Shown in pieces: positions 1 to 64,000 of a stretch of DNA of 64,000 nucleotides. Below the pieces are notes generated by a model that saw only the letters and a program-made list of their open reading frames with translations, was not told the origin of the DNA and searched no databases. The number at the start of each line of letters is the position of its first letter. Position 1 is the stretch's first letter. Position numbers and translations under genes: made by a program. The DNA lies in the NCBI RefSeq assembly GCF_030028105.1, contig NC_092374.1:61817377-61881376 (forward strand), given 5' to 3'. This DNA is from Mobula birostris. Taxonomy: Eukaryota.

Positions 1-411
1 GCAATCAACCTAGATCCTCAAAAAGAAATTAAATTTTATATTTAAAAAAATGTGCCAAAGAGAGACGTACTAGAAAGGACAAAGCCTCAGGCAACAAAAG
101 AGTTTAGGAAGAAGAAATAAGTAGACGGACGAAGCAGATTAGGGAAGGAATTCCACAGTTCAGACTCAGGCAGCTGGAACAATAGAACTGAGAGAGATGC
201 AAAAAAAATCAGATCCAGTTCTGAGGCCCGTTAACAGAAGAAATTGAAAAATGTGAAAAAATTGTATCTTTACATACTCCTGTGATTTTTGTACCTGTGT
301 CGCATATGGCAAGGTCCTAAATATGAAGCAGTAATTTCCTAGACAATATTAGAAGGCAAGCTTGACTATTGCCCATCAACTTCCCCACGTCCTTTAAGCA
401 TTTAGGAGTAC

Positions 412-590
412 CTTGCTAATTTCTTCATGTTCTCTGGGTAGTAGACACGGCATGAATCGAAGAACATCATTTGGTTTTATGTTAGAAACAATTGTTTGAG
501 AAACACGATTCAGAAGCTCTTTATAATCCCGCAACCTTTCAATTTCACAAAAATCAGCTTTCTCAATGGCATCCTTCAGACCAGTGTAAC
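412..590 (-). CDS. RIGI: RIG-I (DDX58) coding exon 3, CARD1 end and CARD2 start; gene continues beyond the left edge of the window
   Basis: Acceptor ctgttttcAG, donor GTACT; (G)YTGLKDAIEKADFCEIERLRDYKELLNRVSQTIVSNIKPNDVLRFMPCLLPREHEEISK matches human [32 protein letters not shown]...; frame continuous with exon 2. Confidence 0.93.
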
Positions 591-1479
591 CTGAAAACAG
601 AACATATATAGAATGGTGAGCTACTCACTTCATGGCCATTTGGGTATATTACCAGAACTTCAGCAAGTCCTCTCAGTCATCACGGTCTCACGGTCATCTC
701 CAGGACATTATTAGGCATATAAAAAATGGTACAAGGTTTGTTATTTATCCTGTTCCGCAAATGAGATAATAATTACTTGATTCTCTGGGAATCATCACAG
801 TGCAGTACCCAATCATCCAATTAACTCCGGGACAATCCACACAAGTCAAACTGTCCTGAGCAGACCACTCAGTTCCTCATTCAAGATGACAATAAAATCC
901 ATCATCCTCATTCCATCATCCTAAATCATTCCTATATTCTTTGATCCCAAAGCCTAAAATCTGATTTTGGCTTTATGCAGGAAGAGTGAGGTATCCCAGA
1001 ATGGAACATAGTAATGATGGTTTCTGAGAAAAATCTCACCACTTCGGTACTTTCAAGGCATTAGAATTCATCAGTCTCAGCTTTCAACACATTTCAGTAG
1101 TGAAGCATTTCTCTGGAATCAAGAATTTTATGGACTCACAGTTACAGAAATCATTCTTCTCCTGGTCATAAACGTTCTCTATCATAGATTCCCTATTTCC
1201 CAAAGGAAGCTGCGTTTAACAAAACTGTTCAAGAGAATGGATTCCCATTTACTTATGAATTCTCATTCACATTCTCAACCACTTCTCCCAAACGTGATCA
1301 TATCCTTTCTTGCTCTCCTCAATGACACATGGAGTACGCAGTACACTATGTCCATTTCTGACCTTGTCCACTAATAGTTACAGTATTGGTCAAATCACTA
1401 GTACAGAATGTATCTCTTAAATGGGCACTTTGGTAAATGATTTGTCTTCAATATTGAACATCATAATACAGCTTGCCTT

Positions 1480-1770
1480 TCTACAGCATTTTCCATGTCC
1501 TCAGGATGCCCTAAAGAACTTCCCAATCAACAAGGTGCTGTCAAAGTGTAACCACGGACAATTTGTATGCCACTAGCTCCCACGAGTGGTAAAGTGATGA
1601 TCACTGCATTGTTGCTTTTGTAACGACGAATAAATATTAGCCCTGATGTTGGGGCAAACTCCCTGCTCTTCTTTGAAAGACTACTTTGAAGTATTTTATG
1701 CCTTTCTAGAAGACCAGCTGTAACCTTCATTTCCAGATGAAAGATGGCACCTCTGACCGAAAAGATACTG
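1480..1770 (-). mobile_element. Old DeuSINE-like remnant in RIG-I intron 2
   Basis: Recognisable Deu-domain-like blocks (aactccctgctcttctttgaa; gaaagatggcacctctgac) in reverse orientation. Confidence 0.45.
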
Positions 1771-1859
1771 CTTTGTTCAACAAGTCTGTTAAAATTTTCA
1801 TTTGATTATAATAACAATAAGCATATAAATGTGATTTTAGGCAATAACACCTCACTTAC

Positions 1860-1991
1860 CCACAGCTCTCAGTTCATCTAAAAATGCTTGATACCATCCT
1901 AATTCTTCTAGCTGAATCAAGTGTTTGAAAAAGCGTTTTGCAGACGATGTGGAAGACCTTTCTTCCAGGGATAAGATCTCTTCAATCTCAA
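1860..1991 (-). CDS. RIGI: RIG-I (DDX58) coding exon 2, CARD1
   Basis: Acceptor ctctccccAG, donor GTAAGT; 132 nt, phase 1-1; (V)EIEEILSLEERSSTSSAKRFFKHLIQLEELGWYQAFLDELRAV(G) matches human ...[26 protein letters not shown]. Confidence 0.93.
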
Positions 1992-2029
1992 CTGGGGAGA
2001 GAAACGTTGTCAGTCTTTGTAAAACTGAC

Positions 2030-3085
2030 TAAGTTCAAAGTAAATTTATTACCAAGGTCAACATAGTCATTTTCATTTTTTCCCGAGATTCATTTTCTTG
2101 TGGGCATACACAATAAGTTCTGGAAACACAATAGATTCAATGGAAGACCACACCCAACAGAACAAACAACTACTGTGCAAAGGACTACTTGCAAATACAA
2201 AAGAGTAAGTAAGTAAATAAATAAATAAATAAGAAAGCATTAAATATCAAGAATGTGAGCTGTAGAGTCCTTGAAAGTGAGTCCACAGGTTGTGAAAACA
2301 GTTCAGCAATGTTGGGGCAAGTGAAGTTATCCCCACTGGCACAAGAGCCTGATGGTCAAGGGGTAATAGCTCTTTCTAAACCTGGTGGTGTGGGTCCTGA
2401 GGCTCCTGTACCTTCTTCCTGGACGCTGCAGACAGAAACCTTAAAATAACTTACAAAACGATAGACACTAATATAGTACCTCGGATAGGACATGTCTTGA
2501 CTCTGCTCTGCCATGGTGTAAAATTAACCGTCAGTGAGGTGGCAAGAGTGGAACATTAGAATCGTTCTGCATAGGTGAATGAAGGTAGGCTGAGCCTCCT
2601 CTCATCCTTAAGCATCTTGCAAACTTGTACACAATTTAACTTTATTGAGAGAAACGCATATTTAACACAAACCAGTGTGCTGAAGACAACAAATTGTGCA
2701 AATACAAAAAGGAGGAAACAATAATAAACAAATAAGCAATAAATATCGAGAACATGAGATAAAGTGAGTCTATAGGTTGTAGGCGCAGTTCAGTGATGGG
2801 GCAAGTGAAGTTGATTGAAGGTATCCCCTTTGGTTCAAGAGCAAAATGGCTGAAGGGTAATAACTGTTTCTGAACCCTGTGGCATGAGACCTGAGGCTCC
2901 TGTACCTTCCCGCTGATAACCGCAGTGAGAAGCGAGCATGACCTGTGAGGTGGGGGTCCCTGAAGATGGATGCTGCTTTCCTATGACGATGCTCTTTGTA
3001 AGTGTGCTCAATGATGGGGAGGGCTTTACCCGTGATGGACTGGGCCATATCCAGTCTTTTTTGTAACTGGGCCTGTTTCCATGGA
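2030..3085 (-). mobile_element. Two decayed Rex1/Babar LINE 3' ends (~2030-2430 and ~2640-3085)
   Basis: ORF remnant ...KAASIFRDPH..GHARFSL..SAGRYRSLRSHATGFRNSYYPSAI typical of the Rex1 ORF C-terminus; shared 3'UTR. Confidence 0.7.
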
Positions 3086-3164
3086 AAGGTTAAAGTGAAT
3101 GCCACTTAGTGTAGATGGGACCCATCCCAAGCTACTGAGGGAGGTGGAAATGGTGGAAGCACCT

Positions 3165-4380
3165 AAGTGCTACTCCTGGTCATATACCTCCTCCCTCACT
3201 TCCATTCAGGGCCCCAAACAGTCCTCCCAGGTGAGGCAACACTTCACCTGCAAATCTGCTGAGGTCATCTATTGGCAAATAAGAGAGAATCTGCAGATGC
3301 TGGAAATCCAAGCAATACACACAAAATGCTGGAGGAACTCAGCAAATCAGGCAGCATCGATGGAAAAAGAGTAAACAGTCGATAGTTTTCCATAGATGCT
3401 GCCTGGCCTGCAGGGGTCACCTATTGTGTTTGATGCTCCCAATGCGGCCTTCTCCACATTGGTGAGACCCGTCATAAATTGGGGGACTGTTTCATCGAGC
3501 ACCTCACACCATCTGCCACAGGCAGGACTTCCCAGCAGTCAAATATTTTAATTCCGGTTCCTATTCCCCTTCCAATGTGTCGATCCATGGCCTCCTCGTG
3601 TCAAGATGAGGCCACCCTCAGGGCAAAGGCGCCACCCCTTATATTCTGTCTCAGTACCTTCCAACCTGATGGCATGAATATCGATTTCTCCACCTGGTGA
3701 GCAATCCACCCCCCATACCCCCACCTTCTCCTACACCCATCTCTGACCTCTCACTTCTTCTACACCCATCTCTGACCTTTCACTTCTCCTATATCCATCT
3801 CTGACCTTTCACTTCTCCTATATCCATCTCTGACCTTTCACTTCTTCTACACCCACCTCTAACCTTTCACTTCTCCTATACCCATCTCTGATCTTTCACT
3901 TCTCCTATACCCATCTCTGACCTTTCACTTCTTCTACACCCATCTCTGACCTTTCACTTCTATACCCATCTCTGACCTTTCACTTCTCCTATACTCATCT
4001 CTGACCTTTCACTTCTCCTACACCCATCTCTGACCTTTCACTTCTATACCCATCTCTGACCTTTCACTTCTCCTATACGCATCTCTGACCTTTCACTTCT
4101 CATCTGCCTATTACTTCCCTCTGGGTCCCTTTCTCCTATTGTCCACTCTCCTCTCCCATCAGATTCTTTCTTCTCCAGCCCTTGTCCTTTCCCACCAACC
4201 TGGCTTCACCTATGACCTTCCAGCTAGCTTTCCCTCCCCCCCCCACCTTTTAATTCAGGCATCTACCCCCTTCCTTCCCAGTCCCAAAGAAGGACATCAG
4301 CTTGAAACATCGACTGTTTACTCTTTTCCATAGATGCTTCCTGACTTGCTGAGTTCCTCCAGCATTTTGTGTGTTGCTTC
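3165..4380 (+). mobile_element. Penelope-like element 3' part (GIY-YIG remnant plus pseudo-LTR)
   Basis: QGPKQSSQVRQHFTCKSAEVIY...C..C.L.HIGET...LGDCFIEHL endonuclease remnant; ends with a degenerate hammerhead-type motif and ...gagttcctccagcattttgtgtgttgc. Confidence 0.75.
3725..4103. repeat. Pyrimidine-rich minisatellite, 29/26-bp unit, ~13 copies
   Basis: Tandem ACTTCTCCTATACCCATCTCTGACCTTTC variants with no unique spacers. Confidence 0.95.
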
Positions 4381-4523
4381 AGGGCCTATCGATGTCAGGA
4401 AATGTAGCAGCAAGTTCATGGACCCTATAGAGATTTACAGAGGAGGAGATGTTTGCTGTTTTGAGGAAAATTAGGGTGGATAAGTTGCCAGAGCCTGACA
4501 AGGTGTTTCCTCGGACCCCGTAG

Positions 4524-5165
4524 CAGACATCCCACCCTGCAAAAACTCATTTCAGGGAGGTAGCACCCCCCACCCCCCACAACCCCATATACCCCCCCCC
4601 CCCGGGTCGATCTCCAGGGACGTATATAATACTTTGTTTAGTGATTTTTGTCTAATCTGCAAACCAAGTTGGGTATATGCAGAAAATGTGACATTAAAAT
4701 ATGTACTTATGTTATATTATCATGTTTATTCTATTACAACTTTAAGCAAGTCTACAGGGAGTTTGGCCTCATCACATAGGACATCAATAGAGTAGCTCCT
4801 TAGCAGCTAGCCAGCTAGTTTAAATAACGTTAGCTATGCTAATAAACGAATGACACCTGTTAAACTCACCTCAACATGTATTTTACTTTTTAACCCATCA
4901 ATGGGCAATAGAAAAGTCACTGTTGCAAACAGTGCAGCGAGCAACACTGTCATTATTTTTGAGGTCGACTGTAAAGCCCGCCCACAGAGAAAACTGATAG
5001 GTCTACTTAGCACGAAGAGAGACCAATCAGGATGCTCGCGCTTGCTCTCGCTCTCCCTCTCAAAAAAATAGATTTCCGGGATATTGTATATAATTTCCGG
5101 GCGTCAGGGAGCCACTATTAATGTGCAGGAGACTCCCAGAACTTCCAGGAGAGGTGAGATGTCTG
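4524..5165 (-). mobile_element. Non-autonomous hAT-like DNA transposon (MITE)
   Basis: TIRs CAGACATCCCACC / GGTGAGATGTCTG (12/13 match); internal segments are the reverse complement of 10418-10635 and ~12560-12656. Confidence 0.8.
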
Positions 5166-6282
5166 CTGTGGGAAGCTAGTGTAGAAATTGTAGGGGCCCT
5201 AGCAGAGCTATTTAAAAGATCCTTAGCCATGGGGGAGGTGCTGGAAGATTGGAAGATAGTCAATGTTGTTCTGTTGCTTAAGAAAGGCTCTAACAGTAAG
5301 CCAGGAAATTATAGCTAGTGAGCCTGACATCCGTAGTGGGAAAATGATTAGAAAGTATTCAAAGAGACGGGATATATGAGTATTTGGGTAGACAGGGACT
5401 GACTAGGGATGGCTTTGTGTGTGGTGTCTAACCAAATTTAGAGAGTTTTTTTAAAGTTATCAGGAAAATTGATGAAGTCAAGGCAGTGGATATTGTCATC
5501 ATGGACTTTAGCAAGGCCTTTGACAAGGTCCCGCATGGGAGGTTAGTCAAGAAGGTTTAGACGCTTGGCATTCAAGATTAGGTAGTAAATTGGATTAGGC
5601 ATTGGCTCCATGGAAGAAGCCAGTGAGTGGTTATACATGGTTGCCTCCCTGACTGGAGGCCTGTGACTAGTGGTGTTCTATAGGAATTGGTGCTGGGTCC
5701 TTTGTGTTTGTCATGTATATCAACAATCTGGATGATAATGCGGTTAACAGGACAGCAAATTTATGGATGAACCAACACTGGGGTATAGTGGATAGCGAGA
5801 AAGCTTGCAGTGGAATCCAGACCAGTGAGAAAAATGGGCTGAAAAATGGCAGATGGGAACTTAATGTAGGCAAATATGAGGTGTCAAACTTTGGGAGGAT
5901 CAACAGGAGTTGAACGGTAAGGAATTGAGGAGTGTGGTAGAATAGAGGGATCTGGGACTACAGATTCATAATTCCTCGAAATTAGCGTCACAGGTAGATA
6001 AGATCATAAAGAAAGCTTTTTGCACATTGGCCTTCATAAATCAATGCGTTGAATATAGGAGCTGTCATGGTATGTTGAAATTTTATAAGACAATGGTGAG
6101 GCATACTTTTTTGTGTCCAGTTTTGGTCACCTACCGACAGGAAAGATGTCAATAAGATTGAAAGAGTGCAGAGGAAATTTGCAAGGATGTTACCAGGACT
6201 TGAGGACTTGAGTTATAGGGAAAGGTTGAATAGGTTAGGACTAGAATGTAGAAGATTAAGCAGAGATTGATAAGAGATAAAA

Positions 6283-8625
6283 CACCTCTTGAGCAGTTTA
6301 CAGCAGTTTGTCATAAAGCCTATGAGGGGATCAGCTATATTCAATTGTGTGTTATGTAATGAACCGGGGGTGATTAGGGAGCATAAGGTAAAGGAAACCT
6401 TAGGAGACAGTGATCACAATTTGACTGAGTTCAGCTTGAAATTTGATAGACAGAAAGTAAAGTCTGACATAGATTTACTTCAGTGGAATAAAGGAAATTA
6501 CAGTGGTATGAGAGAGGAGTTGGCCAAAGTAAATTTGAAGGAGATGCTGGCAGGGATGAGAGCACAACAACAATGGCTTGAGTTTCTAGGAAAAAATGAG
6601 GAAGGTGCAGGATAGATGTATTCCAAAAACAAAGAAATATTCAAATAGCAATATTTTCAATTGTGGCTGACAAGGAAACACAAAGCTAATGTAAAAGCAA
6701 AATAGTGGGCATACAACAAAGCTAAAGTTAGTGGGAAGGTAGAGGATTGAAAAGCTTTTAAAACCCTACAGAGTGCAACTAAAAGAATCATTAGGAGGGA
6801 AAAGATAAAATATTTAAGCAAGCTAGCAAACAATATCAAGGTAGAAAACGTTTTTGCAAGTATGTAACAAATAAAAGAGAAGTGAGAGTGGATATAGGAC
6901 AGCTAGAAAACGAGGTTGGAGAAGTAATAACAGGGGACAAGGACACGGCAGATGAACTAAATGAGTATTTTGCATCAGTCGTCACTGTGGAAGACACTAG
7001 CAGTGTGCCAGGTGTTGAAGGTGAGGGAAGAGAAGTGAGTGCAGTTACTATTACAAGGAAGGTGGTGCTTAAAAAGCTGAAAGGCCTAAGGGTACGTAAG
7101 TCACCCAGACCAGATGAACTGCACCCTAGGGTTCTGAAAGAGGTAGCAGTAGAGATTGTGGGGGCATTAGTAATGATCTTTCAAACATCATTGGATTCTG
7201 GCATAGTTCCAGAGGACTGGAAAATTGCAAATTTCTCTACTCTTTAAGAAAGGAGGGAGGCAGCAGAAAGGAAATTATAGACCAGTTAGCCTGACCTTAG
7301 TGGTTGGGAAGGTATGAAGTCAATTGTTGAGGATGAGGTTATGGAGTACTCGGTGACACAGGACAAGATAGGACAAAGTCAGCATGGTTTTCTTAAGGGA
7401 AAATCTTGCCTGATAAACCTGCTGGAATTCTTTGAGGAGATTACAAGGAGGATAGATAAAGGGGATGCGGTGGATGTTGTATATTTAGACTTTCAGAAAG
7501 TCTTTGACAGGGTGCCACACAAGAGGCTGCTTACTAAGTTTAGAGCCCATGATATTGCAGGAAAGTTACTGGCGTGGTTAGAACATTGGCTGATCGGTAG
7601 AAGGCAGTTGAATGGGACTAAGAGGATTCTTTTCTGGTTGGCTACCGGTGACTAGTGGTGTTTCGCAGGGGTTGGTGTTGGAACCACTTCTTTTTATGCT
7701 GTACATCAATGATTTAGGTGATGGAATAGATAACTTTTTTGCCAGATTTGGAGATGATACATAGATTGGCTGAGGAAACTAGAAGGCTGCAGAAGGACTT
7801 AGACAGATTAGGCGAATGGGCAGAAACGTGGCAAATGAAATACAATGTTGGAAAATGCATGGTCATGCACTCTCATAGTAGAGATAAATGTGCAAAAATC
7901 TGAGATGTAAAGGAACTTGGGAATCCTTGTGCAGAACCCCCTAAAGGTTAACTTGCAGGTTGAGTCGGTGATGAGGGAGGCAAATGCAATGTTATCATTC
8001 ATTTCAAGAAGTCTGGAATATAAAAGCAAGGATGAGATGCTGAGGCTTTATAAAGTACTGGTGAGGCTTCACCTTGAGTATTGTTAATTGTTTTGGGCTC
8101 CTTATGTAAGAAAAGATATGCTGGCATTGGAGCAGGTTCAGAGGCAGTTCATAAGAATGATTTCAGGGATGAAAGAGTTATCATATGAGAAACTTTTGAT
8201 GGCTCTGGGCCTGTGCTCACTGGAATTTAGAATGATGAGGGGGGATCTCATTGAAACCTTTTGGATGTTGAAAGGTTCTGACGGAGTAGATGTGGAAAGG
8301 ATGTTTCCCACGGTGGGGGAGTCTAGGACAAGAGGTCACAGCCTCAGGATAGAGGGGCACCATTTAAACAGAGATGCGGAGAAATTTTTTTACCCAGAGG
8401 GTGGTGAACTTGTGGAATTTGTTACCACTGACATCTGTGGAGGCCAGGTCATTGGGTGTATTTAAGACAGAGCTTAATAGGTTCCTGGTTGGCCACAGCA
8501 TCAAAGGTTACGGGGAGAAGGCCGAGGAGTAGGGCTGAGGAAGGGAAAAAAAGGATCTGCCATGAGTGAATAGCAGAGCAGACTTGATTGGCCATATAGC
8601 CTAATTCTGCTCCTGTCTTATGGTC
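6283..8625 (+). mobile_element. Inner CR1 LINE, ORF2 (end of endonuclease plus RT), frameshifted
   Basis: LGDSDHN, PDELHPRVLKE, QHGFLKGKSCLINLLEFFEE, VDVVYLDFQKVFDRVPH; cttatggtc tail; candidate TSD TAAAA 6278-6282 / 8626-8630. Confidence 0.9.
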
Positions 8626-9519
8626 TAAAATTATGAGGGGTATACATAGGGCCTTTTGCAAGCAGGCCTTTTCCACTGAAGTTGGGTGAGACTACAACTG
8701 GAGGTCATGGGTTAAGGGTGAAAGGCGAAATGTTTAAGGAGAACATGAGGGGGAATTTCTTCACTCAGAGGGTGTTGAGAGTGTGGAATGAGCTGCCGGC
8801 ACAAGTGGTGGATGCGGGCCGGGTCGATTTCAACATTTCAGAGAAATTTGGACAGGTACATGGATGAGAAGGGTATGGAGGACTAGTGCAGGTCGATGGG
8901 ACTAGGCAGCGTAATGGTTTGGCATACAGACCAGGTAGGACAAAGTTCTTATTTCTGTTCTGTAGTGCTCTGGCCTTAATCTTCCAATCCTGCTGAATCA
9001 GCGGTGGATTGGGAAGGGTTTGAAAAAGTGTTAACAACATGCCTCGTAAGGCCATGCTGGTCAATTTACTTCAAGGGGAAACTTCCAAAATGCAAAATTA
9101 AAAGCAAATTAATAGGCATTTGAGTTAATAATCAGTGAGGGTATACAAAGCCAACCTTTTTCTGACTAACTTGATTGAACATTATGATGAGGAAAGCAGA
9201 ATGCTAATTGAGGAAGTGTTGTAGATATTTTTCATAGTGGGTTTCAGAAAGTGAAAGGAAGTTGAATCCAATGACAAAGTAGAGCATCGCGGTAGACAAT
9301 TATTTTCAGAATGAATGATGGTATATTCCCTGGGTAGGTGCTGAGAGTAGGGCTTTAGATATTTACTGATGACCTAGAGATAAGTGTAGGGGAAAATTTC
9401 AGTATTTGTTGACAATTGAAAACTTGGAGCTATGGTAAGCAATGAAATACAAGAGAATTTCAAAAGGCTGGCAAAATGGGCAGAACTCTGGCTATGAGCA
9501 GAATCTCATAGAATGAATG

Positions 9520-10240
9520 AAGAGCATTTCCCATATCTTGAGAGCTTGATCTCAATGAAGCCAGATATTAATGAACTTCATCACTCTGTTCAATCCGCCT
9601 TTTGGTCAATTAAGGAAAAGGGTTCTGGAAGGTAAAACCTCAAATCTGGCACAAATTTGACGAGTCTATTGGACAGCAATAAGCCCTTGGTCTCCTAAGT
9701 GCTTCTGCTACAAGACTAACTATAATAGGCATTTCAATGCTCTGGAAATTTAGGGACAAGTGAAGCAACATCAGAGGCCTCTTCCAGACAAACACTGAGT
9801 ATTGAAGTTCTGGTTGGCACAATCAGATGAATTGGACAGACCACATCACTGTTGTGCCCAATCCTAGACTGAAACAGACACCCTATTCCAAGCTTTTTAG
9901 TGGGTGGAGGTTACCAGGCAGATAGAGAAAAAGATACAAGGATGTGTTCAAATCACTTTGAAGTATTCCCACTGACTCCTGGCAAACTCTGACCCATGAC
10001 TGTTCAAACTGGAGGAATATTCAGGATGTCATTGTTACTTCTAGGCTATGCACTGGGAGCAGAGAAGCTGACATAAGCAAGACATGGACTATATTAAAAG
10101 TACTCTCCAGCTACCAGCTGCCCCATCTATGGAAGAGCTGGCCTCAGTAATCATTTCAGAACCCATAAATATGGAAGTCATCTTCAATCCCAAGGCCTTG
10201 CCAAGAAACACGAGGAACTTGAATGCATATTTTCAATCGT
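9520..10240 (+). mobile_element. Highly decayed RTE-like LINE 3' remnant
   Basis: Degenerate FPYL.S...SAFGQLRKRVL-type RT C-terminal signature; no intact ORF. Confidence 0.4.
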
Positions 10241-10409
10241 GGACAGGAATAGATGAATGTGGGAGAGGAATACTAAAGAGATATGGGATTCTAGATTTAA
10301 GAAACACATTAGTTATAATGAAGCTGAACACTAAGCCAAAATTGAGTACTGCATTTCTGGTCACTATCTTAGAATTCCTGAAGGTACACTAATGTGTACC
10401 CCTGCCTAA

Positions 10410-12656
10410 TAGGGGTCAAAAATAATGACAGTGTTGCTCACTGCACTGTAACAGTGACTTTTCTATTGCCCATGGTGGATTAAGACTGTAAAAGACATGT
10501 TGAGGTGAGTTTAACAGGTGTCATTCGTTCATTAGCATAACTAACGTTATTTAAACCAGCTGGCTAGCTGCTAAGGAGCTACTCTATTGATGTCCTACGT
10601 GATGAGGCCAAGCTCCCTGTAGACTTGCTTAAAGTTTGGCAGAGAGATTTCCAAATATGATCAAGGCCAATGCAAGAGAACAGCTCCACTTGGAAGTTCT
10701 GGATTATGTCTCAACTAACCTTGAAAGACTGGTGCCAAACTACAAAAGTTTACCAGTTGATGAGTTCTGGGGGAAGCTGTCCAAAGTAAAATCTGTGAGC
10801 ACAGGGCAGTTCAGATTCAAACAGCTCTGCCAGTTGATGAAGCTGCTTTTGGTGCTGCCAAATTCTAATTGTGATGTAGATTAGATTAGATTAGATTCAA
10901 CTTTATTATCATTGTGCCGAGTACAGATATAAAGCCAATGAAATGCATTTAGCATCTGACCAGAAATGCAAAGAATAGTGTTATTTACAAAATAACTGTG
11001 AATAAAAAGTAAGTGCTACAGCACACAAATATAAAAGTACTGAGACAGTACAATATGGGTGCAATACTGCTTAGCGCTGTGATGAGAGGTTCAGCAGGGT
11101 CACAGCCTCAGGGAAGAAGCTCTTCCTGTGCCTGCTGGTGCGGGAGCGGAGGCTCCTGTAGCACCTACCGGATGGGAAGAGAGTAAAAAGTCCATGGTTA
11201 GGGTGAGATGCATCCTTGATAATGCTTTTCACCCTGCCCAGGCAGCGTTTATGGTAGATGTTCTCAATGGTGGGCAATTGGGTGCCGATAATCCGCTGGG
11301 CAGTTTTCACCACACGCTGGAGTGCTTTGCGGTCTGATATGGGACAATTGCCATACCACACTGAGATGCAGTTGGTGAGTATGCTCTCAATGGTACAGTG
11401 GTAAAAGTCTGTCAGTATCCTGGGACAGAGGTGAGTTTTCTTGATGCTCTGCGGGAAATAAAGGTGCTGTTGCGCCTTTTTGATCAGGATGGAAGAGTTC
11501 AGGAACCAGATGAGATCCTCGGAAATGTGGACACCAAGGAATTTGAAGCTTGATACACACTCTACTACAGCTCCGTTGATGTAGGTGGGTATACGAGTGT
11601 GGCTCCTAGCATGCCTGAAGTCCACAATGATCTCCTTGGTCTTCTGGGTGTTAAGGCCAGATTGTTGTCGGCACAACACGCGGCCAGGTGCTGGACCTCA
11701 TCCCTGTAGGCCATCTCGTCATCCCCTCTGATCAGGCCAACCACCGTGGTGTTGTCTGCAGACCTGATTATGGAGTTAGAACCATGTACAGGAACGCAGT
11801 CATAGGTGAAAAGGGAGTACAGAAGAGGGCTCAGCACACAGTCTTGAGGCACGCCTGTGTTCAGGGTGAGAGTGGAGGAGGAGAGGTTGTCTAACTTAAT
11901 TGATTGGGGTCTGTTAGTCAGAAAGTCCAAGGTCCAATTGCAGAGGGATGAGCTAATGCCAAGCTGGCGAAGTTTGGCAATCAGCTTGGAGGGGATCACA
12001 GTATTGAATGCCAAACTAAAGTCAATGAACAGCATTCTGACATAAGAGTTGGGGCTGTCCGGGGGGGTCAGGGCAGAGTGAAGTGCCGAGGAGATGGCAT
12101 CCTCTGTTGACCTGTTGGTGTGGTAGGCAAATTGATAGGGGTCCAGGGTAGTGGGCAGACAGGATTTCAGATGTGATAGAACCAGTGTAGAAAGGGCATT
12201 CAGCATGGTGCGTCATATTAAGACAGAATTCAGAAGTCAGCTGCCTCACAAAACACTTGTGAATCAGATGTCTTGCAAAATTAACAAATTCATTGACAGA
12301 GACTGCTATGAGGTTGAGACTTCTGACAAAATGCTCAAATCTGCCAAGCAAGCCAAATCACAGAACAAGGAAAGTTTGCTAAAGAAATAGAAAAGCTATT
12401 TGCATTAGCATTTAGCTATTAGCATTGAGACGGCCAATAAAATACTCAACAAGGGAAAAAATATATAATTGTGTGTGTGTGTGTAAGTAGTTTCAGTATG
12501 TGATCAAATAAATTGTTGTGATCTTTCATAATCAGATGTCCTGTATACATACTCCCTTGGAGGTCAACCGAGGGTGGGGGGGGGTGGAATATGGGGTTGC
12601 GGGGGCGGGGGTGGTGCTAACTCCCTGAAATTAGTTTTTGCAGGGTGAAATGTCTG
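10410..12656 (+). mobile_element. Internally deleted hAT transposon retaining the C-terminal dimerisation-domain coding region, split by a Rex1 LINE
   Basis: 10636-10880 and 12192-12390 rejoin in frame as ...VDEFWGKL...[39 protein letters not shown]...; right TIR GGTGAAATGTCTG at 12644-12656. Confidence 0.85.
10881..12185 (-). mobile_element. 5'-truncated Rex1/Babar LINE
   Basis: [55 protein letters not shown]; (TCTAA)n tail; TSD TGTAGA 10875-10880 / 12186-12191. Confidence 0.92.
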
Positions 12657-13255
12657 AGAAAGGTTCCAAAGATTATTTTTGCACATCAGTGAAGGCCAAA
12701 GGGCATGATCCTGTGTTGGACTGTTGAATGGGGGGATTAAAGGTCAATGTAGAAGCTACAGTTGTTATCTTTGGATAATATTCAGAGGAGATTTGATAGA
12801 TCACAGTGACTTTATATGAGGTAAATACGACAAACTAGTACAATGGTTTAAGGTTTAGATAGCGTACATTTACAGTGATAGGGAAACGATATGGGCAGAG
12901 TGGTTATTGCAATTCCCTTTAAACGTTCTGTTGTTTTGATTGCTCTTAACTTTGATGACACCGCCATACCAGATAAATTATAGCTCCCTCCCCCGAGTAG
13001 CACTTCCTTTACATGAAACACATGAGGTGTGATTTCACTGGGTACTCTCCGATCGGCGCCTGCCACGATGGGATGAAACCGCCCCTTTCTGCAGCAAAAC
13101 CGGGTCGGAGCCGGGGGAAGTTGGGTGAAAAACAGTGCTTCCACTCAGCACGGTTTTTTCCTGCTAAACAGGCTCGGGTTAAAAATGAAACAAGCATTTT
13201 CCAAAAACATCACCTATTATTGATGTATATAGGATATATCGCATGAAAAACAAAC

Positions 13256-13361
13256 CTGTAGGGAGATAGTTTTTGAGAAATCCTTGGATGTAACTCGGTC
13301 GCAGAATGCTGGTAATATAGTCTTCCCATTGCTCTAAATTTGCTCTCTCAACTGCTGTCAT
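13256..13361 (-). CDS. RIGI: RIG-I (DDX58) coding exon 1, start of CARD1
   Basis: ATG at 13361; MTAVERANLEQWEDYITSILRPSYIQGFLKNYLPT aligns with human [35 protein letters not shown]; 106 nt ending in phase 1 at a GTTTGT donor; synteny with TOPORS. Confidence 0.92.
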
Positions 13362-13399
13362 TTTGAATCACTCATTTGTTTTAAATAATGACTAATTCC

Positions 13400-13910
13400 C
13401 ATGGATGTTCGGAGCTCTCCACTTCCGCGGCTGTACTGCGTTGTACGTCGGCTGCACTGTTTATAACTGAGGAGTCTCCGCCTTTATTTGCGTAATTTAC
13501 TGGAAAGCAAGACTGCAGTACTGCATTCTTGAGAACCAGATGGTAAAGATTTAATGTACACCAGCGGTCTCATTCGGGCAAAAAGAAACGCAAATGTTGA
13601 AAGCAAAGTTGCTTAAAGAACTGATTTTGCTTTTTTTTAAAAAAAAGAATCGTTTATTCCTAATGTGTATCAGTTTCGATTCCGTTTTGGTTTCGTTTCT
13701 TCTACAGAACACTCCCCTGTTTCTGTTCAGAGATACTCAAATTGCATTCTACCACCGAGTCTGTAACCCACGCCAAGTTTCGTTTATGCTCCAGTTTGCG
13801 GGTACTTGGATAAAGAAGGGGATAAATTGGACAGCACGATACATAGGCCACTCGTCAGTGGTTTACTGAGGCGCTGTCTGAGACTAGGGATTTTCGCAGG
13901 AATCCCCATG
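13400..13910 (-). promoter_or_regulatory. RIG-I promoter with ISRE/IRF-E cluster and ETS-, GAS- and NF-kB-like sites
   Basis: GGTTTCGTTTCT 13689-13700 (consensus ISRE), AGTTTCGATTCC 13672-13683, AGTTTCGTTTA 13776-13786, ACTTCCG 13421-13427, TTACTGGAA 13497-13505, AGGAATCCCC 13898-13907; locally CpG-enriched, directly upstream of the ATG. Confidence 0.7.
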
Positions 13911-14706
13911 TCTTTGACCGTGGCAGAGTATCTTGCTGATATTTTTTGGGGCCGGGAGTTAATTAAGCGTCTGACCTGGTAGGCCAAAGGCAGGCACTAA
14001 GAACGATGGTATTATAGTGGAACAATCGCTGCTCTTGGATGTAGTGCACTGACCATCATTTACTTTGAGCCATGATGGAGGACAAGGGACTGATGAGGCT
14101 CTCTTTTCACAGGGACATAAACAGGGTTTATATTTATATACCACTATATCTCTATAACCTGTGGAAAACGTACTCACCTCTACTTGACCGTAGGTCTCCT
14201 TAAGCAGAGGGTATGTCACCTTCGCAAATTATTAGAGTGCTTGGAATTTTAAGGTTGGGTATGTCTCCAGCTCAACAAATTTGGTGTGATTGTCTATTTA
14301 GAGCTGGGGCTGCAATATGTAGCAGATGCTGTGATAACCTTACAGCCTCCTCAATCTTAATCTTTTAGCCACTAAGTTAGATCCTCCTCAGAACCTCAAT
14401 GCAAGTTGAGCTCCCTCTAAGGGTTCTCCCCCAGTTCCACCATGTTGTCCCATTGGGCTCTGATCTCCACCTCCTCTGTGGTATTCTGATGGCTAAGAGG
14501 TCAGCAAAACACCACATCTCAACACTAAGGTCGAGTAGTACCCACCTTCAGCTTTCTTCTGCAGCACTTCTAAATTCCTCACTTTCTCCATAATAAGTTC
14601 TCCACAAACAAATCTCAAACCTCTGATCTTTTTAAAATGAGCTCAATGAGCTTTGTGGTTTGTGCTCAAATGGCCCAGTCCAATTTTATAGCTCAGTGCC
14701 ACAACA

Positions 14707-14965
14707 GGGAGCGTAGAGGTTAGCACAGGGCTTTACAGTACAGGAGACTCAGGTTCAATTCTCCTGTAAGGAGTTTGTATGTTTTGCCGGTGACCATGTG
14801 GGTTTCCTCTCAGAGTCCAAAGCCGTACTGGTTGTTAGGTTAATTGATCATTGTCCCATGATTAGGCTAGGACTAAATTGGAGGGGGGGGGGAGGATTCC
14901 TAGGTATCATGACTTGAAGAGCTGGAATGGCCTATTCCACGCTGTATCCCAATTAAATTAATCAA
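14707..14965 (+). mobile_element. tRNA-derived V-SINE-like element
   Basis: A-box-like ggttagcac, B-box-like ggttcaattc, core ctgtaaggagtttgtatg...tgggtttcctc; homologous to 16629 and 35395. Confidence 0.7.
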
Positions 14966-15666
14966 TCAATAAATGCCACTATCTCCATTACAGGCACCCA
15001 GAATTTGATTCTGACCTCAAGTACTACTTAGCCTGTTCCCTTGGTGACTATGTGGGTTTCCACTAGTACACTGGTTTTCTCCCATGCCCTAGAGACATGT
15101 TGGTAGCTTATGGCTACTATGAATTCGCCCCAGCTGCAGCTGGGTGGCAAAATCAAAGGTGGGTGAGCACATGAGAGAACATAGAGAAGTTGTAGGGCTA
15201 CAGGCTGTCTACAGGTTACAGATGACTGAACATAAACCCATGCAGAAAAATGAAATCTCATAATGTTATTAAATTCAAATGTCTGAAAAATGTACACACA
15301 TTCTTTTTGTATATTTATTCAAGTGATGTGGGCATGAAAGGCTGAGCCAGTATGGAATGGCCCATTGCTAGTTGCTCTTGAGAAGCTAGCTGTGAGCTGA
15401 CTTTTTAAACCATTGAAATTCTTGAGAAGCTGGTGTATGCACATCCTGCTAGAGATGAAGTTGCAGAATTTTGATCCATTGGTGAAGCAGTGATGAGATA
15501 TTTTAAAGTCAGGATGGTGTGTAGCTTGGAGGGCAATTTCCAGAGGGAGGTGTGCTAACAAATCAGAATCAAGTTTAATATCACTGGCATATGTTGTGAA
15601 TTTTGTTGCTATGCAGCAGCAATACTTGGCAATACATAATGAAAACTGTTACAGTAAGTATATATA

Positions 15667-16220
15667 GTCATAGAAAAGTACAGCACAGAAACAGGCCCAT
15701 CTAGTCCACGCTGAACCATTTAAACTGCCTATCCCATCGACCTGCACCGAGAACATAGTTCTCCACACCACTACCAGCCATGTAACTATCCAAACTTTTC
15801 AAACATTGAAATCAAGCTCACATGCACCACTTGCAATGGCAGCTTGTTCCACGACCCTCTGAGTGAAGAAGTTTCCCCTCATACCTTTCATCTTTCACTC
15901 TTAACCCATGACCACTAGTTGTAGTTCCACCCAATCTCTGTGGAAGTCTGCTTGCATTTAACTGATCTATGCGCCTCATAATTTTGTATACCTCTATCAA
16001 ATCTCCTCACCAAGGAATAAATTCCTAACCTATTCAATCTTTTGAAATAACTCAGGTCCTCCAGACCTGGCAACATCCTCGTAAATTTTCTCTGTACTCT
16101 TTCAACCTTATTTGCATCTTTCCTGTAGGTCAGTGACCAAGACTGCACACAATACTCAAAATTAGGCTTCACCAATGTCTTATGCAACAACAATATAACA
16201 GCCCATCTTCAGTACTCAAT
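15667..16220 (-). mobile_element. CR1 3' fragment inserted in a Rex1-type 3'UTR (15562-15666 / ~16221-16305)
   Basis: KTLVKPNFEYCVQSWS..YRKD...ERVQRKFTRMLPGL; tail reads catagaaaagtacagcacagaaacaggccc on the plus strand. Confidence 0.8.
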
Positions 16221-16628
16221 AACATATATAAAGTTAAAGATATAGTGCAAAAAGAGGAAAAGTAATGGGATAGTGTTCATGGATTTGATGTCCATTCCGA
16301 AATGGCAGACCTAGTACCTCCATCTCCTTTCCAGTTTTAAATACTTGTTTCTTATCAGTGCTTTCAATGCCATTCATTACAACACTTTGGAGATCTGATT
16401 ACCATAAGTATTTTTTGTATATTCTGCTTACAAATTAATCAACTTAGAGCCACCTAACACCTTAGCCCGTTTCTAACTCCAGGACAGCTTGTACAGAGAA
16501 ATAAGGAAGGGGGATATGCAATTGATGGGACTGCTCTGCTAAAAGGTAGCATAGACCCAAGTGGCTTTCTTCTGTAATGACATGGAGCCAGCAGTAGAGA
16601 AAGGTCAGTTACCCCAACTATGGAGTGC

Positions 16629-16762
16629 CACGGTAGTGTAGCGGTTAGCGTCATCCTGTTGCAGCTCAGGGTGTCAGAGTTCAGAAGTTCAGTCCTGGTG
16701 TCCTCTGTAAGGAGTTTGTACATCCTCCCTGTGGAATGTATGGGTTTCTCCCAGGTGCTCCT
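16629..16762 (+). mobile_element. Truncated V-SINE-like element
   Basis: ggtagtgtagcggttagc head and ctgtaaggagtttgtac core. Confidence 0.65.
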
Positions 16763-19519
16763 TAAGGATCTGAGCTTAAGATTTATAACACAGTAGCCCA
16801 TTGTGGAAGTTCTAGCACCTTATTTAAAAAGTCAGAACAGGAGGAGGGTATTAGGCCCTCAAACAAAACCCGAGGCCCTCAAAACTCAACTTCAACAGCT
16901 ACCCAATCCTCAATGATGGCTAGTTGTGAAAGTCAACATTAAAACACTTACTACTACATTGAGCTGGAACTGCAAGGGGATGACCTATCTTTGGATCAAT
17001 GAATTGTGCTGGAGTCTATGCATGGTAATTGTAAAGCAAATCTATACCTTTGTTCCTTTTTGTCCCTGATTTTTTCTGACTCCATCTTTATAGGCAGCGA
17101 TTTTTGCCTTTGAAAAATGTTTTCCTTCATCTCCTCTGTCTCTCTGCCATGAACTTTAAATTTGCACCTCCAGGTCTTTGAAAAACTACAGGCCTTAACA
17201 TTTGTCCCTTGTTTCACCGCTTCAAAATTGGAATCTTGTACTACAACCTCTTTGTCTCCTCTCAATTCTGTGTTTCTAGCTGAGCAATTTTGATTTCTCA
17301 TCTAACCCGTTGTCGACACCGAAACTATTCAAACATCACCTGCAGGACCTTCTCATCCTTTCTAAAATATGACAACTAGATAATGACAAGGTACTTCAAA
17401 GAAAATTGAGTTTTTTTTTAAACATGCAACAAGAAAATAAGAATTGGATGTGTATTTGAGGTTGTAATCATGCTGAATAAGGGACATACAAAATGTAATC
17501 AATAAGGTCTCAATTAACTCAGGATGAAGGAATGAGGACAGATCAGTGCTCTCTAGTCATTGCTTTTCAAGAATTTTTTTTTGTTTCCAAAATGATTTTG
17601 CCAGTACTCATGATTTAAAGACACATGTTAGGAAAGAGGGAGCAAGAGCTTGGGGGTGGTAAGATGGAGACATGATTGAACAACAGAAATAGCCATGTGC
17701 TAGTTTTGATGTAATACGAAGTGCTTGAGTATTTTTGACAGTCTAGCATTTCACCAACAATGATTACTTATCAAAGACATTTGGGGAAAAAAAATCACAA
17801 TTGAAAGATACCCTGTAAAGCAAAACAAAATAATCAGATTACTAATTGTAATGCCAGGTGGGACACAAACTAATTTACAGAATAAAGTGCAGGATAAACC
17901 ATCCACCCCTGTAATTCACAGAATTTTATTAATGTTTAAGACAATATTAAACATTATGAAACAACTTCAAATAATCAAATTTCCTAAGCCCCAAACCCAC
18001 AGACAGGCAGTTCACCTAAGAAATTGCACTTAATTATGAAACTGGATTACATATTCAATATCTTGTAGCTGGATTCAATCCTTTTTCTAGATGAGAGACA
18101 TACTATATACATTGCCACTGATAGTACATTTGGGTATGCCAGTGAATTGAGGGTCCAAGGCTGCAGCCTCATCTCCTGCCCACGCTAACTGATAGCACAT
18201 CTTGCACAAGATCATGGAATCACAAGAGTGTGAGATTACTAGTGTGGGACTGATCATGAGGACAGATCTCTCCACATCATTAACAAGTGGCATTGTTTGA
18301 CAATTTCCACAACTTGCTTTTGATAGAACACTGTTCAATGAACGTAGTTTTGTAAGCAGTTTGCCCAATATCTTACAATTTAAAACAGCTTATTTTAAGA
18401 TGGGCATCAACCACAAAATGTTCTTCACGCAATAGCATGCTGTTCACGTCCTAGCATACCTGCAATTTGCATCTTGTGTCACAAAAGCTGCTCATTTGAT
18501 TGAATAGTAGTCACTTTGGACAAAATAGGTGATCATCTCAAAAAGAAGCAAAGCATTCAACCAAAATGTCAGTCTGAGAATTTCACTTCTTTAACTAAAT
18601 TTTTATTTGTTTTATAGAATCAGTTTCAACTTCCTGCCTGAATCTGTAACTTTTGGCTAGTACTGCTGTAATTTCCATCCTGACCTCCTTCAGCAGTATT
18701 GGATTCATCCATTACAAATTCAGATGATTTACCGTATTTAAGTCCAGTTAGTTTTTTTAAGCTGAAACCCCCCCCATCCATTTCATTACTGTTGTATTAT
18801 CTGCACTACATCCTCCTTTATTGCGATTTCAGTAACATTTTCTTCTCACCTCCAGCTCCATGAGTTGGTCTCCTTTTTGCCTCTGTTTGAGCTCTCCTGT
18901 CATTTTGTTATCCCATCACTAAATTATTATAGATTTTTTTGCTTACATTTTGTTTCAGTTCTTCTTTCTTTTACCCTCTATGCTAAAATTTCCATTTATT
19001 AAACTTAATTTAACTTTCTGTAAATTCATCCGGATCTCGCATCATCAATCTGACATTTGCTCCTTTTGTCTTTTGTTATTCACAAACTCTGGCTTTAATT
19101 TCCTAATCTTTCTCCTCCTGGAATTTATCTAGATTACAATGGAACAAGCTCCCCAAAACCATTTTACTGTTTAAGTTTTGTTTTGAGGCCAGATCTCTTC
19201 TCACCACATTGATATTGCCTTCCTTCAATTGATCAGTTTTAGCTCAGAGTGGTATATACTTGTTTTTCCAAAATGGTATTTTATGCCACTATGGTTGCAG
19301 TTTCTGAAACATTTTCTCAATGATACTTGCAACATTTCACACAATTTGTTCATCATGACTAGATCCAGCAATGTCAAAAGCGAATTCATTGAAACTTCTG
19401 AATCCCCTCTTCTGTAAACTTTTCCCCTTATGTAATCACTACTTCAGTCTGTTACGATACTTGAAATACCCCATTGGCTATGCAATTTTTGGCTTTTCCA
19501 CTCAGTAATTTCACTGAAT

Positions 19520-19880
19520 GACCCGGAGAGCTATGCTGGCTGGAGTCAGGGCTTTATACTTTGGCTCTTGGTAGGGTCACCCATGCCAAACAGGTCAAAG
19601 GATAGAGGCTAGATTAAGAGTGGTCCACTGGTCCTCCAGGTTCAGTTCAGGGATAATAAACCTGACTGGTAAAACAAAATTGTTATGGACACAGCAATGA
19701 ACAATCCATCTACATCTGAGTGCAACAGTACTGCCAAGTCTCCACCCAGGACTTGTATGACTGACAGTGGTGAAAACTGAGAAGAAGCTACTAACACGGT
19801 AAAGAAAGCTCTGAACACCGCTAGAGATGGGGTGTCTTTCATTGCTGTCCTAAACGCCAGTGGCGTAATAGGCAGTAAGA
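19520..19880 (+). mobile_element. Short bipartite RTE-derived element (5'UTR joined to 3' end)
   Basis: ggtagggtcacccatgccaaacaggtc resembles the RTE/Expander 5'UTR; end ...ttcattgctgtcctaaacgccagtggcgtaataggcagtaag resembles an RTE 3' terminus. Confidence 0.55.
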
Positions 19881-21239
19881 CCAAGAGTAGGGTTCTCCTG
19901 ATCCTCACACTCCACTCCACTATTCTCTACAGTCAGTGGATCACCCTTCATAATTTCCAGCACCTTCAACTTGAAAGGCACCTGGCACATCTATCCCTTC
20001 AGCATTTTTGTTCACTCCTTTTTCCTGTAACTTTCACAGCTCCGATGCCCATCAAACCTCAGGGGATACAACACCTGCCCTTTTACTTTTACCCTCCTAA
20101 GAACCTAAATATCCCTCCCAGTAGAGCAACAATTCACTTCTGCTTGTTACAATTTAGTGTATTGAATTTGATACTCACATTTACAATAGTGAAATCAAAA
20201 ACAGATGGAAGCACTGCCTTCATTCAGGTACCAGGAAGGACCCTTAGTTTCCAATTGCCCTTCACTAGTTCTCCATCCTCCTCACACAGATGTCACTCTT
20301 TGGCCTCCTATACTCAACAAACAGCATCTCATCATCTCTAGCCCTAAGAACTTAATATGAATTTCAATATTAATTAGTCTTCCTACTTTTGTATCAGAAA
20401 TGTCTACTTCTGAAGGGGAAATCAACCCCTAAAGCAGACTTAGTTTATCCCCCATTAAAGATGTTGCTTGAACTGCTTATTTCCAGAATTCACTGTTACA
20501 TTTTCTTCCTCTCTGTTCCTGCACATCTCCTCCAAACTGCTTAGCTTTGATTAACAAGCCTTCATCACCCTCTCTTCACCAGCACGTTCACTTCTGCTAT
20601 TCAATTTCACTGGTCTCCATCCTCTACAGATATTGCCACTGTTATCTTCATTTCCTCTGCAACTCAAAACACTTTTTTGAGATCAAATGAGAGCTTGTGG
20701 ATCTAAGAGATTAACTGTTTCAGATGCTAACTTTCTTAATAGTTGGAAGAGTTTTATTTCAGATTTCCAGCATCTGCAATCTTCTACATTTAAGCCCTTC
20801 AACATTTGTCAGAAGGGACTTGAATTTTCACATTTCTATTATGATCAATTTACAATGGAATAAAACAGAATGATTACAAATGCATCTTTAAAGTACCATT
20901 TATAGCTTTGAGATGTATTTGGAAGTATCTTTGCAGTATAATCACTATTATAATGTAGGAGTTCATGAATGGAATTATAACATTAAATTTTATCATGAGA
21001 TTCAAAGCACCTCCTTCACTGACTTTCTTTTAAACCAACTTTCTAGAAAGTTTGCCAGGAAGTCATCTATAATACTTCACAATGCTCCTGAGAATTTTAG
21101 TAACATTACAAGACGCTTCATAAAAATTACACAAACACATAAATAATTATATTCCTTAATTCAGAATCAATGTACTACCGTCATTTTTTTCTTGTTTTCT
21201 GAAAGTCTTAAGTAGGGCAACAGAAAGCTACAACATCTA

Positions 21240-21810
21240 GTTGGGTCCAGTCGGAAAACCACACTTTAAAAAAGATGTGAAGGCTTTGGAGAAAGTACAG
21301 AAAAGGTTTATCAAAATTATTCCTTGTTTGAAGGACATTAATTATGCAGATTGTCTGGAAAGGATAAGGACGTTCTCCTTGGAAAAGAGGAGAGGGATTG
21401 TACAGGGGGATTTTAATCATGAGGGACAGAGACAGATTCAGTAAAGAACAGCTGGTCCCATTGGCAGGGTCATCAAAAACCACAGGTCACAGAACAAATT
21501 GATCTGCAAAAGAACCAAATGTGACATGAAGATGATTATTTTTCATGGAGAGTAATTGGTCAGAACCTGGAATGCACTGTTAAGAGAGCTATTGAAGACA
21601 GATTTCAAATGCAGAATTCAAAAGACTAAGATAAGTATCTAAAAGGAAAGAATTTCCACAGCTAAAGGAAAATGGCAGGGAAAAAGGTCCAGGTGCACTC
21701 CTCATAGATAAAAAGAGTACAACTCAATGGGCCATATGTTCACCTTCCATGCTGCAGCCATTCTGTGAAGGACACCAGAAACCTGCTTGTTGGGACACAG
21801 AACAAAATGG
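21240..21810 (+). mobile_element. Old CR1 3' remnant
   Basis: PHFKKDVKALEKVQKRFIKIIP...FSLEKRR. Confidence 0.75.
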
Positions 21811-22001
21811 TTACCCTGCTGATTTGTTATTGCTGGTGAAGCCTGTCTGAAGCTTGGGGCTTCAGAACTGGTCCACCATCCAATAGGTACAGCTGTCAAT
21901 GGAGTTTCCACATCTCTTCAAAGTATCTCTCAATGTGGTCTGCAGAAATTTTACCAGAAAATTTAAAAACTATTCTCGCAATATGATTTTTTTAAAAAAG
22001 C

Positions 22002-22007
22002 TTTATT
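22002..22007 (-). terminator. Candidate TOPORS polyadenylation signal AATAAA
   Basis: AATAAA on the minus strand ~560 nt past the stop, followed by U-rich sequence; an alternative AATAAA lies near 22388. Confidence 0.45.
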
Positions 22008-22564
22008 GCCAATTTGATTGTTCTATATATTTGGCAACTCTTTTAGAACATTCAAGTATGATTATTTACAGAAGTGCAAGTTCCATTAACCTCTCTGAAA
22101 ACTCCTGCCTGCAAAGTGTATGATTACTGAGCACCTGGAGCAATTAAAGGGCTAACTTGTGTGACCTACTTTTGGCAATGATAAAATCATGATGAAAAGA
22201 TAACACTTGTATAAATTAATCCACATAACTTCTCACAACTTCACACAGTAATAGTCCAACCTTAAAATGCAAAAGCTATAAAAAATCCCAATGTGCAGGT
22301 GCACCATACATCTTCCCGGTCACAGCATAGCAATATCTGCACGCAAAACCTATTAGTACAGTATTAACAGTAATGTCGCAGGAATCCTTTATTTTTTTTT
22401 AAAACAAATCTGTACATCTGATGCTAGCTGATGACTACACATTTAGTAATCTGCTTGTTGCTACAATATCAATCTAATAAATTTGCCTGGAGTGGAAGTG
22501 GGGGTGGGGGGTGGGTAGGAGCAGAAATTTCCCAATTCAAACTACTTGTCTCAGGAAACCATTT

Positions 22565-25500
22565 CTATGTATTTTCCATTGAACTGTTAAACAGTTTGGT
22601 GCCATTGAAGAACCTCTTTGGAATTTTCAGTATCAAAGGTGGTCTGTCTGAAGTGCTTTTAGAAAGAGTTGTCCTTGGTGAAGGACAACGCTGTCCATTA
22701 TCTTGCCCCTGCCCCTTAAAGTTCTGATAATTGCCTGCATCGTTTACTGGATTTACACCTTCTTGTTTAAGACAAGTCTGTCTGCTTGAATATGGAGGAA
22801 CAAGATCAGAATCAGTGGGAAGCCCACAAACATCCAAGGACTCTGTGCTGGTGTTTCCGAATAAAATATCATCAGTAGCACTGGGAAGATCCTGGGCAGT
22901 CTGAGTCTCTGTGAGGTGTTGTTCACCAAGATTGTTAAGAAGATTGGTGGTTTTGCTCAGGGTGCTGTTGTCACTGTCCACATCTGCAACAACCACCTCA
23001 TCGCTATCACTTTCAATAGTTATGACAAGTGGTGAATGAGTTGTGCGATCTGTCCTTCCGCTGCTTTTCTCCTTCCTCTGTTTCTTGTGTTTCTTTTTTC
23101 GCTTATGACGTCTGCTTGCCTCCGTTGCCTTTCCCTCGTACACTATTTCCACACTGGAACTCCTCCGCTTCTCTCTGCGCTTTTTCATCTTGGGTTCACT
23201 GCTTATGGTGCTCTCAGCCACCAATGAGCCACTTTTTGAGTAGCTACTGCATTGAGAATGGGGCCTGGGAGAGCTGCCCTCCCTTCTAGGCAGAGTGTGA
23301 ATCTCTGACGATATTTTAGCAATCTGTAAATTTGCATTTTTGTCATCTTTGTTGGATGAACTTTCCAAATAATGAGTCTTATATTTTCTTTTGCCTCCTG
23401 GTTTTTCTTGCCTCAACCTATCAGTTCGCCCTGAGGTAGTTCTGGACCGGGAACTCGATGGACTTCTTGAACGATAATTTCTGTACTGATAATAGACATC
23501 TTCTCTGTGACTACTTGGGCTTCTGAAGCTCGTACTTTCAGAACTAGATCGAATTCTATAATCCGAACAAGGTGACGTTCTCCGATAGCGAGTCCTACTT
23601 CTGGTTATGGAATCATGACCTTTGTGTGTTCTACTGTGGTAACTGTATCTTTCCCACTGGTATGAGAAACCCCTGTCTCTTTCCTGATATTCTCTCATAT
23701 ATCTGTATGTCCTGTCTCTACTTCTGGATCTTCTTCTGTCCCTCACTGATGCATAGCTTCTGCTCCAAGAGCGCGATCTAGGTCGGTGTCTGTAAACCAC
23801 AACATCACTGTTCTGTGACCTTGTGCGACTTCTCGTAGATGAGGCTCTCTCTCGGTTCCTAGACCTCTTTCTGCTCCACGCTTGATAGGTACAGGTTTCT
23901 TGACTGGCCGACCTGCTTCTATCTTCTAAATATTGGTCTCTGTTAGACCTTTGGCTCCTGTCCTTGACTTGATGCTCACCTCTGCAGTAAGAGTAAGCCA
24001 CCATAGTTCTGTCTACGCTATCTGATCGTTGGTGTCTCCGAAGATCATGCTTCTCTCTGCTTTGTGATCGAAACTTGGATCGATCCTTGGAACTGCTTCT
24101 GACTCTAGCTGATGCCCTTGCTTTGTGCCTGCCTGAAGATGAGGTGCTGCCTCCAGAATGGGAACTCTTTTTGCGATGCTTCTCCCTTTTTGATTTATTC
24201 CTCTTCTTCCGTTTTGACTTCTTTCTTTTCCACCGGTCCCTGGAGATAGAGGATCTGGCTGAGGACGACCTGGTTGACAAGCAGCAACTGCTGGTGCTGC
24301 TGCTGTGGAAACGCGTGTGCGCAGGCTGCGCAGCAACTTCTGTGCTTGTTTCATGCATGGAAACCTCAGAGTCTGAACTCAGTTCAATAAGCTCAGGGGT
24401 CCTCTCAGCCAAAGGCTTCACGTAACCCACGATTAAGCAATCATCTCCCGAGCGAGTCGAACTGTCTTCCTTCGTACCAGGATCAGCCTTTATTGGCACC
24501 ACAGGCAGCACTGACTCGGGCTGCATTGGAGCCTCTTCAGAATCAGAGGCTTCATCAGGCGAGGAATTCCCAGCCTCTAAGGCCTGTGTGACTGAGTAGG
24601 AAGGGCCAGGTGTTTCATCATCCCACGTCGACTGACTTAGGCTAAGAGCCAGCTCCGAGGGATTAGCCGTTGGTCTGTCTGTTTGCAGAGGATCAGCAGC
24701 ATCAGGTGAAATTGCAATTACAGACAAATCTGAGTCACTTTCTTCCTCATAGGATGGGGCTGGACAGTCATAGTTGGCCCTCTGGTCATACGATTCCATG
24801 TTAAATGGAGCTCTGGCGAAACTGATAAACTCATGTAAAAAGTGGTCAGTGCGGTTAAGCAGGAAGGGTCTCAATTCTTCTTGGAATGCCTCACCCTCCA
24901 TATCATACCGGACAATGTTGGACATGATGACGTGTTGCACAATGTTGACAATTGAACCGTGAGAGCCAAACAAGACATAGAGCTCCCTCTTCAGCCATGG
25001 CATCAGGCGATGGAGGCAAGCAGCATTGCGGCGGAAGAAGTCAGCAGAGACGTCACGGTAGCGGCCGCCGTCTTGCACATTCCTGACCCGCACCCCCGAC
25101 CGGTATAACTCACGCCTGAAGTTGACCATCTCTTGTTCTTGGATCTGCCGAGGGGACACACCTTGGGACTGTGCCCTCCTCCGGGCCCTCAGCCGACTCA
25201 TCATGCGACGCAGGTTGCGGCTCTGTTGTGCCCGGGGTTGTCGACCCAGTCCCTCAAACACCACTCCATTGTCAGGCAACGGCGAAATAACCGGAGAGCT
25301 CCGAGGCTGGCGAGCCATACGGCGCTCTCTGGTTAAAGTCGTGCGATATCTAAATCTCTGGCCGCCTGGACTGCCAAATGAGCCATTCTCCGTTGCCTTC
25401 AGGACATACTCTTGGAAATCATTTTCAGTTCGTACACTGTGGAAAATGGAGTTGAAAGGTTGCTTACACAGTGGGCATTCTGCTTTGTTACGGGACCATT

Positions 25501-25693
25501 CCTGAATGCACCGAAAGCAAAATTTGTGGAAGCAACGATCAATGTAAGACATGTTGTCAAATCTGTCCAGACAGATTGGACATTTTGCATCAGGCGATAC
25601 ATCGCCCCGCATTCCATGCTGAATTTTGCTGGTTTCAGGTTCTGAAGAAAATTGGTTCTCTGCATTCAAATCCTCTGTGGTTGATGCCATCAT
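22565..25693 (-). CDS. TOPORS: TOPORS E3 ubiquitin/SUMO ligase, single large coding exon (1042 aa)
   Basis: Acceptor ttttcAG followed directly by ATG ATG GCA; RING CPICLDRFDNMSYIDRCFHKFCFRCIQEWSRNKAECPLCKQPF; conserved LHRLMPWLKREL and SQSTWDDETPGPSYS blocks; RS-rich region; SIM-like ELIELSSDSE, VEIVYEG, LVITIESDSD; TAG at 22565. Confidence 0.97.
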   Translation of the reverse strand: MMASTTEDLNAENQFSSEPETSKIQHGMRGDVSPDAKCPICLDRFDNMSYIDRCFHKFCFRCIQEWSRNKAECPLCKQPFNSIFHSVRTENDFQEYVLKATENGSFGSPGGQRFRYRTTLTRERRMARQPRSSPVISPLPDNGVVFEGLGRQPRAQQSRNLRRMMSRLRARRRAQSQGVSPRQIQEQEMVNFRRELYRSGVRVRNVQDGGRYRDVSADFFRRNAACLHRLMPWLKRELYVLFGSHGSIVNIVQHVIMSNIVRYDMEGEAFQEELRPFLLNRTDHFLHEFISFARAPFNMESYDQRANYDCPAPSYEEESDSDLSVIAISPDAADPLQTDRPTANPSELALSLSQSTWDDETPGPSYSVTQALEAGNSSPDEASDSEEAPMQPESVLPVVPIKADPGTKEDSSTRSGDDCLIVGYVKPLAERTPELIELSSDSEVSMHETSTEVAAQPAHTRFHSSSTSSCCLSTRSSSARSSISRDRWKRKKSKRKKRNKSKREKHRKKSSHSGGSTSSSGRHKARASARVRSSSKDRSKFRSQSREKHDLRRHQRSDSVDRTMVAYSYCRGEHQVKDRSQRSNRDQYLEDRSRSASQETCTYQAWSRKRSRNRERASSTRSRTRSQNSDVVVYRHRPRSRSWSRSYASVRDRRRSRSRDRTYRYMREYQERDRGFSYQWERYSYHSRTHKGHDSITRSRTRYRRTSPCSDYRIRSSSESTSFRSPSSHREDVYYQYRNYRSRSPSSSRSRTTSGRTDRLRQEKPGGKRKYKTHYLESSSNKDDKNANLQIAKISSEIHTLPRREGSSPRPHSQCSSYSKSGSLVAESTISSEPKMKKRREKRRSSSVEIVYEGKATEASRRHKRKKKHKKQRKEKSSGRTDRTTHSPLVITIESDSDEVVVADVDSDNSTLSKTTNLLNNLGEQHLTETQTAQDLPSATDDILFGNTSTESLDVCGLPTDSDLVPPYSSRQTCLKQEGVNPVNDAGNYQNFKGQGQDNGQRCPSPRTTLSKSTSDRPPLILKIPKRFFNGTKLFNSSMENT

Positions 25694-26369
25694 CTGAAAA
25701 TAAAAAGTGAAAATTCCAGTGACGTTATTTTTAGGGGCAGAAATTAAGCTGAGAGAGTCAAACAAATTCAGGTACAGTAGAAAAAGCTCAAATGACCAGG
25801 CTTTAATTATTCTACAACAAAATGAGTAATGAGGGCCAGGGACAACCTGCTTTCAATTTACCCTTCTCCAGGATCCAAGGCATGGTTGAGACAACATGTT
25901 TAACATTTTACAAACTACAAATGCTAACAAGAGCACAACCATTTTTGCCATTTCTTCTAACAACTGAAAACTTATCTTAAAATACAGCAATTCCTCAGAA
26001 CTAATGATTGGAAAAGCCCAAGTTTATATGCCTTTGTCTCTCTCACAAGCTATATTTTCAAGTCATTAAACCTATTCCTGGTAGAAGCTGAAACTGGATC
26101 AGACTGTTAGAAACCTTAATGTCAAAAGTGACTCAGGGACGAACTTTGAATTGCACATTCACATCAACACCAAGACCCTATCTGCAACAATGTCTATTTC
26201 TTCCTCTGCTTCCGTTTCATTCATAATGAAATTCATAGCTTTAGACTTGACTACTTCAAAAGCCTGGCCAGCCTCCCTGGTTCTACCCTCTGCAAACAGG
26301 ATTCTAATGAGCTTTAACTTGCATGAAGTGTCATTCACCCATCACTCTTCCATTTGTAGCAAAATAACC

Positions 26370-27140
26370 AGCTCTTGCTCTCAACGTCAGTAAGACGAAA
26401 GAGCTGATTGTGGACTTCAGGAAGGGTAAGACAGAGGAACACATACCAATCCTCATAGAGGGATCAGAAGTGGAGAGAGTGAGCAGTTTCATGTTCCTGG
26501 GTGTCTAGATCTCTGAGGATCTAACCTGGTCCCAATATATCGATGCAGTTATAAAGAAGGCAAGACACCAACTATACTTCATTAAGAGTTTGAAGAGATT
26601 TGGTATGTCAACAAATACACTCAAAAACTTCTATAGATGTATTGTGGAGAGCATTCTGACAGGCTGCATCACTGTCTGGTATGGGGGGGGGGGCTACTGC
26701 ACAGGACTGAAAGAAGCTGCAGAGGGTTATAAATTTAGTCAGCTGCATCTTGGGTACTAGCCTACAAAGTACCCAGGACATCTTCAAGGAGTGGTGTCTC
26801 AGAAAGGCAGCGTCCATTATTAAGGACCCCCAGCACCCAGGGCATGCCCTTTTCTCACTGTTACCATCAGGTAGGAGATACAGAAGCCTGAAGGCACACA
26901 CTTCTGCCATCCAATTCCTAAATGGACATTGAACACTACCTCACTTTTAAAAAAAAATATAGTATTTCTGTTTTTTTGCATGATTTTTAATCTAGTCAAT
27001 GTTTGTATACTGTATAAAGTATACTGAATAAGATTTACTTATTTTTTTTCCTTCTATATTATGTATTGCATTGAATAGCTGCTACTAAGTTAACAAAATT
27101 CATGTCACATGCTGGTGATAATAAACCTGATTCTGATTCT
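26370..27140 (+). mobile_element. Rex1/Babar LINE 3' fragment in the TOPORS intron
   Basis: NVSKTKELIVDFRK, KAASIIKDPQHPGHALFSLLPSGRRYRSLK; tail aataaacctgattctgattct. Confidence 0.88.
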
Positions 27141-27958
27141 TGGTAAGTGGTGCTTGATTTTAACATGCTCAGCCTTATTTTCAGACTCGTCCAAGATTTT
27201 GCTGTTTCATAATTCCGAGTTCTTCTGTAGCTTAACAATTCTCCAATCTTAGGTCATTGAATGAACTCCAAATTTAAAAAAAAAATGGCTCTAATACTTG
27301 TGGCTATGCCCTTGGTTATGAGTGTCCATGGCTCTGGAATTTGTTCCTTAAAGTCTTCTCTTTCACTGCCTTTCCTTTTTACAGAACTTCTTAACACCCA
27401 GCTTTTGACATCTGTCCCAGGATTTCTAATGTTATTGACAAGGCTCCTATGAACTGCTCTGGGATGTTTTGGTAGTTGAAGGTGCTATATGAATTGTTGC
27501 CAGAGTACAACAGATTGCATACATTATAGATTGGATGTTGACTGTTGTATGATATTGTACTATATAAAAATTTGGTGAGCTGTCTTCTCAAGTGTGCCAT
27601 CGCAGGTGCAATGCAACCGTTATGTAAATGAATATATCCATACTAAAAATGAGAAAAAATGCAAGTTAAGACTCAGAGACCAAAATAGATTACAAAAATT
27701 ATGTATCAGTACAAAGGCGTCAAGAAATTGAAAACAAACTTGATTATCAAAAAGAGTAGTGAGAATGTAGAATTTGATACATGGAGCAATAAAACAAAGA
27801 TGCATAAACAAGTGAAAAAAGCACAAAGATCTTGGGATGAAGAGGCTTGTAGCAAGCACAAATATTGCCTGGCCTGTAAATTTGATGTAACAGCTGAAAG
27901 AATGAAGAATAAAAATTGTCTGATCAAAAAAACAAGACCACTACAAATGGGAAACTTC

Positions 27959-28105
27959 AAACATGAGAAAGTCTGCAGATGCTGGAAATCAAAGCAACAC
28001 ACACAAGATGCTGGCAGTGTTTTGGACCAAGAACCTGCAGGGCTTACTCTTTTCCACAGATGCTTCCTGAACTGATTGAGTCTCTCCAGCATTTTGTGTG
28101 TGTTG
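27959..28105. mobile_element. Penelope-derived fold-back mini-element
   Basis: Inverted arms gcaacacacacaagatgctgg / ccagcattttgtgtgtgttgc; perfect 15-bp TSD CAAATGGGAAACTTC 27944-27958 / 28106-28120. Confidence 0.8.
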
Positions 28106-28659
28106 CAAATGGGAAACTTCGTGTTTAATATAGGCTTTGATAAATCACTCATTGAGCATCTTATGGGGGGGGGGGGGGAGGAAAAGTCTCTGTAGATGCT
28201 GCTTGACCTGTGGATATTGCATTAACTTATAGTATACACCTCTCAATTCTTTCACTCCTCTCAACGACTCAGATTAGCCAAATTAGTAGCCAATCAACCT
28301 TTTCTACAATGCAACTGTGACTGAATCTAAAAGCGTAATCTACTGATTATAAAGACTTTAAAATGCCCTGATGTTTATAAAATATGTTAGAAAACCAAGT
28401 TTTGTATTTTGATCCCTGCAGCCACACCTCTATGTAACAGGCTGAACTGTTGTGCAATTCAGTGTTATTTACCTCATAACACACCCGAGCCCATGGTGCT
28501 TTTTTGGAACAGCTAATTAATTAGAACCCACTAACTAGTTCACATTTTAACTCTAGAATTAACTGTTCTTCCAAAAAGTGAACTTGATCAAAATTTTTGT
28601 GCTAAGAGCTTTGTCGGACACTTACTTCAAATCTGTTCCTTCTGTACCGTATGAAACAA

Positions 28660-29060
28660 TAAACCACAGGAACCGAATTATGCTATTCAGCCCATTGACT
28701 CTGCTCCACTATTCCATCATGGCTGATTTATACCCCTCTCAATCACATTCTCCCTCCCTCGTTCTCCTCTGAAACCCTGACTAATCAAGAACCTATCAAA
28801 CTTCACTTTAAATGTACAAAATGAGTTGGCCTCTACAGCTGTGTCTGTAGCAATGAATTCCTCAGATTCATCACTCTCTGGCTTTAGAAGTTCCCTTTCA
28901 CCTCCTTTAATTCTGAGGCTGGGTGCTGTAGTCCTGGACTCCCCCACTACGGGAAACATCCTCTCTACATCCACTCTATTGAGACCTTTCAATATTTGAC
29001 AGGTTTCAATGTGATCTCCTCCACCCCATTCTTTAAGCTCTAGCTAGCATAGGCCCAAAG
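28660..29060 (-). mobile_element. CR1 3' fragment
   Basis: KGLNRVDVERMFPVVGESRT..SLRIKG and CR1 3'UTR. Confidence 0.8.
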
Positions 29061-29790
29061 CTATCAAAAAGTTTCTCTTCATTGATCAAAACACACCGTG
29101 AATTTGAACACATACATTATGTACAGAATTTCAAGCAATAGCTAATAACTCTTTTCCAGTGTTCATGTGAACGTCTTCCAGCATTCTCTGTCACTGTGAC
29201 ATCCTTTCTAAAACGCAGTGGCGATAATTATAACCAATTCTCGAGAGGCCTAAGAAAACTTTAGTATATGTTTATAGCTCTTGTACACAAAAACAAGGAA
29301 TTCCAAAAGAATCATATCAATTTTCTAATTAATTTAAGTGCATATACATCAATCAGCTCATTTATCTTTTTGGTAATCGTTACATTTACACCTCCCACCG
29401 TAGTCGACCACTCGTTTCCTTGAACCGTTATTCGTTGAGATTGTGGTTGTTGACTTTATTCATCGTAATTCCACTTATCTGCCTTTGTTAGCCCACTGAA
29501 AAAAATATAGCAATGGCAGATTTGAAATTGTGTGGGGAAAGGTTTCATATTCCTACCACGGTTAAAGGAGTATTTATGTATATCTTGTGTGGCTCGGAAA
29601 GCTCTCCACCCTTGTCTTGATCAATCAAAAAACATTAAATCTGTACCCTTCTATTGGCTTAAGATATCAATGGCTTCATAGGTCTATACCGACCGTAGTA
29701 TTTCGGTCCAAATAACAGTCTCAACTCCCAGCCAGGGTCCCCCGGGCCTATATTCCTGGTCTGCGTCCCCCACCCATCTCAGAACCTTAC

Positions 29791-30000
29791 CTGCAATAGT
29801 TGCTCAGTTCCCGATTTTCCTCAGGTCCAAATTAATTTCACTTAATTTATTTTCATATATTAAAGCATTCCCCGCCACCCTCTTTGATTTGTTCGCAAAC
29901 ATTTGTTATTTTAATCCTGCTCCGGTGCGTTGCCCGCCGGCCGGGGACAGGCCTCTCAAGCGACTGCCTGTGAGGGTGTTACACCATCACACAAGCTGAA
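29791..30000 (-). other. TOPORS: Probable non-coding upstream (5'UTR) exon of TOPORS; 5' boundary uncertain
   Basis: Strong donor TTGCAG|GTAAGG at 29791/29790 at the edge of the CpG-rich region; the frame leading into the coding exon contains a stop. Confidence 0.6.
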
Positions 30001-30381
30001 TGGATGACGGGGCCGCCGGGACGCTGGAGGACCAATTCACGACGCCGGACCTGCGAATGCAGGAGGACCTAGTCGCCGCGCCAGGCGGAGGAATGCAGGA
30101 GGACTATCAATCCGAGGACCCACGTTCCCCGCGCGATGGCCGCCGGGATACTGGAGGATCGGCGCTAGGCCAAGTCAGACCGGTGGAAAGCGGTGGGGCG
30201 AGGCGGTCTGTACTGGCACGTCTAGTCAAAGAGAAACCATGGTAACCGTACGTCCTTAGGGCTTTTCAAACTCCCAGCTGCCGCGGTTGGAGGATCGACG
30301 CAGTTCAGATCAGCCCAAGAATCTTTTTCTTTGGAAGTGGAGTTTCGTACTGGCCAGAGTGAAGGGAACTTTGGGGGTATC
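29900..30381. promoter_or_regulatory. CpG-rich bidirectional promoter region shared by TOPORS and SMIM27
   Basis: High GC and CpG density between the TOPORS upstream donor (minus) and the SMIM27 ATG (plus); GGAAGT ETS core near 30333. Confidence 0.7.
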
Positions 30382-30426
30382 ATGGTTCGTGTGAGTAAAC
30401 GAACTCTGGAATGGATTTATTCCATT
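30382..30426 (+). CDS. SMIM27: SMIM27 exon 1
   Basis: MVRVSKRTLEWIYSI followed by GTAAGT donor; matches human MKPVSRRTLDWIYSV; head-to-head with TOPORS as in human. Confidence 0.9.
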
Positions 30427-30469
30427 GTAAGTAGAGAATGTAAACAACAGGTTAACAACTAGTCAGGTA

Positions 30470-32340
30470 CCTCTGGAATTTAGAAGGATGAGAGGTGATC
30501 TCGTTGAAAGATTAGAACGGGATTTGCCAGTGTAAATGAAGGGTGTCTGGAAGCAGGGGTCATATCGCAATGTGAGTCGTCATCCATTCGAGACTGAAAT
30601 AAATTTCTGCCCCCAGAAGTTCGAATCTCTGGAATTCTCTACCCAAGAAGTCCGTCAAGACTCAGTTGCGTGTGTATATCCAAGGTTAAGATGAATAGAG
30701 AAAATGAACGCTTGCAGAAGTAAAAGATCATAATCTCATTGAATGGCAGGGATGGTATTCAGTGTTTATATAAATTTATCGTGTAAATTGGTTTCAACAC
30801 CCTGCCCCCTCCCCGCAATCCAGCTTGACCCGCAGTTTCTCCAGCAGATTGTTGTTCTAGTGTTAGCGCAGGGAGGGTTGTTTTTCTATTTGAAATTCCA
30901 AGACCAGTGCAGAACCCTTTGGTGGTTGTGATATACATTAATGGCTTGGAAAACAGGAGGTATGATCTGTAAGTCTGTAGATGACACAACATTTGTGGTG
31001 TTGTGGAGAACAAAGAGGATTATCGTGGACGCTGTTGACCAGCCGGAAAGTTTTGCGGAACAATGCCATTCAGAATTTAATCCTGACAATTGTGAAGTGA
31101 TGAATTTTGGAAGTTCGTATGAGTGAGAATTACACAGAAAATGGTGGGGCGCTAGGGCAAGGGTGACAAAAAATTTGTTAGCACAGTGCCGCCCCTCAAT
31201 TCCATAAACCCCACCCTATTAGAGATACATACCGATTATCTTTATTGCCAAATGAAGTAGCGAATGATTTTTTACAACCCGACACCAGTGGGATGTTTTC
31301 ACAGGGCAGTTGCGAGACCAAGTGATGTTGGATTATATGTTTTGCAATCCTCGCAAAGGTGGTATACACATCAGCATTTGTATAGGAAGCGGTCACAATA
31401 ATACTATTTAGAAATTATTTTGCAATCACCTTTTTAAAAGATTTAATGTTAATAGTTTTTAAATAGGTTTGTAAAATGCTTATTTTCCCCCAATCTATAT
31501 TAATAGTAAAAGAATGAATGCATGTGAATAAGAAAGACTCATCCTTTTTTTTCCTAAAAAGTCAACAATTATTGTTACTAATTCATTAATCAATAATGAT
31601 CTCTGTTCAAAATTACCATGGCACTAGGATGATTTTTAAGGTTATTGCAGAAGCTCGCAAAAAGGTTGCCACCCCTACTGGGTGTTTGGTGTTGATGCAC
31701 AGGGTGAGGTTGAAACACAAGTTCATTGATTGTTGAAAGTAATCACACAGGTAGATAGGGTGGCAAAGTAGGATATGGGATGCATATCCATAGGATAGAA
31801 AATAAGAGCGTACAGGTTGTCTTACAACTTCCTAAAAGTTGGTTAGGTCACACCTGGAGTATTGTGAATTTCTGTTACCATTCTACAAGAATGATAATGT
31901 ATTGAAGAGGCTGTGACTCAAGGATGTTAACAGGATTGCAGCTTTTTTGTTATAAAGGAAAGTTTAGATGTTTGTTTTCTTGATAGACTTGATAGAGGTA
32001 AACAAAATTTTGAGGGGGAATTCCTCCCTCACCTCCATTCAAGGTCCCAAACGGTCCTTCTGGGTAGGGCAACACTTTACCTGCGAATCTGCTGGGGTCG
32101 TCTATTGTGTCCAGTGAGGCCTCTTCTGCATAGGTGAGATCCATCGTTAACTGGGGGACCGCTTTTTCGAGCACTTCTGCTCCATCTGCAATAAGTAGAT
32201 CTTCCCAGTGGCCAAACATTTTAATTCAGATTCCTATTCCTCGTGCCAAGATGAGGCCACCCTCAGGATGGAGGAGCAACACCTTATACTCCGTCTGGGT
32301 ACCCTCCAAACTGATGGCATGAACATTGATTTCTTCTGGT
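30470..32340 (+). mobile_element. Cluster of decayed CR1 fragments and a Penelope endonuclease fragment (~32020-32340) in the SMIM27 intron
   Basis: CR1 RT remnants (ICKSVDDT, FNPDNCEVMNFG, ggtcacacctggagtattgtg); 32020-32340 is homologous to 3165-3700. Confidence 0.65.
31158..31677. mobile_element. hAT-like MITE inserted in a CR1 remnant
   Basis: Imperfect TIRs CAAGGGTGACAA / TTGCCACCCCTA; AT-rich interior; CR1 sequence resumes after it; no clean TSD. Confidence 0.5.
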
Positions 32341-33219
32341 AATTTTTTTCTTCACTTAAATTTAGAAACAGCAGCAAGCTCGGCCACGTAGATTGGGATC
32401 TCAATTCATATGTGGTTTCTCTGAAAAAATTAATTATCTTTTACTAGATACCCACAACTCAGTGGCTTGTGCTTCATCTGTTTTTTTGGTAGGGCACGGG
32501 TCAGGTCAGGTTCCACTCATGAAGCCACCAAAGCCTCTGCACCATTTTTAAAGCGCAGTCCCTTCCTTAAATGTTCCCTCAATCATCAAAGTTAGAGCAA
32601 CTGACTGAGTGTTTGTGATTTTCCTGAGCTCAGTGGAAGCTGCAATTGCAAAACCAGTTTCTGGTACACTGAAGTCATGAAATCAGCCATTCTGTGCATT
32701 GCTTGTATAGTTTTAGCCAAATGTACCATGTGGCCCCACAGCCACAACTTTGATCTTTTATATGAAATAGCACCTTGTATGTGAAATATTAGCATTGCTT
32801 GATAAAGGCAAAACAAAGATCAGGTATAAAAAATTGTTAAGTTAAAATCCATGCACATTGGGAAATAATGTCAAAATAATTTTGTCTATGGAAAATCAAA
32901 AAGGAAATTGTAGATGTTGGAAATCTAAGATGAAAACAGAAAATGGTGGAAATACTCAACAGGTCAGGCCACATCCGTGTGAAGAAATAGTCAACATTTC
33001 AGGCTGAATACAGTCCATTAGAACTTGGAAAGAGACAAAAGTAGCTGGTTACCTTGTAGCTTACATTGTTTTTGTTCTGGCAAAGGATCTTTGACCTGCC
33101 GCATTAACTGTTTCATTTCCCACGGATGGGGCCTGCTAGAGTGAGTATTTCTAGTATTGTGTTTTATTTTACATCTGTCAAATTTCATAACTGTAACAAG
33201 TGCATCTTATTTTATACAG

Positions 33220-33309
33220 ATACTCTTGATCATTGTCTTACTTTCTTGGGGATTTGTTATCTATGCATCCAAGATGACAGCTATTCAGTATCTGCGGAAA
33301 AATCTATAA
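33220..33309 (+). CDS. SMIM27: SMIM27 exon 2 (transmembrane segment and stop); 44 aa total
   Basis: Acceptor ttattttatacAG; ILLIIVLLSWGFVIYASKMTAIQYLRKNL* matches human LLLAIVLISWGCIIYASMVSARRQLRKK; phase 0. Confidence 0.9.
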   Translation: MLLIIVLLSWGFVIYASKMTAIQYLRKNL

Positions 33310-34210
33310 CATTCCTTCTTCATGATTCTTCTTATCTGAGAATACGCGTGATCAGTCATGGACTAATCAGGTCAGGTGAAAGATCCTGGCATGAACTTTA
33401 TACAATGATGGAAGAACATGGACTAGAGTCAAAATGTTGGAAGTTGGTGATACATAGAAATTTTCTGTCAGCATTGCAAATGTAACTGTTAACACATTAT
33501 CTCAGATAGCATATGTTTTTTACTACTTTTCATAATCTCACTTCAGTTCTAATGTTTATATAAATATCAATAATGGAGCTCTTATCAAAGATATTGCCCT
33601 TTAATTTGTTAGCCACAGATTTGTAAGGAATGGAGCAAAATTCTTTCTGCAGAACAATGAAAAAGTATTTCCACAGAACTAAATGATGCACATGATCTGG
33701 ATGAAGTTAAGGGCAAACTGCATAAACATTAGAAAAAAGAAAAAAAAAGATATGCTAATAAGGTGGAATGAAGAGTGGGTTTGGATTTATGTGTAACAAA
33801 CACAAGTTCAGACTATTGGGACTGAACAGCCAGTTTATCCTGGAGGAGGAAGTACTGTAGTGTGTTTGGTAAAGAAGTGCATATATGTAACTGATGGGAG
33901 TTGACCACAGACTGTGCATGGCATGGAGACAAAGTAAAGGTGTTATTATGCTGCTTATCTAAAATCCAAACTGCAGTTGGATGAGACTGGATTTGATCAG
34001 CTCACAATGACATTACATGTATTGTAGAGGTTACTGTAATGGCTAATGAAGAATTAGAAATAAGTGGTGTAATTAAAGCATACTTATTTCCATATTGAAC
34101 ACAAGTTTATGATTGGGTATATTTTTTGTAATTGGGATATACTTATTATTGTATATTTAATGTAAATCTATCTACAGTTGGGTATATACATTGCAATTTT
34201 TTACTTACTA

Positions 34211-34216
34211 AATAAA
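34211..34216 (+). terminator. Candidate SMIM27 polyadenylation signal
   Basis: AATAAA at the end of an AU-rich stretch, followed by a T-tract at ~34260. Confidence 0.45.
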
Positions 34217-34581
34217 GTTAAATTAAAAATAGTTTTGATATCTGTTAACCAAGTCTCAAGTTTTTTTTTTCCTTTACACACTAGATCCCCTGCCACAGTA
34301 AATTGCTTCACTGCATTTAACCAATTTTATTCTAGATATTTTTCTAGATCTTGGGTTTAAGTTGAAGGTACGTTTGCCTGTAATGCAGCAGTTTAAAGTC
34401 AAGTATGCAGATGACAGCAGTAAGCTCACAGGGTGAAGTTAAGAAACAAGTGATTGTGTTCCGAATACTGGTAAATCAGTATTTTAATGATAAATAAGTC
34501 ATTCAAAAAGGAACAGCTGCATTTGTGTCTTTCATTTGAAGTTAATCATATACCATTTACATCAGATGCCAACATGAGCCT

Positions 34582-34653
34582 TTAATGGTGCTTCGGATGC
34601 TCATCTTTGACGAGTGGTGGAATCACTTCCCCAGTTTCCAAAACTGTGTCACC
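34582..34653 (-). CDS. NDUFB6: NDUFB6 exon 4 (terminal); 129 aa total
   Basis: ttccttcAG acceptor; [23 protein letters not shown] versus human [22 protein letters not shown]. Confidence 0.95.
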   Translation of the reverse strand, partial: [23 protein letters not shown]

Positions 34654-35394
34654 CTGAAGGAACAAACCAATTGATTTAACCTCAGTGAAGAAATGATTCA
34701 TTGTCAGTCACTAACGCTACACAGGCTTTATAGCAGAGGTTGCATGTCACCCTTATTGAAATTCAGCATCACTGAATTAAACATTTCATAGTGCAATGTT
34801 CATCCAATCTACATATTGCTTCTGTAAAGTTAACATAAAGCACGGATCTTTCAATGCAGCTGTAATATTTAGCTCATCTAATTCCCACTGAGTTTGAAAG
34901 TGCAGTGCATGTTATTCTTAATAGAAATATACCCAGTTGTTGAACATTTTCAACCTTTGGTTTCTGATCTAACATTTCTGTTACTGTGTAATCACAGCTC
35001 AAAAGCTTTTACCCTTAGTTTGATTTTCACTTATTTTCATTGCACCAAAATATATAATTTACATGGTTAACATAACAGCAAAGTGCATTATTTGACATTG
35101 TTTCTCATCCACACTACAGTATACTTACAGTAAATTTTTATCAATTCACCACTTGATCTAGGGAATATAATCTTGGTCCTTGCCACTTCTCTTTATAATT
35201 TAATTAAATTTTTCGAATCCAGGTTTCATTCTGTTAGATCTACACTGCATACTCCAAGATATATGTATCTTTCCAAAGAGTGTGCTCAGAATATAATGGC
35301 CTACTTAGAACACAAGTGTTAGGCGTCTGATTTCTAATCAAGAGAATAGGAGCAAGACTACATCACCAGGCCAATCAAACTTGTCTCGCCATTC

Positions 35395-35655
35395 ATGGTA
35401 GTGTAGTGGTAAGGCACAATGCTTTACAGTACAAGGAAGCCGGTTCAGTTCCTGCGGTTGTCTGTAAGGAGTTTGTATGTTCTCCCTGTGACCACGTGAG
35501 TTTCCTTCCACAGTCCAAAGACATACCGGTTGGTAGGTTAATTGGTTATTGTAAATTGTCATGTGGTTAGGAGAGGACTAAATCGGTGATTGCTGGGTGG
35601 CATGGCTCAAAGGGCCGGAAGAGCCTATTCCATGCTGTATCTACCTATAAATCTG
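35395..35655 (+). mobile_element. tRNA-derived V-SINE-like element in NDUFB6 intron 3
   Basis: ggtagtgtagtggtaagg head, ggttcagttcc B-box, ctgtaaggagtttgtatg core, ggaagagcctattccatgctgtatct tail. Confidence 0.75.
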
Positions 35656-36765
35656 AATTGAAGAAATGAGGGTTATGGGAAAATGGCACACCATAGATGA
35701 GCCCTGATCTTGTCTGTCTGCATGTGTCTTTCTCTCTCTAGAGAGAGTGGGGGTGGGGTGGGGGAAGAGAGACAGATACCAGGGCTCACCTCAAGTCCTG
35801 ATCTTGTCTGTCTCTCGATAGAGATACAGAGATCAGGGCTGTTAACCCTCAATTCTTTGATTCACCTTTAATATTTTTAATAATCTGTTCCCCACCACCC
35901 TTTGGAACAGATAAGTTAAAGATTCACAGCCCTCAGAAAAGGAACTTTATATGACCAGTCCTAGTTAGAGGTCTAAACTGTCTAGCCTTTCCAGGTAGCA
36001 CAACCTAGTTTTCTCGATGTAATAAGTATTCTATGAACTTGATTTTTTTGTATGTACTTCTGATTCCCTTCCACTTACACTTTTTTTTTTGGCACACTTG
36101 TTCAACTTCTCTAATGAAGGCACCCCAAGTAAAATTCTATTCACAAAAATGTATCTTACCTTGTAGAAATGAGGTAATACGTCCACAGAATGTTTGGCAC
36201 ATGTAAATAGCATAATTATTCTTATCAATTACTTCATCAGACACCTTCACATCCAGAGGCCCCATGACTCGCACAACCCGCTCCAAAATGAGAGCAATTT
36301 CATTGTGTGGGAAGAATCTTGCAAATAAGCAAGAATGAATCAGACACGTCTCCATTTGCAAATATCTGATAGGACATTCCTTGGAGAACTGCTGTTTTTT
36401 TTCTAATCATTCCAGTTCTTGAAATGTGATCTGCACATAAGGTGGCATTCAGCTTCACCAAGTGGCTCAGGCCTTGCTTGCCTTATGTAACAAGCTCAGG
36501 CTGTGAAAAGATGTACTCCTTAGCCATTGATATGCTATGACTAGAAAATAATTTCTTTTCTGGTACTTCATTTCTCATTATCTCTGCATTTTTTCATCTG
36601 TGGGGATTTCAAAGATTCCATTTTGGATTTCCACTGCCTGACTTTTCTGCTCCCCCAACTCTCCTTTGCATCAAGTTACCATTTCTCAGCTGAAGTTTAA
36701 TTTGTGTGATTTCAGAGAAGACGCACAATTGAATTTGTTAACTCAATCCACTCAAGGTAACTTAC

Positions 36766-36810
36766 TGGAAAAATCCTGGGCTTCACATTTACAATACCAT
36801 ATGGTTTAGC
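36766..36810 (-). CDS. NDUFB6: NDUFB6 exon 3
   Basis: tttcacAG acceptor, GTAAGT donor, 45 nt; AKPYGIVNVKPRIFP versus human EKPYGIVEKKSRIFP. Confidence 0.95.
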
Positions 36811-37959
36811 CTGTGAAATAAAAACACAGATTTAAGAAAGATAATATTTTGGCTCTGAGAAATCAAACTAAATGCAAACATTAAAAAGGCAGGCAACAAG
36901 TATAACTCAACAATTCAAATGTTTGAAGATAATTCAGTAATGAACATCAAGGTCCCGCAAGGGGATATTAGGAGAGTGACTTAAAGCACAGCCAAAGAAG
37001 TAGGGTTTAAAGGATCCTCCTAAAAATGAAACAGGCACAAGGTTAAGAGATGCTAGGGTCTTGGCAGCAAAAACCCCAGTCACTTTTTTTTGGTTGTTGA
37101 GGGAAGTTTCTTTAATAGGGAGAATATAAAATTCGTTGAAAATAATTTTCTTGTGCATTCCTTTCTCTTACTGGTTCTTTTATATTTCTTTTACATTTTT
37201 GTCTTTCTCACAAGAAATTAATGAGTAAATGGAAAATGGGAAAGAGAGGCTGTATTATTATGGATGTTTGACTATGATGTTGTGGGGCGTACTTGATGAC
37301 CAGCTGGCCTTTTCATACCCAACACTTTTATATGTCCTGATTTGTCTTTCCTGTGAGACTAGATGAAGAGTACAAGGACCACTTGCAATTCTTTATCAAT
37401 AGTAATTCCTAACTTCACAGTTCACATGGTTAAGATCCCCAGTACATCAGAAGTTAATATAGGCTGATATGGATTCAGATGTTAATATTCAGTAGTCTAT
37501 GCCAGGAGAAAGTTTGACGTCCTTTGTTTGTATGTGAAGGGAATAAAATCCATTTTAGCGACTAGAATGGGTAGGACCTCAATGCAGACTGCAGCAACAC
37601 ACTGCCATAACAATAGGAACACAGCACCTAATCCTTCAACATAAATATCAGATTGAAAGTTAAGAGTTGGCCTTTATAACTGTTTTTATCCAGTGAGTTC
37701 TGAACTACCAGCCCACATGTGTATGAGTTTTCTAACTTTACTCCATTTGGACCTTAGAACAGTTGAGGAGAAATCCCTACTATTTTGTGTCATTAGCTAC
37801 ACCACAAACAACAATTAAATAAATAACAACTTTATTTTCAAGTTACATTAACTTTTGATATTACTTTATTTGTGAGATCTTGCTGTGCATAAATTGGCTG
37901 CTGCATTTCCAACATTACAACTGTTTAACAAGAACTTCATTTGGTATAAAGCATTTTGG

Positions 37960-38705
37960 AAGGACAAACACAGTAAATTGTAGGGCACTGAGGAATGCGG
38001 AGGAACAAAGAGATCTGGGAGTTCAGATACATAATTCCCTGAAAGTGGTGTCACAGGTAGACAGGGTTGTAAAGAAGGCTTTTGGCATCCTGGCATTCAT
38101 AAATCAAAGTATTGAGTATAGGAGCTGGGATGTTATGGGGAGGTTGTATAAGACATTAGTGCAGCCAAATTTGGAAAATTGTGTACAGTTCTGGTCACTT
38201 AACTATAGGAAGGATATCAGTAAGATTGAAAGAGTGCAGAGAAGATTTACTAGGATGTTGCCGGGTCTTCAGGAGTTGAGTTACAGGGAAAGATTGAACA
38301 GGTTAGAACTTTATTCTTGGAGCGTAGAAGAATGAGGGGAGATTTGATAGAGGTTTACAAAATTATGAGGGGTTTTGACAGAGTAAATGTGAATAGGCTT
38401 TTCCACTTAGATTAGGAGAGATAAATACGAGAGAACATGGCTTTAGGGTGAAAGGGGAAAGGTTTAGGGGGAACATCAGGGGGAACTTCTTCACTTAGAG
38501 AGGGGTGGGAGTGTGGAACGAGCTGACGTGGTAAATGCGGGCTCACTCTTAAGTTTTAAGAATAAATTGCATAGGTACATGGATGGGAGAGGTCTGGAGG
38601 ATTATGGACTGGATGTAGGTCAATGGGAGTAGCGGAATAATGTTTTGGCACAGACTAGAAGGGCCGAATGGCCTGTTTTCTCTGCTACAGTGTTCTATGG
38701 TTCTA
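37960..38705 (+). mobile_element. CR1 3' fragment
   Basis: QRDLGVQIHNSLK...YKTLVQPNLENCVQFWS...ERVQRRFTRMLPGL; gttctatggttcta tail. Confidence 0.9.
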
Positions 38706-38708
38706 GAT

Positions 38709-41057
38709 AAGTGGTTCTCAAAGTGGGTAATATCACCGCTCTGGGGGCATTCAGTAGCAAGGAGAGCAGCTGAGGGAATACAGGTTTGATTTAACAAATG
38801 AATTATTTGTTATAAGCACTTGATTCTCAGTGCCTCATAATTAATTACAATGATCACATCTCTTGCTAACTCCACCACTCTCTTAGACTTTGCTCGAAGT
38901 TGTTGAAAAGCAGTGTAACACTTCTGTATTTGGTGTATCATGGATTGAAGAAATTGTGTTATTTCCAGGCCCTGACCACACATTACTGCCATTCACTTCT
39001 ATAGTACAGAGTTAGGTAGTATGATTCTCATACTCTAATCACACAGTGATACAATTCCTGTGAATTAGGATATGGCATTCAATGAGATAAAGTTCAGAAT
39101 CTGCCATTTCAAATGGTCTTGACCGCATTTCTCTAGCCCACAACCCAACCGAGATATTACTGCCCCACTTTATGTGCCTTCAGGCAGTCAGTCTGGTTTT
39201 CCCTGAGTTATGATGACATCATAACTTTCTCCTGTATTAATCACAGCGCTTGAGGTTGGACTTAAAACAATAAGTGAATGACTGCGGTCATTTACCCATA
39301 ACGAAAATAGCAGAGCAAGATCAAACAAATAAAGTGCAGACAGTATAGTGTGAAATATCTGAAATATGGATTTATACCAGCATCAAGCAACCAACAGCAG
39401 CCAATGTGTGTTGCGTGAAAAAGTTTTCCCCCCCCAAATGAGGCAATGAAACCATCCAGGCTCCTTGAACATTTGAGGAGAATACACTCCAATAAGGCAA
39501 ACCAGAACTCAGCTTATTTTCAGTCACTTTGTGAAAACTTTCAGAAACATAAAACTTTTCAAAGCATGATGGTTTGTGTGCTTCATACATTTCATTGGTC
39601 ATTGCTAAATGGTTCAAGAGTTGTTAATTGCAAGGGGACTAGAAATAGATATGAAAGGGGAGTCAATATTTCATATCATTGAACAGGTTTTCAAAGAGAA
39701 GGGCACTCTGCTCACCAACATTCTTAGTTCTGCAACAGATGGGGCAACATCAATGACAGGATACCACTGTGTGGATTATTAGTTTTTTTTGGAAAAAGCT
39801 GTACCCAACATGTTTACCATTCACTGTGTAAGTGACAGACAACATCTTGTTGTAAAAAACCTAAGCAGTCGGATGACAAATCATTAAATACCATAATCAC
39901 AGCAGTGAATAAAATCAAGTCCCATGTTCTCAATTCTTAATTATTTTGAGAGCTTTGTACTGAGGGTGCTGAACAGTTTGAACACTTGCTCTTGCACAAA
40001 GAAGCCAGCTGGCTCTTAAAAGGAAACTGCCCAAGACACTTTTGTATGCCTTTTGAAATTGTGGTAAGTCTTTGAAGACTTGAATGCTTCATTCAGTAAT
40101 CAACTCAAAAATATTTGGCATGATATTACTTATTTGTCAGAATTATTCACAAAGTCTAATGAAATAACCTTCAATTGCAAGGAAGTGACGTGAATCTTAT
40201 CAAAGTCAAATCAGCCGTCTTTACATGCAAGTTAATCCTGTTTCAGTGCGACACTGACTGTTGCAACCTTTTCCAATGTTTGAGCCTCTCTGAGTTGTAA
40301 GAGAAAGAAAGAATACCAGATGAGGATATTCAAGTATACTGTGCTCACCTGGGTGAGCTGCAGAAAGACATGACAAAGAGATTTCCGGATCTTCTGTCAA
40401 TCCAAATTCCATATTGGGTAATAAATCCATTCCTGAACACTTGTAATGAGGAATTAACAGGAAGGATGGAGGAAGAATTGATCTCAATGCAAAATGACTA
40501 AAGCAGAGGTTCAAAAAAATCATATCAAGACTTTTGGTTGCAGAAAGAAATCTCTGAACATTTTCTTGCACTGTGGAAAAAGGTCAAGATGTTCTTTATT
40601 GCCTTTTCAACATATTTAACGGAACAGAAGTTGTCCAACTTCTTTCAAAGGAACAAAATAGAGTGAAAATTACTAAATGTGGGGATGTGAGACTCCTTCT
40701 GAGTGACATTCAGCCTGATATCACTGCGCAGAGCCCTACCATTTCACTGAAAAGTGAAAAAGCAATGAAGTACTGAATAGTTGGACCACTAGTACACTCT
40801 AAAACTGTTGATGAAAATTCCTTTTACTGTAATTAAATAATTTTATTAGTAGCTTTAAATAGACTTGAATGAATTTTGCAATTTATTTCCACTGCTTTGA
40901 ATTTGTAACTCTTCTCTTCTTTCACTGTGCATTGTAAATTAGAATTCTTTATAGTTTTTATGTAATGGCTGGAAAGGGTTGGTGGGGGAAGAGACACTAG
41001 GGATGTTGTCTGGGAGCCAAGGGGGTGGTAATCCAAAAAAAAATTTGGTAACTACTG
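38709..41057 (+). mobile_element. Decayed hAT transposon of the Buster/Charlie group
   Basis: Ends (a)agtggttctcaaa / tttggtaactactg; transposase remnants KCRQYSVKYLKYGFI, NEAMKPSRLLEHLRRIH, ATDGATSMTG, IHCV, WLLKGN, GDVRLLLSDIQPDI with stops and frameshifts. Confidence 0.85.
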
Positions 41058-41204
41058 CACTGTAGAATTGCAAGTATTTTAATGTTTATCCATACTCTGG
41101 TTTAATTTGGCACTAGCGAAGATGTTTGAAACTTACTGGTAGTTCGGTAGGCAAGAGGTTCAACTAAAAACATTACCTATAACACCCTTTATGAAGCAAA
41201 TTGT

Positions 41205-41945
41205 GGTGAAGTATCACCGCAGGCAGCGAGGAGGCAGGTGGAGATGAGGCTGGTTCGGTGGATCAGCAGTGCCGGGGCATTGTGAGGCGCAACGTGTTCG
41301 AGCCGGGGTAACAGACCGAGTTGGTATTGCTGCCGGAGATGGAGTGAGCGATTTGGAGAGGAGCCAATGCGGAAGTTTCGATGACCGTCCACCTAACCTG
41401 GGTGCAAGATTGCTCCAAGCTCCGAGCCAATTAGGTGAAATCGAGATGGCTTCACAAGCGTACCATGGTGCCAGGGTCTGGGTCCTAGAGTGAGGCACTA
41501 CCCGGAGCTTGGACAATTTAAACGACAGCACAGATAGACTGGAAGCCCAAGTGTCGGGAACGGAGGTGAGGGTCGAGCTGATTTCGCTTGCTCTCCCGCA
41601 AACGTTCATTCTTTTTCAATGGCACCGAGACCGTGAACTGATCTGGCTGCTGTTCGTTTTTGCCCCACTGGTGCGATGAACTGGGACCAAGGCTTGTGCC
41701 TACTCCCAGCTGCTCCAGGAGCAGGTCTGAGGTTCAGTTTGGTTCGGAATGCTGTTGACTCGCTTCTATTGTTTACGTGATTCGTGTCCCCCCTCCCCCC
41801 CCCACCTTTCTCTGCGCAGTGTATTTTTGGTCTTTTTAAAAAAATTGAGTTATTTGAGATTCTTGCTTTGCGGCTGCCTAAAAGCCAGCAAATCTCAAGG
41901 TGTATAATTTATACATTATTTGATAATAAATGTGTTTTGAAATTT
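41205..41945 (+). mobile_element. Non-coding LINE-derived element with CpG-rich head and aataaa...ttgaa tail
   Basis: Tail aatctcaaggtgtata...tttgataataaatgtgttttgaa is shared with 44600-44660 and the reverse complement near 2030-2100; no RT remnant. Confidence 0.5.
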
Positions 41946-41993
41946 GCCAATAATTAAGAAGTCTGCATAGTAACCCTTTATATTGGTACTTAC

Positions 41994-42086
41994 ATCGACA
42001 TGGTACTTTATGTAATAATGAACAACCCAAGCAGGAATCAGTAATCGACTCAGAGTCCACCAACCTGCATTACATGCCTTGTAAGT
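41994..42086 (-). CDS. NDUFB6: NDUFB6 exon 2 (transmembrane helix)
   Basis: tttcAG acceptor, GTAAGT donor, 93 nt; TYKACNAGWWTLSRLLIPAWVVHYYIKYHVD. Confidence 0.95.
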
Positions 42087-42215
42087 CTGAAACACAGAAA
42101 AATAATATGTGAACATACACAAAGATGAGGGGTAGAAGAATTCAGAAAGATTTCATTCAAAACCACCATTGAAAGATGCCATTTCCAGAACCTGACTAGA
42201 CCCTACACAGTACAT

Positions 42216-42860
42216 TTAGATTAGATTAGATTATGAGAACACTCTGTCCTTGTTTATTGTCATTTAGAAATGCATATATGTTCCTCCAGAGTGATATCAC
42301 AGAAAAACAGGACAAACCAAAGACTAACACTGACAGAACAACATAATTATAACATATAGTTACAGCAGTGCAAAGCAATACCATAATGTGATAAGGAACA
42401 GACCATGGGCATGGTAAAAAAAAAAGTCTCAAGTCCCGATCGACTCCCGAGTCCCTGATAGCAGGCGGCAAAAGGGAGAAACTCCCTACCATAAACTTTC
42501 AGGCACCGACAACTGCCGATGCACTGGACGCACCCGACAACAGCCGACACTGACTCTGTCCATCCGAAAACTTTGAGCCTCCGACCAGCCTCTCTGATAC
42601 AGCCTCCCGAGCGCCATCCTCTGCCGAGTGCCTTCGACCTCGCCCCGGCCGCCGAAACAAGCAAAGCCGAGGATTCGGGGCCTTCTGCTCCGGAGATTCC
42701 AGTTACCACACAGTAGCAGCGGCAGCGAAGCGGGCATTTCAGAAGTTTCTCCAGATGTTCCTCTGTACTCTCATGTCTGTCTCCATCAAATCAGAATTGT
42801 GCACGGTCCCCTACTTGACAGATTACAGATATCATTCACCAGAGAGGCCGCGTGCTGCTA
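42216..42860 (-). mobile_element. ~630-bp non-coding retro-element, copy 1, with (TCTAA)n tail
   Basis: Homologous to 47231-47850 and 54777-55400. Confidence 0.8.
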
Positions 42861-44086
42861 AATTGCTGAAACATTATGTCCAATCAAATCCATCCATGAG
42901 ACACAGTGCATTCTCTCGGTTTAAGCCTCACTTTCACATTCACAGGTGAATGATGTAGATAAAAAAGGGAATTTTTTCCAGTATGATATTGATCTGAAAA
43001 TTTTAGAATTTCTCAGCAGATCAGTCTTTCTGTTTTCTGGTGCCTTTCACACTGAAACTGATTTACAGCTTTAGTGTATTTCTTGCTGTAATACAGAAAA
43101 TGTGAAACCAAGGTGGTTGAAGGTTAAATTAGCCCCAAACAATGGGAAGAATACTCTTTAATCATTCTGTGTACTGCTTCACAGAATATCCTGGCCGCCA
43201 CTTGCTAACATATTTGGCCCCTGGGTTTACCAAGTAACCCACTGAGTCAACAGACCAAATATACTTCATAACTGGCCCCTCAATTCTACAGCAGGTACAA
43301 GTAGCACATTTCATTCATTGCAATGAGGTCACCAACCTTGAGCTTAATTTTCTTTATTTTAATTTTCTGTTTAATTCTAAATGAGTCCTGGGCAGCTACA
43401 CAACTGAGGGGCAAATGCAGCTCTGGGTCCAACTCCAGAGGCAGATGGAAAAGAGTACAATGCAGCCTATTATGTCTTACTCCTTGTGGCTGAGGGAACC
43501 AAGAGCAACTGCAGCTCACTACTCAAATTCTGGTCACCTACATCCAACGAATGTAAGCTTTTATTTACTATCTTAGCTGTGGACAGGTTGTAATCATAGG
43601 AGAGCAGAATTAAACTTGACACACAATGCCAACTGAAAAAAATTCAAGGGAGAACACTGATTGAGAACAGCACTGAATGTGAAGTTGTTACTGTCTGTTC
43701 TTTCTCACTGTTCAGTTAAATAAAACCATAAGCATCTGCTGGTCATGAACAATACTGTACCATGCTTCAGGGAAGAATATCCTCAGGAAGAGATTTCAGG
43801 AACGGAAGAAGTATCGATAACAATTGAAAGGTAATGAACAGATAAGAGCAACATCTGCCTACAATAGCCGGCAACCATTGTGAATCTGGAACATGAACCT
43901 ATTTACAGGACTTACTGAAACATCCTTGCTGGCCACAAATACACATGGTCCTCATTCCAGAATGACTGCCTGTGACATCCAGTTATTATTTCAAAGGTGC
44001 CATCAAGAAGCCCTGGTGAAACTTAAGACAATGGGACTCACTCGAGTGAAACCAGTCTAGTGTTGGAATCATACCTTGATAATTGT

Positions 44087-44232
44087 AAAACGCAAACAAG
44101 AGGAATTCTGCAGATGCTGGAAATTCAAGCAACACACATCAAAGTTGCTGGTGAACGCAGCAGGCCAGGCAGCGTCTCTAGGAAGAGTCGACATTTCAGG
44201 CCGAGACCCTTCGTCAGGACTAACCAACTGAA
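44087..44232 (-). mobile_element. Penelope pseudo-LTR mini-element with near-intact hammerhead
   Basis: Minus strand AGTC-CTGACGA-AGGGTCTCGGCCT-GAAAT-GTC-GACT at 44186-44221; TSD cttgataattgt 44075-44086 / cttgatgattgt 44233-44244. Confidence 0.8.
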
Positions 44233-45269
44233 CTTGATGATTGTGGTTGTTGGAAACGATTAATTCCACCCCAGGACATCACTGCAGGATTTTCAGACTC
44301 TAATCAAGGTTTATAATGTGTTCTAGTTTCTAGTTCCTGCTCTGGTTGCTCCTTTCTTCTTACTACTTTTGGCCGATTTTTGAATCGGGGCAGCCTACAG
44401 ATAATGAATACTGAGCTGAATGGAACTGAAATATGAACTAACTTTCGATTTTGTGTTTTATATTCTGTGATTTTGTTCTTTTTTGTTGCCATTTATGTGA
44501 TTTTTTTGCGCATGGGGGCAGAAAGGAGTTTGATCCTTGATATTTTTCTCTGAATGGATTGGTTCTAATCGTTTTTCTTTGTTTTGTGACTGTCTGTGGC
44601 AAAGATGAATCTCAGGATTGTATACTCCATAATAAATAATAAATGTATTTTGAATCCTGAATTGTCTTCATTTGCTTCATCAATGACTTATCACTCATCA
44701 GTCAGAAGTAAGGATGCTTGCTGATGTTAAATTCTACTTGTAATACTTTGGCAAACAAAGCAGACCATACCTGCATGCAGCAAGACCTTAATAATATTCA
44801 GACATAGGCTGATAAATAGCAAGTGACACTGTTTTCACATTAGTGCCAGGTAATCACCTTGCCCAATATGACAGTATCCAACAAACCACCTTGACATTGG
44901 ATGGCATCACCACTAGAGTTCTTCCACATCAACATATTGATCAGCAAGAAACTCAATTAGACCAGCCACATAAAAATTGTGACTACATGAGTTCAGATCC
45001 TATGATAAGTGAAACACCTCCTGTTACCCACAAAGCTCTTCTAGCACCTACAATTCAAAATCATGACAGAAATCTCCCTATTTGCCTGGTTGAATACAAC
45101 TCTACAATACTCAAGAAACTCACATCATACAGGTCAAACAGGCTGCTTAATCGATACCACATCCACCACTAACACAATGTGCAATATCATCTCTAAAGAG
45201 GACAAGAGCACCTAGTGCAGTTGTCTATGACCCCATCCAAGCTGTACATTATCCTAACTTGTAAATACA

Positions 45270-46884
45270 CATTGTCTTGAAAAAGTAGTCAGCCCCCACA
45301 ACTATTTTCACATTTTACTGTCTCATTTCTAAGTTTTAAATATATTGAAGTAAGATTGTTTTGAGCTAATACACAAAACATCGTGCATCATGACAAATCA
45401 AAAGAAAATTTCCTAAACCTGTCAACAACTTACTAAAAATTAAAAACCAAAATTGCCAAGCTAAAAAAGTATCCATTTCTTCTGTAATTTCTGTGCTAAC
45501 TTTCCTCAATACTGTACACTACGTTACCAACCTGTCCAACTTGACGTAGAAAATTAGAGTATCACCTGTTTTCAATAAATTCATAAGAATACATAACCCC
45601 TCTCTTTGTAAGGTCCAGTAGTATGGTAGATTTTCAACAGACCAAACCGAAGTGAAGACAAAAGAGCATTCAAGGCAAGACAGGGAAATGATAATAGAGA
45701 AGCACAAATCTGGGAAAGGGTACAAGACCATGTCAAAGTCACTGAACATATCTCAGAGTTCAGTGCAGTCCATCATGTAAACGTAGAAAAAATATGAAAC
45801 CACAGGAATACTGAGTAGGTCAGACTGCCCCTCTAACCTTAGTCACCGGGGAAGAATAACACTTGTAAGAGAGGCTACTGTAATGCCAACAGTCACTCTG
45901 AGTGAGCTGCAGAAGTCAGTGGCTACAACTGGGGGTGAAGTTCATGGCTCCACAATCTAAGGCCTTGCACAAAAAAGGTATTTATGAAAGGGTGGCAAGG
46001 AAGAAGCCCTTGCTAAAAAAAAAAAAGCATTTCCTTGGCCATAATGACTTTGCAATGCATCACATAGAAGGTACTGTAAAGATGTGGAAGAAGGTCTTGT
46101 GGTCAGATGAGACTGAAGTGGAACTTTTCGGCTTCAACACTAAGCAGTACTTGTGTTATAAATCTAATACAGTGCATCAGCCTGGTAACACCATCACCCC
46201 CATAAAGTATGGTGGAGGTAGCATCATGCTCTAAGATGCTTTTCAGTGGCAGGGACTGGAAATCTGGTCAGGATTGATGTGAAGATGAATGCTGCTAAAT
46301 ACAGAGAGATCCTGGATAAAAACCTGCGAGGCTCTGCCAGATAGCCCAAACTAGGGAGGAAATTCATCTTTCAGCAGGACAACAACCAAAAGCACACTAC
46401 CAGAGCAGCCATGGAGAGGCTTCAATGAAGAAAATTTATATCCTTGAGTGGCCCAGTCAAGAAGCTGACATTAACCCAATAGAACATCTCTGTCTATACC
46501 TCAAGACTGCTGTCCACTCTCACTCCCCATCCAACCTGGCACAGCTTGAGCAATTTTGCAAGGAGGAACAGGCAAATCTTGCTCCATGATGTTGTGCAAA
46601 GCTAACAGACATATCCAAAAAGACTATTGGTTGCAATAGCTGTGAGAGGTGGTTCAATTAAGTACTGAGCAAAGGGGGATGAATACCTTGAACTGCTGAC
46701 ATTCCAGTTTTTGAATGTTTAGTTTTTCAGGCTTTACAATTTTCCCTTTTTTTTTGGATTATACTGTGAAAAAGAAGCATGTGATTCAAAATAAAAATCC
46801 TCTGTTAAATTGATCAAACCTCTGGTTCTAATAGTCACTTATTTGAACAAAGGGTTGGGGGTTGAATACTTATACAAGGCACCA
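45270..46884 (+). mobile_element. Full-length but inactivated Tc1/mariner transposon
   Basis: TIRs cattgtcttgaaaaagtagtcagcccc / ggggttgaatacttatacaaggcacca followed by TA; transposase 45652-46668 with KTKEHS..IIEKHKSGKGYK, RVARKKPLL, WKKVLWSDET, YGGGSIML, FQQDNNQKH, NPIEHL, GGSIKY*; stops and frameshifts. Confidence 0.92.
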
Positions 46885-47230
46885 TATCACCCTTCCTTCA
46901 TTATCTCTGTGTCTGCAGCATGGAAGTTCCCATCCAAAAGTAGCATAGGAGTACCTTCACTCAAAGGACTCAAGTTCATGGAAGTGGCTCCCCACTGCCA
47001 TGTCAAGTGTATTTAGTGACAGACTGAGACATAAAATACCCATACGCTGAGGTGTGTTAGAAAATTACAAGTTCAGCCTTTTACAGACACCAACAAATCT
47101 AAATTGCTTGGTCTCCCAGGCACAGTCATAGAACATTACAGCACAGAAACAGACCCACTGGCCTATCTAATCTGGGCCGAATTATTAGTGTGCCTAAACC
47201 CATCGACCTGCACCCAGACAATAACCCTCT

Positions 47231-47850
47231 ATTAGATTATGAAGACACGTAGTCCTTTTTTATTGTCATTTAGTAATGCATGCATTAAGAAATGATACAA
47301 TATTTCCTCCAGTGTGTTATCACAAAACACAGGACAAACCAAGACTGAAAAAACTAACAAAACCACATAATTATAACGTATAGTTACAACAGTGCAACAA
47401 TACCATAACTTGACGAAGAAGTCCATGAGCACAGTAAAAAGTTCAAAGTCTCTCAAATGTCCCACATCTCACGCAGATGGGAGAAGGAAGAAAAACTCTC
47501 CCTGCCATGTCAACCACAATCCGACTCTGAGTCATCCGAAAACTTCGAGCTCTGATCAGCTCTCCAACACCGAGTACTGAGCGCCATCTTTGCCGAACGA
47601 TTCGACCTCCTTCTCGGTTGCCAAAAGCAGGCAAGGCCAGGGATTTTGAGGCCTACCCTCCGAAAGATTCCCGACCACACAGTAACGACAGCAGCGGACG
47701 AGCATTTCAGAAATTTCTCCAGATGTTCCTCTGTGCTTTCACGTCTGTCTCTATCAAATCAGAATTGTCCACGGCCCCTATTTAACAGATACGATATCAT
47801 TTTTCACCGGAGGGCTGCGCACACGCAGGCGCACCACCATCTTCTCCTCC
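47231..47850 (-). mobile_element. ~620-bp non-coding retro-element, copy 2, inserted in a CR1 3' remnant (~47125-48005)
   Basis: 5' end ggaggagAAGATGGTGG; tail ...aatgacaataaa...cataatctaat. Confidence 0.8.
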
Positions 47851-48005
47851 TGCTTCCTATCCAAAATCTCTCTTAAATGTTGACATCAAACCTGCATCCA
47901 CCACCTTCTGAGTGAAAAAGTTTCTCATTTTCCCCTTAAACATTTCACCTTTCACCCTTAACCACGCCCTTTGGTTCTAGTCTCACCCAACCTAGGCGGA
48001 AAAAG

Positions 48006-50370
48006 TCCATTCAGAAATCTGATGGCAGAGGGGAAGAAGCTGTTTTTGATATGTTGAGTGTGTGTCTTAAGGCTCTGGTACCTCCTCCATGATGGTAGCA
48101 ATGAAAAGAGGACATGACCTGGGTGATGGGGGTCCTTAGTGATGGGTGCCACCTATTTGAGGCATCGCCTTTTGAAGGTGTCCTGGATCTTGGGAATGCC
48201 CATGAGTTGAGCTGTCTGTGTTTACAACTTTCCCCAACGCTGCACAGTGGCCCCTCCATACCAGACTGTGACGTAACCAGTCAGAATGCTCTCCACAGTA
48301 CATCTGTAGAAACTTGCAAGTGTCTTTGGTGACATTCCAAGTCTTCTCAAACTCTAATGCAATGTAGCCACTGTCAAGTTTTCTTTGTAATTGCATTAAT
48401 GTGTTGGGCCCAAGACAAATCTTCAGAGACATTGATATCCAGGAACTTGAAACTGCTCAGCCTTTCCGCTTGCTGACCCCTCGATGAGGACCGGTGTGCG
48501 TTCACTAGACTTCCCCTTCCTGAAGTCCTCGATCAATTCCTTGGTCTTAATGATGTTGAGTGTGAGGTTGTTGCTGTGACACCACTCAGCCAGCTGATCC
48601 ATCTCGCTCCTGTACACCTCCTCATCACCGTCTGAAGCTCCGGTAAGAATAGCTGTGTTGTCGGCAAATTTATAGGTAGTGTTTGAGCTGTGCTGGCTCA
48701 CAGTTGTGGGTGTACAGAGAGTACAGCAGGGTGTTAAGCACACATTCTTGAAATGTACCAGTGTTGGTTGTAGGCAAGGGGGAGATGTTATTTCCCATCC
48801 TCAAATACGGTGGTCTCGCGGTGAAGAATTCAAGGATCCAGTTGCAGAGGGAGGTACAGAAAACCAGGTTTTGGAGCTTGTTGATTAGAACTGAGCACAT
48901 GATTGTGTTCAATGCTGAGCTGTACTCAATAAACAGCAGCCTGATGTAGGTACCACTGTTGTCCAAGTGATTCAACGTTGAGTGGAGAGCCAGTGTGATT
49001 GCATCCACTGTAGATCTGTTGTGGTGACAGGCAAATTGCAGTGGATTCAGGTCCTTGATTTGTCAGGAGTTGATTCTAGCCATGACCAATTTCTCAGAGC
49101 ACTTCATCACAGGAGATGTGAGTGCCACTGGGTGACGGCTGTTGAGGCAGCTCACTCTGCTCTCCTTGGGCATTGGTGTGGTTGTCATCCTTTTACAGCA
49201 GTTGGGAACCTCTGACTGCAGCAGAGAGAGATTGAAAGTGTCTTTGGACACTCCTGCCAGTTGAATGGCATGGGCTTTCAGAGGCTACAAAGTACAGCAT
49301 CAGGACCTGACGCCTTGCAATTGTTCACCGTCTTGAAAGATGTTCTGATGTCTGCCCCCGAGACAGAGATCACAGGGTCACCAGATGCTGCAGGGATTCC
49401 CACAAGTGGAGTTTTAATCTCCCTTTCAAAGCGTGAATAAAAGGCATTGAGCTCATGTGGGAGTGAAAAAGCATCACAGCCATTCACGATGTTACGTTTC
49501 GCTCTGTGGGAAGCAATGGCCTGCAAACCCTGCCAGAGCAGACGTACAACCAATTCTGTCTCCAGCCTCAATCAGAATTGTTTCTTCGCTCTTAAACTAG
49601 CTTCCATAGGTTGTACTTGGACTTCTTGTATAGCTCGGGATCACTGGTCTTGAATAACACAGATCTAGCCCTCAGCGGACTACGAATCTCCTGGTTCTTC
49701 CACGGATTTTGTTTCAGCATGTCCGGTATGTTCTCAAAGGCACACATTCATCCATCCATGCAGATCTTGATGAAGTCAGTGACAACTGTGGCACATTCAT
49801 TCAATTTCTAAGATGAATCCCTGAACACTGTCCACTCCACCGACTGAAAGCAATACAGTAAACCTCTCCTGACCATACCTTCTTGGTCTTCATACTGGTG
49901 CTGTGATCTTTAGTCTCTGCCTGTACGCTGGGAGTACAAGTACAATCAGGTGATCGGACTCCCGAAAGTGCAGGCGTGGGATGGCTCGCTAAGTGTCCTT
50001 GATGGTGATAGTAACAGTGGTCAGGTGTGTTTGCTCTTCTGGTTCCACAGGTGATATGTTGGTGGAAGTTGTTCAGGTACTTCTTCAAGCTGGCTTGGTT
50101 GAAATCCCCCACACTGATAGGGAAGGCATCAGGATGCACTGTTTCACGATTGCTGACTACAGTGCACAGCTCCTCTGGAGCCTGTCTGAGATGGAATATC
50201 TCAGGATGATGGTGGAAAATTCCCTCAGCAGATAAAAGGATGATATTTGACTTCCAGCTGTTCCAGATTGGGTGAGCAGGACAGCCACACCCGTGCACCA
50301 CAATGAGTTAATCATAAAGCATACTCCACCCCCTCTCCCTTTAAAAGACAGAACTGACCCTCTTTGCAGA
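48006..50370 (-). mobile_element. Long decayed Rex1/Babar LINE (endonuclease plus RT)
   Basis: GRGGGVCFMIN, GDFNQASLK, TCGTRRANTPDHCY, PVALTSPVMKCSEKLV, YIRLLFIEYSSALNT, YKFADNT, HPGHVLFSLLPS. Confidence 0.9.
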
Positions 50371-50801
50371 GGATGGTGAAGCCACTGGGCTGTATCCAAA
50401 ATGGTGGCAGTGAGCCACATTTCCAGATAGATTCTTGAGGTAAAGTGAAACAAGGGGGATGGAGACTGGACAGGAAAATGGAAGATCAGCAATGATCTTG
50501 ATCAATGACTGAGTAGGTTCCAAGGTTCTATTCATGCTGCTGACTTATCTACTTATGAAGTAGTCGCCAGATCAAATGTGCAAAGAATTTAAGTTTTGAC
50601 ATTTGGTTAACTGAGCCGAATGTATTGCTAACACTCTTTGAACATTCATCCACCTGGGTCAGGAAGAGAATTAAAGGTACTTGAGCCTGGTCACCCTTGG
50701 GCCAGCTTTATACAAAAGACATAAACAGTTAGAAGTCGCAATGCAGACGCGGCGGTGTCGAGGTGCAATTCGGGGAGGGGGAGCAGTACAAGTTTGCATG
50801 T

Positions 50802-50890
50802 GGATGGGGGTGTCACAGTGCAATCCGAGAATAGATGGGGGGGAGAGGTCACAGTGCAATCCGAGAATAGATGGGGGGGGGGAGAGGTCG
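50802..50890. repeat. Short tandem duplication (~36-39 bp, ~2.5 copies) at the start of NDUFB6 intron 1
   Basis: gtcacagtgcaatccgagaatagatg(g)nagag repeated. Confidence 0.8.
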
Positions 50891-50979
50891 CGATTTACTG
50901 GATGCAAGTGGCTAGTTGTCTGTCAGTTCAGGGTGACGGGACCTGCTCTCCATTCACCCCGTTACCATCGGGCACTCAC

Positions 50980-51159
50980 ATAAATCCGCCAGAGACTGCG
51001 CGGCTGCAGGAAGCTCTCCCAGAACCTGGCCACAGGCCCTTTGCTGTCGGGAAGGACGGGTTCCCGGGGACTCAGCTCCTGATCCTTTAGCCATTGGCGC
51101 CGCAACTTCACCAGCTGCTCGAATCGCGCCTTCTCGTCCGGCGTGTAACCCAGCGGCAT
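50980..51159 (-). CDS. NDUFB6: NDUFB6 exon 1
   Basis: [60 protein letters not shown] then GTGAGT donor; matches human [36 protein letters not shown]. Confidence 0.96.
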
Positions 51160-51315
51160 CTCCACCACCTCCCGAAGCCGCAGCAGCAGCAGCGAACAAA
51201 CTGAGGTCACCGGGACAGCGCGACCACTCACCCGGGGCGCCCGTTGATGACGTCGCGGCGCCGCTCGGGCTCCCTGTTGCCCCCTGGCGACCAGGAGGAG
51301 AACAGAGCGCTGTCC
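51160..51315 (-). promoter_or_regulatory. NDUFB6 5'UTR and compact CpG promoter with CRE-like, AGGTCA half-site and CTCF-like motifs
   Basis: TGAGGTCA 51202-51209, TGACGTC 51248-51254, minus-strand TGGTCGCCAGGGGGCAAC 51276-51293. Confidence 0.55.
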
Positions 51316-51484
51316 ACCTTCACGCGAAATGCTGCGGGAGCTGAGCAGGTCGGGCAGCATCCGTGAAATTGAATAAACTATCGGACCAGACCCTTCTTCA
51401 GGACTGAAGTGGAAAGGGGAAGATGTCAGAATGTCAAAGCTGGGGGAAGGGAAGGTGATAGGTGAAGCCGTGGGTAAGAAAGGT

Positions 51485-52545
51485 ATCAGAATCGGGTTTA
51501 TTATCACCGGCATGTGACGTGAAGTTTAACTTCGCAGCAGCAGCAGTTCAATGCAATACATAATCTAGCAGAGAAAAATAATAAATAAAATCAAATAATA
51601 ATTAATAAACAAGTAAATCATTACCTATATTGAATAGATTTTTTAAAATGTGCAAAAACAGAAATGCCGTATATTAAAAAAAAAGTGAGGTAGTGTCCAA
51701 AGATTCAATGTCCGTTTAGGGATCGGATAGCAGAGGGGAAGAAGCTGTTCCTGAATCACTGAGTGTGTGCCTTCAGGCTTCTGTACCTCCGACCTGACGG
51801 TAACAGTGAGAAAAGGGCATGCCCTGGGTGCTGGAGGTCCTTAATAATGGACGCTGCTTTTCTGAGACACCACTCCCTGAAGATGTCCTGGGTACTTTGT
51901 AGGCTAGTACCTGAGATGGAGCTGACTAAATTTACAACCTTCTGCAGCTTCTTTCGGTCCTGCGCAGTAGACCCCTATACCAGACAATAATGCAGCCTGT
52001 CAGAATGCTCTCCATGGTACAACTATAGAAGTTTTTGAGTGTATTTGTTGACATGCCAAATCTCTTCAAACTCCTAAAAAAGTATAGCCGCTGTCTTGCC
52101 TTCTTTATAACTACATCGCTATGTTAGGACCAGGTTAGATCCTCAGAGATCTAGACACTCAGGAACTTGAAACTGCTCACTCTCTCCACTTCTGATCCCT
52201 CTATGAGGATTGGTGTGTGTTCCTCTGTCTTACCCTTCCTGAAGTCCACAATCAGCTCTTTCGTCTTACTGACGTTGAGTGCCAGGTTGTTGCTGCGACA
52301 CCACTCCACTAGTTGGCATATCTCACTCCTGTATGCCCTCTTGTCATCCCCTGAGATTCTACCAACAATGGTTGTACCATCAGCAAATTTGTAGATAGTA
52401 TTTGAGCTATGCCTAGCCACACAGTCATGTGTATATAGAGAGTAGAGCAGTGGGCTAAGCACACCCCCTGCGGTGCACCAGCGTGATTGTCAGTGAGGAG
52501 GACATGTATCACCAATCCACACAGATTGTGGTCTTCCGGTTAGAG
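51485..52545 (-). mobile_element. Rex1/Babar LINE 3' fragment
   Basis: [43 protein letters not shown]; tail aataaacccgattctgat; close paralog of 26370-27140. Confidence 0.9.
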
Positions 52546-53412
52546 CTGCAGAGGAAGGAATCTAATAGGACAGGAGAGTGGACAAACCACTTGTTGGGTC
52601 CTTTTGTCAAAGAATGAGACAGTTTGTGTTTCCTCACACTCACAGATAGAAAACCTGGGATATATTGGTCTTTGTAGTTGTATATTTGGTAATGAGGAAC
52701 TACTGAAACAAAATCTAAGATGGAGCCAGATCTCAACAGTAATCCTACTAATATCCAAATTCAAGATTAAGTTTATTCTCATACAAGTAGACTCAGTGGC
52801 CACTTTATTAGGTACATCTGTATACCTGCTCATTAATGCAAACATCAAATCAGCAAATCATGTGGCAACTCAATGTATAAAAGCATGCAGGTGTGGTCAA
52901 GAGCTTCAGCAAGTCAGGCAGCATCTATGGAAATGAAAAAAACACGGCGTTTTATGCTGAGGCCCTTCATCAGGACTGGAAAGGAAGAGGGAAGATGCCA
53001 GACTAAGAAAGTGGGTGTGGGAAAGGAGTATAAGCTAGAAGGTGACAGGTGAAGCCAAGAGGGTGTGGGAGGGGAGATGAAGTGAAAAGCTGGAAGGTGA
53101 TAGATGGAAAAGGTGAAGGATTGGAGAAGAAGGAATCTGATGGGAAAGGAGAGTGGATCAAGGGAGAAAGAGGAGGAGGGGCACCAGGGGGTGATGATAG
53201 GCAGGTGAGGAGAAGAGATAAGATGGGTTGAGGTGTTGTTCGTACCAAACACCAGAATGGGGACGAAATGTGATCTAAGTGGCTCTGACTGTGGAATGAT
53301 TGCTTGTGCTAGATGGAGTGGTTTGAGTATCTTCAGAACTACTGATCTGGGATTTTCACACACAACAGTCTCTAGAGTTTAATGGTGCAAAAAACCAAAA
53401 CATCCAGTGACT

Positions 53413-53609
53413 CACACAAGAAGTTCTGGTGAACGTCGCAGGCCAGGCAGCATCTATAGGAAGAGGCACAGTTGACGTTTCGGGCCGAGACCCTTTGCCA
53501 AAATGTCGACTGTACCTCTTCCCATAGATGCTGCCTGGCCTGCGGCGTTCACTAGAATTTTTTGTGTGTGTTGCTTGAATTTTCAGCATCTGCAGATTTC
53601 CTCATGTTT
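53413..53609. mobile_element. Penelope-derived fold-back mini-element
   Basis: ~70-bp inverted arms; TSD acatccagtgact 53400-53412 / acatccaatgact 53610-53622. Confidence 0.85.
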
Positions 53610-53787
53610 ACATCCAATGACTGGCGGTTCTGTGGGAGAAACTGCCCTTTTAATGAGACAGGTCAGAGGAACAGGCCAGTCTGATTCAAGCTGACAGGAA
53701 GGTGACAGTATCTCAAATAACCACATATTACAACAGTGGTGTGTAGAATTGCATCTCTAAATGCACAACATGTCAAACCTTTAAGAG

Positions 53788-53900
53788 CAACACACATCAA
53801 AGTTGCTGGTGAACACAGCAGGCCAGGCAGCACCTGTAGGAAGAGGTGCAGTCGACGTTTCAGGCCGAGACCCTTCGTCAGGACTAACTGAAGGAAGAGG
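53788..53900 (-). mobile_element. 113-bp Penelope pseudo-LTR mini-element
   Basis: Perfect 10-bp TSD CCTTTAAGAG 53778-53787 / 53901-53910; contains the hammerhead core. Confidence 0.85.
53850..53885 (-). ncRNA. Minimal type I hammerhead ribozyme
   Basis: AGUC (stem I) CUGACGA AGG-gucucgg-CCU (stem II) GAAAC GUC GACU (stem I'); all core nucleotides present; palindromic ACGU stem III as in Penelope-type minimal hammerheads. Confidence 0.75.
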
Positions 53901-54776
53901 CCTTTAAGAGGTTGGGCTACAGCAGGAGAAGACCTCAAATACATACTCAATGGCCACTTTATTAGTTACAGGAGGTAGCTAATAAAATGGTCACTGAGTG
54001 CACCTCCCCAAGGTAAAAAATCCCTGAATGTTAGTTTCTTACAGCAGCAGTACAGTACATTACAAACATAAGTTAACAGATTTAAAACAAGTTATACATA
54101 ACTTTATAATGTACATAAATCACATGTTAAAAACTGGAATATTCATAGCAACGTAGGTGTAAGTTAAGAGACCAAAATATAGCCTGACAGAGGGGTTTTC
54201 AGATTGGTTTCGAAGCTTGATGGCAGTGGGGAAAGAAGCTAGCTGTTGGTTCAGAGGAATGAGTTTGCAAGTCACTTGGTTAATTTACTGTAAATGTGCC
54301 TAATTTTTTTAAAAAAGCTAACAAAAAATGGGTAATTTGATAAATTGTTTTGTTAGTGTCACGCGTACCGAGGTGCAGTGGAAGTGTTTTGAATATCATC
54401 CCTGTAGGAGCCATGCATCTGTTCCCTGTCTGCTGTCTGCATTGTATTCTGTGCTGCGTCTTTATTATGTTTCTATGGGGGTCCAGGCGCAGGTCCATGG
54501 TCTCATGAGACTAACGGATGCCACCATGGTAGCCAGTCACATGAAGGGGGGAGCGTGGTAACAGTGAGGAAATGGAGGCATCGGTGCACTTCCTTGGCCA
54601 TGGCATCTATATGGTTAGACGGGACAGGTTGTTAGTGAAGTTCATTCCCAGGAATTTGAAGTTCTCAACCTTCTTGGCCTCAGCAACACAGATGTAAACA
54701 GAAACCTGTGCACCACCACCCACCTGCTGTCAATGACCAGCTTCCTTGTTTTGCTGACATTGAAGGAATTTTTTTT

Positions 54777-55400
54777 TCAGATTATGAAGACACGCGGTCC
54801 TCTTTTATTGTCATTTAGTAATGAATGCATTAAGAAATGATACAATATTTCCTCCGGTGTGATATCACAAAACACAGGCAGACCAAGACTGAAAAAACTA
54901 ACAAAACCACATAATTATAACATATAGTTACAACAGTGCAACAATACCATAACTTGATGAAGAAGTCCATGAGCACAGTAAAAAGTTCAAAGTCTGTCAA
55001 ATGTCCCACATCTCACGCAGATGGGAGAAGGAAGAAAACTCTCCCTGCCATGCCCGACCACAGTCCCACTCTCAGTCATCTGAAAACTTCGAGCCTCCGA
55101 TCAGCTCTCCGACACCGAGTACTGAGCGCCATCTCTGTCCAAACGATTTGACCTCAATCTCGGTCGCCAACAGCAGGTAAAGCCGGGGATTTTGAGGCCT
55201 TCCCTCCGGAAGATTCTCAATCGCGCAGTAGCATCAGCAGCGAGCGAGCGTTTCAGAAATTTCTCCATATGTTCCTCTGTGCTTTCACGTCCATCTCCAT
55301 CAAATCAGAATTGTCCACGGCCCCTATTTAACGGATATGATATCATTTTTCACCGGAGGGCTGCACACGTAGCATGTCACTGGGCTCCCTATCTCCTTAT
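54777..55400 (-). mobile_element. ~620-bp non-coding retro-element, copy 3, inserted in an old Rex1 remnant (~54600-55660)
   Basis: Colinear and highly similar to 47231-47850. Confidence 0.8.
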
Positions 55401-56879
55401 ACTCAGCTTCCATGTTATCTGAGGTTCAACTCACTACAGTGGTATCATCTGCAAACTTTGTAGATGGAGTTGATGCAGACTTGGCCACACAGTTGTGAGA
55501 GTATAAGGAGTAAAGTAGGCATCCTTATGGGGCAGCAGTGGTGAGGATAACTATGGTACAGGTGTTTCTGTCTGTCCTTACTCGTCTTAGCCTGTTGGCC
55601 CAGAAGTAAGAATCCAGCTGCAAAGGCAATTGTTGAATCCCAAGACCAGGAGTGACTTGCTATATAAAAAATGATCAAGTTTATGTGTTCTATTGAAAAC
55701 TCATCCAACTAAAATGTTAACAGTTTCTCTCTCCATCTATACTGCTTGACCTGCTGAAAAGTTTCAACATTTTTGTTTTATCGTTAGTTCATCAGCACCT
55801 TTCAGTGAAGGAAATCTGCCACCATAATTAGTTTGGGCCTCCTATGACCCAGAACAACATTAATGTGTTTGGCACTGAAACAGTCTAGCAAGCAACATGA
55901 TTAGAATTGGGGAGTAAACACTGGCTTGGCCAGCAAAGGCAAAGTTCCTTCTCTCATGCTCGTGGAATGTTTGTGCACGTTATTTGACACCTTCTTTCTT
56001 TCATGGGCTTAGTGTTAGTAACTCTGCAATGTACTTATTAACTCCACCTCTGGTCATAGTTTCCAATTTTGGTCGGACGTGTTCATCAAATTGCTTCCCA
56101 ACCCCCATATTTCCTCGTGATTGGTTGCTTGATGTATGCACTTTTATGATGCAGTTACTGCCCTTACATTGACCCCTTCAGTCACCTCCCCGTCCACCCG
56201 ACGTTACAACAGCCAGAACTGGCGCATCTCATCTGTCTTATTCATTTTAATGGGGCAATCCTAACAAACCAATACCACTGCCAACGACCGCACGGGTAGT
56301 TATCTTGCATGACACGCCCTCCGATCAATCCAGTAATAATGTTCCACAAAGGCCAAAGAAGTGTGTTCTGTCCTTTATTATCAACTCGCAAAGTATACAA
56401 TTGTGAAGCGTAATTAAGTGGTCAACAAAGGGTATGACACGCAGCAGTCCCCAGAACCAAATTGCTCAGGACAAAGCAGGGATGTGTAACTAAACCCTTT
56501 GCTTTTACTGTACAGTGCAGATAGAGAACAGATGCATGCCTCCTACACCAATGGATCGCAGTCAATTCCTCACTAATAATTATTTTAATTAATTATCAAA
56601 AGAATAATAAGTGGCATTTTGATGCTGCTTCTCATAAAGCACTTTACAGGTAATGGAACAAGTGTTGAGGGAGGACTGGAGAGGCCGTCGTATTCCATCT
56701 TGCTCGGTTCCAACGCGGCGGAACATGATCGGTGGGTTTGGGGTTGGATAAGGGCAAGAGTGTGGAGTTTGTTGGGAAGTGCTTGCCGACCTCACCATGA
56801 GATAAAAAGAGAGAAGTTTTATTGCATTGCTCTATCATCTTTTCAGTTACATCACAATAGACAAAACAGAGGAGACAAT

Positions 56880-57895
56880 TCTCTGGATCCTCGATCTTCT
56901 AACTGGAAGACCACAGACTGTGTGGATCAGTAATAACATCTCCACCTCGCTGATAGTCAACACTGGTGCACCTCAGCCATGTGTCCTGAGCTCTACTCTC
57001 TCTACACCCATCCCTGTGTGACTAACCACAGCTGAAATGGCATTTATAAATTTGCTGACAGCACAACAATTGTTGGCAGAATTTCAGATGGTGATGAGAG
57101 GGCATACGGGAGTGAGATAGATCAGCTGGTTGAGGGTGTCACAGCAGCAACCTTGCACTCAATGTCAGTAACACCAAAGACTGATTGTGCACTTCAGAAA
57201 GGGCAAAACAATGGAACACACACCAGTCCTCAGAGAGGGATCGGAAGTGGAAAGAGAGAGCATTTTCAAGTTCCTGGGTGTCAATGTCTCTTAGGACCTA
57301 ATGTGCGCCCAACGTATTGATGGAGTTACAAAAATGGGATGAGAGCGGCTATATTTCATTAAGAGTTTGAGGAGACTTGGTATGTCAACAAAGACACTCG
57401 CAAATTTCCACAGTGGTACTGTGGGGAGCATTCTGACTGGCCGCATCACCGTCTGGTATGAGGTGCAACTGCACAGGATTGAAATAAGCTGCAGATAGTT
57501 GTAAGCTTGGTCAGTTACATCATGGGCACTGACCTCCATAGTATCCAGGACATCTTCAGGGAGCGGTGCCTCAAGAAGGTGGCATCCATCATTAAGGACC
57601 CCCAGCACCCAGGACATGCCCTCTTCTCATTGCTACCATCAAGAAGGAAGTACAGGAGCTTGAAGGCACATACTCAATGATTCAGGAACAGCTTCTTCCC
57701 CTCTGCCATCAGATCTCTGAATGGACATTGAACCCATGAACACTACTACACTACTTCTCTTGCACTATTTATTTAATTTAACCAGTTTATACTGTAATTC
57801 ACAGATTTTATTATTATGTATTACATTGTACTGCTGCTGCAAAAACAACAAATTTCATGACATACGCCAGTGATATTAAACCTGATTCTGATTTT
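56880..57895 (+). mobile_element. Rex1/Babar LINE 3' fragment
   Basis: WILDLLTGRPQTV, NTGAPQPCVLS, YKFADSTTIVG; tail ttaaacctgattctgatt. Confidence 0.88.
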
Positions 57896-58199
57896 GATGT
57901 TCCAGAACTCACTTTACAGAGATATTGGTTGACTTGCAATATGGTAGTGTTAAGGTTTGTAGTCCAAAGGAACACCATGTCTGCAATGTGAGTGCTTCTG
58001 TTCTGAACTGGCACTGCAAATGCCAAATTGTTAGTTTTGAAATGCGCTCACCATTGGAAAAAATGACTGAAAAAGAAGGAAGCATAGGGAAATTGAGTCC
58101 TGTAGTTGTTGGTATATTGTATATTGTGAGGCTAACCAAAGATGATAAATATTGACCTCATGAGGGCGCCATATATCAAGCCATAGGGACAATATTATG

Positions 58200-59400
58200 A
58201 TCAGATCAGGTTTATCGTTACTGAATTGCATTTGAAATTTGTTATTTTGCAGCAAGTCATAAAGTCAAAGTCACTATAAGTAACAAAATAACTAAATATA
58301 TAAACGGTGCTAAGGAGGAATAGTGGGGTAGTGTTCATGGACCATTCAGACATCTGATGGTGGAGGGGAAGAAGCTGTTCCTGAAACATTGAGTGTGGCC
58401 CTTCAGGCTCCTGTGCCCCTTCCTTGGTGGTAGTAACGAGAAGAGGGCAGGCGCCGGAAGTGGGAGCCCTTAGTGATGGATGCCTTTTAAAGATGTCCCC
58501 GATGGTGGGGAGGGTTGTGCCTGTGATGGAGATGGCTGAATCTACAAGCCCCTGTAGTATGCTCCAAAGTAGTTCAGCACAGAATCAAGCCATATAGTCC
58601 AAGTTAATGTTTCTCATGAAACTCCTCACAGCCCATTCATAATATGCTTTGATGATATCCTTTAATAATGTCCTTTCTCTTGGCTTCCACAGCCTGAGTG
58701 GAATTATTTGGAAGATTGTACTTTTATTGAAAAACATTCTTCTACAAAGATCATGAATGCTGCTTTTTGAGGCATCTCTTTTTGAAGGGGTCCTCGATAC
58801 TGGGGAAGCTAGTGCCTATGATGGAGCTGATCGAGTTTCCAACTTTCCGCAGCATCCTTTGCAATGGCCCCTCCACACCAGACAGTGATGCAACCAGTTA
58901 GAATGCTCTCCATGGTACATCTGTAAAAATTTGTGAGTGTCTTTGGTAGCGTACCCATTCTCCTCAAGCTCCTAATGAAATATAGCTATTGTCACGCCTT
59001 CTTTGTAATTACATATATATGTTGGGACCCTTGAAATTGCTCACCCTTTCCGCTTCTGATTCTTCGATGAGGACTGATGTGTGTTCCCTTGACTTCCCTT
59101 TCATGCAGTCCTCAATCAATTCCTTGGTTTTACTGATATTGAGTGCAAGGTTGTTGTTGCGATACCACTCAGCCAGCTGATCTATCTCACCCACTTACGC
59201 CTCCACATCACCATCTGAAATTCTGCTAACAATAGTGGTGCCACTGGCAAATTTATAGATGGTGTTTGAGCTACGCCCAGCCACACAGTCATAGTGCAGC
59301 AGTGGACTAAACACACATCCTTGAGTTGTGTCAGTGTTGATTGTCAGTGAGGAGGAGATGTTATTTCTGATCCACACTGACTGTGGTCTCCCACTGAGGA
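58200..59400 (-). mobile_element. Two decayed Rex1 fragments (~58200-58555 and ~58755-59400)
   Basis: GRPQSVWIRNNISSSLTINT, NNLALNISKTKELI; tail near 58200. Confidence 0.75.
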
Positions 59401-60679
59401 TTAATTGGACCAGAGGTGCTTTAAACTGCGTCAAGCGATTCAGTAACCAGAGGATCCAAACTGAAGTGTCTGACAAAGGACACTAATTGTAGAAAACGAG
59501 AGCGATTTCAAGAAATGTGCTGCACAAGGATGATGGAAATAGTAGCTTCCAAAAAGGAAATGGATAAATAGTTGAATAAGAAAATAACACAGGGTGCTTC
59601 GGGTATGGGATGTGGGATTAATTGGAGAGAGTTGGAACAAACACAATGGGCCAAATAGCCACTTTTAGTGCTGAATGAGTACAACCAAAGAGCAACTTCT
59701 TCAGCTAATCACTCAACTCTATTGTTCTATGACCTCATGATGGAATGAATAGTTTTCCTCCATCCACTCCATCAAAACCCCTCATCATTTTGTAAGTTTT
59801 TGCCCCAGCTGCCCTCTCAGGACATGTGGCTCTTTCCTAAAGAAGAGCAGGTGGGTTCTTTTGGAGATCAGACCCTCACCGTCACAGATTTTTTGTTCCT
59901 TGCATTGTGCAACGTACCTTTTTGTTTTCTGTTTAGTGAGTACATTGGTAAGAGTTACATTGGATGTGACAGGAATGCAAATCTTTCCTTTATATTTCTT
60001 CTTCTGCATTGCTTTTATCTCCCTTTATCACAATAACTCTTTGGGTGCTGTCTCTGGAGAAAAAAAGGAAGCACAAACAAATCAGGTTAGGACTTATTAG
60101 TTGTGCTAATCAGATGGGTGCTTGGGCGAGCTGTACAATGCCTTGGGTTTTGCTTGTGCATATCATTTACATTAAAAACGGCCCCAGTCTGTAAACATAG
60201 CGAACATTTGCATATCAGGCGCTGTTCATTGCAATCGCAGCTGTTACAGCTCCTGCTTTATTTGCAGCACCCTCGGCAACATCACGTCAAATATTTCAGT
60301 AGCATTTAATTAGATACTGAAACGGCACCAGGAAGATTATTTTTCAGCAAAGGGGTAGGGTGACATTTGTATTGTTTTATTTCCATTAGCACAAGGCCTT
60401 TAAATCACGGCACAATGTCCCAAAGGCTTCAGCACAGTATTATTGAATAAAAATGGTCAGGGAGCCACTGAGGAAAGGTGAGGGCTAAAGGATCAGAGAG
60501 CTTACCAGGGAGGTGGAGAGGTTAGTGGAGAGAATTCAGGAACCTGGCACCTTGATAGTTGAAGGCACAGCTGACAATAACAAATAGAATAATGGACTGA
60601 AAGATTAAGCTACTGCCTTGACCATTGGAAGCAAGTGAAGATTTACCAGGCACTGCATGTCAGGGAATTCAGAAGCTGA

Positions 60680-60806
60680 TGCACACAAAATGTTAGAAAA
60701 ATTCAGCAGGCCAGGCAGCATCTATGGAAGCATTGCCTGCTGGGTTCCTCCAGCAATTTCTGTGTGTTGCTTTGGATCTCCAGCATCTGCAGATTTTCTC
60801 GTTTGT
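60680..60806. mobile_element. Penelope-derived fold-back mini-element
   Basis: Inverted arms gcacacaaaatgttagaaaaattcagcagg / cctgctgggttcctccagcaatttctgtgtgttgc; TSD aattcagaagctga 60666-60679 / aattcaaaagctga 60807-60820. Confidence 0.75.
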
Positions 60807-61344
60807 AATTCAAAAGCTGAACTAGTGAAAGAGACTGTGACTGGAATGTGGACCATGTAGTGTCCATTTCGCAGCCTTTAGATGGACCTGACCCATGGTT
60901 AGCCCTGACAGCTTCTCTGAGGATCTGGGTACTGACTGAAGCAGGCGTTTGGGCTTCTTATTTAAGTCAATGAGCGATTTCATTCCTGCCTTAGGACATC
61001 TTCCTCAAAACTGGTGAAACAGCTTGAGCCTGCCGAGCTGTGTGTAGGATAGAAATTCCCCATTACTTTAATAACTGTAAGGTTGACATGAGACTGAGAG
61101 GAAGGTATACAGGGAGGTGAATCGCCTATGTTTGTTCAGCCCTAGGGGTAGCATCTGTTCTTTGGAACAGAGATACCATAGTCTAAGAAGCCAGGATTCT
61201 TAAATATTGATCCAGGAACCTGAGTTCAAATCCCATCAGTGCAGCTTGGACATTTAAGTTCAAATAACTAAATTAATATTTACTTTTAATGAGGTCGGAT
61301 TACAATAAAAATGGAACTACTGTATTGTTGCTTACAAACAACAA

Positions 61345-62790
61345 GTACGTGGATGTAACAAAACACATTGATAAAGGTAGAGCAGTGGATGTAATGTTTA
61401 TGAATTTCAGTAAGGCACTTGATAAGGTTCCCCATGCGAGGCTCATTCAGAAAGTAATGAGGCATGGGATCCAAGGAGACCTTGCTTTGTGGATCCAGAA
61501 TTGGCCACAGAAGGGAAAGGGTGTTTGTAGATTGTTCGTATTCTGCATGGGGGACATTGACTAGTGGTGTTCTGCAGGGATCTGTTCTGAGACCCCTCCT
61601 CTTTGTGATTTTTATAAATGACCTGGATGAGGAATCAGAAGGGTGGGTTAGTAAATTTGTTGATGACAAAAAAGTTGGGGGTGTTGTGGATAGTCTGGAG
61701 GGTTGTCAGAGGTTACAGTGGGACATCGATAGGATGCAGAACTGGGCTGAGAAGTGGCAGATAGACTTCAACCCAGATAAGTGTGAAGTGGTCAAATTTG
61801 AAGACAGGATAGAATACTAATAATAAGATTCTTGGCAGTGTGGAGGATCAGCGAGATCTTGGAGTCCATGTCTATAGGACACTTAAAGCTGCTGCACAGG
61901 TTGACAGTGTGGTTAAGAAGGCGTATTGTGTGTTGGCCTTCATCAACCATGGAATTAAGGTCAAGAGCTGTGAGGTAATATTACAGCTATATAAGACCTT
62001 AGTTAGACTCCACTTGGAATATTGTGTTCAGTTCTGGTCACCTCATTACAGGAAGGATGTGGATACTATAGAGAGAGTACAAAGGAAATTTACAAGGATG
62101 TTGCCTGGATTGGAGAGCATGCCTTATGAGAATAGTATGAGAGAGTGGTGGATATGTGGAATGCTCTGCTCCAGAAGACAGTGGAGGCCAAGTCTCTGAA
62201 TGTTTTCAAAGAAGAGATGGATAGAGCTCTTAAAGGTAGCGGAATCAGGGGTTATGGGGATAAGGCAGGAACTGGATACTGATTGTGGATGATCAGTCAT
62301 GATCACAGTGAATGGCGGTGCTGGCTCGAAGGGCCGAATGACCTACTCCTGCACCTATTGTCTATTGTCTATAATAGGTTGAGAGAACTTGGCCTTTTCT
62401 CCTTGGAGCCACAGTGGATGAGAGGTGGCCTGATAGAGGTGTATAAGATGATGAGAGGTATTGATTGTATGGATAGCCAGAGGTTTTTTCCCAGGGCTAA
62501 AATGGCTAACACGAGGGGGCATAGTTTTAAGTGGGTACAAGGGGGATGTCAGAGGTAACTTTTTTTACACAGAGAACGGTGAGTAAGTGGAATGTCACTG
62601 CCAGCGAAGGTGGTAGAGGCAGATACAATAGGGTCTTTTAAGAGACTCTGAGATAGGTACATGGAGCTTAGAAAAATAGTGGGCTACATGCTAGGGAAAT
62701 TCTAGGCAGCTTCTAGAGTAGGTTACATGGTTGGCACAACATTGTGGGCCAAAGGACCTGTAATGTGCTGCAGATTTCTATGTCCTATGT
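61345..62790 (+). mobile_element. CR1 LINE RT-to-tail fragment with a nested CR1 3' end at 62136-62372
   Basis: AVDVMFMNFSKALDKVPH, SGVLQGSVL, SKFVDD, LEYCVQFWSPHYRKD; the nested piece has a (tctattg)n tail and TSD AATAG 62131-62135 / 62373-62377. Confidence 0.9.
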
Positions 62791-63059
62791 TGTATATTGG
62801 TTTATTAATGTCCTTCAGGGAAGAAGATTTGCCATCCATATTTGGTCTGAACAGTGTGTGACCAAACGTATTTGTAAGAAAAATACCCATCCTTTAAAAT
62901 TAATGTTTCCACCAAAGAGATGCAGAAGGAATAACCAATTACTCTGATTTAAAATTGGTTCACAAAATTACGTCTGGTGGACTACAGATGGAATAGCTGT
63001 TTCCAGTGGCAGGAGGGTCAATAACCATGGAATTGGGTCTCCCTGGATCTGCACAAGGC

Positions 63060-63270
63060 AATACACACAAAATGATGGGGGAACTCAGCTGGTCAGGCAG
63101 CATCTATGGAGAGAAATAAACAGTTGACTTCTCGGGCGAGACCTTTCAATGGAACTGGAAAGGGCGGAAGACAAAATAAGAAGGTGGGTGGGGGGATGGG
63201 GAGGAGTATATACTCCATGTTGTTGTGTGTTGCTTAAGATTTCCAGCATTTGCAGAATCTCTTGCGTCTA
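63060..63270. mobile_element. Penelope-derived element with inverted ends
   Basis: caatacacacaaaat... / ...tgtgtgttgcttaagatttccagcatttgcag; flanking direct repeat cacaaggc 63052-63059 / 63271-63278. Confidence 0.7.
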
Positions 63271-64000
63271 CACAAGGCTATCCAGATGGTCTCACTCCTG
63301 ACTACGTGCTCAGTGTGTAAAAGTTTTTCCTCATGTCACTTTTGTTTTCTTTAAACAATCACTTTCACTCTTTGACCCCTGATTCGGATTCCTTTGCATA
63401 TGGGAATGATCTCTTTTCAGGTTAGTTACCAAGTTCAAGAACAGCTACTTCCCTTCAACCAATTGGTTGAACCAGCCTGCACAACCCTAATCAGCACTAT
63501 CACCAATTTTACCACCTTACACTATGACGAACTTTGTTTCCTTTTTGTTCTCATTGTGTTCCATCTTGTGCAATTCTTGTATAATTCACATTTAATTTAC
63601 AGTATTTTATTTCTTCTGAATGTTGTCCCTTTAATGCTACGTGATGCTGTTCCAAGTCAGTTTATCATCGCAACTGTATTTGTGTCTATGACAATTAACT
63701 CAACTTGACTTGTCCCTTCATGATTTGTTGGATATCCTTGTAATTTCCTCTTTTCCAGTCTATCCACGTAAATAAAGTCCCTCGCCCCTGAATTTGTTCT
63801 CTTAAATTTCAACAGAACCCCTATCTAAGTCCTTCACATCTTTCCTCAAGCATGGTACCCAGAATTCGGCACAATTTGTATTGTAGCAAATCATCATGAC
63901 GTCTATGCTCTTGTACATTTAATATATAATGTTCAATATTCCGAGTGCTGTTTTTGAAACCTTTTTCTCAACCTGCTCAACACACGCAAAATGCTGGAGG

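What the first reader, a model, noticed from the sequence alone, without database searches (positions are those of the whole stretch)
53778..53910. 113-bp TSD-flanked mini-retroelement that is little more than a hammerhead ribozyme cassette
Seen: an insertion bounded by a perfect 10-bp duplication. Its minus strand reads AGUC-CUGACGA-AGG(gucucgg)CCU-GAAAC-GUC-GACU, a complete type I hammerhead core with stem I, stem II and a palindromic ACGU in place of stem III. Known: Penelope-like elements carry such minimal hammerheads in their pseudo-LTRs; these are thought to cleave as dimers, and hammerhead-bearing non-autonomous retrozymes exist. Inference: this is a young, independently inserted solo ribozyme unit, either a retrozyme-like family mobilised by Penelope RT or an extreme truncation product.
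Basis: partly seen in the sequence, partly recalled or inferred. Interest (0 to 1): 0.72.

Follow-up and report, generated by a model that had tools for sequence, protein, structure and literature searches.

The report
Penelope retroelement end stub with hammerhead
This 113-base insertion is real, but it is only the last 113 bases of a very abundant Penelope-like jumping gene with its known minimal hammerhead motif, likely a copy whose reverse transcription stopped early; the one unusual point is that about a fifth of the family's sampled copies begin right at the motif's front edge.

Summary
Observation confirmed: 113 bp between perfect 10-bp duplications, with an intact minimal type I hammerhead on the minus strand; related copies of the surrounding repeat show the empty site. 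It is not a discrete retrozyme. The 37-nt hammerhead core has 19,720 exact matches in this 4-Gb vertebrate genome, and longer copies run on without a break into a reverse transcriptase plus GIY-YIG frame of a Penelope-like element (Neptune-type linker, repeat unit about 3.7 kb). Its 3' end is one of the family's two standard ends, 37 nt apart (the known 'tail'). Its 5' end is shared by 1 of 100 sampled copies; 49 of 100 exceed 200 nt; none starts at the ribozyme cut site. One real oddity: 19 of 100 copies start within 96-100 nt, at the first base of stem I, and about 1,800 do so genome-wide. No cap-derived G is seen there, so a start site, a structure-protected RNA end and an RT stop remain open. 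I found no paper stating this pile-up (three searches), but this scan noted the stub and the pile-up before on other genomes. Cleavage untested. Mostly ordinary.

The parts
53778..53787 (.). Target-site duplication, copy at the element's 3' end
   Evidence: exact 10-mer; single copy in empty related sites
53788..53900 (-). Last 113 nt of the pLTR of a Penelope-like element (5'-truncated, tail-less form)
   Evidence: 2 differences from the end of a 3,580-bp TSD-flanked copy that encodes RT and GIY-YIG
53850..53885 (-). Minimal type I hammerhead motif: stem I 53885-82/53853-50, CUGACGA 53881-75, stem II 53874-72/53864-62, GAAA 53861-58, palindromic ACGU in place of stem III; predicted cut between 53854 and 53853
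   Evidence: read from sequence; descriptor hit, 0 in shuffles; activity untested
53883..53887 (-). Family-wide 5'-end pile-up (96-100 nt from the short 3' end, peak at 53885); this copy runs 15 nt beyond the peak
   Evidence: 19 of 100 sampled copies; 2,010 of 24,202 cores with a non-templated neighbour, 64 of 70 examined are junctions
53901..53910 (.). Target-site duplication, copy at the element's 5' end
   Evidence: exact 10-mer
53226..54000 (.). Older interspersed repeat (74-89% to related copies) into which the stub inserted

Best explanation
The 113 bp are the 3'-terminal piece of an abundant endonuclease-bearing Penelope-like retrotransposon, likely inserted by target-primed reverse transcription that stopped just after copying the hammerhead. 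Shown: identity with the element's end, colinear continuation of longer copies into RT and GIY-YIG, two standard 3' ends 37 nt apart, staggered 5' ends, a true target duplication. Inferred from the Anolis PLE work: the element's protein nicks the target, primes inside its RNA at one of two sites downstream of the hammerhead (here the proximal one, so no tail), copies 113 nt and joins the other target strand. The hammerhead is likely a passenger here: a lone minimal motif is predicted not to cleave, and nothing points to a function of this copy.
For: 19,720 exact matches of the 37-nt core and 50,261 of the last 26 nt, 0 for the reversed controls. Among the 30 best hits of the 113-mer, colinear sharing ran from 113 to more than 1,600 nt upstream. 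Two of these extended copies encode RT (YIDD motif; Pfam RVT_1 E 3.4e-6, 27.3 bits, below the 29.6 cut-off) and GIY-YIG (E 8.7e-5, above cut-off) on the same strand, with a CX4CxxC linker. 14 of 30 copies holding the element's 5' part have an upstream pLTR running through hammerhead and tail into the ORF leader; in 9 of the 10 read out, an ATG opening 149-640 codons lies 170 nt after stem I starts: the partial tandem of PLEs. First 100 places of the 26-mer: 3' ends 37 at 0..+5 and 63 at +23..+37; 5' ends 49 over 200 nt, 1 at 111-115, 0 at 64-68 (cut site = 66). Core-based sample, 97 of the first 100 places: 57 over 200 nt, 3 at 111-115. At this copy's 5' boundary 28 of 30 examined genomic variants continue upstream. 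PMC8557442 (passages) lists 5' truncation, inverted 5' copies and a 30-40 bp tail as PLE hallmarks; PMC4209133 (parts 1-2 of 4) says most minimal hammerheads are single motifs probably related to truncated PLEs and that a single motif did not cleave; PMC11167929 (parts 1-2 of 4) shows two internal RT start sites bracketing the tail, with cleavage not needed for insertion.
Against: 5' ends are not random: 19 of 51 copies of 40-200 nt start at 96-100 (binomial p 4e-16 against uniform; arms of two-armed insertions count twice; non-inverted only 8 of 20, p 8e-8), so plain stochastic truncation does not describe the family fully. For this single copy, truncation cannot be told from a minor defined end. 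Clade rests on a motif, no tree was built. Both samples come from the first 14 Mb of one contig.
Confidence: 0.92

Rival explanations
1. The short copies are complete cDNAs of a template with a defined 5' end at the hammerhead's front edge (transcription start, or an RNA end trimmed back to the folded or protein-bound motif), primed internally 98 or 135 nt downstream; the 113-nt copy would be the shoulder of this class. This refines rather than replaces the best explanation.
For: Sharp upper edge at 98-99 with a trail to shorter lengths. 2,010 of 24,202 cores have a non-templated letter before AGUCC; 64 of 70 examined are junctions: 31 inverted, 12 with TSD (chance 9 of 4,830), 4 tandem or deletion, 17 unexplained, so about 1,800 copies or 7.6%, against about 1.6% at this copy's boundary (2 of 30 among 6,950 of 29,619). 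UUAGUCC fits the initiator consensus YYANWYY (recalled). D. virilis Penelope has an internal promoter with an initiator (PMC2377424, passages).
Against: No cap signature: the letter before the junction is G in 18 of 64 (p 0.89) and 2 of 12 TSD cases. The 5 near-full-length copies with a short upstream pLTR start at about 69, 81, 88, 92 and 151 nt, none at 98. This copy starts 15 nt upstream of the peak. Some of the 17 unexplained junctions may be other subfamilies with a different upstream sequence.
Confidence: 0.4
2. The pile-up is an RT stop: once both arms of stem I are copied, the new cDNA folds back on itself (GACT on AGTC) and is released or self-primes, which would also seed the two-armed insertions.
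For: C before the junction is in excess, 31 of 64 (p 0.001) and 15 of 29 among TSD and unexplained cases (p 0.01), the letter a one-base fold-back extension would add; 31 of 64 junctions are inverted, several at the stem I microhomology.
Against: Stem I is only 4 pairs; most inverted partners join at other places with about 2 nt of microhomology; the C excess in inverted cases follows from microhomology alone.
Confidence: 0.35
3. A discrete non-autonomous retrozyme: a 113-nt unit that self-cleaves as a dimer, circularises and is reinserted by the PLE protein.
For: Intact core, perfect TSD, palindromic ACGU fit for dimer pairing; 2 of 30 loci show short tandem hammerhead repeats; a preprint derives non-LTR retrozymes from pLTRs (10.64898/2026.07.22.740005, part 1 of 5 and passages).
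Against: Solo, not tandem; no fixed 113-nt end; 0 of 100 copies start at the cut site; no sequence of its own against the autonomous element (2 differences); minimal, not canonical, motif.
Confidence: 0.03

Closest known systems
5'-truncated and solo pLTR insertions of EN+ Penelope-like elements with minimal hammerheads (PMC4209133; PMC8557442)
   Same: Minimal type I motif with palindromic 15.2-16.2 pair in the pLTR, thousands of solo copies, 5' truncation, inverted 5' arms, optional 30-40 bp tail, partial tandems, RT plus C-terminal GIY-YIG.
   Different: Stem II is short (3-4 pairs) against 7-8 in the Schistosoma motifs; the passages read do not mention a 5'-end pile-up at stem I.
PAc, Poseidon element of Anolis carolinensis (PMC11167929)
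   Same: Two 3' ends bracketing a tail, downstream of the hammerhead, at the pLTR-ORF junction.
   Different: PAc's ORF begins in stem II and RT starts inside the ORF; here the ATG lies 35 nt beyond the tail and the protein has the CX4CxxC linker of Neptune-type elements.
Animal non-LTR retrozymes (PMC7229834; 10.64898/2026.07.22.740005)
   Same: Type I hammerhead, non-coding, pLTR-related, TSDs longer than 4 bp.
   Different: Those are tandem repeats of 150-450 bp units, many with canonical motifs, expressed as circles; this is a solo, colinear end piece with no fixed unit.

Membership tests
EN+ Penelope-like element (stub of) | Parent encodes RT and C-terminal GIY-YIG in one frame | tested here: met
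   copies read carry stops and frameshifts; RVT_1 score below Pfam cut-off
EN+ Penelope-like element (stub of) | Partial tandem pLTR-ORF-pLTR arrangement | tested here: met
   14 of 30 loci
EN+ Penelope-like element (stub of) | Optional 30-40 bp tail, 5' truncation, inverted 5' arms | tested here: met
   37-nt tail; 37 short and 63 long 3' ends of 100; inverted arms common
Neptune clade | CX2-5CxxC linker between RT and EN (PMC8557442) | tested here: met
   CX4CxxC in the L061 frame; shared with Nematis
Neptune clade | RT phylogeny groups with Neptune | not tested
   no tree built
Minimal type I hammerhead | CUGANGA and GAAA cores, UH site, stems I and II, palindromic stem III remnant | tested here: met
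Minimal type I hammerhead | Covariation of stems | tested here: inconclusive
   146 of 222 motif hits identical, the rest scattered changes; no paired changes among the 40 commonest forms
Minimal type I hammerhead | Self-cleavage as dimer or with protein | not testable with these tools
   bench assay needed
Non-LTR retrozyme | Tandem units each with a hammerhead | tested here: not met
   solo copy
Non-LTR retrozyme | Fixed unit length or ends set by cleavage | tested here: not met
   1 of 100 at 111-115 nt, 0 of 100 at the cut site
Non-LTR retrozyme | Expressed as linear and circular monomers | not testable with these tools
   only contigs of uncertain kind were available

The most novel reading that the evidence does not exclude
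The front edge of the minimal hammerhead sets a hard stop for Penelope-like cDNA synthesis, as a defined RNA 5' end or a fold-back stop, and so yields thousands of 98- and 135-nt 'strong-stop' insertions and many two-armed ones: a non-catalytic role for a motif whose function is unresolved, readable from the genome's fossil record.
Probability: 0.5. Interest if true: 0.45.

Novelty: new member of a known kind. Interest (0 to 1): 0.22.

Why it matters
The copy itself is one of tens of thousands and likely inert. The family's end map matters modestly: what the hammerhead does in endonuclease-bearing PLEs is stated to be unclear (PMC8557442), and cleavage was dispensable in vitro (PMC11167929). 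Insertions that avoid the cut site but pile up at the first base of stem I give a precise, testable position for a transcription start, a protected RNA end or an RT stop.

Tried and rejected
Rfam scan: no hammerhead family; one weak mir-2131 hit (34.3 bits against a threshold of 92) on the neighbouring palindrome, rejected. Folding energy: no signal; cofolding two cores did not give the dimeric hammerhead fold, uninformative. Cap-G idea (first seen in a handful of junctions): not borne out in 64 junctions. Spliced-template idea (pyrimidine tract plus AG just before the core): no shared upstream exon among the 12 TSD junctions, whose fillers differ. Ends set by ribozyme cleavage: 0 of 100. A second fixed end at 112-113: the 6,950 non-T neighbours are mostly a subfamily variant (95 of the first 100 listed), 28 of 30 continue upstream. 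Expression: no RNA holder listed. Contigs of four runs of uncertain kind show loose ends at the stem I edge and at the tail end, but subfamily divergence can give the same, so not counted as support. No contig bridged this locus, so presence or absence in other individuals is unknown. Look-up of earlier findings by sequence gave nothing. My interim label 'Penelope/Poseidon clade' was dropped for Neptune-type after reading the linker. Paper supplements were not opened; those of PMC11167929 (end maps of genomic copies) may bear on whether the pile-up is in print.

Full report
Observation. The window holds CCTTTAAGAG at 53778-53787 and 53901-53910 with 113 bp between. A minimal-hammerhead descriptor finds it and one more copy (44221) in the window and nothing in 30 shuffles. 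Rfam has no matching family and the strand folds no better than shuffles. The duplication is a true target duplication: the flanks are an older repeat, and 14 of 14 related copies examined lack the insert and hold the target once, 11 of them aligning straight into the right flank.

Setting. The genome has 4.0 billion bases. The window holds the first exon of an NDUFB6-like gene (Pfam NDUF_B6, E 1.6e-22; ATG at 51159, minus strand) and a 1,095-codon RING-finger frame that I recall as TOPORS-like, so it is a vertebrate; the stub lies about 2.6 kb upstream of the NDUFB6-like start codon. That it is a cartilaginous fish is a recalled resemblance, not tested.

Parent element. The 37-nt core has 19,720 exact matches and the last 26 nt 50,261, with 0 for the reversed controls. 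Of the 30 best matches to the 113-mer, most continue upstream, some for more than 1,600 nt. Two were extended: they encode an RT with YIDD (Pfam RVT_1, E 3.4e-6, below cut-off) and a GIY-YIG domain (E 8.7e-5) on the hammerhead's strand, with a CX4CxxC linker, which PMC8557442 (passages) gives for Neptune-type elements; no tree was built. One copy (L062) is 3,580 bp with a 14-bp duplication, and the stub differs from its end at 2 of 113 places. Of 30 loci holding the element's 5' part, 14 have an upstream pLTR that runs through hammerhead and tail into the ORF leader; in 9 of the 10 read out an ATG lies 170 nt after the first base of stem I. The unit is thus about 3.7 kb in partial tandem.

Ends. 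Two positional samples from the start of contig 1 were mapped on L062. Sample 1: 97 of the first 100 places of the core; 5' lengths 98-104 in 21, 105-200 in 19, over 200 in 57, 111-115 in 3; 3' ends 36 near the stub's end, 46 at +27 or more, 15 elsewhere. Sample 2: all of the first 100 places of the terminal 26-mer, not conditioned on the hammerhead; 3' ends 37 at 0..+5 and 63 at +23..+37; 5' lengths over 200 in 49, 111-115 in 1, 64-68 (cut site 66) in 0, 96-100 in 19, exactly 98 in 9. The two samples overlap in part. Of 22 non-inverted copies with a detected duplication, 10 start at 86-105. The two 3' ends match the optional tail between two internal RT start sites shown for the Anolis element (PMC11167929, parts 1-2 of 4).

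The stub's own 5' end is not a family end: 6,950 of 29,619 matches have another letter there, but 95 of the first 100 are one subfamily variant and 28 of 30 loci continue upstream, leaving roughly 1.6% junctions. Its last base makes the end match an internal 13-nt direct repeat 54 nt away, which may be slippage or chance.

The pile-up. At the first base of stem I, 2,010 of 24,202 cores have a non-templated neighbour. Of the first 70 examined, 64 are junctions (31 inverted, 12 with a target duplication against a chance rate of 9 in 4,830, 4 tandem or deletion, 17 unexplained) and 6 are longer copies: about 1,800 copies, 7.6%. The preceding letter is C in 31, G in 18, A in 15; G is not in excess (p 0.89), C is (p 0.001). 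So the cap-derived G that I first suspected is absent. A defined template end and a fold-back stop of the cDNA at stem I both remain; some unexplained junctions may be other subfamilies. The window's second copy (44130-44224) starts at 101 nt, inside this zone.

How it most likely works. Shown: the stub is the element's end, with a standard 3' end, a duplicated target and a non-standard 5' end. Inferred: the element's protein nicked the target, primed inside its RNA 66 nt downstream of the predicted cut site, copied through the uncleaved hammerhead and stopped 15 nt beyond it. A lone minimal motif did not cleave in PMC4209133 (parts 1-2 of 4), and cleavage was not needed for insertion in PMC11167929, so the motif is likely a passenger in this copy.

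Comparison. It works like, and meets the tested features of, a truncated pLTR insertion of an EN+ PLE. It fails the tested features of non-LTR retrozymes, tandem units and fixed ends (PMC7229834, passages; 10.64898/2026.07.22.740005, part 1 of 5 and passages). Three answered paper searches and the parts read showed no statement of a 5'-end pile-up at stem I; supplements were not opened, and subscription papers are not in the library. This scan's own notes report the same kind of stub on at least 4 other genomes, three of them with the pile-up; I reached the reading before seeing them, and they are not independent evidence.

Verdict. Real, well explained, ordinary as a copy; the family's 5'-end pile-up is a modest, testable lead. 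Interest 0.22.

Noticed in passing
window 53400-53622: A second, older, two-armed (head-to-head) insertion of the same Penelope pLTR end, arms 83% complementary, with a 13-bp duplication (12 of 13 alike), in the same host repeat 170 bp away; it explains the weak mir-2131 hit.
   Followed up: partly
window 44093-44224: Another stub of the family, with tail, starting 101 nt from the short 3' end, 89% to the finding.
   Followed up: partly
window 4267-4376, 3277-3421, 52907-52990, 60679-60805, 63059-63147, 27958-28106, 51388-51405: Older, 70-89% relatives of the same pLTR end; the 18-nt match at 51388-51405 lies about 230 bp upstream of the NDUFB6-like start codon.
   Followed up: no
window 53226-54000: The host repeat is abundant (2,962 candidates) and ends in a 25-nt inverted pair at 53945-53999 that I recall as Tc1/mariner-like terminal sequence; not tested.
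   Followed up: partly
window 22565-25852 and 50962-51525, minus strand: RING-finger frame of 1,095 codons (recalled as TOPORS-like) and NDUFB6-like first exon, neighbours as in mammals by recall.
   Followed up: partly
L189, L195: Short tandem repeats of the hammerhead core itself (about 33-35 nt period), possible seeds of retrozyme-like arrays.
   Followed up: no
G000 contig 1: Listed matches are denser in the first 14 Mb than further along the contig, so copy density is uneven.
   Followed up: no
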